From: Botryllus schlosseri | Taxonomy: Eukaryota | Reading direction: 5' to 3' | DNA: 64,000 nucleotides | Assembly: GCA_051294905.1 (NCBI GenBank) | Contig: CM119372.1 | Location: forward strand, 37,078,001-37,142,000 | Part shown: positions 1 through 64,000 of the stretch, piece by piece | How positions within the stretch are numbered: the stretch's first letter is position 1 | Layout of the letters: each line of letters begins with the position of its first letter | Translations under genes and position numbers: made by a program | Notes under the pieces: generated by a model | Told to the model about the DNA's origin: nothing | Databases searched by the model: none | The model's input: the letters and a program-made list of their open reading frames with translations, nothing else

Positions 1-1723
1 CAGGGCTATCAGACAATTTCATCCGACCCGTGAAGAAGTCTGTTGCAGATCAAATGATAATACCGACCCTAGCAATCACCAGAGCTCAAATTCTAGATAG
101 CCCAATAGCCTTGTTTATTCACGACCTATGTTTAAAAAAACAATTCCTGCACAAATTCGATGCAGGCACACATTGCTAGTGGGAAGTCATATCTTCATAC
201 CTTATTTTAAAACCCGCTAGGGGCGCAAAAGAGTGGTTCAAGAAAATATAGTAACCCTAGAGTACAATAACCAGGGTTGCCATCCACATGGATAAAAGGA
301 TAGATAATACCACCTGTTCAGTTCATTGCCTTTTTGATAGGCTGATGACTTTCGTCCATAGGTAATGACGGTCAAGAATAAAAACAAATGTTAGACAGAA
401 CAATAAAGTTTCTTAGACATCGCCTTTCAAAATAAGGAGAATCTTAGGCAGCCGTCACAATAACACTAGGCTTAATCAGTTGATCACTTCAGTTTAAGAA
501 TAGACGAAGCATGTGGATTATGTCACATCTAATTCAATAGCAACGATGAATCTCGCAAATGGATTCTCCGTTTCAAGCGCTCAATTTGCGCCGGAAATAT
601 TGCCTACTGAATGCGCACATTAACTTGATACTGAATTGGAATTACCTCATTACGGAAGTGGAGTTTTGCCGACTATACTGCAATACAGAGCATTTCCATC
701 ATGAGCAATATTTCATTAGTTGCATCAATCGAAGCCGCCTGAAATATAATTAGTCAACATCGATTCCCATATAGCCGAGGGTTAATTTGCTGTATAGAGT
801 CCAATGGAAGAAAGCAATTCCACTCGCAAAAATTCACTTTTTTGCTCGCTGTACGCATACCTGGATGCGGAAGTAGCTAAATTTATCGTATCAAAGGAAA
901 ATACGACAATTCGACATTTACCACCACGACTCATTTTTATTAGCGTAAAAGCGCCTGTGGCAGGGTATGATGTCGCGAAAGCATATTTAAGCTTACTGTG
1001 CACGTGCGCTACGAATATGACCATCACATCCCGTTGTTTTAGGGTTGCTAGAACTCATCAGATGTCTGGGGCATATTTACAATCCTAAACCGCTAACTAC
1101 AAATTGTTCCTGAGTAATCTATTTGAAGCTTTTCCCGCGTATGTGTCACTAAGCTTTATGACATCAGTAACGCAAATCCGTGTTTGAACTCTATTCATCA
1201 CTCTATTATCCCACTAGTAGAATGACATTTATATACATGGGATATTTTGGGCATGCCCAGTAAGATTCAATGTTTCCTAGGGCTGTGTTTATGATCTAAG
1301 GCAGTGTTTTTCAACTTTTTTTGAGCTCCATTCGCAATTTTGTTGGACAATCAATTTCATTCGCACAAATCAATTGAAAATTGTTATACAAAAATAAGAT
1401 GAATATACTTAATGATATTTTGCTCAGATGTGCAACAAAATTGTCTGCTATAGCTTAGGGCCTTAGGCCATCCAGGGTCTCATTAATGAGGCAACTCTTT
1501 TCCCTCTTTTAAACTATTTCACTGACACCCTTCTCGGCCAAACAGATTTTTCGGTTTTATACAAAAACGTCTACTAGTGCTTGGATGGCCAGGACTTCAG
1601 AACGGTTCTGCACAACTATTCAAAATACAGCATATTTTCTGCGAGTGAAAAATGCATGCTTGCTAACAGAAGTCGTTTCTGAGAGATGAAACAAAGGTCT
1701 CGGAGGCTCCAGTGTGTCTAGAG

Positions 1724-3132
1724 CACTGGTTCCCAACCTTTTTGTCTGCATTCCCCACTTCAAATTTATTCCGAGCCTTCATTCCCCACCAAGACCGTAA
1801 CAGCCCCCCAGAACCCCCTCAGCCCCGCTGAGCCTGTACGCTTTTCCCCTGCAACTTATCAGATACATTGGGTCCACTATTAAGTGCGTTGCCTTACTCC
1901 GACTAAACGCGCGAAGCGCGAAAAATTTATATAATTCGTGTTTGAATCGGCCAATATGATCGGGAATTGCATATATTTTGCTATCACTTTTTTTGATACC
2001 CTCTCTGCTCACGTAATCAGATTTACTGGTAGAGCTGAGTGAAATGTGTGAGAAGGTAGGACTCCCAAATAAGAATTAAACATCTTCGGGCGGACCCGTT
2101 GGTATATTGACTTCGTTCCATTATGCTATTTTGTGACCTTCTATATCTGCTATGTCAAAAGATATGGAAATCGCCAAAACTAAAAGGCACACACGATTTC
2201 AAATTGATATAACTTTAGCCTACTGGCAACTAATTTTTCCCGCGGGATGGCATTTGTCCTATGGGGTTCTGATCGCTAGGACAGTCGGCACCAGCCATTT
2301 AGCCAATTAAACATATGTGTATATTGTATATATATATATATCGAAGTTTTGGGTCACCACAAGGGCATTCCTTCTCGGCCAAGGTCTTCTCGCTTATGAT
2401 CGTTCTGGCACACTTCTCGGAGTTGCATGTTACATGGCCTATAACTTCATATGCCTTGATGCGTCGTGGCGCAGTAATGGCCGACGCCTAAGTCTCCATT
2501 TCTCTAAATTATACGTATTTTCGTGGGGAAGGGTACAAATAATCAAATATTCGGCAATATTAATTCGCGCACCTAGCGCGAAATTTTTTTGAAAAAGTGG
2601 CATAAATTTAAAAAAAAAATTTATGTTGATTCACGAAATAATTTGGGGCCCCTTCGAGGTCGCCCCCCCTAATTGGGGGGTTTGGGGTGCGGCAGTTACG
2701 GTCCTGTTATCCACTAACCAGCTCTTTTGTCATCACAGAGCAGCTATTTGCTGGTTTGACTACACAAGACACACAGCCACACCAGTACGCAAGACAATCG
2801 CCTATAACTGCAATATAAAACGCATTGTGAACCGATACCAGTAATGCTCATAATTCCGCGAAAGCGTTATTTCACGTCAAACTAGTCGTGCTGGATGCGT
2901 TTGTAACGCCATTATTGGCCATAGAGTTAAATAGGAGGCTTAGTAAACAACAGGCAATATAATTTTCGATACATACATTCCAGAGCAGTTAACTGGTAAC
3001 GGTAATTGCGCATGTGTCCCCGTAAATATGTAGACTGTCATGTATAGATTTTTGAACAAATGCGTCTATTCCCCACCAGAAACCATTGAATTCCCCACCA
3101 GTGGGGAATTCCCCACCGTTTGAGAACCACTG
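1724..3132. mobile_element. hAT (Charlie/Buster-type) MITE containing a nested GC-rich MITE
   Basis: Ends are CACTGGTTCCCAAC and GTTTGAGAACCACTG. Identical 8-bp TSD GTCTAGAG at 1716-1723 and 3133-3140. Confidence 0.85.
1790..2706 (+). mobile_element. GC-rich hAT-type non-autonomous element (family C), nested copy
   Basis: Starts CAAGACCGTAAC and ends GTTACGGTCCTG. Extensive similarity to 11810-13106 and 42912-44150. TSD is degenerate (TTCCCCAC/TTATCCAC). Confidence 0.8.
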
Positions 3133-3753
3133 GTCTAGAGTGTGCAAAATCCACATTTTTGTGTTGAGAATTTTGCCTGATAACTTGAAAAATACGGTCC
3201 ATAACGGATAAGCGAGAGTAGGCACATTGGAGCTCGCTACCTTATGACACGTTGCTCCATTTTGTGTTCTGTTTTTTTCGATTTCCTATTTTCCGTCTCG
3301 CGAGTAAATGTGAAGAGCAAAGAATGTCACGAACCGGTGTTTTCGGATCTTTATCTCCATTCAACTTTAAAGTCCATAACAGTTCTTTAACTGTCAATAA
3401 CCCATAACGAGTTTCTTAGCCACAACAAAAATCAGAGTTTTAGGAGGTTCTCGCAATCCGAGTCTCACACATGAGAAATAAAGCATTTTGAATAATACAG
3501 TAGTATGATACGATTTTACGGACATGTCTGACATATAGAACGCACGCACCACAATTGCATCGATCACGAAACATGTCTGACGCACGCGATTTCAAATAGG
3601 TGTGATTTAAATTCCTCTGCTTGACAACGGAGCATATCCATATCGAAAGGTTTAGCCCTCCAGCGACGGTCATTTTCAGCCAAGGTTTTGTCGCCGCTGA
3701 TGTTTTTGGCACCGCATTTTATCAGTATGACAGCCTAAAACGGAGGTCCATAA

Positions 3754-5576
3754 CACTGGTCAACACTATTTTTGTTGACTTTGATCAGACAATTGTTTTT
3801 GACTAACTTTTGGGCGCTGAATTCCAAAATGACTTCCGTGTTTCTCTATTACGTCAATTTTTTGGGTTAGGCACCCACATCATTGTCTCATAACACACAT
3901 CATAGCACTATTTTTAATATATTTTGTGTATTGTATAAAACGTTTCAAAAACCACAAGCAGTCGAAAGTAAATCAATAGTGCGAGTTTCAGGGTCCAAAT
4001 TTACGCTAATAACCCATTATTCTGCAAGTGGTCTAGTTTGATACTCGAGCAACAGCAGCTAACATATGTGAGCTTTAATCTACTCTGCTATCATACCCAC
4101 ATCATCTTCAGGTGTTGGGGGACATTTTCTTCTTGACCATCTCTGACTATGTCAAAGGTTTTAGGGAAATTTTTCAGATATTTTAGCTTTTTAAATATCT
4201 GCAGTCCGGCATAAAAATATGGCAGTGACACCTGTGTATCAGGGTTACATGTGCATCCTTATTGTCTAACAACTAGAAAACACAATATTTCAAATCTGAC
4301 ACATATGATTCAATCGTGCTCGTGATGCTGCAACAATTCAATGTTTCTCCATTACTCTCAATGTTTCTGTAATATTCACGAAGACTCACTGAGTGTGCAA
4401 TTGTTACTGCACCTAAGACTTTGCCATTCTGGAGAATGGCATACTTTAGCATCCTTTTTGAGCTACCTATGGACATTTGCCATATACGTGCCTTGAAAAT
4501 CGGGATTCCCAACTTCTCCGGCAATTAGAACTCAAAGCATGATACTCGGAATTGAAAGTGAAATACAAATATCACCTCTAAAAAGCGGAAAATATATGTC
4601 ATGTCTTTGTGCATAAAGCTTCAAATGTGACGTTAAAAAAAGCCAGGTGTAACGTTAAAAAAAGCCAGATTTTCCAGATTAGCAGGGCACTTCATTGGCT
4701 ACTAGATTATGATATGATTAGATTGCGAAACGGTAGTTTCAAACATTATGGTGGGCCATATTTACTGTGATGAAATGTTTTATATGGGCGACAATGCGGT
4801 GTGAGTGGAACCAAGCAATCCGGTGCCTAAATTATATTCACTGATACTTTCGTGAAAACATAGTTGTCACTCCATATCTGCTGTGCGCGAAGCGCAACAA
4901 AATTTCTGGGCTTTACATGACTTTTATGAATATTAAATGTTGATACTCCGTGAAAACAGCCTCGAAATTCATCAGGCTATCTTTCGTATTGGGGGTTAAA
5001 CTACTTCTACTTGACAAACTGAAAATAGCGAAAAGTAAGTCATTACATCACAAAATATTACGAAGTAGAAGTAGAAGTAGAGAAAATCAGATCTACTTGA
5101 GTAAGTATCAGAAGTAGAGGAAAACTACTTGAGTACTTCTAAAAAGTAGAACTACTTCGTTACTGACCACCTCTGCCTATAGCTGATAGTAAATGTCATG
5201 TTTATTTTTCTTGCAATATCCTGCAATTTGAATCAAATATGTGTGTGTAATATCCTCGTATAATTGCATCCTCTAACCAAAAATGGGCGAAAACATCGGC
5301 CCAGATCGATACCAGTACCTTTTCCCTACATAATTTAATCGAGCCCTTGACTATATAACTTAAATATATGGTAAAAGTGTAGATTTTTAGACGATATGGA
5401 AAAGTAATAACGCTAAATTCGTGAAAATTCGCATATTTGGACATATGTTGTAGAGCAAAAAGTTGACGTGATAGAAGAAAACCAGAGGCATTTTTGGATT
5501 CAGCACCCCAAAATTAGCCTAAATCAAGTGCCAAATCAAAGTCAACAAATTTTTCGTTCAAAATTGTTGCCCAGTG
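3754..5576 (-). mobile_element. Chapaev3-like (CMC) DNA transposon, deleted and decayed
   Basis: CACTGG...CCAGTG termini flanked by TAA on both sides. ORF 4273-4524(-) reads WQMSIGSSKRMLKYAILQNGK..TIAHSVSLREYYRN..DLK, matching the recalled WRLFIDSSKRSLK.VLLHNGN..IAHS..LKE.Y..DLK transposase block. Second copy at 51296-53637. Confidence 0.75.
4525..5175 (+). mobile_element. hAT MITE family A (AGTAGA-rich), right-hand part, inside the Chapaev3-like element
   Basis: Ends GACCACCTCTG with AGTAGAAGTAG subterminal repeats. Homologous to the right part of 52303-53074. Confidence 0.75.
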
Positions 5577-5677
5577 TAATCCAGTGTAATCCCTAAATCA
5601 TTATAATTGAAGGGTCTTACTCTTACTGAAAGCCTGATTGATATTTAATTCACTTTAGCAAAGTTTGAGAAACACCC

Positions 5678-6765
5678 AGAGGTGGTCAAAGTAGTCGAGA
5701 ACGCTACTCGAGTAGAAGTATCGACGAAAAAATCTACTCAAGTACGAGTAGAAGTACTTCTTCCTTAAGCAACCTAAAACTACTTGAAGTAGAAGTAGAT
5801 TGACTGACTTTAAATCTACTTAAGTAAGTAAGTAGTTGTGAAAACGATCGTAATTCGTTCGCATGGACCGTCAAAAGCTGCAAATGGAGCTATGCGGAAG
5901 GTGTAGAGAACTTGATTCATATTGATGCATCCCAGGAGGTGTCAATTTCTGACAGAATAAGCAGTGGTCCAAATCATGGGATGTAAGTGATAGCATTGAT
6001 ATGAAAATGCAATACTAATTCTTTGTTTACTCGAACACCCCGTTTTAGAGAATATCATGGCATGGCGCCCACCGCCACATTATAAGGCCGCTAGTTCAGT
6101 CGAAGAGCAATACGAGGAAGTTGCGCCGGATACGGCTTTAACACTTTGCGCGATTAGTATACGTTAACTAAAAATATGGCAGATAGTAAAAATGCCATAT
6201 ACTGTATAGCTTTATTTTCGGAAAATATAAGGCATTACTACACTTGCTTTTATACTTCAACATATCATGTATGTTTTCCAGACAATTTAACTGAAACTTT
6301 TATTACAACTCAGCGTATAATACTCATAATTGACAGAAAAATACAAATACTACTTCTGAAAAGCGGAGAATATATTTCATGTCTTTTGTCCAGAAAGTTT
6401 CAACGGTGGTCTGCTAAGACAGGTCGAACGTTAAAAAAGTCAAAGTCCATTTTTCTAGATTAGGACACGTCAAGGGCTGCTAGGTATAAAAGTTATTGCT
6501 AGATTGCGGAACAATGGTTTCAAACGTTAAGGAGGGCCATGCTTACTGTGATGAAATATTTGGTATAGGCGACAACATGGTGTGAACGGAATCACGCAAC
6601 CCGGTACCGGCATCCAAATTATATTCAGTGATACTTTCGTTAAAACATATTTGTCACTCCATATCTACTGTGCTGGATGCGCAACGAAAGTTCTGGGTAA
6701 TACATGACTTTTATGAAAATGAAATGTGGGTACTACGTGAAAACAGACTCGAAATTCCTTGGAAT
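5678..6765 (+). mobile_element. hAT MITE family A, left part (right end missing)
   Basis: Starts CAGAGGTGGTCAAAGTAGTC. Interior is homologous to 32443-33559 (reverse) and 52303-53074. Confidence 0.75.
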
Positions 6766-7861
6766 ATATCCTGACCTCAAATCCTCGTGCGGTTTTCTGA
6801 GATGATCGATTTATGTTTTCTTCATCAAAATCGGGTATTCGAGCTGGACCGGTAGCTCATGCAAGCTTGAGAATTGGAACAGTTCATGTGCCGCAAAATT
6901 TCGGTGAAATATCACGGACTTATCACTGAATCCTGACAGTTCCATTTTCCCCTTTATCAGGTTTAATTATTTCTACGAACGGATATATTCTACTTGTAAA
7001 TTTTGGAAAATATGCCCCTCGAGTAGAAGCGATATCATTTCTCGCAACCAAGACGCCGTGTCGAACGCCACGGTCTCAGCCCGTGGAAAATCAACGATCG
7101 TTTGAAACAATAAAATCACGCGAAACAGTCCATCTTAAAAATTCATCCATCACACCTTGCAGTGAGCTATAACTGCTCAATACATTGTAGTTCTCACAGC
7201 ACACAATGAACCACTCTTTCTGGGGCCGTGGTTCTCAAGCTTATTTAGACAGACTCGCTTTATGACAGAGAAAAATTTCTCGCCCCCCTAATCGTCCTAT
7301 CACATAATGCAACCAGGATGCTAACAATCCCAGCGGATAGTTTGATGGCGTGGAAAGTTATGACTGTTGATGAGGGAATTCTAAAATATGATATTGGAAC
7401 TATACACAGAGCAATAAATATGAACTGGAGGTAAATCATCCTCCCCCTACTCTACTGCTAACTCTGGTCGTGTGAGAGAGGATCAACCAATATATAGTAG
7501 TATATGGAAGAACAAATATTATTGATAGAACTCAGAGACAAAATTTAACAACCAGATGCATATAGCATTCCCCCCAGAAGTTGCATCGATTGATATGGAG
7601 GGCCCAAATCGTCTATTTGGGCGGGCGCAGGCAAAAAATGGTGTTTTGGTCCTGGTTACACAACACACAGCCACATACTCCTGAACCGGATCGTGACCAC
7701 CTCTGGTCGATAAACAAATCTTTGCTAGTGTGACGTCATATTAACGGACAATGTGCTCATACCTCATTTTGAAATCCATTGGTGGGCGCTAAAGAGTGTC
7801 CGGAATTTGAGTCACGGAAATATGGTAACTCAATCATATGTCTTCTTTTAAGGCGGAATGT

Positions 7862-8262
7862 TAGGGTTACCATACGTCCTCTTTTATGAAGATTTATTTT
7901 GGAAGTGTCCGCGGAGGACCCCCAAATGTTCTCTTTCTTGAGATTTTGTCCTCTTTTTGAGAATTATGGTTGAATATAGGGCAAAACTAAACTGAGATAC
8001 AGTATATCAGCATTGTAGTAACGCACCGGCGGATATTTGGGGATGGCTGAGCCGGGAAGTTGACCTCTTTTTCGTCAACCAACTGATAATGTGAAGGAAA
8101 AACTGTATTTAGTGAACTGAACCACAATGTTGACTTGATTTTGTTAACCGACTACGTAGTGCAAAACATTTACCATTTTTTCAGGATTTTCCTCCGTTAT
8201 TGCAAGTCTGAAAATTTAGAAAAAGTATTCTCTCTTCAGATTTCCGAAATATGGTAACTCTA
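7862..8262. mobile_element. hAT-type MITE (TAGGGTTACCAT TIR, family F)
   Basis: TIRs TAGGGTTACCAT / ATGGTAACTCTA. TSD CGGAATGT/CGGATTGT (7 of 8). Related copy at 48043-48443. Confidence 0.7.
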
Positions 8263-8771
8263 CGGATTGTGCTCCGAGGACGTCCAAAGGCCCTATTTTT
8301 TCACGTCCTCTTCTATTGCCGCGAGAGTTAGGCGATCACATGGAGTTATCTGATAATGGTAATATCGGCAGAAAATACTCGTGAAACTGGCTTATTACTA
8401 TACAATAGACCCGACAAATGATCGTAAAAGGCCAGCCCAACGTAAATTAGACGTAGCGATTTTCATGCACAGGCTAGGAAAAATGACCATTTTAAATGTC
8501 TCCGAATATCACTTGTAAAGAGTCTCCTCTTTCTCGGATCACAAAATATATGGTTACCCTATATAGAAGATAATCACTGATAGATGTCGAAACAGCATGA
8601 ATGTGAAACAAAACAACGAAAAGCATATTAATGGTGGAGTAAATTAGTAAAATTAGAAATTTAGGCTAAGTGTGGTGCGGTGAATTCAAAGGATTTGTTC
8701 GCTTCCAGTGCGATAAAATGACTACCTAGTCCAGGGGTCCTTAGGTCAAAACGGGTCGCGTGTCACTTCTC

Positions 8772-10285
8772 ATTATTATTATTATATTCTTTATTCACAG
8801 TAAGAAACTGGTCAACACACACATAATCCGGGGAGCAACCTGCACCCAAAGGAAAATGGCGAGATTGGAGTAAATATTTAAAATTTCAGTAATGCAGTCA
8901 AATTGTTATTCCTATGCAATACATGGAGAAGTCAGATTACAGAATTGCAGTAGATGAAGAATTGGCAAGGGTTACAGAGCAGAGGTAGAGATGATTGAAA
9001 ATGAAGAATCGAAATTACAGAAATGATGCTGTGATTCACTAGTATAATTTTAGTCCAGTGGTGCATTCAAGGCCTTCCGAAGAATATGCACATTGCACAG
9101 TGCCCAATAACGTGATCTTTTGGATCATGTCGAATCGAACGTTACCGGAATCTGTTGGATATGTCTCATGAGCAGTGGTGGCCAGACGATTGGGGGGGCC
9201 CTGGGCGAGACTCCGGGGGCCCCCTATAAGTATGTAATCGCAGCTTCTGGGGGGCGGAGCCCCCCAGACCCCCCATTTCGCGTAACTACTTAACAGGCAT
9301 GCAGAGACTTCATTATTGTCGTGATATGGGACTTTAATAACAAATGCGTAGATTTGAAGATAGACTCATCTGAACGGAATCATCTTCTTGATTGGTACAA
9401 GGATGTCCACGTCCATTCGCTACAACCCGTTAAAAAAGCGCTAAAACCGAAGAGGGGGGCCCCTTTGACCGGGGGGGGCCGGGCGACCGCCCACCTTGCC
9501 CACCCCAAAAGCCACCACTGCTCATGAGTTTTTTGCTTACGACCCCTGGGGCGCCAATGACTATCGGTACAATGTTTATATTGCATCGCCACATTTTCTC
9601 ACATTCCATTTTGAGATCTGCGTACTTGGAGTGCTCTTCTGATTCTTTTTGTTGTATGTTGTGATCAGCTGGGACAGCCAGTTCAATGAATAAGCGTTCT
9701 CTTTTCTTTTTTAGTTTGATGATCATATCCGGGCGGTTGCTTCTGATTTCGCGGTCAGTTATAACTGGTAGCCTATATCCCACAGAATTTTTACCTGGTC
9801 GTTTTCTGTCACTGGTGCTGGGCTGTAATCGTACCAATTTTTGTCGAAGTGGTGATGTTAAAATGTTTGCATAATTCAAGATGAATGTAGTGGCCAATCC
9901 CATTGTGTCTCCATGTGTATTCGGTAGCTGCAAGTGCACCACTGCCGGACATGAGATGTGCTACAGTTTCATTTTGGTTGTGGCACATTCTGCATTTGGC
10001 GTCCGTGGTTTGCTTCAGAATTCTTTTGCGATAGTATTTTGTAGGAAGCGATTGGTCTTGTGCTGCAAAAATGAATCCTTTGCTTGCCGGTTTCAGGCCA
10101 GAGCTGGATAGCCAGGTCCATGAAAGCTCGTCTACATGGGGCTGTGAAGGTAACTTCTTGTGCTGTCCATGAAGAGGCATTGACTCCCATATCGTTTCTC
10201 TCATTTTGAGCGTTGCATTTTTGTATCGAACTCGTGCTGCTTTTGCTATTGTTGTGGGTTTGGCAACAGTGTTTTCAGCAGTGTA
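8772..10285 (-). mobile_element. 5'-truncated non-LTR retrotransposon with restriction-like endonuclease (R4/Dong-like), split by a MITE
   Basis: Frameshifted minus-strand ORFs give LHGQ, AAQDQSL, a zinc knuckle CRMC...ETVAHLMSG, the RHN motif, RPD...IELAVP...KY and VPIVIGA. The C-terminus (IQKITLLGT..ILRKAL) resumes below 9172. A (TAA)n tract at about 8772-8784 is the likely tail. Confidence 0.85.
9173..9520. mobile_element. GC-rich hAT-type MITE inserted in the RLE retrotransposon
   Basis: TIRs CAGTGGTGGC / GCCACCACTG. Perfect 8-bp TSD CTCATGAG at 9165-9172 and 9521-9528. Confidence 0.9.
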
Positions 10286-10287
10286 CA

Positions 10288-10565
10288 GTAGGGTTGTTCA
10301 AAAAAAACTTTTTTTTCCAAATCTCACTCGTCTAGTGACTAAATCGTCAGGTTGTCCAAGAAAACGATGCACACCAAATTTGACTCAATTCCAACCAGTT
10401 AAGGCCGTGCAATCTTGAATTGAAATTTTTAATTTATTATGAAAAATAAAAAATGAAAAAATCTCAAATTTTTCTGTCTACCCCATGAAATTGTTGAGCT
10501 GTCATCAAAGACGATGCAAATCAAATTTGAGTCAATTCCGACTTGTAGAAGCGGAGTTATTCGAG
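10288..10565 (+). mobile_element. Single arm of the foldback MITE family seen at 28910-29555
   Basis: TAGGGTTGTTCAAAAAAAACTTTT...GATGCACACCAAATTTGACTCAATTCC is similar to the arms of 28910-29555. Confidence 0.65.
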
Positions 10566-11809
10566 TTTTTCGTTGATAATTCTCGGATTATCCTTGATCC
10601 GGGGATTATCAACGAAATGCTCAAATAGTTGACCAGATTTCAAGTCTGACAAAAAGGTACTGCCTAAAAAGTGTCAAGTAGAAGTGGGAGTAGCCTAAAC
10701 TCATAATGACGCGAGTACTCAGGTAAAATAGTGCTTCGCTGCTGACCCCCTCTGTATATTGGTTCAACCAACTCAGAAACATCCTCTAAAGACGACGAAC
10801 ATTGTTTCTTTTGCATTGACTTCGTAATATTCTGAACAAATTATATTCTTTGATTCATTGAATTTACAAATATACTTGGAAAGAAGTGCAATTTATTAAT
10901 TTTTCTTTTGCATTCGATACCCAGAGCATAAAAAATAGTGGAAGAATGCATGTCAACCTTATCAAGTTCAATAACTGCCGACACTTTATGCCCATGTCTT
11001 TTCCTCTGCCTCCATAGCCACTTGTCTAGACAGATTCATAGCATCTACGGAAGAGCGCTTATCTTGCTGTACACAAATGGAATATTATTTCCAAAGCAGA
11101 CATCAGCATCGGGAAAGAAGTTCAGGACAGTTAGTCAATGGTCAGATCATCTGCTGACATTTCTGTCGGCATGAAACCACACTGCTTTTTACCGCATGAC
11201 CAAATTTTATGTGGTGATCATAATTGGCTCCAGGCTGAACTTTTACGAGGGCATCATCAATTTCTTAGTTGCCTACGTTCGGCTCTCTTGGGATAATCCA
11301 TCAGATCATTAATTCGTATACATGAGGTAAAGCCATGTATTGAAACTCAAGATATTTGCAATGTGCCAAACAGTAAAGTAATCCAATCCAGGCAATCAAT
11401 CAAGTAATCTAGACAGTTTGTTGCATCATCAGTTGGAGCTGATGATCATTTTTCTTCGGCTAGTGCCACTTGGCAGCATGACAGAATGATCAATAACTTG
11501 TAATATAGGTATAGAGGTCTAAATATTTTGAATTGTTTACTGAGAAGCCATACAATAGCATAGGATGTTTAATATATGTATTGGATGTAGCATGTTGCAT
11601 GAATTCCTAACACATCAACGTACTGGCAGTCGTCTCTTCAGGCTTAAAAATAGCGGTATCCTTTATATATTGCAAACGATATCAATCATCAAAATACTGC
11701 AATGATTACCAACCATCACTATACAATACAACTATAGTAGGTTATGCAGTGCTGCTTTAAATATCACGTAGTCAATCAAGTAGTGCTAATAAAATCAGTA
11801 TTGTATAAG

Positions 11810-13106
11810 CAGGGCCGTAACAGCACTCCGCCAGTCCCCCCCCAAAACTTTGGTCGTGGGCCCCCCCATAGGATTATAGACCGAACGTCTGTGGGGCTTC
11901 GCCCCCCATACCCCCCTCCAGCGATACCCTCTTTACCGCTATTTATGATATGCGTTGGGAGTTTGTTTAGTGAAACCAGCTTATGTCGCCTACTAAGCGC
12001 GCAAAGCGCAGGAAATTTCTAGAATTCATGACTAAATCGGTCAGTATGATCGGGAATTGCATATATATTGTTATCAATTTTTATCTTCTCTCTGTTCACG
12101 TAATAAGATTTTCCGGTAGAGCTGAGTGAGGTGTGTTTGAAAAGGTAGGACCACTCAATAATAATTAAACATCTTCGGGCGTATACCCGTTGGTAGGGAC
12201 GAAACAGCACCTCGTCAGGCCCCCAAAAACGTGGGTCTTGGGCTCCCATAGGGTGATGAAACGACCCCTCCATCACATTGTTCGCGTTTGTTACGAAATC
12301 ATCTGTACAGTACTGTGAGTCAGCGCGAGGCGCGAAAATTTTCGATAATTTATGATAAAATCGGTCAATCAGATCGGCGATTGCATATATATTATGCTAT
12401 CAATTTATTGCCCTCTCTACTCACGTAATTAGATTTACCGGTAGAGCTGAGTGAAGTGTCTTGAAAACGGGAAGGCCCGTAAATAATAATCAAACATCTT
12501 CGGGAGGGTGGATCCGTTGATATGTCTTCGTTACATGATGTTATTTCGTGACTTCCAGTCTGCTATATCAAAAATTATAGAATCGCCCAAACGTAGGCTT
12601 CTAAACTAAGAGACGCACACGATTTCAAATTGGTATTTCTTCACTGGCATAAAAATTTTCCCAGCGGGATGGTATTTGTCTTGTGAGGTTCAGATTGCAA
12701 AGACAGGAACATTCGGCGCCAGTCATTTTGGCGCCTATGGACAATTAAACCTATATCTATTTTGTATATATAACGAAGTCTTTGGTCAGCATAAGGGCAT
12801 AGACCCTTTCGGCCAAGGTTTTCTCGCTGCCGATCGTTCTGGCACACTTCTTGGAGTCGCATGTTATATGGCCTAAAACTTGCTTGTATGTCTTGGTGGG
12901 TCGTGGCGCGGTAATGGCCCAATACCCAATAATACAGATACATGGCTACTTTAATTCGCGCCCAGCGCGAAAAATTTCTGAAAAAATTGCATTAATTTTC
13001 AAAAAATACTCTATGATTTATGCTAATTCACTAAATAATTTTGGGCCCCCTTCGAGCTCGCCCCCCCCCCAATTGGGGGGTTTGGGGTGCGGCAGCTACG
13101 GTGCTG
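11810..13106 (+). mobile_element. GC-rich hAT-type non-autonomous element (family C)
   Basis: Termini CAGGGCCGTAAC / GCTACGGTGCTG. Perfect 8-bp TSD TGTATAAG (11802-11809, 13107-13114). Contains an internal direct duplication. Confidence 0.9.
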
Positions 13107-14395
13107 TGTATAAGGCAACAATGAAGTGCACTGCTTTGTTTGGTCTTGATGTCAGGTTTTCCCAAAAGATACTTCCGATGTGTTTAGCGACATTGTTTTA
13201 TGTCAGCACGACAGCTGAGCCCACAGTATATTCTGATCCTTGCGGGTCTCAGCTGCTTCAGTCATATCTTCCATCCCAAATCAGGCTCCACAACAGACAT
13301 ATAGTACTACCAGAAGTAATAAATACTCTTACCAGAATATAAACCAATCGCTCTACTTCAATTGCCAGAATGTAAGTAGGCTACATATGATCAGAGTTGA
13401 GTACCGTAATACGACTACGTTACCGAGGGATTTCTGCGTAATTCTGACGATGTCAATCGAAATGCTTTGTACAGGACTGTGGTCTAGCATAGGTGAATCT
13501 ATGATGACAACCACAACAAATTTCTGAACCGTTTACAACTAGAAATCAACAGTACAGTATGCGATATTTAGCGCTGAAGCAGGTGCGCGAGAAAGTAGCT
13601 TGCTAACCAATTTGTGGTTGCTATGCGTATCTAGTCACGTGATCGAAGTCCTGCAAATGGCCTATTGGCAACAGCATTCCATCGAGCTAAAATCAGTTGA
13701 TACGAATGGGCTGGGCATATTGCCTTGACGTGCAATGGCCCACACACTGCCAAGGCCGGTAGAAGCTTAGAAAACGGCTTAGGGCTTCGCCATAAAATCA
13801 AAGCTTTACGTGGATAAGGTCTCTCATGTAGTTACGTCTTTCGCAAGCCCCAATATCGATTCCATAGTCGCTGAAAAGCGTTGCCAGATATCGTGCACAG
13901 CTCAGAGTTCAGAATAAAATTAAATTGATTATCATGATTTTTGTTGTATTTGTATTCCTTTGATAAAATATAACTTTTTTGTGGTAACTATGCTCATCGC
14001 CTATGTAAGATAGCACTACGTTGTACTAACATAAAGTTTTAAAACGTGGTTGCTAAGCTGTGTAGCCTATGTTATATCGATATTGAATTCATGCGGCCCG
14101 CGACCGCTACGAAATTGAAAAGTGGCCCGCCACCCGTTTTGAGTTGGCGACCCCTGCGTATAATCAATGCCGCAGCCGAATCGTACTCTTACTAAAAGTG
14201 CGGTCACTATGAAATTAATTCACGATCGATATTTCGAGAAATGGACTCCTGCGAAGAGAGAAACCGAGAGTTATACTGCACAGCTCCTCGTGGTGTAGAG
14301 ATATGGATTAGGCTACCTTTCTACAAAATAGATTGCACATTATGAAAGGGTTATTCCATGTGTGAGACGGCGTGCTGTGAGGAAGAAGTTAGTGC

Positions 14396-15631
14396 ATGAA
14401 GTCAGAGTTCATGGACGTTGATATTTCCGTCATCTACAACATTTCAAATGGAACGGCTGCTCGACTGAATTTATCTCAATCACAAATGGCAACAATCTGG
14501 ACCATATGTGGATTACTATCAGTCGTGGGCATCATCGCCAATGGAATGATGATCATGGTGTTGACTCGGACGAGGAAAAAAGTGTTCACCACGATTATTA
14601 TGGGACTTTGTCTTTCTGATATCATTTCTTCTTTGAACAGTCCACTGTTGATATACCAGAGTTACTCGTGGAAAAATTTTAATTTGCCATTGCCATTTTG
14701 TGCTACACCGATACCGATAGATATCGCTACCTCTGTGGTGACCGTTAATCATGTCCTGTATCTTAGTATATATCGTTTCCGTAGCATAGTACAGACCGTC
14801 AATTCAGACGAGAAAAACACCCTTCAACAATCCCAAGTGTTCGTGATAATGATCTACCTCATTTCGTTCACAGTGATGGCTGCGCCATTACTGTTCACTT
14901 TCGAAATAACCGAAAACAACCACATCTACTCTTGCGACCTCAAAATGTCAATGTATAGAATCACGAAAATATTATCTTTGGCTTCGTTGACTGTAGGCAT
15001 CCTCATACCAACGGTATTGATACTAGGGCTATGCGGGAGTATAATAATTGTCATGCGTAAAAGGATGGTAACAACTCAACGCGCATTCCGAATTCCGATA
15101 TCTAAGTGTTGGAGGTTTACCTAGGCTCCTCCTCGCCACCTCATCCGCGTCAGCGGTGTCTTACAAAAGCCTAGAGGTGGGCCGTGCTATAAGTCGGCAG
15201 TTACGGAAAATAAGAAGAATATCGGCCTGGTGTAAATGACCATAGTAGTCGACAAACACCATGAATACCCCAAAACAACAACAACAACAACTCAACGCGC
15301 AACCAACACTCAATCCAGGGCACAAGATCGGCAGGCCCTGGTTCAACTTTACGGAATCGTGATATCGTTCATCATCGGCTATTCTATTGATTATTTTGCT
15401 AAATTTTACGCTCACTATAACACCGACAGTTCAATGTTTAACACTATGGTCACAGTCATTTCGCATGGGATTCTCCGCATAACAGAGTGCATCAATCCTT
15501 TCTGGTACTGCTACGCTTCCAGCGATATTAGGAAGGAATGTAGAAAGCTCCTCCCATATCACCAAAGTAAGCCCGTGCGTCCTAAAGCAGTGGTTCTCGA
15601 ACTAGAGGCGCGTCCCCTTGAGGGGGCGTGA
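14396..15631 (+). pseudogene. Intronless orphan class-A (rhodopsin-like) GPCR disrupted by a SINE insertion in ICL3
   Basis: TM1-5 lie in 14396-15124 (GIIAN, LCLSD, YRF at the DRY position, ECL2 Cys, TM5 Pro). TM6-7 lie in 15236-15631 (INPFWY) in the same frame. Removing the 216-bp insert gives a 339-aa 7TM ORF. Confidence 0.88.
15086..15285 (+). mobile_element. 5'-truncated SINE with (AAC)n tail
   Basis: Flanked by the 16-bp direct repeat AACAACTCAACGCGCA (15070-15085, 15286-15301). Homologous to the reverse complement of about 57187-57395. Confidence 0.88.
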
Positions 15632-17149
15632 AAGCATCTGAAGGGTGTCACGGAACAGCCGGAGAGAAGTGAAGTTTCTTGAACTCGGAATCAGTTTAAT
15701 TTGTGCTGAAACTTCTAAGTTTCAACAACGGCAATAATCCAAATTTTACCACGTTGTATGTCATATAGTTGCGTCGGACCATCCATACACCGATACTAGA
15801 TTGTAACTGACACCTGACCTTGCACCGATCAGACGATGTCTTTTAATTAGGAGTGCGTGTCGGTGTTGCCTGATGCTTTTAAGGTCTGCATGTCAAGCGT
15901 CTGTGCAGACTTCGTAAAAAGACACAACATCGTGGGGAAATAATATATTTCCTTATAAGACTGTGTCATATACCACGTATATAATTAATAAGCCTTTTGA
16001 ATCCAGAAACTAGGATTCAAATATCGAGGAGTTGAAGTAGCCATTTCGAGTATATAATTATAATTGCGTAAGGTTTTCTAGAATGCCATTCATAAAAACA
16101 CATTTTAGAAGCTCTTTTGTTTATAACGTACGACTCGCCGAGAAAATGTCGTGCTGCCCAAGTCCAAGTCAGAAAATATAAGGTATTTGACACCAAAATC
16201 GCTAAAATATGGGTTCACATATACCTAGTACCCTCTGTTACACGAAGAACACTGTTTGAAATTCGAGAGAATGGTTGTAAAAGAAGTGCATTATGACGAA
16301 GCATATAATTTATTGAAGTTTATTTGAACTTATATGGAACAGATGAATTTAACCCCACCAAAAATTGACGTGTAAGCGTAAAGAAAATGGTAGAATTGTA
16401 GAGTGGGGTATTCTGAACTTGGAGTTATTAATGTAGAATACGTGTACCAATAATACTTGCCAGAAACAAACAAAAATGACGATGGGAATAATTCGTCGGC
16501 CATTTTAAATAAAGCGGAGTTTGAGGTCGACAGCGGTAGCCTATGATTCACGGCAACCACATATTTCAAAATAACGGTTAGCGCTTGATGCGATGCGAAT
16601 TCAGGAAGTTATAAGGAGCCGAGGCCGAATCGTGACACTTAGTCATTTCTGCTCGTGCACGAAGTCGTTATAATGGGTCATTTATAATGATGAGGGAGAT
16701 TAACTCGCACACGAAGCTGTGCCATTTTGGTAGCTGATAGAGCCGAAAACAATTGGTTAATGAGTACGGCTGGTCCACGAACTGTGATTCATAAAGAATA
16801 AAGAGAGAATAACTTGTCACGAGCTAGGTCCGAAATTAATTACCAGCTATTAAGTAAAGGAAGTCTTAGTTTTTTTGAATCAGAAACCCATATAATCCGC
16901 TGCGCAACACAGTCTAATTCAGTCCGATCTGGACTCGCAACACGGAGCAGAAGGAATTGAAGCTTAGAAAGGACACAGGAGCAAGGCGGCCATCCTTGCA
17001 CCGAGGCTACGGCAAAGATCACAGCGCTGAGTTGAGTACTTTATAAATATTGCGTGTCCCATGTAGCGGTAGCTAAACGTAGTTGCAGACGTGGAAGGTT
17101 GGGGCTTTGCTCGGTTATCTACGCGCTTGAAGTAGTGCGCACCAAATCG

Positions 17150-18450
17150 CCTTGTGCTTGCACCCTGTAAAGAGAAAATTTAGTACACCGAATATGTTCC
17201 CGATTGTAAAAAGCCGGCCTGTGTTTACTTTGGGTGCCCTTTCGATTACCCTTGAATGTGCGGGTCCTTTCAGTTTGAACTCGAGCCCCTGGGCTCGCAG
17301 ATACGAGCAGCCCATGATGGAGGTTACGGGCACAGCTTGCGGGCCATATCTACCCATAGTTCACTCTGAGGTCGTTGTGGAAATCCCGGCAAGTTTCGCC
17401 ATAACAAGATTTTGGAATTACAAATTACGGCCGGCATAAAGGCGACCCGGCCTGCATGTATGGAGTCGTGCGTTTTTTTTCGTATCGAACGCAAGATACT
17501 ATCATAAGTAATTTGGATTTTTCCGAAGGTTGTAAGATCCTCGTTTGTGGAAACCCGTCGAAGGGGACCCACTTGAAATTAATATATTAATATCCCTATT
17601 ATTAATGCCGCGGCCGCAGCACCTCCAAGACTTGGGAGAGAGGCTTGCGAGCATGTCCGAATTGGGGCCTCTGGATAGAACAGGAAGGCGTGAAATGATA
17701 AAATAATTAATTGGTTAAGGTAGGCTGCCGTTTGTCAAGTGTGGGAATGTGTCTGATTTAGTGCATGCTAATTATTGTTTTTCAATAACCTTTTTAGGCG
17801 ATTACTGTCAACAGGTACCCGGGATCATGAATGTCCGAATATTATTATGTAGGCCTATCCTGGGAGACTAGGCTGGGAAATGCGCGGGGTCCCGCTTGGA
17901 GGTGTTGCGTTAACTACGGCGATTTACGAGCGCTGCCGAGCAGACCTTACACTAAGTAAGGAATATGCACCGGCCACCCGGTGGGTTCATATCAGCTTCA
18001 AATCGGAAGTGAGTCAGGTTGAGTAAAATACTTACGGCACGTTTTGGTAGCTGGCAACCTCCAGACGGGCGATTAGTCCCTGGAGCAAAGCCTTCATTGC
18101 GAGCTTGTGGACAGATGCGAGCGACGCGATGGGCTGGGCCTTTATTGTCTCAAGTTCAAGATGGGCTTTGTTCCAAAGCGTATAGTTAGTTAACGTATAA
18201 GTTAGTTACGGATAATTCCATTCTTAGATGATTGCACGGCAATCCGGGCCCAGGAACCAGTAACTCGCCTCGGTAGCGGGAAGCCTTACGTCTACCGCAA
18301 ATAGGTGCAGTAGGATCCGCAGAGCAGGCATTGCATAGCCGCTCGCAGGACCACTGTACATATCGAGCGAGTTCTAGGCTACGGCCTGGGGAAATTTTGT
18401 AGAGCGTAGATAGGGATAGGCTGAACCAAGGACTGTAACGCCCCAGGTTC
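17150..18450 (+). mobile_element. Highly decayed Ty3/Gypsy pol relic (RT-RNase H)
   Basis: Ordered motif remnants across frameshifts: ITRFWNYKL (like RFCVDYRKL), SNLDFSEG (like S.LDL.SG), QHLQDL, CF.ITFLG, LGGVA..RRF, WTDASD..LLSQVQDG, KLVTDNSILR*L, RPG. No LTRs found. Confidence 0.6.
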
Positions 18451-19832
18451 AATACGAACCCTAAAACCCGCAAGGATGGGTAACAATCTAATGTTCTAGC
18501 GCAGAGCCGGGCCACGTGTGGCCCGCAAGAGAGTTTGGGGTGGCGCGTGTGGTGATTTGCGAAATTAGTAAGGTTGTTAGGGGTGGATTGCGCGGATTGT
18601 GAACTTGTAGGGCCGACCAGAACTTGATTGGTCTGGCCGCCGCCGTTGGGACGTGATAGCTAGGGTGTCAGTTCCGACGCGTTCCCAGATCCATGAGGCG
18701 GTCGCATTTTGGTGGATCTTCATACACTACTATAAAGCGGAATAATTTGCGATAGATTTATCAAAAGTAAAGATTGTCTACACGCTTTGCGCAACACGTT
18801 GTCACTCGATTTCTTACTTTTAATAAGGTCACAAAAACGCCTAATGTGTCAGTTTGAGTCGAATTACATTCGCGGTTGCGAGACTAAGTGTCGTTCGGAT
18901 TATGCGGCCCCCGTTTGCACTCGCAGAAAGACCTCGAATATGAAAACTAGGCACGAACTGCATTTGTAACTGTGATAATATTCACCCGCTTTTTCGACAT
19001 TCTTTCTCTACAAAATGAGTTCTGACTATTCGGTGCTTTGTTTAATGCGAACGCCAATACAATTGCCTGAAAATTTCAAATGGGCTCTTCTGAAATGCGA
19101 TGCAGTTGAATTGAGTGACAAATTTCATACAAAGAGCATATCGACAAAGGGTACGTTCTTGAAATTGGTCTTTATCGCAACTTGAATAGCAATGCAAAAG
19201 GAATTGCATCAAATTTTGGAAGCTCGTGCGCCTGTGAACAATAGTTGCGAGCAATGAAATTCACGAAGAGCAAGCTAAGATCACGTATTTCTGACGTCAA
19301 TTTTGAATATGGTCTGATTCTTCTTTCATTTGACTCGTTACCAGAAGTTGAAAACCTCTCACAAACCAAGCTGCGTCAATTGTCACAATTATTCTGTGTT
19401 GTTAAGGTGTAAATACATGTGTCTTCTGATTGGTATGATTGAGATCGCAGCAATGTAGGATAATATACCGAAGTGAGCGTAACCAATTAATTTGTCCTAC
19501 ACCCAGTTGGCAAAGTGTAGTGACTTTGCATCATCATGCATACTTCGAAAATTCAATTTGGCTTGAATGGTGACTTGACGGTACTTGGCTGGGCTCGGGT
19601 CGAAATGTGTAATGTCTCAAGGAGACTCGTGACTCGAAGGTGGTGGTTTGATCTCCACACTGTTCTGAGGTCACAAGAGTTTATGGTTATAGCTATTCTG
19701 GAACACAGTGCAACTGTATAAAAAGTGCTAGTCGATTTGAATTCAAATAAAGGGAACGCTGAAAGACAGAGAGGGTCCGAATTGTATGACAATTGCTAAA
19801 GAAAAGAAAAACTGACTTGTGGATGATATCAG

Positions 19833-19991
19833 CAGAGGTGGTCAAAGTAGTCAGGAAAGCTACTCAAGTAGAAGTAGAAGTAGTGACGGAAAATCTACTC
19901 AAGTACAAGTAGAAGTACTTCTTCAATAAGCCACCTAAAACTACTTGAGTACGTATAAAAAGTAGAAGTACTTCGTGACCGACCACCTCTG
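19833..19991 (+). mobile_element. Minimal 159-bp hAT MITE family A
   Basis: TIRs CAGAGGTGGTC / GACCACCTCTG. Perfect TSD GATATCAG (19825-19832, 19992-19999). Confidence 0.92.
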
Positions 19992-20032
19992 GATATCAGT
20001 CATATTCTGTTGTAATTCGAATGGGTGATGAC

Positions 20033-20883
20033 TAGGGCGATGTTTTTTTTGACCTAAAAAACGGAAGATTTTGACCTAAAAAATCTAAATTTTGACTTTT
20101 TTTGACCTAAAAAAACTGAAATTTGACCAAATTTTGACCTCACGTATGCAAATTAGGTGTTTTCGCACATAATGTTAAAATTGTACTTCTTATTTTCATA
20201 TCTGGTTAAAACTGTCTGTCCTTACAAAGTAGATTGGCCTGAAAAAACGTTTTTGGCTCAAAAACTGACAAATTGTTACATAAAAAAACTAGTATTTTAA
20301 CGAAATCTGGCACTATTAAGAATTCCAGTAGTTACAAATTTGTAGTGGTACAACGAAAGATACTTTCCTACATTCTCGGGTAGAAAGTGTCTGTCCTTAC
20401 TAAGTAGCTGGTCAAGAATGGAAAAGAACGTTCAACAGCAGCAGTTGTTGGCTGACAATAATGAAGTTATGTGCACACTGCTGGTGACACACCGTGTTGC
20501 TTCATTCTGACATGTTGTCTATATCACAATTTTTCAGCTTGCGCTTCTTGATATAAGAACATCAATGTCCAAGCAGTCTTGCTTCAGTTAGGATATTGCT
20601 GTACGTTGACCATAAAACCATGTCACTATTTGTTTCATTTGACCGTTTATTATTCACAATGAGCAGACGATGGGCCGTTTACAACGTTAGGCCTATAAAG
20701 TAGGCTATAAGCTGTAAAATATCAAATTATAAGTTCACCGACAGCGCAAAATCTACGATACAAACGAAATCCAGAGGTCAAAAAATGTTTGACTTTGGAA
20801 ACAATTTTGACAAATTTTGACCTAACGCTACAATTTTGACCTAATTTTGACTTTTTTTGACATAAAAAAAAAAAATCGCCCTA
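20033..20883 (-). mobile_element. Non-autonomous hAT element with a transposase C-terminal remnant (family E)
   Basis: TIRs TAGGGCGAT / ATCGCCCTA, TSD GTGATGAC, TTTGAC subterminal repeats. Minus strand encodes CQPTTAAVERSFSILDQLLSKDRHFLPENVGKYL, which has the hAT dimerisation motif ERSFS. Confidence 0.85.
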
Positions 20884-23800
20884 GTGATGACATATGAAAT
20901 CCTTCGCGAATATTGCCGTTTGTTCTCAAACATGCGCGGTATATAGTCCTAGTCGCCATGGATGAAACAAAGAAGGCTACACCATATTAACACATTTTAT
21001 CGATAGTATTCAAAACGGATCATGCTTAACGGTATTGATCCATATCTGCAGGAACCCGCTCGAATATTCAATACGAAAAGTATGTAATTCATTTACGCGA
21101 AAATTTGAGTAGGACAGTTAGCATAGTTTAATTAAAGTCCAGAGATACTAATGTCTAGAGATATAAAAGCAGGAAATGACGAGTGCTTATGCCGCGTTTA
21201 GTCAATCAGTTTTAATAATATTTTCATCATTTCAAAACACCACGAAACTGCGATCCAGGGCAGTCGTACTAACTATCCTGTCGCGTGTAGTAATTGGCTG
21301 CGACAGATTTGGCGAGATGAAAGTGTCTAGTTGAAAGTGAGCCTGACTCCAATCAAGGTTTGAATATGCCGAAAAACACTCTATTATTTCGTGTAAGCTT
21401 ACATGGGCCGAACTATAGGACCAAGAATTAGTGAGGATGAAAAATAATCACTAGCAGCGATAAAGTTTCCGTAGGGTATGTTGCGGCGTTGTAAATGTGT
21501 GGTATCGCAGTGCGTCAATAAATATGTGCCGTTCGCTGTGCATATTTATGCCGACAATAAGGCGGGTGCCTTTGTACCTAGATATTCCATGGTTTTGTCA
21601 GCATTTTAGAGCATTCTTGTTTAGTGTTTTTGAGGACAATTTACCTCGCTGACGTAAGATGAAACGCACTAACTCAAGAATAGCGTCAGAAATATACCCA
21701 CTTGTCGCATTAAGTAATAACAAGGACAAAGTCAAATTGGATTTATTATTGGTACTGCAAGCAGGCGACTCAAACCAGGCTTGGACAACTAAATAATTCT
21801 AGTCGTCTAATCTCACGGAATTAGAGCGAAATGCCAGTAATATAATTCTAATCTAATTTGGAAAAAGCTGCGTAGCTCTAATTCTAATTTTAACATAATT
21901 TGAAAAAGCTGTGTAGCTCTAAATCTCATCTAATTCGGAAAAGCTGAAAATTTTCTAGTAGTCTGGGTCTAACTCGAAATGAAAATATATTTACCTATAT
22001 CTGAACGTCACAAGCGCTACTATTCCGGCAAGGTCAATACACTCAATACCATTCTGATCAGGACGTCAATGCCCCTGTGGAGACGCTGTAAATGGTCACG
22101 GAGCAGCGAGCCAGTTCGTTGGCTACTGTGTCCATTTTGTGTTGTCATGTATATCGGGGCCTTGTGTCGATTTTACGTCCTAGCGCTGAAGCGCCAGTAT
22201 AGTTGCCGGCTATCTAATCGCAAACAACAATTATCAACGGATTTCCAATTGCTACCTCGATACCTTTGGTGCTAGACCTTGGAGAAGATCGACTAATATT
22301 CCAAAAGTTTAGGGCTACATATTGTGATTAATAAACATCGATACCTTGGTCACTAACTAGGATTAATAAAGAAGTATAATGTAACCGGAATTACTAGGCC
22401 TATAACATTAGGAATACTTCAGGCCAGTACTGCTAATATAAAGACCCCAGAAAAGTAACCCATGGTTGAACTTATCCACACATTCGTTTTTCGAAACTGA
22501 TGTGTCGATGATGGAAAATGACACTAGCCTAAAACCCGCTTTGTCCGCGTATTCACTTTACGAAGTGAATGCGCCTGACGAGCGCCATTTTGTCGCATTG
22601 CAATCATTACGTGTATGAACTATGAAAGTTACCTGTATTGGCAAAAATCAATCTGCTAATGGGTATTTCATGTGAGGGTTTACTATGATGAATTATTGTA
22701 TGGTGACGCCAATATTTCCTATTGTGTTCAAGTACTGCATTCACCGTATCTTTGATATCTACGACCCGGTTGCTTTAAAATGACACTAACACTTTATGTC
22801 TTAGATATGGGTATGGGTTAATGACCATTTATTATGTGAATTTGGTTGTTACTAGGCCTACACTTATTTAATAGCGAGTAGCCTACTACATCTGTAGGCA
22901 TCAATAAGGCATCATAACTGACCCCGCCCCTATACTAGCGTCAGGACCCTTAACCCCAACGGGACAAAAGTTTGAAAATTTGATGCGTAATGGACCACAG
23001 GACAATAGAAACATGGGTATTTAAAGACCTCTTGGGGTAAGGCATTGGAGCATATGTGAGTTCGAAATTCGCGATAAGCCTAGTCTATTGCCTATGAAGC
23101 ACGGTATATACGAATGATTAAAAAAGCTTAAGCACACCAATACTGGAAATTAAGGAATATAGCATGATTACAATTGGGATATTGGTTCACATATGACTAT
23201 TATAAGTGAGATGGTATCATTTTGTGCTTATCTGGGACTGTGTCGTATGCGTGTTAAGTGTTAGCTATACCATCAGTTTGCTTTACCAAAAATGGCGCCA
23301 CCATTTTTTTCATGTATCATGCGAGCTTTTACAGTGAGCCGAAGTATGACTGACATGTGTATGCATATCTATGCCATGTATGATGTCCACATGAATTGTA
23401 CACTCAGTTGTAGTATCCAATTATTGCACATAAAGACGACATCGGTGCGTCCGCTAGTTTCGGCGAACTTGTGACTCTATGCCAATGTAAATCCGCCAGT
23501 CTGAAACAGAGCCCCAAACGAAGCATCCAGTAGCAGACTATATCCAGAAAACCGGACATTGACCGAGGCATTGCGGAAGGGTTTGACGTCTTTTGAGATT
23601 GAAGGGTGATGTTCCGATGTCCCTCTGAAAAATCTTGACATGCTATTGATTGGATCGGCTGCTTGCTGCAGTTGCAAACTATACAGAAATAAAGCAGTGC
23701 GATGAAATGGGAGCGACTGCTAACCGAAATTGCAATGTATATATAAATGAAGAAGCTTGATTATATTTGCTGGAATCGTCCATAAAGCCGATGAGCTAAA

Positions 23801-24499
23801 GATGGAAAGAGCCAAGAACATAGAGGTATTGCATTCGGAATATCGTTACGACGTACCCTCAACAAACCCCGCGTTCTGTTGGACTCGGAATGCCCGATCT
23901 CCGAATCGACACGCAAGTACTTGATGATCCTAAGTAGTAACGACTCAAACAAGGGGTCGGTTCCTGGACTAATTGCAGTTTGATATCTGCATCTGGAAGA
24001 CTGGGGAACTCTTATAAACAAGGTGGTCGGCAAATTGGTCAACTTGAACTCTGTGTGGTATTGTTTTTTTGTGGCATCGATTGGCATATTTCTTGCATAT
24101 TATATGCATGTATATTGTAGGCAGGAAGTACCGTCACATTTATGGTGTAAACACACCTTGGAGTATTGAACTGTTATTAATCGTGCATGAATATGAATAG
24201 GTTAAATCTTGACTCGTGTTGTGATTGACGTATGTTCCGTGTGCCAACTTAACCGAGTTTTGCATAGATACTTCATTGCTGTCTGCATGATAATTATTGG
24301 AATATGTTGGTTGAATTAAGCCAAGGGGCTTGTCTATTGTATGAATAGTTTGAGCCGCTGGACCTTCCAAGGTCACTGCTTCGTTCGATCAATCTGCAAC
24401 CAATGCTGCAATCAACGTCGACATAACCGGGTTGTATAAGGGGTGTGGAAAAATGTGGAAAAGCCAGGAGATGTGGTTTAGCTCTGTGAAGTAAATCGA

Positions 24500-27400
24500 A
24501 CCAAGTGTGGAATACTTGCATGGCAAGCGCCATGAAGCTACACTATAATCAAATGGAGGCACCAACTGAACTTCTTCCAGGGCTGAACGTCATTTCTTGG
24601 CAATTTCAGTGGACGGGGGAGAGTCTGAAGACGAACACATCGATTACCTCCTTACTATCTGCGAACGCCAATCTATGAAAAGAAAGGATCGTCGAAGGAT
24701 CACAACTGGGGTTTTCTGCGCCGACACGGGAAGCGTCCTCAAATTGAAAAACGTCGTAGAAACCTAATACCCGCCAAGCTGGAAAGAGCGGCAACCTATA
24801 GACATGAAACTACGTGATATAGGTGACTCCTCCCACGTTGACTCCTTAGTAATAATCAATTTCGACGGACTGTCGGCTCCATTTGCGATCGAGAAAGGAG
24901 ACCTCTCGATATTGTAGGTCTAAAATGGATTGATCATGTACAACAATTACCAAACATAGCGACTGAATTTGAATCTCCGCCTAATGCAAACGAAGAGTTG
25001 TCTTTAGTAACGCTTCATGACGAGATCTCGTGTGATCAGCGGGACGGAACCAAAGTCGGAAGCAGTCTTCGCGACACTGTAACCGATGATGGGTTGATGG
25101 AAGCTGCAAATCAAATAAGCGTCGAGTCGGCACGTTGTCTGTGTCGCCGCAGGCCGTTGCCGCTGGCGCAAGTGTCGAGATGGTAATCACCACTGGCGCG
25201 AAATGTGTCGAGTCAGGAATCCCTGCTGGCACCAATCATAAATACGCCGATCTTACGACGGCAACTGTCTTACCTTCTTTCCCAAAAGGTCAAAAAATAT
25301 GGGAAATCCCTAGTGTTGGGTCAGGTAGCCCCTGCTGGCACTAGTCGAGAAAGTGTCGGGTCAGTTAGCACTGCTGGCACTAACTAAAGATGTGTCGAGT
25401 CAGGAATCCCTGCTGGCACCATTAATGAAGACGTCGAGCGCGGAATCCCGGCTGGCGTAAATAAGGACCTGCACGAGAAAACTGGTCCTAAATGCTCTCG
25501 TGGATGCACTTGTCCGAATAACTGTAATGATTCGGCACATAGATGCATGACGACAGCCACAGTCATGAGTACTACCCCAAAAGGTTTAAACAAAGCAGCT
25601 ATTGCCGGTCAACCGGATACACGCCCGGTCATGTCCGGCAAGGAGTCTGGGGATTTTAAGATGCACGTCTCCCCAGAAACGGGCCCCGGCGGCGACCGAA
25701 TCCGCCGGCGTGACGGTAGGCGTGGGCACGCGCCGAGATCAGAGGTCAGATTGAATAGGTTGGGAATCCCCGCTGACAACGAAGAGCCTCACCCTCCCTC
25801 CACCAACACCAAAACCCCGTTCATCACGAGATTCGCATTGGGCCAATAACTGGCCCAATTACTATGTAGCCTAACCTTACAGCAAGACACCAGTCCCAGC
25901 GTGAAGACGGAACTCGAAAGTCTCTGTGCACAATCGGTAGCACTGGCGAAACTGTCATACAAACCTCCTGACTTTTGACTGGCCTATAAATTATGGCCAT
26001 TCCTGAAGGAGTCTTGACAGCCGTTTATGATCCATTTGCTTCCGAACTTGATAGCCTGCGGGGCCAACTCAGCGCCCCCCAATCCATGAAATACCATTGC
26101 GACATCGGACGTAAGGACCCATCGACTAAGCCTTTCGTTTCTGGCCCTTATAACCTGACGCGGGAGGGTCAGGCGAAGGCACTAAAGGAAGCAATAGATA
26201 TAATACCTGATTTTGGTATTATTGAACAAGGTTTTGCCGAATGAAAAATGGCTATTTTTGTTGTTCATGACAAAACGAATGAAAGACTACAAGACAAGGC
26301 GAGCCGCACTCGATAGTAACAAGAAAACCCCCTTCCCAAGAAGTGTACATGATCGCTTACTACAGTTAGACGTGGGTAACTCCAGCGGCGAAAGCCCATG
26401 ATCCATGCACTACAACGCTGAAACACCTACTACCCATAGCTCTGGCATGGCGGATGGAAACGACGCTGGTGCAAGTTACACAATCGCAACCGATGCATGT
26501 AAAAAAAGACAAACTGTGACTGCTTATGGGAGGCAGCAGTTGCAAACTCGCACACGTAACCAACCCGAGGAAACGATGCAAACCAGCGGTGAAGCACCAA
26601 TGACAACGCGTGTACTTCCAGTTACCACTGCGGACGCTCTGCAGGACTCCACGGATGACGGCGGAATTGGAATCGGAGCGTACTACCAAGATCCGGATCA
26701 CAACCATAAGGCAAGTACCGAAACATTCATTTTGTATTTATCAGGAGACAACAACGACGACTCATCCACGAAGATTGTCGAATTAATGACTACTATCTTG
26801 ACGTCAACGATGGATGACGCATCGCTATAGACTGGGCAGAAGAACATCAAGGGCTCGAAACGTCCGCACCTGAATATCCCCGACTATCAAGAACCACCGT
26901 GGGAAAGACAACCCCAAATTCGACTGATTCGAGCTATACTCGACGGCTACACAAAATGGTGAGGATGGAAGGCGGATATAAGGTAGGAGGCTTATCTTTC
27001 ACCGATAGGATGATTATGGAAGGTGCGAAACTGATACCTACACTGGAACCAGTGGCTTTAATAATGGCGGTAACAGGGTTGATTGCTCTGTTGAGTGTGA
27101 TATGGGTAAGTTATATAAAGTGTCGTCGACGTAGAACCTTAAGTCGCACTAGGAACACGAGGAGACGAAACGGAGCAGAGCAAAGGATGGCGATAAGAGT
27201 ACTACGGAACACAACGGAGAATTACCGAATTTGAAGGTAACAGAATTGGTTCTTAAAATTTACTTGTAAATACAAGATGTATGAAGTTTGTATAGGAAAG
27301 TAGTGAAATGTGATGTTATAATTGTGGTAAATCGTTAAGTAAATTTGTGATAGGTATCAGGCGTACAAAAATAATCCCGGCGACGCATGGTTTGTAATAA

Positions 27401-27700
27401 GTTTCAAGTGAAGTATTTTACGTAATGGGCGTAAACGGAAAAAACTGAAACCTCGTAACTAGATTTAAGCTGAGTCATGATAAGCTAGTTATGTAACGTA
27501 GAAAAATAAGAAAGGCAGTGCATCGTTTATAATAGGTATCAAGGGAAGTATTTTACGTAATGGGCGTAAACGGAAAAAACTGAAACCTCGTAACTAGAAA
27601 TCTGCTGAGGTGTGAAATATCAAATCGAGAGAACAATAAAAGAAAAAGGTTGACGTGTGAAAAGATTGAGTCAATAAGGTGATCACCATGAACGGGTAAT
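24500..27700 (+). mobile_element. Decayed Gypsy-like retroelement relic (gag-like region, RT N-terminus, transmembrane ORF)
   Basis: ORF 25993-26244 KPFVSGPYNL...KALKEAIDIIPDFGIIEQG resembles the P...PY.L...LK..I....GIIE segment at the start of Gypsy RT. An upstream FSG.GE remnant and a Cys/His cluster are gag-like. Downstream ORF 26899-27234 has one TM helix and a basic tail. Boundaries are approximate and no LTR pair was found. Confidence 0.5.
27410..27598 (+). repeat. Perfect 54-bp direct repeat, 135-bp spacing
   Basis: GAAGTATTTTACGTAATGGGCGTAAACGGAAAAAACTGAAACCTCGTAACTAGA at 27410-27463 and 27545-27598. Confidence 0.95.
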
Positions 27701-28909
27701 GTTGGTGTATAGTGCACTAGTTCCAAAATATGTATATGCTACGTGCTACAATTGTACAATGTACATGATTATTTTTGACAGAATAGTACACCGAACAATT
27801 TTGACGCTCTCTGCTCGATTTACCTTCAGCTCATAATGATTGCTCTGTATATAGTCCGAATTTCATATTTGAAGTCATAATAACCTTCCATGCCATCAAA
27901 CTATTATGGCAGCATCGCAAACATTCTGGATGCTCGATCTTTTCAATATTTATTTGATATGACGATGAAGGGGCGCGGAATTTTTCATAAGGGGAGCGCG
28001 TCAAAAATGTTTGAGAACCACCCGTCCTGAAGTATCGAGGTACGATGTATCTGATTTCGAATACAACGAAGATTGCTATGTGACATATCAGCTGGAACAA
28101 CATCACATTATGCCGTGATGTAGCCCCTACGCCTAATATGTGGGACCGATTTGAGTACACTTCGATGTGATTTCTTCAGTGAAACTATTGTTTATTTACT
28201 TGTTCTTTCTCTCATACTTGCTGTGGGATTATATAGCATGTACTTGCCTGTATATAAAGGAATTGCTACGTAGTTCACCCGAATACCGTGATTGCCTGTT
28301 ACATACTTTTTTAAATAATCGATATAGAAAAGCAGTCATGTGGTTCACGATGATCTGCGCCAGTATTGTTTGATTGTGCCGAACGTCCGCAATAGTTACT
28401 TGCAGGGCTGATGCACTTAATTGCTTGCATTTGCATTATATATTGACTACTCGCGCAGACGGTTGTCTTTTCTGTAATAAACGTCTTGTGTGAGTCGAAG
28501 TCGTTTCGTGGTGCAATAGACTATTAGCAGTGCTCCTCAACTTGGGATCCAGCGCCCGTCAGGGGGCGATCTGGATGTTGTGTTGAAAGGGCCGGAAACA
28601 ATCAAAGCGATAAGGGGGTGCTGGGCTCAGGGGGCGGTATTGGGGCAATGACGAAAAACGGAGTCGCAGTAGAGAGACATATGATAGATGATTATATAGT
28701 AGCCTACAGGGGCGGCCAACCCATGACCCGCGAGGTAAAGTTCGTAATAAGTTATATTATATAAAATGAATGGCTCAGATTGTGACCTTGCAAAGCCAAC
28801 GAAAAATTCGATAAGTCTGTCGAAAGAAACTCTCGAAACTCTCACCAAAGAAGCAAATATGCGTGCCGCTATGACTATACAATAATATACATATACGTAT
28901 TTTATATAT

Positions 28910-29555
28910 TAGGGCTGTTAAAAAACAAACTTTTCCTTCAGATTTCACTGGCTACTTGATAACATTGTTACAGGTTGGTTAAAAAGAGGCTGCACACCAA
29001 CTTTAGCTTCATTCCAACCAGTAGAAACGAGATTCGTGCAGTTGAAAGTTTTGAATTTATCAATAAAAAACAAAAAATCAAAATTTCAAAATTTTTCTGC
29101 CGACTCCATAAAATTGTTAGGCTGTCTGTAGAGATGATGCATACCAAATTTGGCTCAATTCTAACCACTAGAAGTGAAGTTATTGCAGAAGAAAAATTAG
29201 TAATTCCGTGATTTTATAATAAATAATCAAGGAGTTAGTCACCGTAAATACAATTCTATTCAAATCCAAATTTTTCTACTGCAATATCTTCGCTTCTAGT
29301 GGTTGGAATTGAGCCAAATTTGGTGTGCATCATCTGTACTGACAGCCTAACAATTTCATGGGGACGGCAGAAAAATTTTGAAATTTTGATTTTTTGTTTT
29401 TTATTGATAAATTCAAAACTTTCAACTGCACGAATCTCGCTTCTACTGGTCGGAATGAAGCCAAAGTTGGCGTGCAGCGTCTTTTTAACCAACCTATAAC
29501 AATGTTATCGAGTAACCAGTGAAATCTGAAGGAAAAGTTTTTTTGAACAGCCCTA
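28910..29555. mobile_element. Foldback/palindromic MITE with about 290-bp inverted arms
   Basis: TAGGGCTGTT...AACAGCCCTA termini. The mirror ORFs 28975-29211(+) and 29256-29492(-) are near-identical because of the inverted arms. Confidence 0.9.
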
Positions 29556-29782
29556 GTGTCCATCAACCTAAACTCAAATAAACACGTATCCAATCGATTA
29601 TTCAAAATCACGTAGGCCTACAGATACCCTGCAGCGGCTCATAGGCAACACTAAATATGAGCTACCCGAAGGCAAATTTATTCATATACCATGTTATTCG
29701 TAATCGCTCACTCCACTTTCGGTAGTGCGTATTATATATTCGATCGGCTTAACGCAAGAGCCACCGAGCGAGATAATGTAAT

Positions 29783-29958
29783 GGTGATGCGTCCGGCCCA
29801 CTGGTCAATATAAACGGCTCATTGATCGGTGTGGTTCATGGATTCAATCCCCCGACCGAAGACTCGTATCCGCGGCTTTCCCGTTAATAGGTGCTCACAT
29901 CAACGGATAGCATGGGGGAGTAATAAATGATGGTGCAGCCTGTATGACCACACCGTCT
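29783..29958 (+). mobile_element. Probable tRNA-derived SINE (degenerate)
   Basis: A-box-like CGGCCCACTGGTC and B-box-like GGATTCAATCCC at tRNA-like spacing. Confidence 0.45.
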
Positions 29959-29981
29959 TTGTTTTGAGGTATTCATGGTGT

Positions 29982-30301
29982 TGCAGCTATCCAGCTGTGA
30001 TCACTCGTCCATGATATTCCGCAATGTCTCGAATAAGAACCTACTTCTTGTTGTGATGTCTTGACACTCTATATAAGTGTATGGTATCACGTGTGAGACT
30101 TTACTTTTGATTATGAGACTCTATACGCTACTACTGTATAACGTTCTGAATAAACCATTGTATTGAGCATATATCTGGTACGAAGAACTTCACCCAAGGC
30201 AACAGCTTCTCGAGATAAGTATTGTATAGCCGAGCACCAAGACAATTGGTTAGCTGTACTTTCATACAGATCATCAGAGACATTAAGCTCTAATTGCTGC
30301 A
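29982..30301 (+). repeat. 5' LTR
   Basis: Direct repeat of 35587-35906. Contains TATATAA and AATAAA. Confidence 0.93.
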
Positions 30302-32442
30302 TGGGCCCTGAGAAAGTCGTTCGGGTATACAACTTCAATACTGAGACTGACGTTTTTGCTATCGACGACAAGGACATTCTTCACGGACGAACACGGTACA
30401 CGTTTTTAATTGTCAATTTCTGTTGAAAACGATCATGACAGCTGACCCTATTGAATTGTGTATGTGTTAGTGATTTTTGAAGTGTTATTGTTATATTGTC
30501 GTTACATATTCAATGTTGCCATAGACAAGTGTTTACTAAAGTGTCTAAATGGCGAGTAAAAATATGCAACCAGCAGCTGAGAAGGTACTATACTCTGAAA
30601 TCGGTCACGCTAAATATGTTAAGCACGAAGATGCTTCACCCGGTATTGCCGATGAAAGAATTAGGCACGCTTTTCCTATCAGCTGTGCAATAAACGCGCC
30701 TACGTATTTAGGCGAACCTCGATTTAATCGAATGGTTAAAATTGGTCAAAATAACGACGCCATTTTCTCCGGACAGCCGGGGCTATCAGCGCACATTGCG
30801 AAAAATTCGACTATCGTCGACCCGCAAGAATCAAATCGCCTTCCCGTTCAAAATTGTGTCGCGCCGTCAGTAAATGATAGCTCAGCTTTTCTGAGACAAT
30901 ATATGACTGACGCGCAAAGGCAAATGACTTTGATTGTTGACAAACTGAGCGCATTACATTCGATACGCGTTACCCGTGTCTCTAACCTATGATTTCCAAC
31001 CAAAATATTACGCTAAGATATGGTCGAATGTGAATTAGGTCTTAGGTATCTTTTGTGCTTGAATTCGTTAATATGGGATTTATCTTGTGCACAGATCAAA
31101 TTAACTTATCCCACAATCGTAGAATTCGTTAAGCACTATATCTTATGGGATTACCGTACGCTAATAATGGATTATGTCCCACATTTACTGAGAAAATATC
31201 ACCGATTTATGCAATTACACGGCAACTCTCATTGAATATTGAATTGAGATGCGAGAAATCGGGGGCTGGCATTCGTTCGACCCGGGTGTGTAGAGGCGGG
31301 ATGAAGAAGTTGAGAGCCTAACGCTTCCTGGTCCGAACAAACCTGCAGATTGAACGGACCGGGGCTAAGGCGGGCCTCTTTGCGATCATTCCCGTGTCTA
31401 TACGATAGAACCTTTGACCGGTACCGCAGTCTCGTGTCGGATTTATATGCATTGACTGTATAATGTCGAGCGGCATCCTTTATGCCTACAACGCATTTTT
31501 ATCAACCTTCATAGCTTAATGGCCTCTGCTAAGTTAAGGTGTTATCGGTGACTTCAAATATTATTAACATTACGCCCGTAATGTTCTTCATCTCAGCTCT
31601 ATATATAGACCTATTGTAAAATTCGGTAAAACTATGTCATATCTTGTTCAGTCGAATAATAACTGAACAGCGTACATTGGTTTGGATTCATAGATAACGG
31701 ACACGGAATAGACTAGTTACGGAAATCTTTTTTTTAAATTCGTGAACGGATACTTATCACATAACGCGTATGTGAATTTCGATATTAATACGGCACACGC
31801 TATAGCGCCACCACGTTCATGTTCCGCTGATTCTAAACTCAACGGTTTCTTAAATTTCGTAACTTTTAGCAAGGAAGTGTAATTTCGCTATACAGATTTC
31901 TTGTTCAGCATAATCGCTGAAATCATTATTCGGTTCCACCATTATTATCTAACCGAAATTATGCTAATTTGCCCGAATATTGTACTTTTACCGATCGTCC
32001 ATAATGACGCATCTTTCATTCAAAGAACCCATTCGTAACTCCACATTGAGTAATGGTAGTCTGACGGCATTTCAAAAAGTGATTTCATAGGCATTTCAGC
32101 TTTCATATATTTACAGACACATAACAGCCCTCTCACTCCTCTGTATATGATAACATCATGCCATGATCCATGTGAGTTTGACAGATATTGTAATTACTCA
32201 CTTACATTTCTAATAAATCCTTCATTTGTTTTCGATTACGCGCCAGACCAGAGCATCTATTCCGCAACTCCTAAACGCTATCTGGGTTGCTCTTTGGCTG
32301 ACGTAATAGGGCATGACTCCCTGTTTGAATTTTTTTTTCTACAATTTGCTACACATGTTACACGTTAATGTATAAGCGTGCAAGATTGAAATATGACACG
32401 CCTTCGGGACTATTTGTAATTACCGAGGCCGTGCTTTGTAGC

Positions 32443-33559
32443 CAGAGGTATTCAGTAACGAAGTACTTCTACTTTTTTTTGATTTACTCGAATCAATTTC
32501 CTCTACTTCGGATCCTTACTCACGTACATCTGATTTTCGCTACTTCTATTTCATAATACTTTGTGATCTACTTACTTACTTTTCGCTATTTTCAGTTTGT
32601 CAAGTAGAAGTAGTTTAATCCTTCAATCAGGAAGATAGCCTGAGGAATTCCGGGGATGTTTTCACGAAGTATCAACACTTAATTTTCATAAAAGTTGAGT
32701 AAAGCACCGCGTTGTCGCACTTCGCCTGGCTCGTCATGACGTTTGAAACGGATGTTTCGCAATCTAGCATTTACTTATCATATTGCAATCTAGCAGTCCT
32801 TGACGTGTTCTAATCTGGAAAAGTGGACTTTGATTTTTTTTAGCTTTACAGATGTTTTAGCACACCAACCTTCGAAACTTTCCGGACTAAAAACGCTTTT
32901 AGAAGTAGCATTTATACTTCATTTTCAATCCCCAGTATCATATACTTTGAGTTCTAATTAACATCAGTTCTTTTGTCTGGATAACATACATGTTGAAGTA
33001 TTAAAGCAAGTGTAGTAATGCCTTTAATTTCTGGAAATAAAGCTACACAATATGGCATTTTTACGGTCCACTATACTTTCTTATTAACGTTTACGGATCG
33101 CACAAAGTGTTTAAATCGTATCCAATACAGCTTCTCCGTATTGCTCTTCGACTAAACTGCAGGCCTTATAATATGTGGGATAATGTCATACCATGATGTT
33201 TTCTAAAACGTGCTGTTCGAGTAAACATAGGATTAGTATCGCATTTCCATATCAATACTATGATTTCAATCCCATGATGCTGACGAATGCCTATGCTGTC
33301 AAAAATTGGATACCTCCTGGTATGCATCAATCTAATCAAGCTCGATTTACACCTTTTGAGAATCCATGTAAGCGAATTACGATCGTTTTCACAGCTACTT
33401 ACTTACTTGAGTAGATTTAAAGTCAGTCAATTCTACGTCTACTTCAAGTAGTTTTAGGTTGCTTATGGAAGAAGTACTTCTACTCGTACTTGGGTCGATT
33501 TTTTTCGTCGCTACTTATACTTCTACTGAGTAACTTTCTTGACTATTTTTACCATTTCT
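32443..33559 (-). mobile_element. hAT MITE family A nested in the LTR element
   Basis: Reverse copy of family A with eroded TIRs. TSD TTTGTAGC at 32435-32442 and 33560-33567. Confidence 0.85.
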
Positions 33560-35586
33560 TTTGTAGCAAGATCTAGCTTTAGTATCTGCTTTTTAATATT
33601 GTTTATATCATTCAGCTTATTTTCATTAATAGCTTACTAACGCTACCCTACTTTATATTTCACGGCATCGCGTGCGTACATTTAGCATAACTATGAGCGC
33701 TATCCCGTACTTCAACAACATGTTGCAATTGCTGAGATAATTACTCCGCATAAAGAGACTATCAGAAAAATGTGTATTTCCACATTGTTAAGCCCTTGAA
33801 ACGCCCATTATTTTCAGTTTTCGATATAATTTTAATAAACAACCACTGAACAGGCTTATAATGTATCTTTCAAGTTTGAAACATTTCTTAGTGCTTCAAC
33901 AGCCTTATAATGACTCGATTAATATCAATTCTGTATAACGTCATAACGCGCTGTTTTATCATTTCTAGCCAGTTGATTGACTTGTGATGAGTTCACTTTA
34001 CAAAACTCAGCAGTACCTATCAATCGCACATCCGCTGTCAAGATTACGCAAACCATTACCCCGGCCGCACCGAGAATTTATTACTTGGATCGCAATTTAA
34101 CAGACATGTTTTGACTTACATTAGGAGTTCGCTAGTTACCAGACTTCCTGTCCATATTGCATTTTCTTTCGCCACGTGCAAAATATTTTTCGCGCGTCTG
34201 CTCCCTACATTTTTTTCCGCAGTCGCCAGTGATTGACCCCTTACTTGCAACGCTGTAAGGGAACAGCGTGCCTTATTGTTTTTAAAATTGTTTCTGATAT
34301 TGCTAACACCGTACTACTTAGGTACGCCTTCTCAGACTGGTCGCTTATTGATAGATTGTGTGCTTTCTTTCATGCTTGTATCGTTATTTTGTGCTGATTG
34401 TAATAGTGCTAGTATATGCCCTTTCGACGTGATGCTGTCGTGAGGTTTTTTGCAGAATTGACGAATTATTCGTGTCCGTCGTCCACACTTCCGCGTTCCG
34501 GCGTACGCTTCTACTCATGTGTGCAAATTCATCGAAACGCTTTCGACCACTTCAACAACGACCTGGCAATATTCTCGGGACGATTCTGAAACCACGTGCC
34601 GTTGCGCTGCAACAATTGACAGCGACAGTTCGCCCCTATTCCACCGACGTAACGACACCGATATACCGCGACCGATCGCCCGACCGTCCGAAGATATCCC
34701 ACCTCTGCAATCATTGGCCGGCACTATAGCACCATCACGCGTACGTAGCCACGTCGAATCTGAAACCCCGCACAGCGTCTTAAGTGAGCTGTATATACGC
34801 TGAAGTCTGTGTCAATCAGACAAATGATGAATCGCAGACGAAAATTACGCAGTTCTTACAACCCGAGACGATGCCAGACCCCACAGGAAACTGCACGTGC
34901 ACGACAGTGCAGGCACACATGAGTTGGAGTAACAAGTTGTACGCCGGAAACACATGTACATTATCGATCGAGATTTTGGACGGATTTCACTGACCAGGAA
35001 CACACTGGTGCATATGGGCCACGGCCCGAAACTGAAGTTTACGCGGACTTGAGTATGTTGGTTACTCTAAGTCACAATATCGATCGAGATATTGCAATGT
35101 TTGAACTGGCCACTCTTGTATATATACCGGCCACGAACCGAAGTGAATTCTGCCTTCACGTGAACAGCGGCGGTACCACTCATGATGATTTGGGCTGTCA
35201 CGTGGATGAATTTGTATTTGATTAGGCTTACTTTTTGCTTAGGATTAAATTGCTTTGTGTTATTCCATTTCGGGTAACTTGTATATTAGAAATGCAGTAT
35301 AAAACCTTACTCTTGCAATTCTCATACTATAACTGAAACTGTATAGGCCCAATTCATTGTAGTTGTTTGATAACATTTCAGTAATTACTTTAAGGGTCGT
35401 TGGAAATTTAAAGTCTTACTCGTAGTGTGACTAACCGATCTCTTTTTTTTAATGGGGACGGGGTGACCTTTCTGTACCAAAATTTGTATTCGACATAGTA
35501 AATCGATTTTGTCATTCATGGTCGTATAATCTAATTGGCTTTTCCCTTAATTAGCCCTAATTAAGTTCCTTTTCGAGAAGAGACTG

Positions 35587-35906
35587 TGCAGCTATCCAGC
35601 TGTGATCACTCGTCCATGATATTCCGCAATGTCTCGAATAAGAACCTACTTCTTGTTGTGATGTCTTGACACTCTATATAAGTGTATGGTATCACGTGTG
35701 AGACTTTACTTTTGATTATGAGACTCTATACGCCACTACTGTATAACGTTCTGAATAAACCATTGTATTGAGCATATATCTGGTACGAAGAACTTCACCC
35801 AAGGCAACAGCTTCTCGAGATAAGTATTGTATAGCCGAGCACCAAGACAATTGGTTAGCTGTACTTTCATACAGATCATCAGAGACATTAAGCTCTAATT
35901 GCTGCA
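35587..35906 (+). repeat. 3' LTR
   Basis: Direct repeat of 29982-30301, preceded by a polypurine tract and followed by the TSD GTGT. Confidence 0.93.
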
Positions 35907-35934
35907 GTGTTTGTGGAATATGGTCAATTGCTGA

Positions 35935-37262
35935 CAGTAAATTCAAAAATTAACCTAACAGTTAACATCGCTGGTCACCCCGTTTCCAACACAGATAATG
36001 CAAAATATATCGGGGTTTTATTGGACTCGGACATATTCTGGAAGAGTCATATTCAGTCCCTGGACACTAAATTATCACCAAAGTGCGGCCTGTTCTACAG
36101 CCTCGGACGCTTCATGCCAGCCTGGGTCCTTCTGACACTCTTAAAATCCTTAATCAAATCGAAGTCACAATATGGCATCCTTTGTTGGGGGCTCCCAATT
36201 TAACTGCACTCGAGGGACTGCAAAAACTACAACATAAGGTCCTCCGTATCAAAGCTAGAGCCCCACAGGGGCCTGGTTGTCCATCCAACAAGTCGCTGCT
36301 GAAGAGATTTGGTGTCCTAAACATAGATAATATGCGGAAACTAGAAATCGCAAAGTTTATGTATCAGTTCCACTATGGTCGTTGCCCCGAATATTTCAAT
36401 GACTTTTTTTTTACCTCAGACTCAAAAGCGCACAAGTATAGCCTACAACACACACGCGTCCACGTTGTCCAAATATCATATGATTGACCGAAAAGATCAT
36501 CGCTCCATCAAATATGCCGGACCTGATGTGTGGAACAATATCCCGCCGGCTATCCGACAGTCGACGAGCATGTCCACATTCAAGTCAAAATACAAGGAAT
36601 TACTACTAAATGAATACTAGTGCATCCTCAAGATTACCGGAACACGACTGACCTATCGATCTCGCCTTCCATGACATGCCACCCCATTTTTGTCTCTTAT
36701 TGCTTTCTTCTATACCCGTGGTTCCCAACCTTTTTCGACTCATCGCCCCCTTTTCAAGTTCAACACCGATCATCGCCCCCCAAATTTTGTGAACCGAAAA
36801 ATGGGCATACAAACTGGAAGCACCGGCGGGTTGACTAAAAAAAAGGTCAACTTTTCGGCTCGATGTCGAATTGTACACTTTTGCAACCAAATTTTGGTGG
36901 GTTGATTAAAAAAAGGGTCATTTCTCCGCCTTGACTCCAATATAGCCGTTTTAACGCGTCATCGCCCCCTTCGCTATTTTCGCCCCCTGTCGCCCCCTTC
37001 GTCATTTTCGCCTCCCTAGACCGTCAAATCGCCCCCTGGGGGGCGATATCGCCCACGTTGGGAACCACTGTTCTATACTATCCTCTTTACTTTTCAGTCA
37101 GTGCGCGTGCCTCCTCTTCACATCGCCTAGGCCAAGGTGGGTGTCTGATTCCATAGACTACTCCAAGTCGCTTCGACACCTTCCTATTTTTTCATTGTAT
37201 CGCATTTTGTGGTACATTGAACTGATAAAATTGCTAATAACCCAATAATGATGATGATGATA
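35935..37262 (+). mobile_element. 5'-truncated CR1/L2-group LINE (ORF2 C-terminus and 3' UTR)
   Basis: Frameshifted ORFs give AKYIGVLLDSDIFWKSHI, YGILCWG, LQKLQHKVLRI and SIKYAGPDVWNNIP...FK, the typical post-RT region of apurinic-endonuclease LINEs. (TGA)n-type tail near 37249-37260. Confidence 0.85.
36716..37070. mobile_element. hAT (Charlie/Buster-type) MITE in the LINE 3' UTR
   Basis: TIRs CCGTGGTTCCCAAC / GTTGGGAACCACTG. Perfect TSD TTCTATAC. TCGCCCCC subterminal repeats. Confidence 0.9.
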
Positions 37263-37778
37263 ACAGGCCAATTTTTTTCATTTTTATTCCGTAGCTACCG
37301 ACTTGTAGCACGGCCCTCTTCTACGCTTTTTATGAGACAACGATTACACGGTCTTATGTCGCATCTCTATCGTCCAAGATATCGGTGGTGCTGGAAGAAA
37401 ATAAATCTGAATCCTCTCTCTTTCTCTTTCTCGCTCTAAAGAATTGTTCAATTTCGTAATGTTGTGGCGTTTGGAACTGATGGATGATTGAAATAAATTC
37501 GTACCGGTTTGGTTCAGCTCATTGTATCCATAATTTCATCATTGCTCAACAGCACAAGATTGCAATAAGTTCAAAAAACAAATGAAATACCGATACTAGC
37601 GATATCTGTGAAACATGAATATATTTGAGAGTCCTCAATTTCAGTCTACGGTACGATTCGATGTTTATTGTTTACACTTGATTGAAAAATTCGACAGTTC
37701 AAGACTTCAAGTGAATCGAGTCCGCTGTTGTTTCAATTGTTGCTTGTTTCCGAGAAATACAGTTAAATAAACCTTCAG

Positions 37779-38624
37779 GCGTGGTTCACACCGGGAATTA
37801 TGTCCTTGCACCGTTACTACTCCGAATCGGTGGCAAGTCAACTATTAATTGAGACTATTCAAGAAAGCATTGTGTATCTGCTAGAAGAAGTTATTCTGGA
37901 AGATTTCGATAATGCTCCGAGCGAAGACGACGAAGAACGCCACGAACGATTGCTACAAAATTCCGATGACGTAGCGCGTGATTTAATGAAGCAGACAGCA
38001 GACGAGGAGATGTACAACATTGCAGTCGAAGTTTTCGACGCCACCTTGTTCACTCACCGAATGAAAGTCAAGGGAGTCGCTAAATTGAACAGGATACTAA
38101 CGCAGGTTTGCGATGATATGGTCGAAGACGTTGTTGCTGAGGTAGTAGGTGATAATATAATAATGTTACAAGCCTCCGATATTCTTGATGATAATCTGGA
38201 CGATATGTTATTGCACGAAATTACTGACATTTGCAATTCTGTTCTTGATCATTATCACATGCGGGCTGGCATTTCGCGATTTAAGCAAATCCGTGCATCT
38301 GCCGACACTATGTTACTAGACAAATTAGTACTAGATTCACTTCTAAGTCCCTCTAATGATATAGAGAGTCACGAAAAAGACGTGTTGCACACTGTAGCAA
38401 TGAAAGGCTTGAATGATATGATTTTAGATGTGGTTTCATCTCAGTCCTTGGCTCTCCATGCGTGTTCGCCTAAGGAATTGTCGACGCGGACAGAAAAGTT
38501 TTCAGAACAAGCTCCCATGGCTTGGTTCAAAGAGAGATTCGTTACTGATGCAGCTGTAGATGTAACACTGGGAATGCTTGTATCTAAGTTGGACGAGTGT
38601 TTAGACAAGCCTTCTGAAAAATAA
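37779..38624 (+). CDS. Probable terminal coding exon of an uncharacterised acidic alpha-helical protein
   Basis: 274-aa stop-free ORF with protein-like D/E/L/V-rich composition. An in-frame acceptor (CTTCAG) at 37773-37778 extends it by AWFTPGI. Upstream exons were not identified. Confidence 0.75.
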   Translation, partial: AWFTPGIMSLHRYYSESVASQLLIETIQESIVYLLEEVILEDFDNAPSEDDEERHERLLQNSDDVARDLMKQTADEEMYNIAVEVFDATLFTHRMKVKGVAKLNRILTQVCDDMVEDVVAEVVGDNIIMLQASDILDDNLDDMLLHEITDICNSVLDHYHMRAGISRFKQIRASADTMLLDKLVLDSLLSPSNDIESHEKDVLHTVAMKGLNDMILDVVSSQSLALHACSPKELSTRTEKFSEQAPMAWFKERFVTDAAVDVTLGMLVSKLDECLDKPSEK

Positions 38625-38975
38625 TTGACGGCCGGAGCTGGGCTGTGATTGTATTAGGCTTCAAGTTGAGTATTCGAGTATCTATAATCGTGATGTCACA
38701 ATACTATGATGTATGAATGGTGGAGAAAGTTCAAATATGGGCTACCGGTGTTGCCTTTTAGGCTGCCGCAAAGACTGTAATACCAGTTTTTTCATCACAT
38801 TGTCGATTATTTGGTATTTTGTAGATCATACAAAAATCATTGCACCTGGTGGTAATGCTGTGGGGTTGATTACTACATCACAGATATATCCTTTCAGCAC
38901 GAATGTGCATAGCCCTCAAGCTCTGAACTACATGTTGCATATGCTGCGATAGGACCAATTAAGGTTTACCGCCTT

Positions 38976-39261
38976 CAGGGTTGTAATGACTCAAGTCGTG
39001 ACTCGATTTTTTGGAGATTCGACGGGACTCGAGTCAATTTTTCAAATGCGTAAAATGACGCGACTCGAGTCAATTTTTGTATTGACTCGACTTGTACTCG
39101 AGTCATTATGCATGACTCGAACCACGTCACATGACTCGCACTCGACGCTCTACTAGGTGACCTTGACTCGGAGGTGAATTGAAAATGACTCGACTCGAGT
39201 CAAAACTATAATAGCGAGATTTACTTGTAACTCGGAACCTTGTGACTTGGTAACAACCCTG
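38976..39261. mobile_element. GACTCGAGTC-rich MITE (family D)
   Basis: TIRs CAGGGTTGT / ACAACCCTG. Related pieces at about 44320-44540, 50255-50810 and 58130-58872. Confidence 0.75.
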
Positions 39262-40823
39262 ACGGCTTTCCACGGTGGAAGATAGGCCTAGAATCAAAAT
39301 TGTTTTTCTTGATAAATTTAACTTGTAGTGGGAACCTTATCACTTCAATGCTCGAAAAAATCATCTCTCTCTAATCGTCACTTACTTGGTACAGGGTATT
39401 TCTGATGTTCGTCAGGATCACCGATCGGCTAAGCTTGTTATATATCCAATCTGTGTTTCTAAGTGCATCAATCCAGATTTTTTGTGGAAGACTTTGGAAA
39501 GTTAGATGTGACACGATAAGTTAAGCTTTCTGAGTATACTTGACAGTAATCAGCCGGTAGGCAATGGAATTGGTGTCCATAATTAGCGCAATCATTCTGT
39601 AGCACTGGTCATCAGAGTTCATGGTGATATACAGTAGCAGTAGAACGATTGACTCTCAAAGAGTAATAGAAATCAAGCCTTACTTTACATGACTTTTCTA
39701 TCAACGCTTGCTTATATGAAACAAAAACTAATCAGTACTGTTACTGTCAAAGCGTTGCCCTGTTTGAGCTTGACTGTAAGGTGTTATTTCAAAAATTGTG
39801 TGTCTGTTCGGCCGCAATTCTGTACTGGGAATCAAACATGATCACATAGTTTTGTTCATTAACGGTAGCCTAGTGTTGTCATAAGGGTCAATGTAATTTT
39901 ATATTGTAAGTCACCAGAAGCTCTCTGGGTATGCAAGTTCCACTACATATGTGTTTTCTCAACTTATTGTGTCACACAGTATATATTGGCATAAAGATAT
40001 TTTTTCATGACACAAATCAATCTCGTGATAGGCTGCATTAGTGAAAATTTACCAGCGGCAGGCTATGTGTGTTTGACAACTGTAGTAATATAATCATTGT
40101 TCTTGCTGCTTGGCACTGAGCAGTGATCAAAACTTATTTTTTCAATGACAAACAATAATTCCATCCAGGCTGAAATATAGTATTTATTATGGGGTAATGT
40201 TCCGTCTAAATATATACCAAATCATCTGAGTTTTGATTGATGCTTACAACAGGAATGGTATTGTATCGTGCAAAAAGTCCGACCGAACTTAAACCTTTGT
40301 ATGTTATATTATATAGACTCTTCGTAGTTTAGTAGCTAGATAGCCTGAGACTCTGTTCTTCTACTATATTCTGAATGTATTGGCTTCACAATGTTTTTCT
40401 ATTTATTATTGGCTTGTACTGATATATTTTTATTGAATTTCTATCCTCAAGAATTCTGTTGTAAAATTGTACAATCCTAATGCATGTACCAATTTAGTGT
40501 ATGACTGTGTCCATCTTCTAGCTGTCATATTTCCATTTTTATCTGTTGTATTACAATTCACTGTGTTTTTATCTGTGCACAGCCACTCTAGATACTGACC
40601 TGACCAGTGCCTCATTTCTATAGTAATTTTTTCTAAATTATAATAATTTTTCAGATGCAGCTCAAGTAGGCTAATCTACTGGATTTTGCCAAGAGCATCT
40701 ATGCACACTGCACAGGTAGTGTACATGTTGGACAATTCCTTGTTCGAGCCGCAATGATTCACCTCCAAGTTTCAACTTGAAAACCACTCTCTGTTTATCT
40801 GGTAGTATGGTACGAGAGCTGAC

Positions 40824-46236
<5,413 letters not shown>

Positions 46237-46876
46237 GCAATGCAGGCAGACTTCTGGGCTGTTAATTCCGCACGATCTACTTGTTTCTAGATTCTGTTAA
46301 CTCATTTACTTCCGTATTCATGAGTAAGATTGCGAACAATGATTCGAGGACTTGAATTCGAATCTAGTATCGATTCTAATGATTCAAGACTAGTAGTGAG
46401 GGATGATTTTTTGAGTAAGCTGCCTAAATTATACGTTTCTCTACTTGCCAAAGGAAAGTTAAAATATTGATGGTATTTTCGACTGTTGTAAGTTTGAATC
46501 CTCGATCGGTATTATCTCAGCATAGAAATCATCCAGTAGCTCACAAAGCTTCACACGTTGATGGAGATTGTGCGTCTGTGAAGTCGTGGTTAACTCATAG
46601 CATTGTCACGGAGTGAAATGAAATGGACGTGCTCGAGGAAATACCAAATTATTTTGAATGCGTTGTAAAACTGGCATTCTATTCTTTGTGGACAGATATT
46701 TGAACTTCCCACGTCTTCTACGCCAGGGGTTCTCAACACGCGACCTGCAGACGCTTATTTTGCGGCCCACAACATCTTGGATTATGTAAGCAATTACTAC
46801 TGATATGGTATTGTTACATATTAATTTAGGTACTTAGCTCTCCCATCGCACTGTGTCTGTTTTAATTCTTGATGAC

Positions 46877-47578
46877 CAGGGCGATTTTTTGACATGTCAA
46901 AATTTTGTCAGTATTGTGGCGTTCGTGAAAAAGTTGTCAAAATTGTCTACAAAGTCAAATTTCTTTGTAACCTGCATTTCGTTTATATCTTACATGTTTG
47001 CACCGTAGGTGAACTTTATCATTTGACATCTTGTAGCCTACTTTATAGGCCTATACCCATGTAGACCGTCCATCGTCTGATCATTGTGAATCATAAACTG
47101 TCAAATGACATGGTGTTATGCTCAACGTACCACAATATCCTAACTGAAGCAAGACTGCGCGGGCATTGCATGGTTCTTATATCAGGACGCGCATGTTAAA
47201 AAAGTGTGATGTAGGCAACATTGTCAGACTGACGCAACTCTGCAAAACGGTATCACCAGCAGTGTACGCATAACTTCAAGTGTTGCCAGCCAACTACTGC
47301 TACTGCTGAACGCTCTTTCTCCATTATTGGCAAGCTACTTAGTAAGGACAGACACTTTCTACCCGAGAATGTAGGGAAGTATCTTTCGTTGGACTACAAC
47401 AAAATTTAATTTCTACCATAATGCGTGATGTAACTACTGGAATTCTTCATAGGTCCGGAGATCGTTGAAATAATGCTTTTACATGAAAATATTAGTTTCT
47501 GAGACAGACAGTTCCAACAAGAAATTGAGATAAAAAGTTGGCTACAATTCGTTTTTAGGTAACAAAAAAATCTCCCTA
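46877..47578 (+). mobile_element. Non-autonomous hAT element family E, second copy
   Basis: Reverse-orientation homologue of 20033-20883, including the AERSFS...LLSKDRHFLPENVGKYL remnant. TSD not preserved. Confidence 0.8.
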
Positions 47579-47653
47579 ATCATTATTAATAGATGTTATT
47601 AAATCGTGGTGGCCATTGTTTCTGCGCGGCAGTCTAAATCCTGCGCTACCGAT

Positions 47654-47847
47654 CACTGTTCCCTCTAAGCTGCGCGGCCGCGCACTGCTGACAAAGTCGC
47701 TGCGCACAAAAAAATCTGTGCCGCGCCCAAAAAAGCCGACCGAAGTAACGTCTTTTTTGTAGTCGTTGCGCACTGTTGTCCAAGAGGCCGCGCGGTGATC
47801 AAGTTGGCGAGTGCGCGCAGACTCGTAAAAAATTAGAGGGAACATTG
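47654..47847. mobile_element. Small hAT MITE
   Basis: TIRs CACTGTTCCCTCTAA / TTAGAGGGAACATTG. TSD CTACCGAT/CTGCCGAT. Confidence 0.85.
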
Positions 47848-48042
47848 CTGCCGATTATAGGCGAAGAAGCCTGTCCCTGGGTATTCTGCGAATGCTAAAC
47901 GTTGTAGGCTTCATTCATGCAAGTTTTTCGTGAGTTTCATAACTTATTCAAATCGGATTCAAATAAACAGCGGACCCGTATAGCACATAGAAACATACAA
48001 CTTGCAAAAAGATAGCAGACACGTAGTACAGCAACATAGGGC

Positions 48043-48443
48043 TAGGGTTACCATATTTTTGAATCGGGAAAGGAGGACACTTTTACCAATTCAGAAAAGT
48101 TACTCGATCAAAACTGAAAAACATCCGATTTCGATATTTTGGTAAAATTTTTGTCATCACTCAAGTTGGACTTCCGATCTACACTTTTACTTGAATTTAG
48201 TGGTGTTGACTGAAACAAAAAAGATCGTGACTTTAGTTCGAACCCCGAATTTCCCGCTCGAACGTCAGTCTTCGCTGTTTAGTGGCATTTATGCCCATTT
48301 TCACTGGAATCTGTCCATTATCCTAGCTGTAAAAGAGGACGAATTGCCAAAAAGGAGGATCTTTAGCCGTCCTCGGAGGACATTCTCAAAAACCTGAAAA
48401 AGAAGGACAAATCCTCCTACAGGAGGACGTATGGTAAACCTTA
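48043..48443. mobile_element. hAT-type MITE family F
   Basis: TAGGGTTACCAT / ATGGTAAACCTTA ends with GGAGGAC subterminal motifs, as in 7862-8262. Confidence 0.7.
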
Positions 48444-49143
48444 AGCAACACAATCATACAACTTGAAGAAGATAGCACGCAGGACAGCAACATCCGACCG
48501 AATGAACGTAATAACAACGTGCAGGACGAAATTAAGGAACGTAAGTATATGTGTTACAGTTGATTTTGCGCCAACGTAAATAATCAACAATTAGTGCGGT
48601 TCGCAGATGCAAGCTTCATAGGCTTAACGGTGAGAACAGCCTATCTGAAAAGGCTTGATTACAAATGAATACTATAAAGTCAGAATTAACAAATTAAATG
48701 CGTAGGCGCAAAGAACCATATAATGTAGGTTGATATATTTTCATCGCTATAACGACAGTGTTTCAGCATAGTGTTCTATGGTGTGGACACATGCAGATGT
48801 CACCGCTCCGTGAAAAAACTTATGTAACCGCAGAGTTTTGAGGCCTGTACTGGGTACGCGACCACGTTGCACTGGATGCAGTCTACGCTTCGGTTGTATA
48901 CTGTCCGATTTCGCGCTGCCTGTCACGGAAATCCGGCTTGCGAATAATTGTGAGCACGGGAACGTGGCGCTCATGGGCACAAAAACAACTTATTTTAGAG
49001 GAAGAGAATGTGTATTTGCACGTCTAATCGTGAGAAGATAAGGTGCTTGGCATATTGGATAGGAAACCGTAACATTTAGAAATCCTTCGCGTTGTATAAT
49101 TTGGCTACAGTAGAGGCTATCATATAGGGTTACATCAGGGCTA

Positions 49144-49188
49144 TCTAGAAACTAGTTCTAGAAACTAGTTCTAGAAACTAGTTCTAGA
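49144..49188. repeat. 13-bp tandem repeat (TCTAGAAACTAGT) about 3.5 copies
   Basis: Read directly from the sequence. Confidence 0.9.
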
Positions 49189-50809
49189 TATCTCTGGGTT
49201 ACATGAATGTATATAGCGACAGTCTGTCTGGCAATACGTGTCCCGATTCCCACATTAATAAATATTTCTAGACATCGCCCCATGCCGATTTTCAATGTTG
49301 TCATTACCGACTGCGTCATTGCCGGATTTTCTGAATTTGAACTGTATATGTCCTGCTTTCTCTTGACAATTGATCGCGGGGGAGATAGCGTAGTTGTAAC
49401 GATCATAAGCGGCCACCAACCTGACGGATCCGCTTCGATTCCCACCGGAGGTTACCTTGGCTCCTCTTCCCCCGCCGATGCCGTTCTTACGGCGACAAAA
49501 AAGCCCAGAAAAAGACCCGCCGAAAGAAAGCACTCACAAGGAATGGAAAGAACTACGGTAGAGAGGGCCACGGCTTCAAAAAAAGGATCAGCACAGCATC
49601 GAAAAGAACTGTGACATGGGCACTCTACTCTACTCGGCAGGTGGATGTTAGAGTAATGTAATGTAGTGTAGAGTAATGAAGTGTGTCGTTCGACATCCTC
49701 CTATCTGTTCATGACATCGCATTGTGTACATTGTGTGTGACTTGTTCTGATGAAAAATATAACCCAGCGATTATTAGCCTATTGTTATTATGATTATGTG
49801 ATGATATATCACCAAAGAGGCTACATTGTGGCGGACTGCTAGTCCTTTTAAGTCTCAAGCAATCCATGTATCTGCAGTATGCATGAAGGAACTGTAATAT
49901 TTTAGTAGGACAACTATTCGAACTTCATTATATCGTCTAGTATTGCGCAAGATTGATAACCATTGTTACGCCAAGCATAAGTCCTAGCTAGAGTTCTACA
50001 TTTTTCGTGTCGCTAGAACTTACAAACCAGTTTCTTATTTGCTCAAGCTTTGCAATTGCATTCATTGTTACGCATTTTCGGGTATAAAAACCCACGATTT
50101 CTCTCACGTCGCCCCTTGAGACTTGAGATTCATGAACGTACGCTTTTCCGAAGTATATCTGTATCGAGTAAATCTGCCCGGTTAAGAACTCGCAACGACA
50201 GGATAGCAAGTCGCCATCAGTTACACATTAATATTGCTTCAGGCACGACGAGTCCACTGTTACTTGTAACCAAGTCACAAGGTTCCGAGTCACAAGTCAA
50301 TCTCACTTTTATAGTTTTGACTCGAGTCAAGTCGAGTCAATTTCAATTCAGTACCGAGTCAAGTCCGAGTCCAAGTCACGGAGTAGAGTGTCGAGTCCGA
50401 GTTATTGTGTAGACTGCTCTGTTTCCAGTTAAAGTCTTGTTAAACCCACTTTTTATTACTCTGTTTGGTGATATCGAATGGTTCGCATTTATAATATGCT
50501 AATTTTCCTCACTTATAACAGTTTCTGGTGGCATTTTCAAGTATTAGTACTGATAGACAAAATAATTGTAGTGTATAGGTTAACCTTACTATTCTTCGAA
50601 ATTACAATGAAATGCCTGTCTTGGTAGACCCAGTCTCGAGTCATATGACTTGGTCCGAGACTCGGACTCCGAGTCATGCGCAATGACTCGAGTACAAGTC
50701 GAGTCAATACACAAATTGACTCGAGTCGAGTCGAGTCATTTTTCATTTTTAAGAGTCGAGTCACCAAAAAATCGTGACTCAAGTCGAGTCATAACTCGAG
50801 TCATTACCA

Positions 50810-51265
50810 CCCGGACTAAAGGCATGAAATACATGTTCCACTTTTAGAAGTAGTATTTACATTTTACTTCTAATTCCCAGTATCATATACTATGAGTTAT
50901 AAATAATATCAGTTCTTTTGTCTGGATAACATACATGTTGAAGTATAAAAGCAAGTGTAGTAATGCCTTTAATCTCCGGAAAATATATCGAAAATTGGAT
51001 ACCTGTTGGTATGCATCAATATGAATCAAGCTCGTCACCTTTCGCATAGCTCAATTTGCACCTTTTTACAATCCCTGTGAACGAATTTTAGGATCGTTTT
51101 CACAACTACTTACTTACTTGAGTACTTTTAATGTCAGTCAATTCTACTTCTGCTTCAAGTAGTTTCAGGTTGCTTATGGAAGAAGTACTTCTACTCGTAC
51201 TTGAGTAGATTTTGTCGTCGCTACTTCTACTTGAGTAACTTTCTTGACTACTTTGACCACCTCTG
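50810..51265 (-). mobile_element. hAT MITE family A, partial reverse copy
   Basis: Ends GACTACTTTGACCACCTCTG. Interior matches 32880-33559. Confidence 0.75.
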
Positions 51266-51295
51266 GTTACTACCTGCAATCCAGTAGACAGATAA

Positions 51296-53637
51296 CACTG
51301 AGCAACAATTTTGCACGAAAAATTTGTTGACTTTGATTTTTCACTAAATTTAGGCTAATTGTAGCGTGCTGATTCCAAAACTGTCGCTGGTTTTCTTCTA
51401 CACGTCAAGGTTTTGCTCTACGACATATGCCCAAAATATGCAAATTTTCACGAATCTAGCAATAGATATAATACTTTCCCATACCACATAGAAAACCACA
51501 CTTTTATTTCATAAGTTATATTGCCAAGGTGTCAATTGAATAATAAGGAAAAAAGGTACTTGTATCGATCTACTCCGGTTCTTTCACCCATTTTTGGTTA
51601 GAGAAGACAATCATCCGAGGATATTTCAGACACATATTTAATGCAAACTGCAGGATATGGCAAGTAAAATAAACATTACATACTGTCAACAATGGGTCCA
51701 ATGCCCTGTTCAGCCAATCCAGTGTAACTTGTAACTCCTATACGCTCCATAATTTGGGTCAAGGTGAAGATCTTCGGGATACCAGATGAAGATTTGGATA
51801 TCGAAGATGATTCAGAACGTACAGTAGTCCATTAACTCAGGGTAAATGATCTTATATATAGGCTTTGGGACTTGGAAAAGAAATATTTGGAACTTTAATC
51901 ATCCTTGCGTATTGAAAAAAAAAATTACTTGGCAAGAGAGAGAAAATATCTCACTTTCGATCACGAGTAACGGGGTTTTCATCGTAGGGCTACTTTCGGT
52001 AGCTTTGTGTATTGCAGTGATACTGGCATTGGCACAAAACTTTTACCATGGGTTACTGGAGGAGTTAGGAATCCCGATATACAACTCAACTGAATGGCAA
52101 ATGTCTATTGGTAGATCAAAAAGGATCTGAAAGTGTGGCATTCTCCGATATGGCAACGTCTTATGTGCAGTAACAATTGCACATAGCACACATTGCACTC
52201 AGTTAGTCTTCGTGAATAATACAGAAATTTTGAGAATAATACAGAAACATTTTTGCAATATGACAAGCAGGACTGAATCATATCCTATGTGTCAGTTTTG
52301 AACAGAGATGGTCAAAGTAGTCAAGAAATCTACTCAAGTAGAAGTAGAAGTAGCGACGAAAAAATCTACTCAAGTACGCGTAGAAGTACTTCTTCCATAA
52401 GCAACCTGAAACTACTTGAAGTAGAAGTAGAATTGACTGACTGACTTTAAAAGTACTCAAGTAAGTAAGTAGTTGTGAAAACGATCCTAATACGTTCACA
52501 TGGCTTGTAAAAAGGTGCAAATTGAGCTATGCGATAGGTGACGAGCTTGATTCATATTGATGCATACCAGCAGGTATCCAATTTTCGATAGCATAAGTAT
52601 TCGTCCACATCATGGGATGAAAATGATAGTATTGCTATGGAGATGCGATGGTAATCCTCTGTTTTCTCGAACTGCACGTTTTAGAAAATAGCATGGTGAA
52701 CGGAACCACGCCAACCTTCTACCTAAATTATAATCTGCGCTATTTTCGTGAAATCATACTTGTATCTCTGTATCCAGCATTGCGCGCGAAGCGCGACGAA
52801 AATTCTGGGTTTCACCAAACTTTTATGAAAATTAAATGTTGATACTCAGTGAAAACAGCCCCGAAATTCCTCAGACTATCTTCCTGATTGGAATATTGAA
52901 CTACTTCTACTTGACAAACTGAAAATAGCGAAAAGTAAATAGTAGATCACAAAATATTACGAAGTAGAAGTAGAAGTAGCGAAAATTAGATCTACTTGAG
53001 TAAGTACCAGAAGTAGAGGAAAACTACTTGAGTACTTCGAAAAAGTAGAAGTACCTCGTTACTGACCACCTCTGGTTTTGAAATACTGTGTATTCTTAGT
53101 GGTCAGACAATAAGGATGCACAATTGCACATGTAACCTTGATACACATATGCCGCTGCACTACTACATGTTTATGTCGGACAGCTGACATTCAGAAAAGC
53201 TGAAATATCTAAGTAATTTCCCGGAAAACCTTGGCATAGTCAGCAATGGGCAAACAAAAAGAATCTGCCAATATCTGAAGATGATGGGGGAAAGACAAAA
53301 TTATGAGTTATTATCGTAAATTTGGGCCCTGAAACGCGCTTTTTAATTGTTCGGCAAAAGTAATATCCGTTTAAATCAATCAAATAAAGCAGTGCAAATG
53401 TTTATATACAGTCTGTTGATTTACTATCGACTGCTTGAGGTTTTTGAAACGGTTTATACAGTTTACACAAAATATTAAAAGAAGTGCTTTTATGTGGGTT
53501 ATCAGACAATGTGGAGGGTGCCTAAACCTAAAATTGGACGTGATGGAGAAAAACGTAAGTCATTTTTTAATTCAGCGCCCAAAAGTTGGTCAAAATCAAT
53601 TGTCTGATCAAAGTCAACAAAAATTGTGTTACCAGTG
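51296..53637 (+). mobile_element. Chapaev3-like DNA transposon, decayed second copy
   Basis: TAA|CACTG...CAGTG|TAA. Transposase remnant GLLEELGIPIYNSTEWQMSIGRSKR..GN..VTIAHS at about 52050-52190. Reverse homologue of 3754-5576. Confidence 0.78.
52303..53074 (+). mobile_element. hAT MITE family A, both ends present, inside the Chapaev3-like element
   Basis: TIRs CAGAGATGGTC / GACCACCTCTG. Perfect TSD GTTTTGAA. Confidence 0.92.
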
Positions 53638-54137
53638 TAATGATTAATCCATTTTTTTATTAAATCAGTGATGCCATATAAGGTTCGTAGATATATTTTT
53701 TATCACTATAATGATGGGTACAAGTATCACAAAATACAATGGCATGATTTGTAGAAGGTGAATTAACAGTTGCGCAGCATCATGGCCTATACTGATGAAC
53801 CCCTTCTCAGGAATAAAACTGAAGTTCACCGTGTATTAGAATCGGTTGAAGCTTCATCGTCTCTTCGAGAATTTCCACTTAACGCGACTCTGATAACTTC
53901 CTTGCGGATCTGGAGGATAGACGAAGTGATTTTATCGTTAAATAAATTCCAAAAATGCCACTGCAATTACGGCTCAGTGTGCAACAGACGCGGACAAAGT
54001 ACACGGCGAGGCCACTCGTGGAGAAGTCGTGCCTTAAATTGCCACTACAACAACAATAATACAAGAAATAGCGCTTTCGTAGCGAACGTACTTCAAATAG
54101 AAGTAAAACTTTACGTATAGTATAGATATCTAGTAAT

Positions 54138-55150
54138 CAGTGTTGGGATCAAGTCACTACCTTCGAGTCACGAGTCATCTCGAGTCATTGCAGATTTTGA
54201 CTCGAGTCAAGTCAAGTCAATCGATTTTCGAAGGTGACTCGAGTCAAGTCAAGTCACTCAATTTTTGGAGGTGACTCGAGTCAAGTCGAGTCAAGTCGAG
54301 TCAAGTCGAGTCAAGTCGAGTCAAGTCGAGTCAAGTCAAGTCACGAGTCAAGTCACAATTCAAGTCAAATTGAATTTTCGAAGTATGAGTGATGATTCAA
54401 AGTCATAACAATCTGCCAGCTGTGTGACAGACAGATTAATTAGCCTTTATCTTGGGTCAAATAACGAATATAAAGTTAAATATACATGCAAAAAGGCGTT
54501 GTATCGCACATGCGCACGTAAAACCGCTAATAAAATACGTGAGTAACTGCATAGTTACATGCTACGGTATGTTATTATCAGCCAAAATAGAGTACCGAAT
54601 ACGAAGCCTCGAAAAGTTTAAACAATTTGATATGGTACACTACCCATCTACACAACCGTGAGAATATATACGCATAAACTATATTCATTCGATTTAAATC
54701 ATACAAGAAGGTTGGTAAAGGTGAAAACTGCGCAATGTAAGCACTGCGCCATCTACGAAACATAACTATTAGATTAATCTACTACTACGACGGCAACGTA
54801 GCGGTGATCATTTCATTTGCGGCCAATTTATTCGTGATGTAGCAATGGAAGACCAGCGGAAGTGGAACGTACAATAACAGAAAGACTGCTCACATGTGTC
54901 ACTGGCGTATCGCAAATTATCCGAACATACACATGATACAGTGACTTAGTCGACACCATTTACTTATTGATGACTTGAAATTGACTCGTAAATTTTGCTC
55001 CGAGTCACGAGTCAATCCTCATTTCTGAAGCGCCGAGTCAAGTCAAGTCAAGTCATTTTTACAAAGTGACTCGAGTCAAGTCAAGTCATACGAAAAAGTT
55101 GACTCGAGTCTGACTCGAGTCAAGTCATGACTCGAGTCATCCCAACACTG
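54138..55150. mobile_element. hAT MITE with (CGAGTCAAGT)n subterminal arrays
   Basis: TIRs CAGTGTTGGGAT / ATCCCAACACTG. Perfect TSD CTAGTAAT. 10-bp tandem array at about 54277-54340. Confidence 0.92.
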
Positions 55151-55504
55151 CTAGTAATATGTATGATACAGCTATTGTGCAAAAAAGTTGATTTTGCCAA
55201 AGAGTTGCATATTTTTGATATACACAATCGAAGGAAGGTGAATATTGAAATTAAATGATACATCTTGAATGAACACGAAGTCGGTATATTGTCACTACAA
55301 ATATGACTATTTCATCCGTATCTTTACGACAATCTCACTCCTATACGCGCAATGCAAACCTAACCAAACACCGTACGTTCTATTTTCCAAAATGCAAAGT
55401 GTGAAAAGTCAGTCTGCTATTACATCCGTTAAGCGAAAGTACGTCGATAGTAGTCGACTTCAGTAATTAAAAGTAGACACGGCTATTCGAAAAAAGTCCA
55501 AGTA

Positions 55505-56460
55505 GGGGAGATGTGGTACCGATGGATCAAAAATTGCAAAATGATCTCTGGCCCTCAAATCTTCAGCCGAGAATAGTGGATCTTTTGCTGTCTCAACACT
55601 CCGATACAAGCTCAACCTATCGCGGACATTTACATGAATATCCGCCTTTTCAAAAAATATTTATAAACGTTTAAAATTTGTTGCTCGAACGTGTCATCGG
55701 TCCCCACCCGGTGGGTCCAATGGCACACGACCATGGGACCTATGAGACATACGCTCAATAACTCAAATTTGTTACCTTGTTTTGTTGTTTACTATAAGCT
55801 AAGCTACAGCAAGCCAATGAAAAATGTTTCGTCGCGACCGTCAAGAATAAAATAGATTATATCAACTCAAATGTTGGCCGAAAATCATGTTTTGATTTAC
55901 GCCTAAACTTAAAAAATTAATACCACATACATATTACCCGCAAATAGGCATTTTGACTTTCAAATACCTCGTAATAGCGATAAATATAGCGATAGTGATA
56001 TGATTTACAGCCTATATATATGTAGGCGAGCTTCTGTTGTTAAGTGATTAGTTGGTCCATCTATTTTGCTTGATTTGGCTATCGTATCATAGGTCCCCCA
56101 CCCCTAAATATTGTAATTGACTTGAAAATAGTCCACTCGAGGATGGTATTGATTCAACAAATATGTGGCATTATATACCCTGATACAAGCCCTATCCTTC
56201 ACATCAAAAATTATGGCGGGTTTGTTAGTCTGAAAGGTTATATAGAAAAATGCAAAGGTCGATCGAAATTTACTTTACACCCCCTAAAACGTAAATCATT
56301 CGTCACAGACCCCATAACTCACGCAGGTCGAATTTTTTCCCATGTGAGGAAAGATTCTGTCAGCATGTCAGACAAATTCACGGAGTGTTATCATGGGATT
56401 ATCATGGAGAATTTTTCAAGTATTTTCGGTCCCAGTGATCCATCGGTACCACATCTCCCC
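55505..56460. mobile_element. MITE with perfect 25-bp TIRs (possibly Tc1/mariner/pogo-type)
   Basis: GGGGAGATGTGGTACCGATGGATCA and its exact reverse complement at the ends. TA is present on the left flank only. Confidence 0.85.
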
Positions 56461-57186
56461 CGTCGACACCAACTTCGGTGTTCGATGGTATAGCAAAGCA
56501 GATAGTAGCAAAGAATGTTGATGCGCCGGTCTTCAGAGTTTAAAATCAGTTAGGGGTTCAGTTGCAAAAAACTCTGACTCAGCAAGCCATAATCTTTAGC
56601 CACTCCTTTAGTCGCAAAGATACGTAGCAAATGCAACGTTTAAACTCTAACCTGACTATTCATCAGTACGTAGATAATCGGATTCAACACAGTTGCTGAT
56701 TTGGCGAAGTACACGGGTATGGTACCGACATATTGGTTAACCTGAATGAAAATAACTTCAATTTACTCCGTACAACATCAACAAATCCAATAAATCTGAA
56801 GTGAGCTTATAACCAGACCTGCATCCCTGGACGAGAGACAGCCGTTATCGCCACCAACGTGTACGGTGTCCAGCAGATCAGAAATGCGATCATGATGCTC
56901 ATCACTATCTTGGTGACGTCGCTCTCAGCCTCTTGCGATTTTCGCGAATGGATTGATGATGCCGTTCTGGTTTACGGAACATCTCATTGTTCAGAAAGAC
57001 GACAACTAACGACAAATTCAATCAGCAATGCCACCAAATTTTCTATATAAGGTAAGAACGCATGTAACGCAGACTGTATATTTTAATCCTCGTTCTCAAA
57101 ATTACCTGATATATCCATAATGCACATACCGCCAGTTTATTTATCCATATTAAACCCATGTAAACAGGACAACACGCCGTGTTCTC

Positions 57187-57470
57187 TGTTTTTGTTGTTT
57201 GGGGGTATTCATGGAGTTTATCGACTGCAATGGTCATTGGTCATGTACACCAGGCGATAATCCTTACTTTTGATTCCATAACTGCCGACATGTAGCACGA
57301 CCCACTTACAGGCTTTTTTAGTACACCGCTTACGCGGATTATATGGCGAGCAGGAACGTAGATAAACAGCCCACACTTAGGTAGGAATTCTGGAGTCGGT
57401 CGGACTCGACCCACGGCCCATTGATGTTACAGCCGTGAATCATACCTCTAGACTATCTCGCCACACAGTG
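57187..57470 (-). mobile_element. Near full-length tRNA-derived SINE (same family as the GPCR insert) in an opsin intron
   Basis: Minus strand has A-box-like TGGCGAGATAG and B-box-like GGGTCGAGTCC. Body and CCATGAATACCCC(AAC)n end match 15086-15285. Confidence 0.8.
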
Positions 57471-59879
57471 CTTCATGATAAATTCGACAATCAAATTTGT
57501 GGAAACCTGCACCCTGCAATTTTGTCTGGGGCACTATCAAGTCCTCTTGTATCTAACAGTTTCAGTATTACCAGAAAATACAAATTCGAATTAAAATTAG
57601 AGCGATAAGCAACATTTTCCAAATTACACGCGAATTAGGTTACCGGCGTTTCGCTTAATTCTATTAGAGATCTAGAATTATCTATAGTTGTTTACGCATG
57701 CCTATAGTACGGGTATGCGCGAGAGAAGTAAAAAATGCCAATATCACCTTTCGTATAATCATCACGATATTTGCGTAGCAGGTGGCCAATGTGATGAGTT
57801 TGCCAAACTAGCAGAAAACCATGAGCAGTATCAGGTATATTCTTCTGTTGAGGTGTCTGGTATTCCAAACCGGCCCGCAGTTTGTACAGATTCCTTCTAG
57901 GTCGTATCCGCCCCATAACAACGGCGGAAGGTTCCATGTTATAGCCCATAGCCAGGCGAAAAGCAGAGCTGAAATGTACAAGACGCTACTGCTGTTTTCG
58001 ACACCAATAACACGCAGTTCTCATTCGAGGAGGTGATATGTTGGTGTTGTTCAATTTCTTGAAAAATGCATGTAAAATACATGGAAAATAGGCTTGGATT
58101 TTTTCCAACCTATCCTTCCATCGCAGCTGGGTTTTAACTAAGGCACAAGGTTCCGAGTCACAAGTCAATTATATAGGGTTACCATATTTCAGTAGCTCAA
58201 AAATCCTGACATTCTTTAGCGCCTGCTACCGGGGTTTAAAATGAGATATGATCACATTGTCTGTAAATATGACACCACACTCGCAATGCCTTGCCTATCG
58301 ATAGGCCTATACACGAGTGGATATCTGAAAATCGGTCATGAATGAACTAGGCTACTGAGCCATGTCTAATTTGAGATCTTGTGATTGCAAGGGTGGTATT
58401 CTCATTTAGTCTGCAACAGACCTCTCATTTAGTCTGCAACAGACCTCTTAACGGGACGGATGAAATCGTCTCGCGGACCGTAGGCTACGCGCTTGACACC
58501 CCACGCGTATATATACTGTTACGTCGGCGGATATTGTAACCAGGACCGAAACAGGACTTTGTTAGCCTCCCTCCCGCAAAACTGCTCTGGGGCTCAGCAT
58601 TGGGCGATCGATTCTGGTGCTAACTATATGCATGCAAAACCAGTGTACGCGTTTTGGGGGAGTGTGGCAAAGTGAGGCTTTGGTTTTTTATTTTGCTCAA
58701 AGTTGTCAGCGGGCTCGCGCAGGGAATTAGTGACTTCGCCCAGACTCTAAGACGAGTCGAGTCATTTTCAGTATTTCGCGACATAACAAGAGTGAAATGG
58801 AGTCATCGGAAAATCACAACTGGAGTCGGGCTCGAGTTGAGTCATGAGTGACCCGAGTCATATACAATCCTGTATCGCAGCCTTGTGTTGTGTGTTATTT
58901 GAGCGAATAAGAATCGAGCGATTGTTGAACATAGGCCTACACATAGGGTTGCATTTGAAACAAATGGTTGTTTAAAACGCTGTTTAAAACATGATTTAAA
59001 CAAAGTGTTTTAAACAATGGCCTTTAAAAAATTGTGTTTTTTTAGAGTTGTATAATTATGTCATAATTGTATAAATACTTTCCAAAAACATGTGGTATTA
59101 TGAGCCTAAGGACGGCGATTACCACCCGATATAGCTGACTTATATAATATAGGATGGTGGGAACCCTCGAAATAGTTGGTTCAAAAGCTATAAATAGATC
59201 ATAGGTACGGAATGAATGTTCTGATGATGATGATGAACGCCGTTCGTAAAAATGCAGCAAGAAGATGTAGTCCTGGTTGAAGATATTTTTGGTCCGTATG
59301 ACAGGGGTTGAAGCCTATTTCGTCTGAGGAGCTATATTTACCGTATATTTTCAATTGTGAATATCAACCACTATGACGTGACAATTGAATATGTGCGACG
59401 TGACAATTGAATATGCGTGACGTAATGGTTAAAATAAACATGTTTTAAACATGGGCCCTGTTTTAAACATGTTTTTTTTTAATTGATTGTTGTTTTAAAC
59501 ATTACAATCGATCGGTACTGTGGATGATGGATCAAATACTAAGCTGTGAACTCGATTCCATTGGGTATCAGGTTCAAATCCCATCACCGATGTCGCTATC
59601 GATCGGTAGACTGTTCTACGCAGGTATAGTAATTAGATATTCGTCAAATGCAGATCGAAATCATCTCACCGCGTCTAATTATGCTACTGGAAAGCACTGC
59701 GTAGCCGCATGCGTAAATCCGTCGGGAACCAGAAGAAAATTACCAATGTAGAGAATTCTGAATTATGATATCGATGAATTGTACTGTGTCCATCATCCAC
59801 TGTTCATGCCTCGCTTACTGGATATTGTCCGCGATCCCGTGAGTTGTTCATAACATGCAGCCGTAAGTGATCTGCGATT

Positions 59880-60260
59880 ACCAGAACGTAATCAGGCCAT
59901 GGCTATGAACTCTGTCATCGGCAAGCATTTGGCTGAGAATGCAACTTGCGCAAAAAACTATCGTCATGAAAGAATCTCTATATTAGGTAGAGGCCGCACT
60001 CATTTCCATCTGTCTGCACTGGAATCGACTTTCATTAAAATCCACCGACCGCGCTTGCGTCAACAGAAGGAATTTTTAGTCAATCTAAAAATTGGCCACT
60101 AGCTGCGCCCGCGGTTTGCCTGTATTTCATGTTGTTAGTTTCTATGACGTCATAATTGGTTATATGTAATGTAGCTAGATGCATGTTTATACAATTCTCC
60201 ATTCGCTGACGATTGCCCCTGAAGAGTGTCATCTCGAAAAGCCTCGGGTTTTAATATATA
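59880..60260 (+). mobile_element. Penelope-like element 3' fragment (GIY-YIG C-terminus)
   Basis: SVIGKHLAENATCAKNY..ISILG..HLSALESTFIKIHRPRL..Q fits the S.I..H...IL...LE..I...P.L pattern ending PLE endonucleases. Confidence 0.7.
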
Positions 60261-61754
60261 TCTGCCATGAATATATTATTAAAATGTGTATTAAAGTTCT
60301 GTAGCCCTACCCCAAAGAGTCTCTTAAGAAACATAGATCCTAAATCAAACCATGAGGATCATTCTTCTAACTGAAATTTTTAATTTAGTCTCCTCGGGCC
60401 TCCATTTCAGTCTCGCGATTAGATGTATCCGACTAACTTTATCAATTACAGCAAAACTCTTCCTACATCAAACCTAACCACTAGTGAGCTGACCCCCCGA
60501 GTAACGAGATATTGCGACATGAGAGTAGATACACCGCGAATTTTCCAACTGACTTCAAAATGTCACGATCTTGAATACCTTGCCTTCCTAATACGAGTAT
60601 TAATTACGATACTCACGATATTCCATCAACACTCTCTACTGTCAGTGTGTCTTACCGTATCGCCCATGCTTTACTTGTGGTACATATACTCCGAACGGTC
60701 TGCATACCACAAGGTATCTTGAGAACGATAGGATGCATATTATAGTCAAATTTACAATGCCTGAATGGAAAGACCTTATCAGTGAGTTACCAGACTACTT
60801 GACGATAGAACGGATGATTGACAGGGGCGAGTAGCGGTTCATGCATATAACTGTCAACCAAATAGCCGGGGTGGTTAAAGTATACTACATGTATCACAAG
60901 TACAGTAGGGGCTTGAGTAGCAGTAATGCCGTGAATTTCGAGTGGAAATAACAATTTTGGACATTTGTAAAAACTACATCAATTGGAAGTTGACAATTAA
61001 AATACGAAAAGTACTCAAAAGGGGATAGTTCGAAAAATTTATATTTTTTCGAGATGTTAAAAACCTTTCGCACTTAGTCGGAGATGGATGCTCTCGAAAT
61101 TAAATGGTGCAGCATCGTGACTGACGCAACAAAGTAAGTGCCAATATGACCAGTGATTGTCGAAGTAGTCTCGTCTGGAAGTGGAAATTATAAAGACGTG
61201 TCAAGACTATTCACGAAGAAGTAAAAAATAAGATTTGAAGATTTGAAAATTACACAGGTTAGTAGTGTCAAAACGAGATTTGGTCGATGGGTCGTATACT
61301 GTCGCAGGTCGCAGGTCACCACTTTTGAACTCGTAGTGTGAATCTTCCCTACCAATATGAAATGACAAATGACCCTACAAATAGCCGCAATGTTTGAAAA
61401 TGCATGAAGTTAGCGTGGTACAATTTCTATTTCGGCCTGTTGACAGGACAATTCCATTCTAAAGATGATGCAACCATGTCCCAAAACTAGTTTCCACTCT
61501 GTATCAAAGTGAAGGAAGTAATCCTAGCTGAAGTAATTCATTGCTGGCCACCTTTAATTATAACGCGGTGGTATTTTTGAAAACACATTCAGTTACCTTG
61601 GGTATTTCGCTCAGCTGTTCATACAACAGCTCTCATGAAAATGATGCAGACATAGAGCAATATACTTCGCAGTTTACAAAATCCAAATCGAACAGGGTCA
61701 GTAGCTTATCCTAAAATGTTAAGTAGATATGGAAGAAGACTAGTTATACTAGAC

Positions 61755-62975
61755 CAGGGGTTCTCAAAGGGTGGGCCATGGCCCACTGGTTGGCCACAGG
61801 AGCATTTGAGGTGGGCCACAAAGCTATTTAGAAAATTTTAGAATTAATGTAAGTTTAGTTATATTTGTTATCTTTATCGCTAAAAATATATTCATATTAT
61901 CTAATTATACGTATTTCCATCAGACTCTGATGACACGTAGTGGCATGTATGGAGTCAGCATGTACACGTTATAAACGCCAGGGAGAAACGGCGGCATTTT
62001 CCAATGGCTATGACAACCTACGGCTAAATGCAACTAAAATAATTTCGAGTAGGCTATATAATAACTGAAATGTAATGCTGAAGTAACCAAGTATTCCGGC
62101 GGGGGCTGGGGCATATGTCGTATGCCGTTGAAAGGAGTGTGCAATAAACTCGGAGCGAAGTATAATTGATGTATAGATTTACTGTACTTAGGGAAATCGT
62201 GTTATTGTAAGATAAAAAATAGCCATAATTGCAAATTATTAGCAACTTCTGGTGGAGGTAGGTATACTGCACCACCGCAACGAATCGTAATGGAATGAGG
62301 ATTTAGCAGAGTGCATTAAACTTTGGATTTGGTTTAAAATGTTCGCCCTGATATCATTGTACATAATGTAAGACTCACATGAATTGATTGTATCGTTGGA
62401 TTGAATATTCTGACATCGCCGCTTCAGTTGGTTTGGTACCAGATGTGTTATTGCATGCATATTAAAAAAAACTTTCTCTACTCTGTAGTACCCCATTCAC
62501 CAATAAATTGTTGGAACCTGATCCAAAATGAATATATTATTCCTCGCAATAGTGGAACTAAAATCCCAATCACACAGTGGATGCGTGGATTTGATCATTG
62601 TGTTTTGCGATGCGAATGGAGCAGCGGACGATCATGATATACACCAGAGTTCAGCCTATGATCTACCAAGGCCGTAACTAATGCACCAAAACCCCCCATT
62701 GCAGAACCTCGAAGAGGGCCAAGATTATTTCGTTGGTCGTTTGTTGGAGGGTGTTTATACGACTTAAAAAAATTTCGTCGCGCTTCGCGCGGGGTCTACA
62801 TTTTTATGTCATCAGTAAATTAAGGGCAAAATGCGCATATTTTGAGAAATAGGCATGTCGGCGCCGTCGATTACCACGCATTGAACAGGACTATGACTTC
62901 AAGATAAGAGGTGGGCCACAGCACATGCTCAAACCGGAAAATGGGCCACGGCCAAGAAAGGGCTGAGAACCCCTG
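61755..62975. mobile_element. hAT (Charlie/Buster-type) non-autonomous element in an opsin intron
   Basis: TIRs CAGGGGTTCTCA / TGAGAACCCCTG. TSD TACTAGAC/GACTAGAC. GGGCCA subterminal repeats. Confidence 0.82.
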
Positions 62976-63743
62976 GACTAGACACTAGAGTAGGCTACTT
63001 CATGTAAGTATACCTACTTATAGGAGTCCCCGGAAGTCTCGCCCACGGCCCCTCAATCGTATGGCCACCACTGGTGATGAGGCCATGCTTCAAGTCGAAT
63101 ACAGTGAATTTCAATAAGGAACATCGTTCTGGGGTAACGTGACTTTAGGCTATGGTCTTTCATGTACCATGAATACCAACAACATACGCTATTCGATCCG
63201 TGTCATGACTTTTAAAGAATGTAAAGAAATACCATGCTTTGCCGAACGTTCCAATGACGAAACCTTCCATATCACAAACCACCTGGCCGAGGTGGAAGTA
63301 TCCCGCTGCAGTGGTAGTTATATTAATACACCCGCCAAATAACGCACTGCAAAAGTCAGTCACCGCCAGATTCTGAAGCATGAAATGTATGGGTCGTTGC
63401 AGATTCTGAAAGTCGACAAATGAATTCACTCCAAGCAACTGTCTGATAAGCAATAGTCTGAAACGAGAGGCCTTCAACATTTTTCTTCTTGCTTTTGATA
63501 TTCATTACAAAATGATTTGTTACTTAACCCGTATTAGCATTTGTCATCAGTCTTACATGTGAAGAGCTTCTTGGAGGTACAGAACTTCAATATACAATTA
63601 AATAGTATATTCATATTGAAATGAACCCGAATATTTTCGGCTGACACTCGTCAGGGGTAATCGTCAGCAACTAGTAGAGAATTGAAAGAACATTGTATAT
63701 CAACAATCGTCACAAAATATGACGTCACCAGCATGAAATTTCG

Positions 63744-64000
63744 AATGAGAGAGCGTTCAATGTACTATTTTTAGGTGATACACGAACTCCTTTTGTTGAC
63801 AGAGTTTTGGTTGGTGTATTTTGATAAAAGTTGATTCCAAGGCTATCGAGACGACCGATTTCGAATCGTAGGTCGAGACCGTTCACAATTCCATTTGTGT
63901 GCCTTGGAATCAACTTTTATCAAAATACACCAACCAAAACTCTGTCAACAAAAGGAGTTCGTGTATCACCTAAAAATAGTACATTGAACGCTCTCTCATT
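63744..64000. repeat. Perfect inverted repeat, arms of at least 100 bp with a 57-bp spacer, running off the window
   Basis: 63901-64000 is the exact reverse complement of 63744-63843. Confidence 0.95.

What the first reader, a model, noticed from the sequence alone, without database searches (positions are those of the whole stretch)
29982..35906. Brand-new LTRs around an old, non-coding interior: a trans-mobilised LTR parasite
Seen: the two 320-bp LTRs differ at only one position I could find, and the TSD, PPT and a TGG-starting PBS-like site are intact. The 5.3-kb interior has no ORF over 147 aa, no recognisable RT or integrase, and holds a hAT MITE with eroded TIRs. Established: LTRs are identical at insertion. 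Inference: the element transposed recently in this decayed state using a partner's enzymes (LARD-like, best known from plants) and carried the DNA-transposon passenger through an RNA intermediate.
Basis: partly seen in the sequence, partly recalled or inferred. Interest (0 to 1): 0.7.

Follow-up and report, generated by a model that had tools for sequence, protein, structure and literature searches.

The report
Gene-less LTR retrotransposon carrying a MITE
This is a young copy of a multi-copy, transcribed retrotransposon family that has no enzyme genes of its own; it carries an older cut-and-paste transposon inside, and some sister copies appear to keep the scar where that passenger jumped out, which is a tidy example of a known kind of genomic parasite.

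Summary
In detail: 320-bp LTRs differing at 1 site, a 4-bp TSD confirmed by an uninterrupted paralog of the target, no recognisable gag-pol, and a 1,117-bp hAT-type MITE with an 8-bp TSD and eroded ends. No genome was held, so public runs were laid on the element. In two DNA-like runs the whole interior is covered far above single-contig depth. In single-cell RNA, sense reads run from the interior into the LTR and pile up at its poly(A) signal. The MITE junction occurs in both near-identical and about 8%-diverged copies, so it was probably inherited through retrotransposition. Not shown: the helper element, other insertion sites, the primer tRNA. Gene conversion between the LTRs is not excluded. 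Verdict: a non-autonomous, LARD-size LTR family, probably Gypsy-dependent; a new member of a known kind. The scan's index held no look-alike of the two stretches looked up.

The parts
29978..29981 (+). 5' target-site duplication GTGT
   Evidence: single GTGT in the uninterrupted paralog
29982..30301 (+). 5' LTR, 320 bp; TATA-like box at 30070, AATAAA at 30149
30302..30316 (+). PBS-position sequence starting TGG directly after the LTR; primer unidentified
   Evidence: no pairing with own LTR; 7-8 nt match to the anticodon arm of the human tRNA-iMet printed in PMC8216282, not significant
30549..30992 (+). 147-aa ATG-started orphan ORF at the gag position; possible Gag N-terminal remnant (inferred)
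   Evidence: shuffles; no homologs; model confident only for a C-terminal helix
30993..32434 (+). left interior, no long ORF, indels among sister copies
   Evidence: (table 5)
32435..32442 (.). left 8-bp TSD of the MITE
32443..33559 (.). hAT-type MITE, 1,117 bp, eroded terminal repeats, very high-copy family
   Evidence: depth
33560..33567 (.). right 8-bp TSD of the MITE
33568..35586 (+). right interior; GC-richer part 34400-35250; imperfect 39-nt direct repeat 34958-34996 / 35074-35112
   Evidence: no homolog for a read-through of 34416-35222
35575..35583 (+). short purine run in PPT position, 3 nt before the 3' LTR; differs among sister lineages
   Evidence: variants tables 5c and 7
35587..35906 (+). 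3' LTR; sense RNA of the family ends shortly after its AATAAA (35754)
   Evidence: run X23
35907..35910 (+). 3' target-site duplication GTGT
35913..36700 (+). host flank: broken LINE-type reverse-transcriptase 3' remnant; the insertion point itself lies in a short-repeat tail (29959-29981 / 35907-35929)

Best explanation
A recently inserted copy of a long-lived non-autonomous LTR retrotransposon family (5.9 kb with the MITE, about 4.8 kb without). Shown: LTRs, TSD, no recognisable enzyme genes, many related copies, sense RNA ending in the 3' LTR, the MITE at one site in diverged copies. Inferred: a donor copy is transcribed LTR to LTR, the RNA is packaged and copied by an autonomous element, probably Ty3/Gypsy (4-bp TSD), and reverse transcription resets the two LTRs to identity while the interior keeps its old mutations. 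The MITE inserted once into an ancestral copy, was passed on through the RNA, lost its terminal repeats in this branch, and was cut out in another branch whose footprint was then amplified in turn (footprint step about 0.65 on its own).
For: LTR divergence 1/320 (95% range 0.008-1.7%) against 24 of 238 and 17 of 223 private MITE columns. All 30 bins covered in X1, X8, X2; interior median summed depth 587 in X1, where the eight listed contigs have depth 7-82, six of them under 17. MITE-interior junction in X2 record 13 (2 differences in 348 bp, depth 37.9) and X8 record 20 (26 differences and 4 gaps in 333 bp, depth 234). Joint 32436-33562 in X2 (271.6) and X8 (81) with 0 shared letters and 8 letters between in X2. 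Interior-to-LTR junction in 109 X23 reads (108 on one strand, 43 starts); depth 167 at 30000-30199 falling to 9 in the next bin. At two U5 positions both LTRs of this copy share a base that 98-100% of family depth lacks (table 3).
Against: No helper element and no second insertion site were seen (no genome; 15 of 15 metagenome hits were short chance matches). Summed contig depth is not a copy number. Only 102 of 3020 X23 reads are 99% or more alike, so RNA from this locus is not shown. X2 is RNA only by inference. The footprint rests on one contig per run with letters shown for X2 only, and needs two later changes; 144 joints were not displayed. Gene conversion was predicted in 25% of plant LTR pairs (PMC7251063, abstract).
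Confidence: 0.8

Rival explanations
1. The insertion is old and decayed in place; its LTRs were homogenised later by gene conversion, so the MITE inserted at DNA level at this locus.
For: Conversion is common in LTR pairs (PMC7251063, abstract). The lineage-specific U5 bases shared by both LTRs fit conversion as well as reverse transcription.
Against: Both 4-bp TSD copies are intact. The same enzyme-less interior is covered far above single-contig depth, and the MITE junction exists in an 8%-diverged form at depth 234 in X8. Conversion would have to cover nearly all 320 bp.
Confidence: 0.1
2. A lone, internally rearranged derivative of an autonomous family whose other members have gag-pol; it moved once and is not a family of its own.
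For: In the DNA-like runs LTR depth is about 9-10 times the interior, and some middle bins drop (31200-31399: X1 116, X2 28), so other elements or solo LTRs share the ends.
Against: All 20 interior bins outside the MITE are covered in X1, X8 and X2, with indels among sisters; no coding remnant was found.
Confidence: 0.06
3. LTR identity is an assembly or polishing artefact.
For: The assembly's own reads were not identified; the best run holds 55% of the words.
Against: The LTRs differ at one site and carry bases rare in the family, whereas collapse would pull them to the common family bases. Both interior-LTR structure and TSD are coherent.
Confidence: 0.03

Closest known systems
LARDs (large retrotransposon derivatives; defined as non-autonomous LTR elements over 4 kb in PMC13570524 and PMC6696364, passages read)
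   Same: Two LTRs, TSD, PBS- and PPT-position motifs, over 4 kb, no enzyme genes, multi-copy.
   Different: Animal host; 4-bp TSD; short LTRs; no unusual RNA structure outside the MITE ends and two windows; carries a MITE and an orphan ORF. LARD-annotated contigs are already reported from an amphibian (28 contigs, PMC8498967, passage read).
TR-GAG and other Gag-retaining non-autonomous elements (PMC13570524, passages read)
   Same: An ORF at the gag position and no pol.
   Different: The ORF is only 147 aa and has no detectable Gag domain or homolog.
Animal TRIMs and animal Helenus (PMC10886601, passages read; supplement not read)
   Same: Non-autonomous LTR elements of animals; animal Helenus make 4-bp TSDs and are proposed to use Gypsy enzymes.
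   Different: Those are under about 1 kb; Helenus and Ajax have tRNA- or 5S-derived LTR parts, which were not found here.
hAT (Ac/Ds) excision footprints (PMC5873905, passages read)
   Same: 8-bp TSD; the MITE-less joint keeps two near-copies of the TSD around an A, the complement of the base next to the right end.
   Different: Here the footprint would be old, carry two further changes and be multiplied by retrotransposition.

Membership tests
LTR retrotransposon (structure) | Two direct LTRs with TG..CA ends and a 4-6 bp TSD | tested here: met
LTR retrotransposon (structure) | Transcript ending in the 3' LTR | tested here: met
   X23 reads, for the family, not this locus
LTR retrotransposon (structure) | PBS complementary to a host tRNA | not testable with these tools
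   no genome, no tRNA in the window
LTR retrotransposon (structure) | PPT next to the 3' LTR | tested here: inconclusive
   9-nt purine run; purine-richer variants in sisters
LARD | Length over 4 kb | tested here: met
   5,925 bp; about 4.8 kb without the MITE
LARD | No coding capacity for RT, RNase H, integrase | tested here: met
LARD | Multi-copy family sharing the interior | tested here: met
   separate insertion sites not seen
LARD | Strongly structured interior RNA (recalled from the original plant description, not read) | tested here: not met
   5 of 38 windows at z of -2 or lower, 3 of them in the MITE
LARD | Dependence on an autonomous partner | not testable with these tools
   no genome; in sugar beet 61 of 115 families also have no traceable partner (PMC13570524)
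TR-GAG | Recognisable Gag ORF | tested here: not met
   0 hits; Atlas best 0.82
Helenus / Ajax | tRNA- or 5S-derived sequence in the LTR | tested here: not met
Self-priming (Tf1-type) elements | PBS complementary to the element's own 5' end | tested here: not met
   duplex -9.4 kcal/mol against control mean -9.9
Half-tRNA-iMet priming (copia, Ty5) | PBS matching the anticodon arm up to nucleotide 40, in a Copia-type element with 5-bp TSD | tested here: not met
   7-8 nt match that stops 5 nt short, 4-bp TSD; compared with the human tRNA only
hAT-type MITE | 8-bp TSD, CA..TG terminal repeats, no ORF, high copy | tested here: met
   no transposase linked

The most novel reading that the evidence does not exclude
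The family is a semi-coding parasite: it keeps the 147-aa ORF under selection (for example a Gag N-terminal piece that steers its RNA into the helper's particle), primes from an anticodon-cleaved tRNA-iMet although it makes Gypsy-type 4-bp TSDs, and its MITE-bearing and footprint-bearing branches compete for the same helper, so the cost of 1.1 kb of cargo can be measured directly.
Probability: 0.1. Interest if true: 0.6.

Novelty: new member of a known kind. Interest (0 to 1): 0.36.

Why it matters
Non-autonomous LTR elements are under-annotated, and large ones are little described in invertebrates. This family shows old cargo inside new LTRs and probably records a full MITE cycle: insertion, passive copying through RNA, erosion in one branch, excision in another. 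It is a clean teaching case and a small natural experiment on cargo cost, not a new mechanism.

Tried and rejected
Whole-genome search: no genome held. LTR-end pattern in metagenomes: 15 of 15 loci matched only 18-25 nt, chance. Homologs of the 147-aa ORF: 0 among 1.84 billion representatives, 0 of 241 longer and 0 of 1 near candidates, none in viral contigs, Atlas under 0.9; single-sequence model mean pLDDT 40, so no fold search. 3' GC-rich read-through: 0 of 193 candidates. Rfam: 0. Self-priming, a lead from earlier notes on this genome: rejected. Half-tRNA-iMet priming: too short a match. No RNA holder was on record; this is not used as evidence. Paper searches with tunicate names rested on an unverified guess about the host and gave nothing relevant. 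Searches for a MITE or its footprint amplified inside an LTR element (passages of PMC9659126) found no matching description, which is a narrow search of an open-access library.

Full report
OBSERVATION. The element spans 29982-35906. Its LTRs are 320 bp, differ at one site and end in TGCAGC..GCTGCA; GTGT flanks both sides. A paralog of the target, a short repeat at 15090-15286, matches 22 of 23 bases of the left flank and continues into the right flank with one GTGT, which fixes the TSD at 4 bp. The right flank is a broken LINE-type RT remnant (Atlas 0.97). The LTR has a TATA-like box at 30070 and AATAAA at 30149. The PPT position holds only nine purines. The longest ORF is 147 aa. Six frames with stops as X gave no Pfam family and three sense frames no PDB hit under E 0.5. 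Pfam also missed the LINE flank, so absence is firm only for well-modelled domains.

THE MITE. It runs 32443-33559 between two copies of TTTGTAGC. A free copy at 19833 has its own 8-bp TSD, so the family is hAT-type. Against free copies in the window the passenger has 24 of 238 and 17 of 223 private columns, versus 10-13 and 4-13 for the others. At six listed MITE positions 91-99% of X1 depth carries the other base, so no large free subfamily looks like it. The LTR pair differs by 0.3% (upper bound 1.7%). The MITE is therefore older than the last resetting of the LTRs.

FAMILY AND RNA. No genome is held. Of 24 runs listed, 20 in 8 studies hold part of the element, the best 55% of its words. 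I laid 4 of them on 29600-35586, which contains one LTR. X1, X8 and X2 cover all 30 bins, X23 27. Median summed depth over the 20 interior bins outside the MITE is 587, 994 and 257; six of the eight X1 contigs listed have depth under 17. That points to tens of copies, but the tool warns that summed depth is no copy number. MITE-to-interior depth is 444 and 683 in X1 and X8 but 1.4 in X2, and LTR-to-interior 9-10 versus 0.7, so I read X2 as RNA (inference; its kind is not on record). In X23, single-cell RNA of which about 3% was read, 109 reads from 43 starts cross the interior-LTR junction, 108 in the orientation expected for sense RNA; depth is 167 at 30000-30199 and 9 in the next bin. The family is thus transcribed into the LTR and ends near its AATAAA. 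Only 102 of 3020 reads are 99% or more alike, so this locus itself is not shown to be active. Sisters differ by interior indels and by their PPT ends (tables 4, 5, 5c, 7).

PASSENGER HISTORY. Two contigs bridge the MITE's right end and the interior: X2 record 13 (2 differences in 348 bp, depth 37.9) and X8 record 20 (26 differences and 4 gaps in 333 bp, depth 234). The MITE is therefore shared by copies about 8% apart, as expected if it was inherited through retrotransposition; segmental duplication is not excluded. A joint 32436 to 33562 removes it in X2 (271.6) and X8 (81), not in X1. A clean site would show 8 letters fitting either side; the table shows 0, and X2 has 8 extra letters (GTAGCATG). 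That leaves 16 nt where one TSD of 8 is expected: a near-copy of the TSD, an A, and a second near-copy. Ac/Ds footprints are centred on the complement of the base next to the element (PMC5873905, passages), here A. I read this as an old excision footprint with two later changes. It rests on one contig per run, letters were shown for X2 only, and 144 joints were not displayed.

THE ORF. 30549-30992 starts with ATG 247 nt after the LTR, where gag begins. 0 of 1000 shuffles of the first kb (sense) and 4% of 500 six-frame shuffles of the interior reached 147 aa; the first window was chosen after seeing the ORF. None of the 12 indels shown (of 131) falls in it. Against function: five upstream ATGs, no homolog, and a model confident only for a C-terminal helix. 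A Gag N-terminal remnant is the simplest guess; it is not shown.

PRIMER. Unresolved. Earlier notes on this genome describe self-priming elements; here the leader pairs with the LTR no better than controls. TGGGCCC is complementary to 7-8 nt of the anticodon arm of the human tRNA-iMet printed in PMC8216282, but known half-tRNA priming starts at nucleotide 40 and belongs to Copia elements with 5-bp TSDs (PMC1181622, PMC10886601, passages). An eroded ordinary PBS is as likely.

MECHANISM. Shown: structure, family, RNA, shared MITE. Inferred from standard LTR biology: packaging and copying by a helper, probably Gypsy (animal Helenus with 4-bp TSDs are assigned to Gypsy, PMC10886601), with LTRs reset at each round. 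At 30244 and 30263 both LTRs of this copy share a base that 98-100% of family depth lacks, which argues against collapse to a family consensus but fits gene conversion too (PMC7251063, abstract only). Confidence 0.8; conversion of an old insertion 0.1.

COMPARISON AND VERDICT. It works like a LARD and meets the size and non-coding definition (PMC13570524, PMC6696364, passages); the recalled criterion of a structured interior was not met. It is not TR-GAG, Helenus or Ajax. LARD-labelled repeats are already listed for an animal (PMC8498967, passage). The host is an animal by earlier scan notes and a rhodopsin-family GPCR; I did not establish the taxon. Supplements were not read; the family lists of PMC10886601 could bear on novelty. 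New member of a known kind; interest 0.36.

Noticed in passing
window 63744-64000: Perfect 100-nt inverted arms around a 57-nt spacer, cut by the window end; could be the centre of a longer palindrome such as the Maverick-derived ones in earlier notes.
   Followed up: no
window 15070-15301: A short repeat with a 16-bp TSD interrupts a rhodopsin-family GPCR reading frame (14393-15124, 15236-15631); relatives at 57187-57390 and 37264-37351.
   Followed up: partly
window 28923-29544: Another MITE-like element with 283-nt arms at 92% lies 440 bp left of the element; a relative at about 10289-10566.
   Followed up: no
window 25200-27610: ORF fragments with 39-bp tandem repeats and a hydrophobic stretch followed by basic residues, then a 124-nt direct repeat; no Pfam family.
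   Followed up: partly
window 9430-10297: Minus-strand non-LTR retrotransposon remnant with a zf-RVT match below the curated cut-off.
   Followed up: no
window 35443-35463: A T-tract followed by a G-rich purine run about 125 bp before the 3' LTR looks more like a PPT than the run at the LTR.
   Followed up: no
window 19833-19991, 52303-53074, 5677-6530, 50840-51265: Free copies of the same hAT-type MITE, one reduced to about 160 bp with a clean 8-bp TSD.
   Followed up: yes
window 31200-31399: Depth drops in X1 (116) and X2 (28): the main transcribed form seems to lack or differ in this GC-rich segment.
   Followed up: no
window 45817-46236: Exon of a 2OG-Fe(II) oxygenase (AlkB-like) gene, weak Pfam match.
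   Followed up: no

Follow-up and report, generated by a model that had tools for sequence, protein, structure and literature searches.

The minus strand of the 64-kb stretch of Botryllus schlosseri DNA analysed here (hereafter the window, meaning the whole stretch) raises the question of whether an opsin gene with a sound retinal-binding site is working or dead, and of what its loss would say about light sensing in the animal. A preliminary description, made from the sequence alone, had reported five short exons joining into TM2–TM7 of an opsin, together with three local lesions (an in-frame stop codon, a GC splice donor and an exon out of phase), and had taken the gene for a recently pseudogenised paralog or a null allele.

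Exon structure and conserved residues

The stretch at 53826–63405 was resolved into six minus-strand exons coding for TM2–TM7 of a vertebrate-type ciliary opsin (Table 1). The opsin reading of the preliminary description was thereby upheld, while its exon count was raised from five to six by the addition of 53909–53826. This probable last exon gave no tblastn match to full-length opsins. Neither sequence reading nor tblastn revealed a TM1 exon in 63406–64000, where the window ends, and no second opsin locus was found by tblastn elsewhere within the window. A neighbouring open reading frame (37767–38621) returned no match in an atlas search. According to the alignments, introns interrupt the gene at rhodopsin positions 121, 232 and 312, which we take to be conserved c-opsin introns; the gene has two or three introns more than its vertebrate counterparts. 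The intron between exons c and d holds a high-copy repeat with a 78% copy at 15090–15286, and an Rfam search over 57100–57600, the repeat region, produced no match.

Table 1 Coordinates of the opsin exons, lesions and associated features within the window
Feature	Position	Strand	Details
Exon a	63243..63405	-	End of loop 1, TM2, start of TM3; rhodopsin 67–121; G90, C110, E113; Pfam 7tm_1 E 1e-5
GC donor	63241..63242	-	TCG/GCAAAG, phase 1, end of exon a
Exon b	60656..60760	-	End of TM3 with SRY for ERY, loop 2; phase 1/1
Exon c	57748..57968	-	TM4, loop with E181 and C187 equivalents, TM5; phase 1/0
Gly-to-Cys	57888	-	LEGIC for LEGIG, window type only; Gly in P0001, P0141 and named tunicate opsins
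Premature TAG	57808..57810	-	In TM5, exon c; sister sequence differs at 57808 (contig break points)
Short interspersed repeat, high-copy	57187..57390	.	In intron c–d; summed contig depth to ~100,000
Dead splice acceptor	56972..56973	-	Reads AA, directly before exon d; sister differs at 56972; contig records: X7 record 16, X2 record 1, X4 record 10
Exon d	56819..56971	-	Loop 3, TM6 with CWTPY; 153 nt, phase 0/0, frame open; PDB opsin matches E 5e-7
Exon e	56652..56741	-	TM7: K296 in YFAKSAT, NPIIY; end = rhodopsin 312; phase 0/0
Probable last exon f	53826..53909	-	Helix 8, short tail, TGA; basis: acceptor, frame and alignment

Exons a–e were matched by all seven full-length opsins used as tblastn queries (E of 0.003 or better), and the same seven queries gave no match on the reversed window, which served as a control, so that the similarity to opsins is not due to chance. 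The Pfam family 7tm_1 was detected on four of the six exons, each time below the curated cut-off. Opsins headed the PDB lists of all four exons searched, and the top matches of exon a were cone opsins and rhodopsin.

The retinal-binding and structural residues had been described as intact, and the Lys of YFAKSAT, both disulfide Cys, CWTPY and NPIIY were indeed all found in their places. The Cys corresponding to rhodopsin position 110 was located by an alignment of 49 query residues to 49 residues of 1f88 (68–116), and the Lys corresponding to position 296 by an alignment of residues 7–30 of exon e to 289–312 of the same structure, in which the Lys is residue 14. The second disulfide Cys (equivalent to C187) lies in the NCG of exon c. 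E113 was placed by the alignment range of exon a, E181 is the Glu of LEG, matching the EG motif, and position 90 is Gly. The joint presence of E113 and E181 has been reported as the pattern of chordate ciliary opsins (PMC2781864). Judged by these residues, K296 would be the site of retinal binding in the parent protein, and E113 and E181 would lie close to the Schiff base; in the window copy, K296 is present in the DNA but lies downstream of the premature stop.

Other conserved residues of the same gene are not intact: ERY has become SRY (with Arg and Tyr kept), the TM5 proline is replaced by Lys and QFR reads QIR. Neither the E/DRY motif nor the TM5 proline of G-protein activation is therefore kept in the window gene. 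The proline is likewise missing from P0001 and P0141, two exon fragments from Logan with open frames, so that its loss is to be regarded as a mark of the subfamily and not as decay.

Affinities among ciliary opsins

In a tree of 28 rows, the window protein (with X at the stop) formed one clade with P0001 and P0141 (support 100/99). This clade has a long stem (0.98), and its sister group consists of nine named tunicate opsins (96/94). The ingroup of 23 rows, with the window protein inside it, was set apart from TMT/OPN3-like opsins (100/100), and a quick tree of 50 rows gave the same placement (SH-aLRT 93); neither tree included vertebrate visual opsins, parietopsin or opsins of amphioxus. A position outside the opsins, which could have undone the identification, was thus not recovered, as the protein falls inside the vertebrate-type ciliary opsins. 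On this sequence evidence, the window gene appears to belong to that superfamily (VVNVO) with tunicate affinity, a group that is reported in a survey from vertebrates and tunicates only and not from amphioxus (PMC11893379). This affinity makes an ascidian the most likely host. Nesting among the named tunicate opsins, of the kind that orthology with Ciona Opsin1 or Opsin2 implies, was not recovered in the 28-row tree, in which the nine named rows form a clade of their own (89/94). It may be added that a long branch can falsely push a sequence outside the named tunicate clade.

The named tunicate opsins (Ciona Opsin1 and Opsin2, Clavelina ‘VA-like’ and ‘pinopsin-like’, Styela ‘MWS-like’) share with the window gene K296, E113, E181, the C110–C187 pair, CWxPY and NPxxY; they join it in one clade and are colinear with it region for region. 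The window gene is unlike them in its low identity (33–39% to five named tunicate opsins), its SRY, its lack of the TM5 proline, its NCGPVW loop, its stop codon and its dead acceptor. Two such opsins have been described in Ciona (PMC13170672, PMC3826523), where Opsin1/2 act in larval photoreceptors (PMC13170672); by analogy, the parent of the window gene would work in the same manner. With vertebrate non-visual opsins (VA, pinopsin, parapinopsin) the window gene shares the superfamily and E113, and it is 34% identical to two vertebrate opsins. Vertebrates are well known to carry pseudogenes of pinopsin, VA, parietopsin and QB opsin (PMC11893379). The same survey found no tandem duplications among the vertebrate non-visual opsins, in contrast to the window gene with its near-identical extra copies.

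The closest relatives met with were P0001 and P0141, which are 62% identical to the window gene over exon c, end in the same 3′ donor and share GGYDLEGI and TNCGPVW with it. Unlike the window copy, both have an open frame, with Phe where the window has its stop codon and Gly at the window’s Cys. Searches for full-length members of the subfamily, which were weak in that they started from a single exon, yielded none among four candidates and one among nine (P0001 only). A pattern scan of metagenomes produced five loci from 86 matches, each 19–34 residues long, which were dropped as probably spurious.

Lesions and sister copies in sequencing runs

Four of the 24 listed runs (X2, X4 and X7 from DNA, X14 from RNA), chosen for containing the window’s words, were aligned to 56550–58150, which makes up 1601 of the 9580 bases of 53826–63405 and takes in exons c, d and e, the GC donor lying outside it. 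X2 and X4 come from two studies, and the assembly may have been made from either of them; X7 carries another species label.

The in-frame TAG was present in the window sequence as described, and falls after 142 residues of the window-encoded part, before K296. Contigs of two of the three DNA runs carry the same letters over it with no difference (57778–57968 in X2 at depth 52; 57778–58150 in X4 at depth 39). A sense codon at 57808–57810, which could have overturned the pseudogene reading, was accordingly not seen in the contigs of X2 and X4.

The second lesion was only partly as described. If splicing uses the CAG at 56966 as acceptor, the TM6 exon indeed measures 148 nt and is 1 nt out of phase, but as an indel this defect does not stand, and the destruction of an acceptor at 56973–56972 is the better reading, since AA precedes an in-frame exon of 153 nt, the sister sequence differs at 56972 and no gap is present. 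Counted from 56971, exon d stays in frame, and its loop is as long as that of Styela P0171. Zero-difference contigs cover the lost acceptor in X2 (56942–57208, depth 43) and X4 (same range, depth 38). A 2-nt insertion near 56933–56929 combined with an acceptor at 56982 was also considered and excluded, as X7 record 16 has no gaps over 56550–56971 and differs at 56972. Loss of the acceptor would leave two outcomes: use of the out-of-frame acceptor at 56966, where 13 codons are read before a stop, and skipping of exon d, by which TM6 is lost and the frame is kept.

As for the third lesion, GC instead of GT was confirmed in the window sequence exactly where the phase-1 donor must lie. This donor matches four of nine consensus positions, versus six to seven of nine for the other four donors, and is probably a third hit, namely a mutated GT. 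Alternatively, it may belong to a weak but working GC–AG intron, a class reported for 556 of 113,879 introns in the ascidian Ciona (PMC2760879).

All three DNA runs also contain a sister type, 5–9% diverged from the window across exons and introns (depth 77–86 in most X4 records; ~80 in X2, plus a further type near 48; 5–6 in X7). In X2 and X4, the two runs whose contigs match the window exactly at the hard lesions, it is present at twice the window-type depth or more. Its differences from the window amount to 29 in 370 nt in X4 (depth 79) and to 22 in 422 nt, without gaps, in X7 (56550–56971). Beyond each hard lesion (the TAG and the dead acceptor), the window-type contigs extend on their short side by 30 letters, one short of the 31 that the tool’s rule for bridging demands, because the lesion is itself the branch point between contigs; formally they do not bridge it.

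This geometry allowed the sister’s differences to be placed. Both types end at 57788 and resume at 57778 in X4. With overlaps of 30 nt, such as X7 records 19 and 20 show directly, the shared X4 stretch ends at 57807, the sole end of ten tried to give the observed bin depth of 234.3, and the first differing base is therefore 57808, the third base of the TAG. At the acceptor, X7 record 16 aligned from its second base at 56971, with no indel in exon d; since its first base was left unaligned, the sister base at 56972 differs. The X2 and X4 window-type contigs start 30 bases before 56972. Both differences are thus placed by contig geometry, the letters themselves lying outside the 40 of 216 differences listed. 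At 57808, two of the three other letters would give Tyr and one TAA, and at 56972 two non-G letters are possible. At a divergence of 5–8%, the chance that two chosen sites both differ is ~0.4%, by arithmetic on the counts.

Among the 40 of 216 differences listed, four of the five exonic ones are synonymous and the fifth is the window-only Gly-to-Cys change. X7 holds, in addition, a type at depth 2 that is 2–4% from the window and shares 57794–57823 and 56943–56989 with the sister. This type seems to be without either hard lesion, and its match to the sister over both sites suggests that the lesions are very recent.

The RNA run X14 (bulk, ~6% read) contributed 64 reads, all of them partial and none at 95% identity or better. 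This sample gave no depth on exons c and e and a depth of ~3.5 in bins 56874–56981, from reads of a related copy, which is too few to speak for silence or for any mode of splicing.

Status of the gene and its meaning

The tree, the lesions in the DNA contigs and the sister differing at both hard lesions support the earlier proposal of a recently pseudogenised paralog or null allele, and we hold with high confidence that the window gene is a genuine copy of a divergent, fast-evolving tunicate ciliary opsin and was disabled recently. The depth ratios, about 1:2 in X4 and 1:2:1 in X2, need three or four copies, which a single diploid locus cannot give. The form of this reading to which we would give an even chance is that the window copy is a null allele at one of the loci of an opsin array that was duplicated recently and varies in copy number. 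That there is just one locus, highly polymorphic, with the window copy as its null allele, is possible but distinctly less probable, and a fixed dead paralog is improbable. Depth ratios of this kind fit a duplicated locus of variable copy number, but samples that were pooled, chimeric or polyploid could give them as well.

As a recently disabled copy, the window gene would have taken at least two single-base hits. The nonsense change at 57808 would end the protein in TM5 and leave TM6, TM7 and K296 untranslated, the loss of the exon d acceptor (56972) would bring one of the two splicing outcomes given above, and the GC donor would probably add a third hit. Transcripts of this copy would be expected to decay or to yield no pigment. 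Such damage may have been tolerated because near-identical copies, apparently without it and in working order, are present in the same animals.

An old, species-wide loss of the opsin subfamily, tied to reduced photoreception as in the pigment-organ losses reported for Molgula (PMC5516394), seems to us quite unlikely. It would agree with the long branch and with the altered SRY, TM5 and QIR residues, and the sister’s letters at the lesions are outside the differences listed; however, the sister differs at both hard lesions, its listed exonic differences are largely synonymous (four of five), and the missing proline, shared with open-frame P0001 and P0141, marks the subfamily. That the copy still makes a protein, whether by reading through the stop, by an altered code or by a different mode of splicing, is more doubtful again. 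The GC–AG introns of Ciona (PMC2760879), in-frame GT donors near the GC and the frame-keeping skip of exon d could each be cited for it, but it needs read-through plus a new acceptor at once: the acceptor at 56966 runs into its early stop, skipping removes TM6, and the in-frame AGs at 56929–56908 lack a pyrimidine tract and make loop 3 shorter, while none of the 64 X14 reads (~6% of one run) reached at least 95% identity. Assembly or sequencing errors in an intact gene, which three single-base defects within otherwise clean exons might call to mind and which would gain if one or both matching runs were the source sample, are scarcely credible against two runs from two studies whose contigs, at depth 38–52, agree with the window at both hard lesions without a single difference.

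The preliminary description had attached importance to the locus for photoreceptor gene loss. That weight was too high, as similar copies differing at both hard lesions occur in three of three DNA runs. The window copy looks like ordinary turnover in a gene family, opsin pseudogenes being common, and is not evidence for lost light sensing. The literature consulted, with most subscription journals and supplementary opsin lists outside its scope, held no tunicate opsin pseudogene or comparable expansion.

The value of the locus lies in pointing to a tunicate lineage with a fast-evolving, multi-copy branch of vertebrate-type opsins in which turnover is ongoing, and this divergent multi-copy family is of greater interest than the broken copy. 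Should a null allele segregate, a genetic test of the opsin’s role would become possible. We put forward tentatively, and as a minority expectation, that the working sister represents a third tunicate branch of the vertebrate-type opsins, so far undescribed (E113 and E181 present, SRY, no TM5 proline), that has expanded into a copy-number-variable array. If so, the array would form a present-day series of variants in counterion and coupling beside the vertebrate visual opsins, and the segregating null allele would be a natural knock-out of the E113 member.

Repeats and other features around the opsin

Besides the recently disabled ciliary opsin copy, several coding and repeat features were annotated in the window and are collected in the table. 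The oxygenase exon resembles ALKBH6. For the acidic open frame neither a Pfam search (no clear match) nor an Atlas search (no usable match) assigned a relative.

Features in the window, by position
Feature	Position	Strand	Remarks
Class A GPCR, intronless, insertion-split	14411-15631	+	Pfam 7tm_1, E 6e-16
Acidic open frame	37767-38624	+	285 codons
2OG-Fe(II) oxygenase exon	45817-46236	+	Pfam, E 7e-4
GACTT/GACTC-rich short-repeat arrays	54138-54441, 54998-55139		opsin intron e-f
Terminal inverted-repeat element	55505-56460		25 nt, perfect; opsin intron e-f
Short repeat, two inverted copies	60205-60303, 63578-63668		flank opsin exons a and b
Terminal inverted-repeat element	61749-62981		18 nt at 94%; opsin intron a-b
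Foldback element	63744-64000		arms 100 nt, perfectly complementary; immediately upstream of exon a; reaches window end

The two inverted short-repeat copies are probably dispersed repeats, and a further copy was found at 45692-45797. Relatives of the GACTT/GACTC-rich repeat were likewise observed near 19500-19660 and 50270-50800.

Sister-type variants in run X7

A second opsin sequence type, the sister type, occurs in the DNA runs. Of its variants displayed across window positions 56550-58150, most were common to X7, X2 and X4, with a depth of 5-6 in X7. Run X7 is filed under another species label; it may come from a very closely related organism, or the shared variants may be due to contamination or to faulty labelling.

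The interrupted GPCR

An insertion of 216 nt splits the intronless GPCR, and a target-site duplication of 16 nt accompanies it (15070-15085 and 15286-15301). Its reading frame is open either side of the insert, and the two sides are in phase. Sequence comparison within the window placed the insert in the same family as the high-copy short interspersed repeat of opsin intron c-d (57187-57390). After the opsin, this gene is a second GPCR in the window that has been broken recently.
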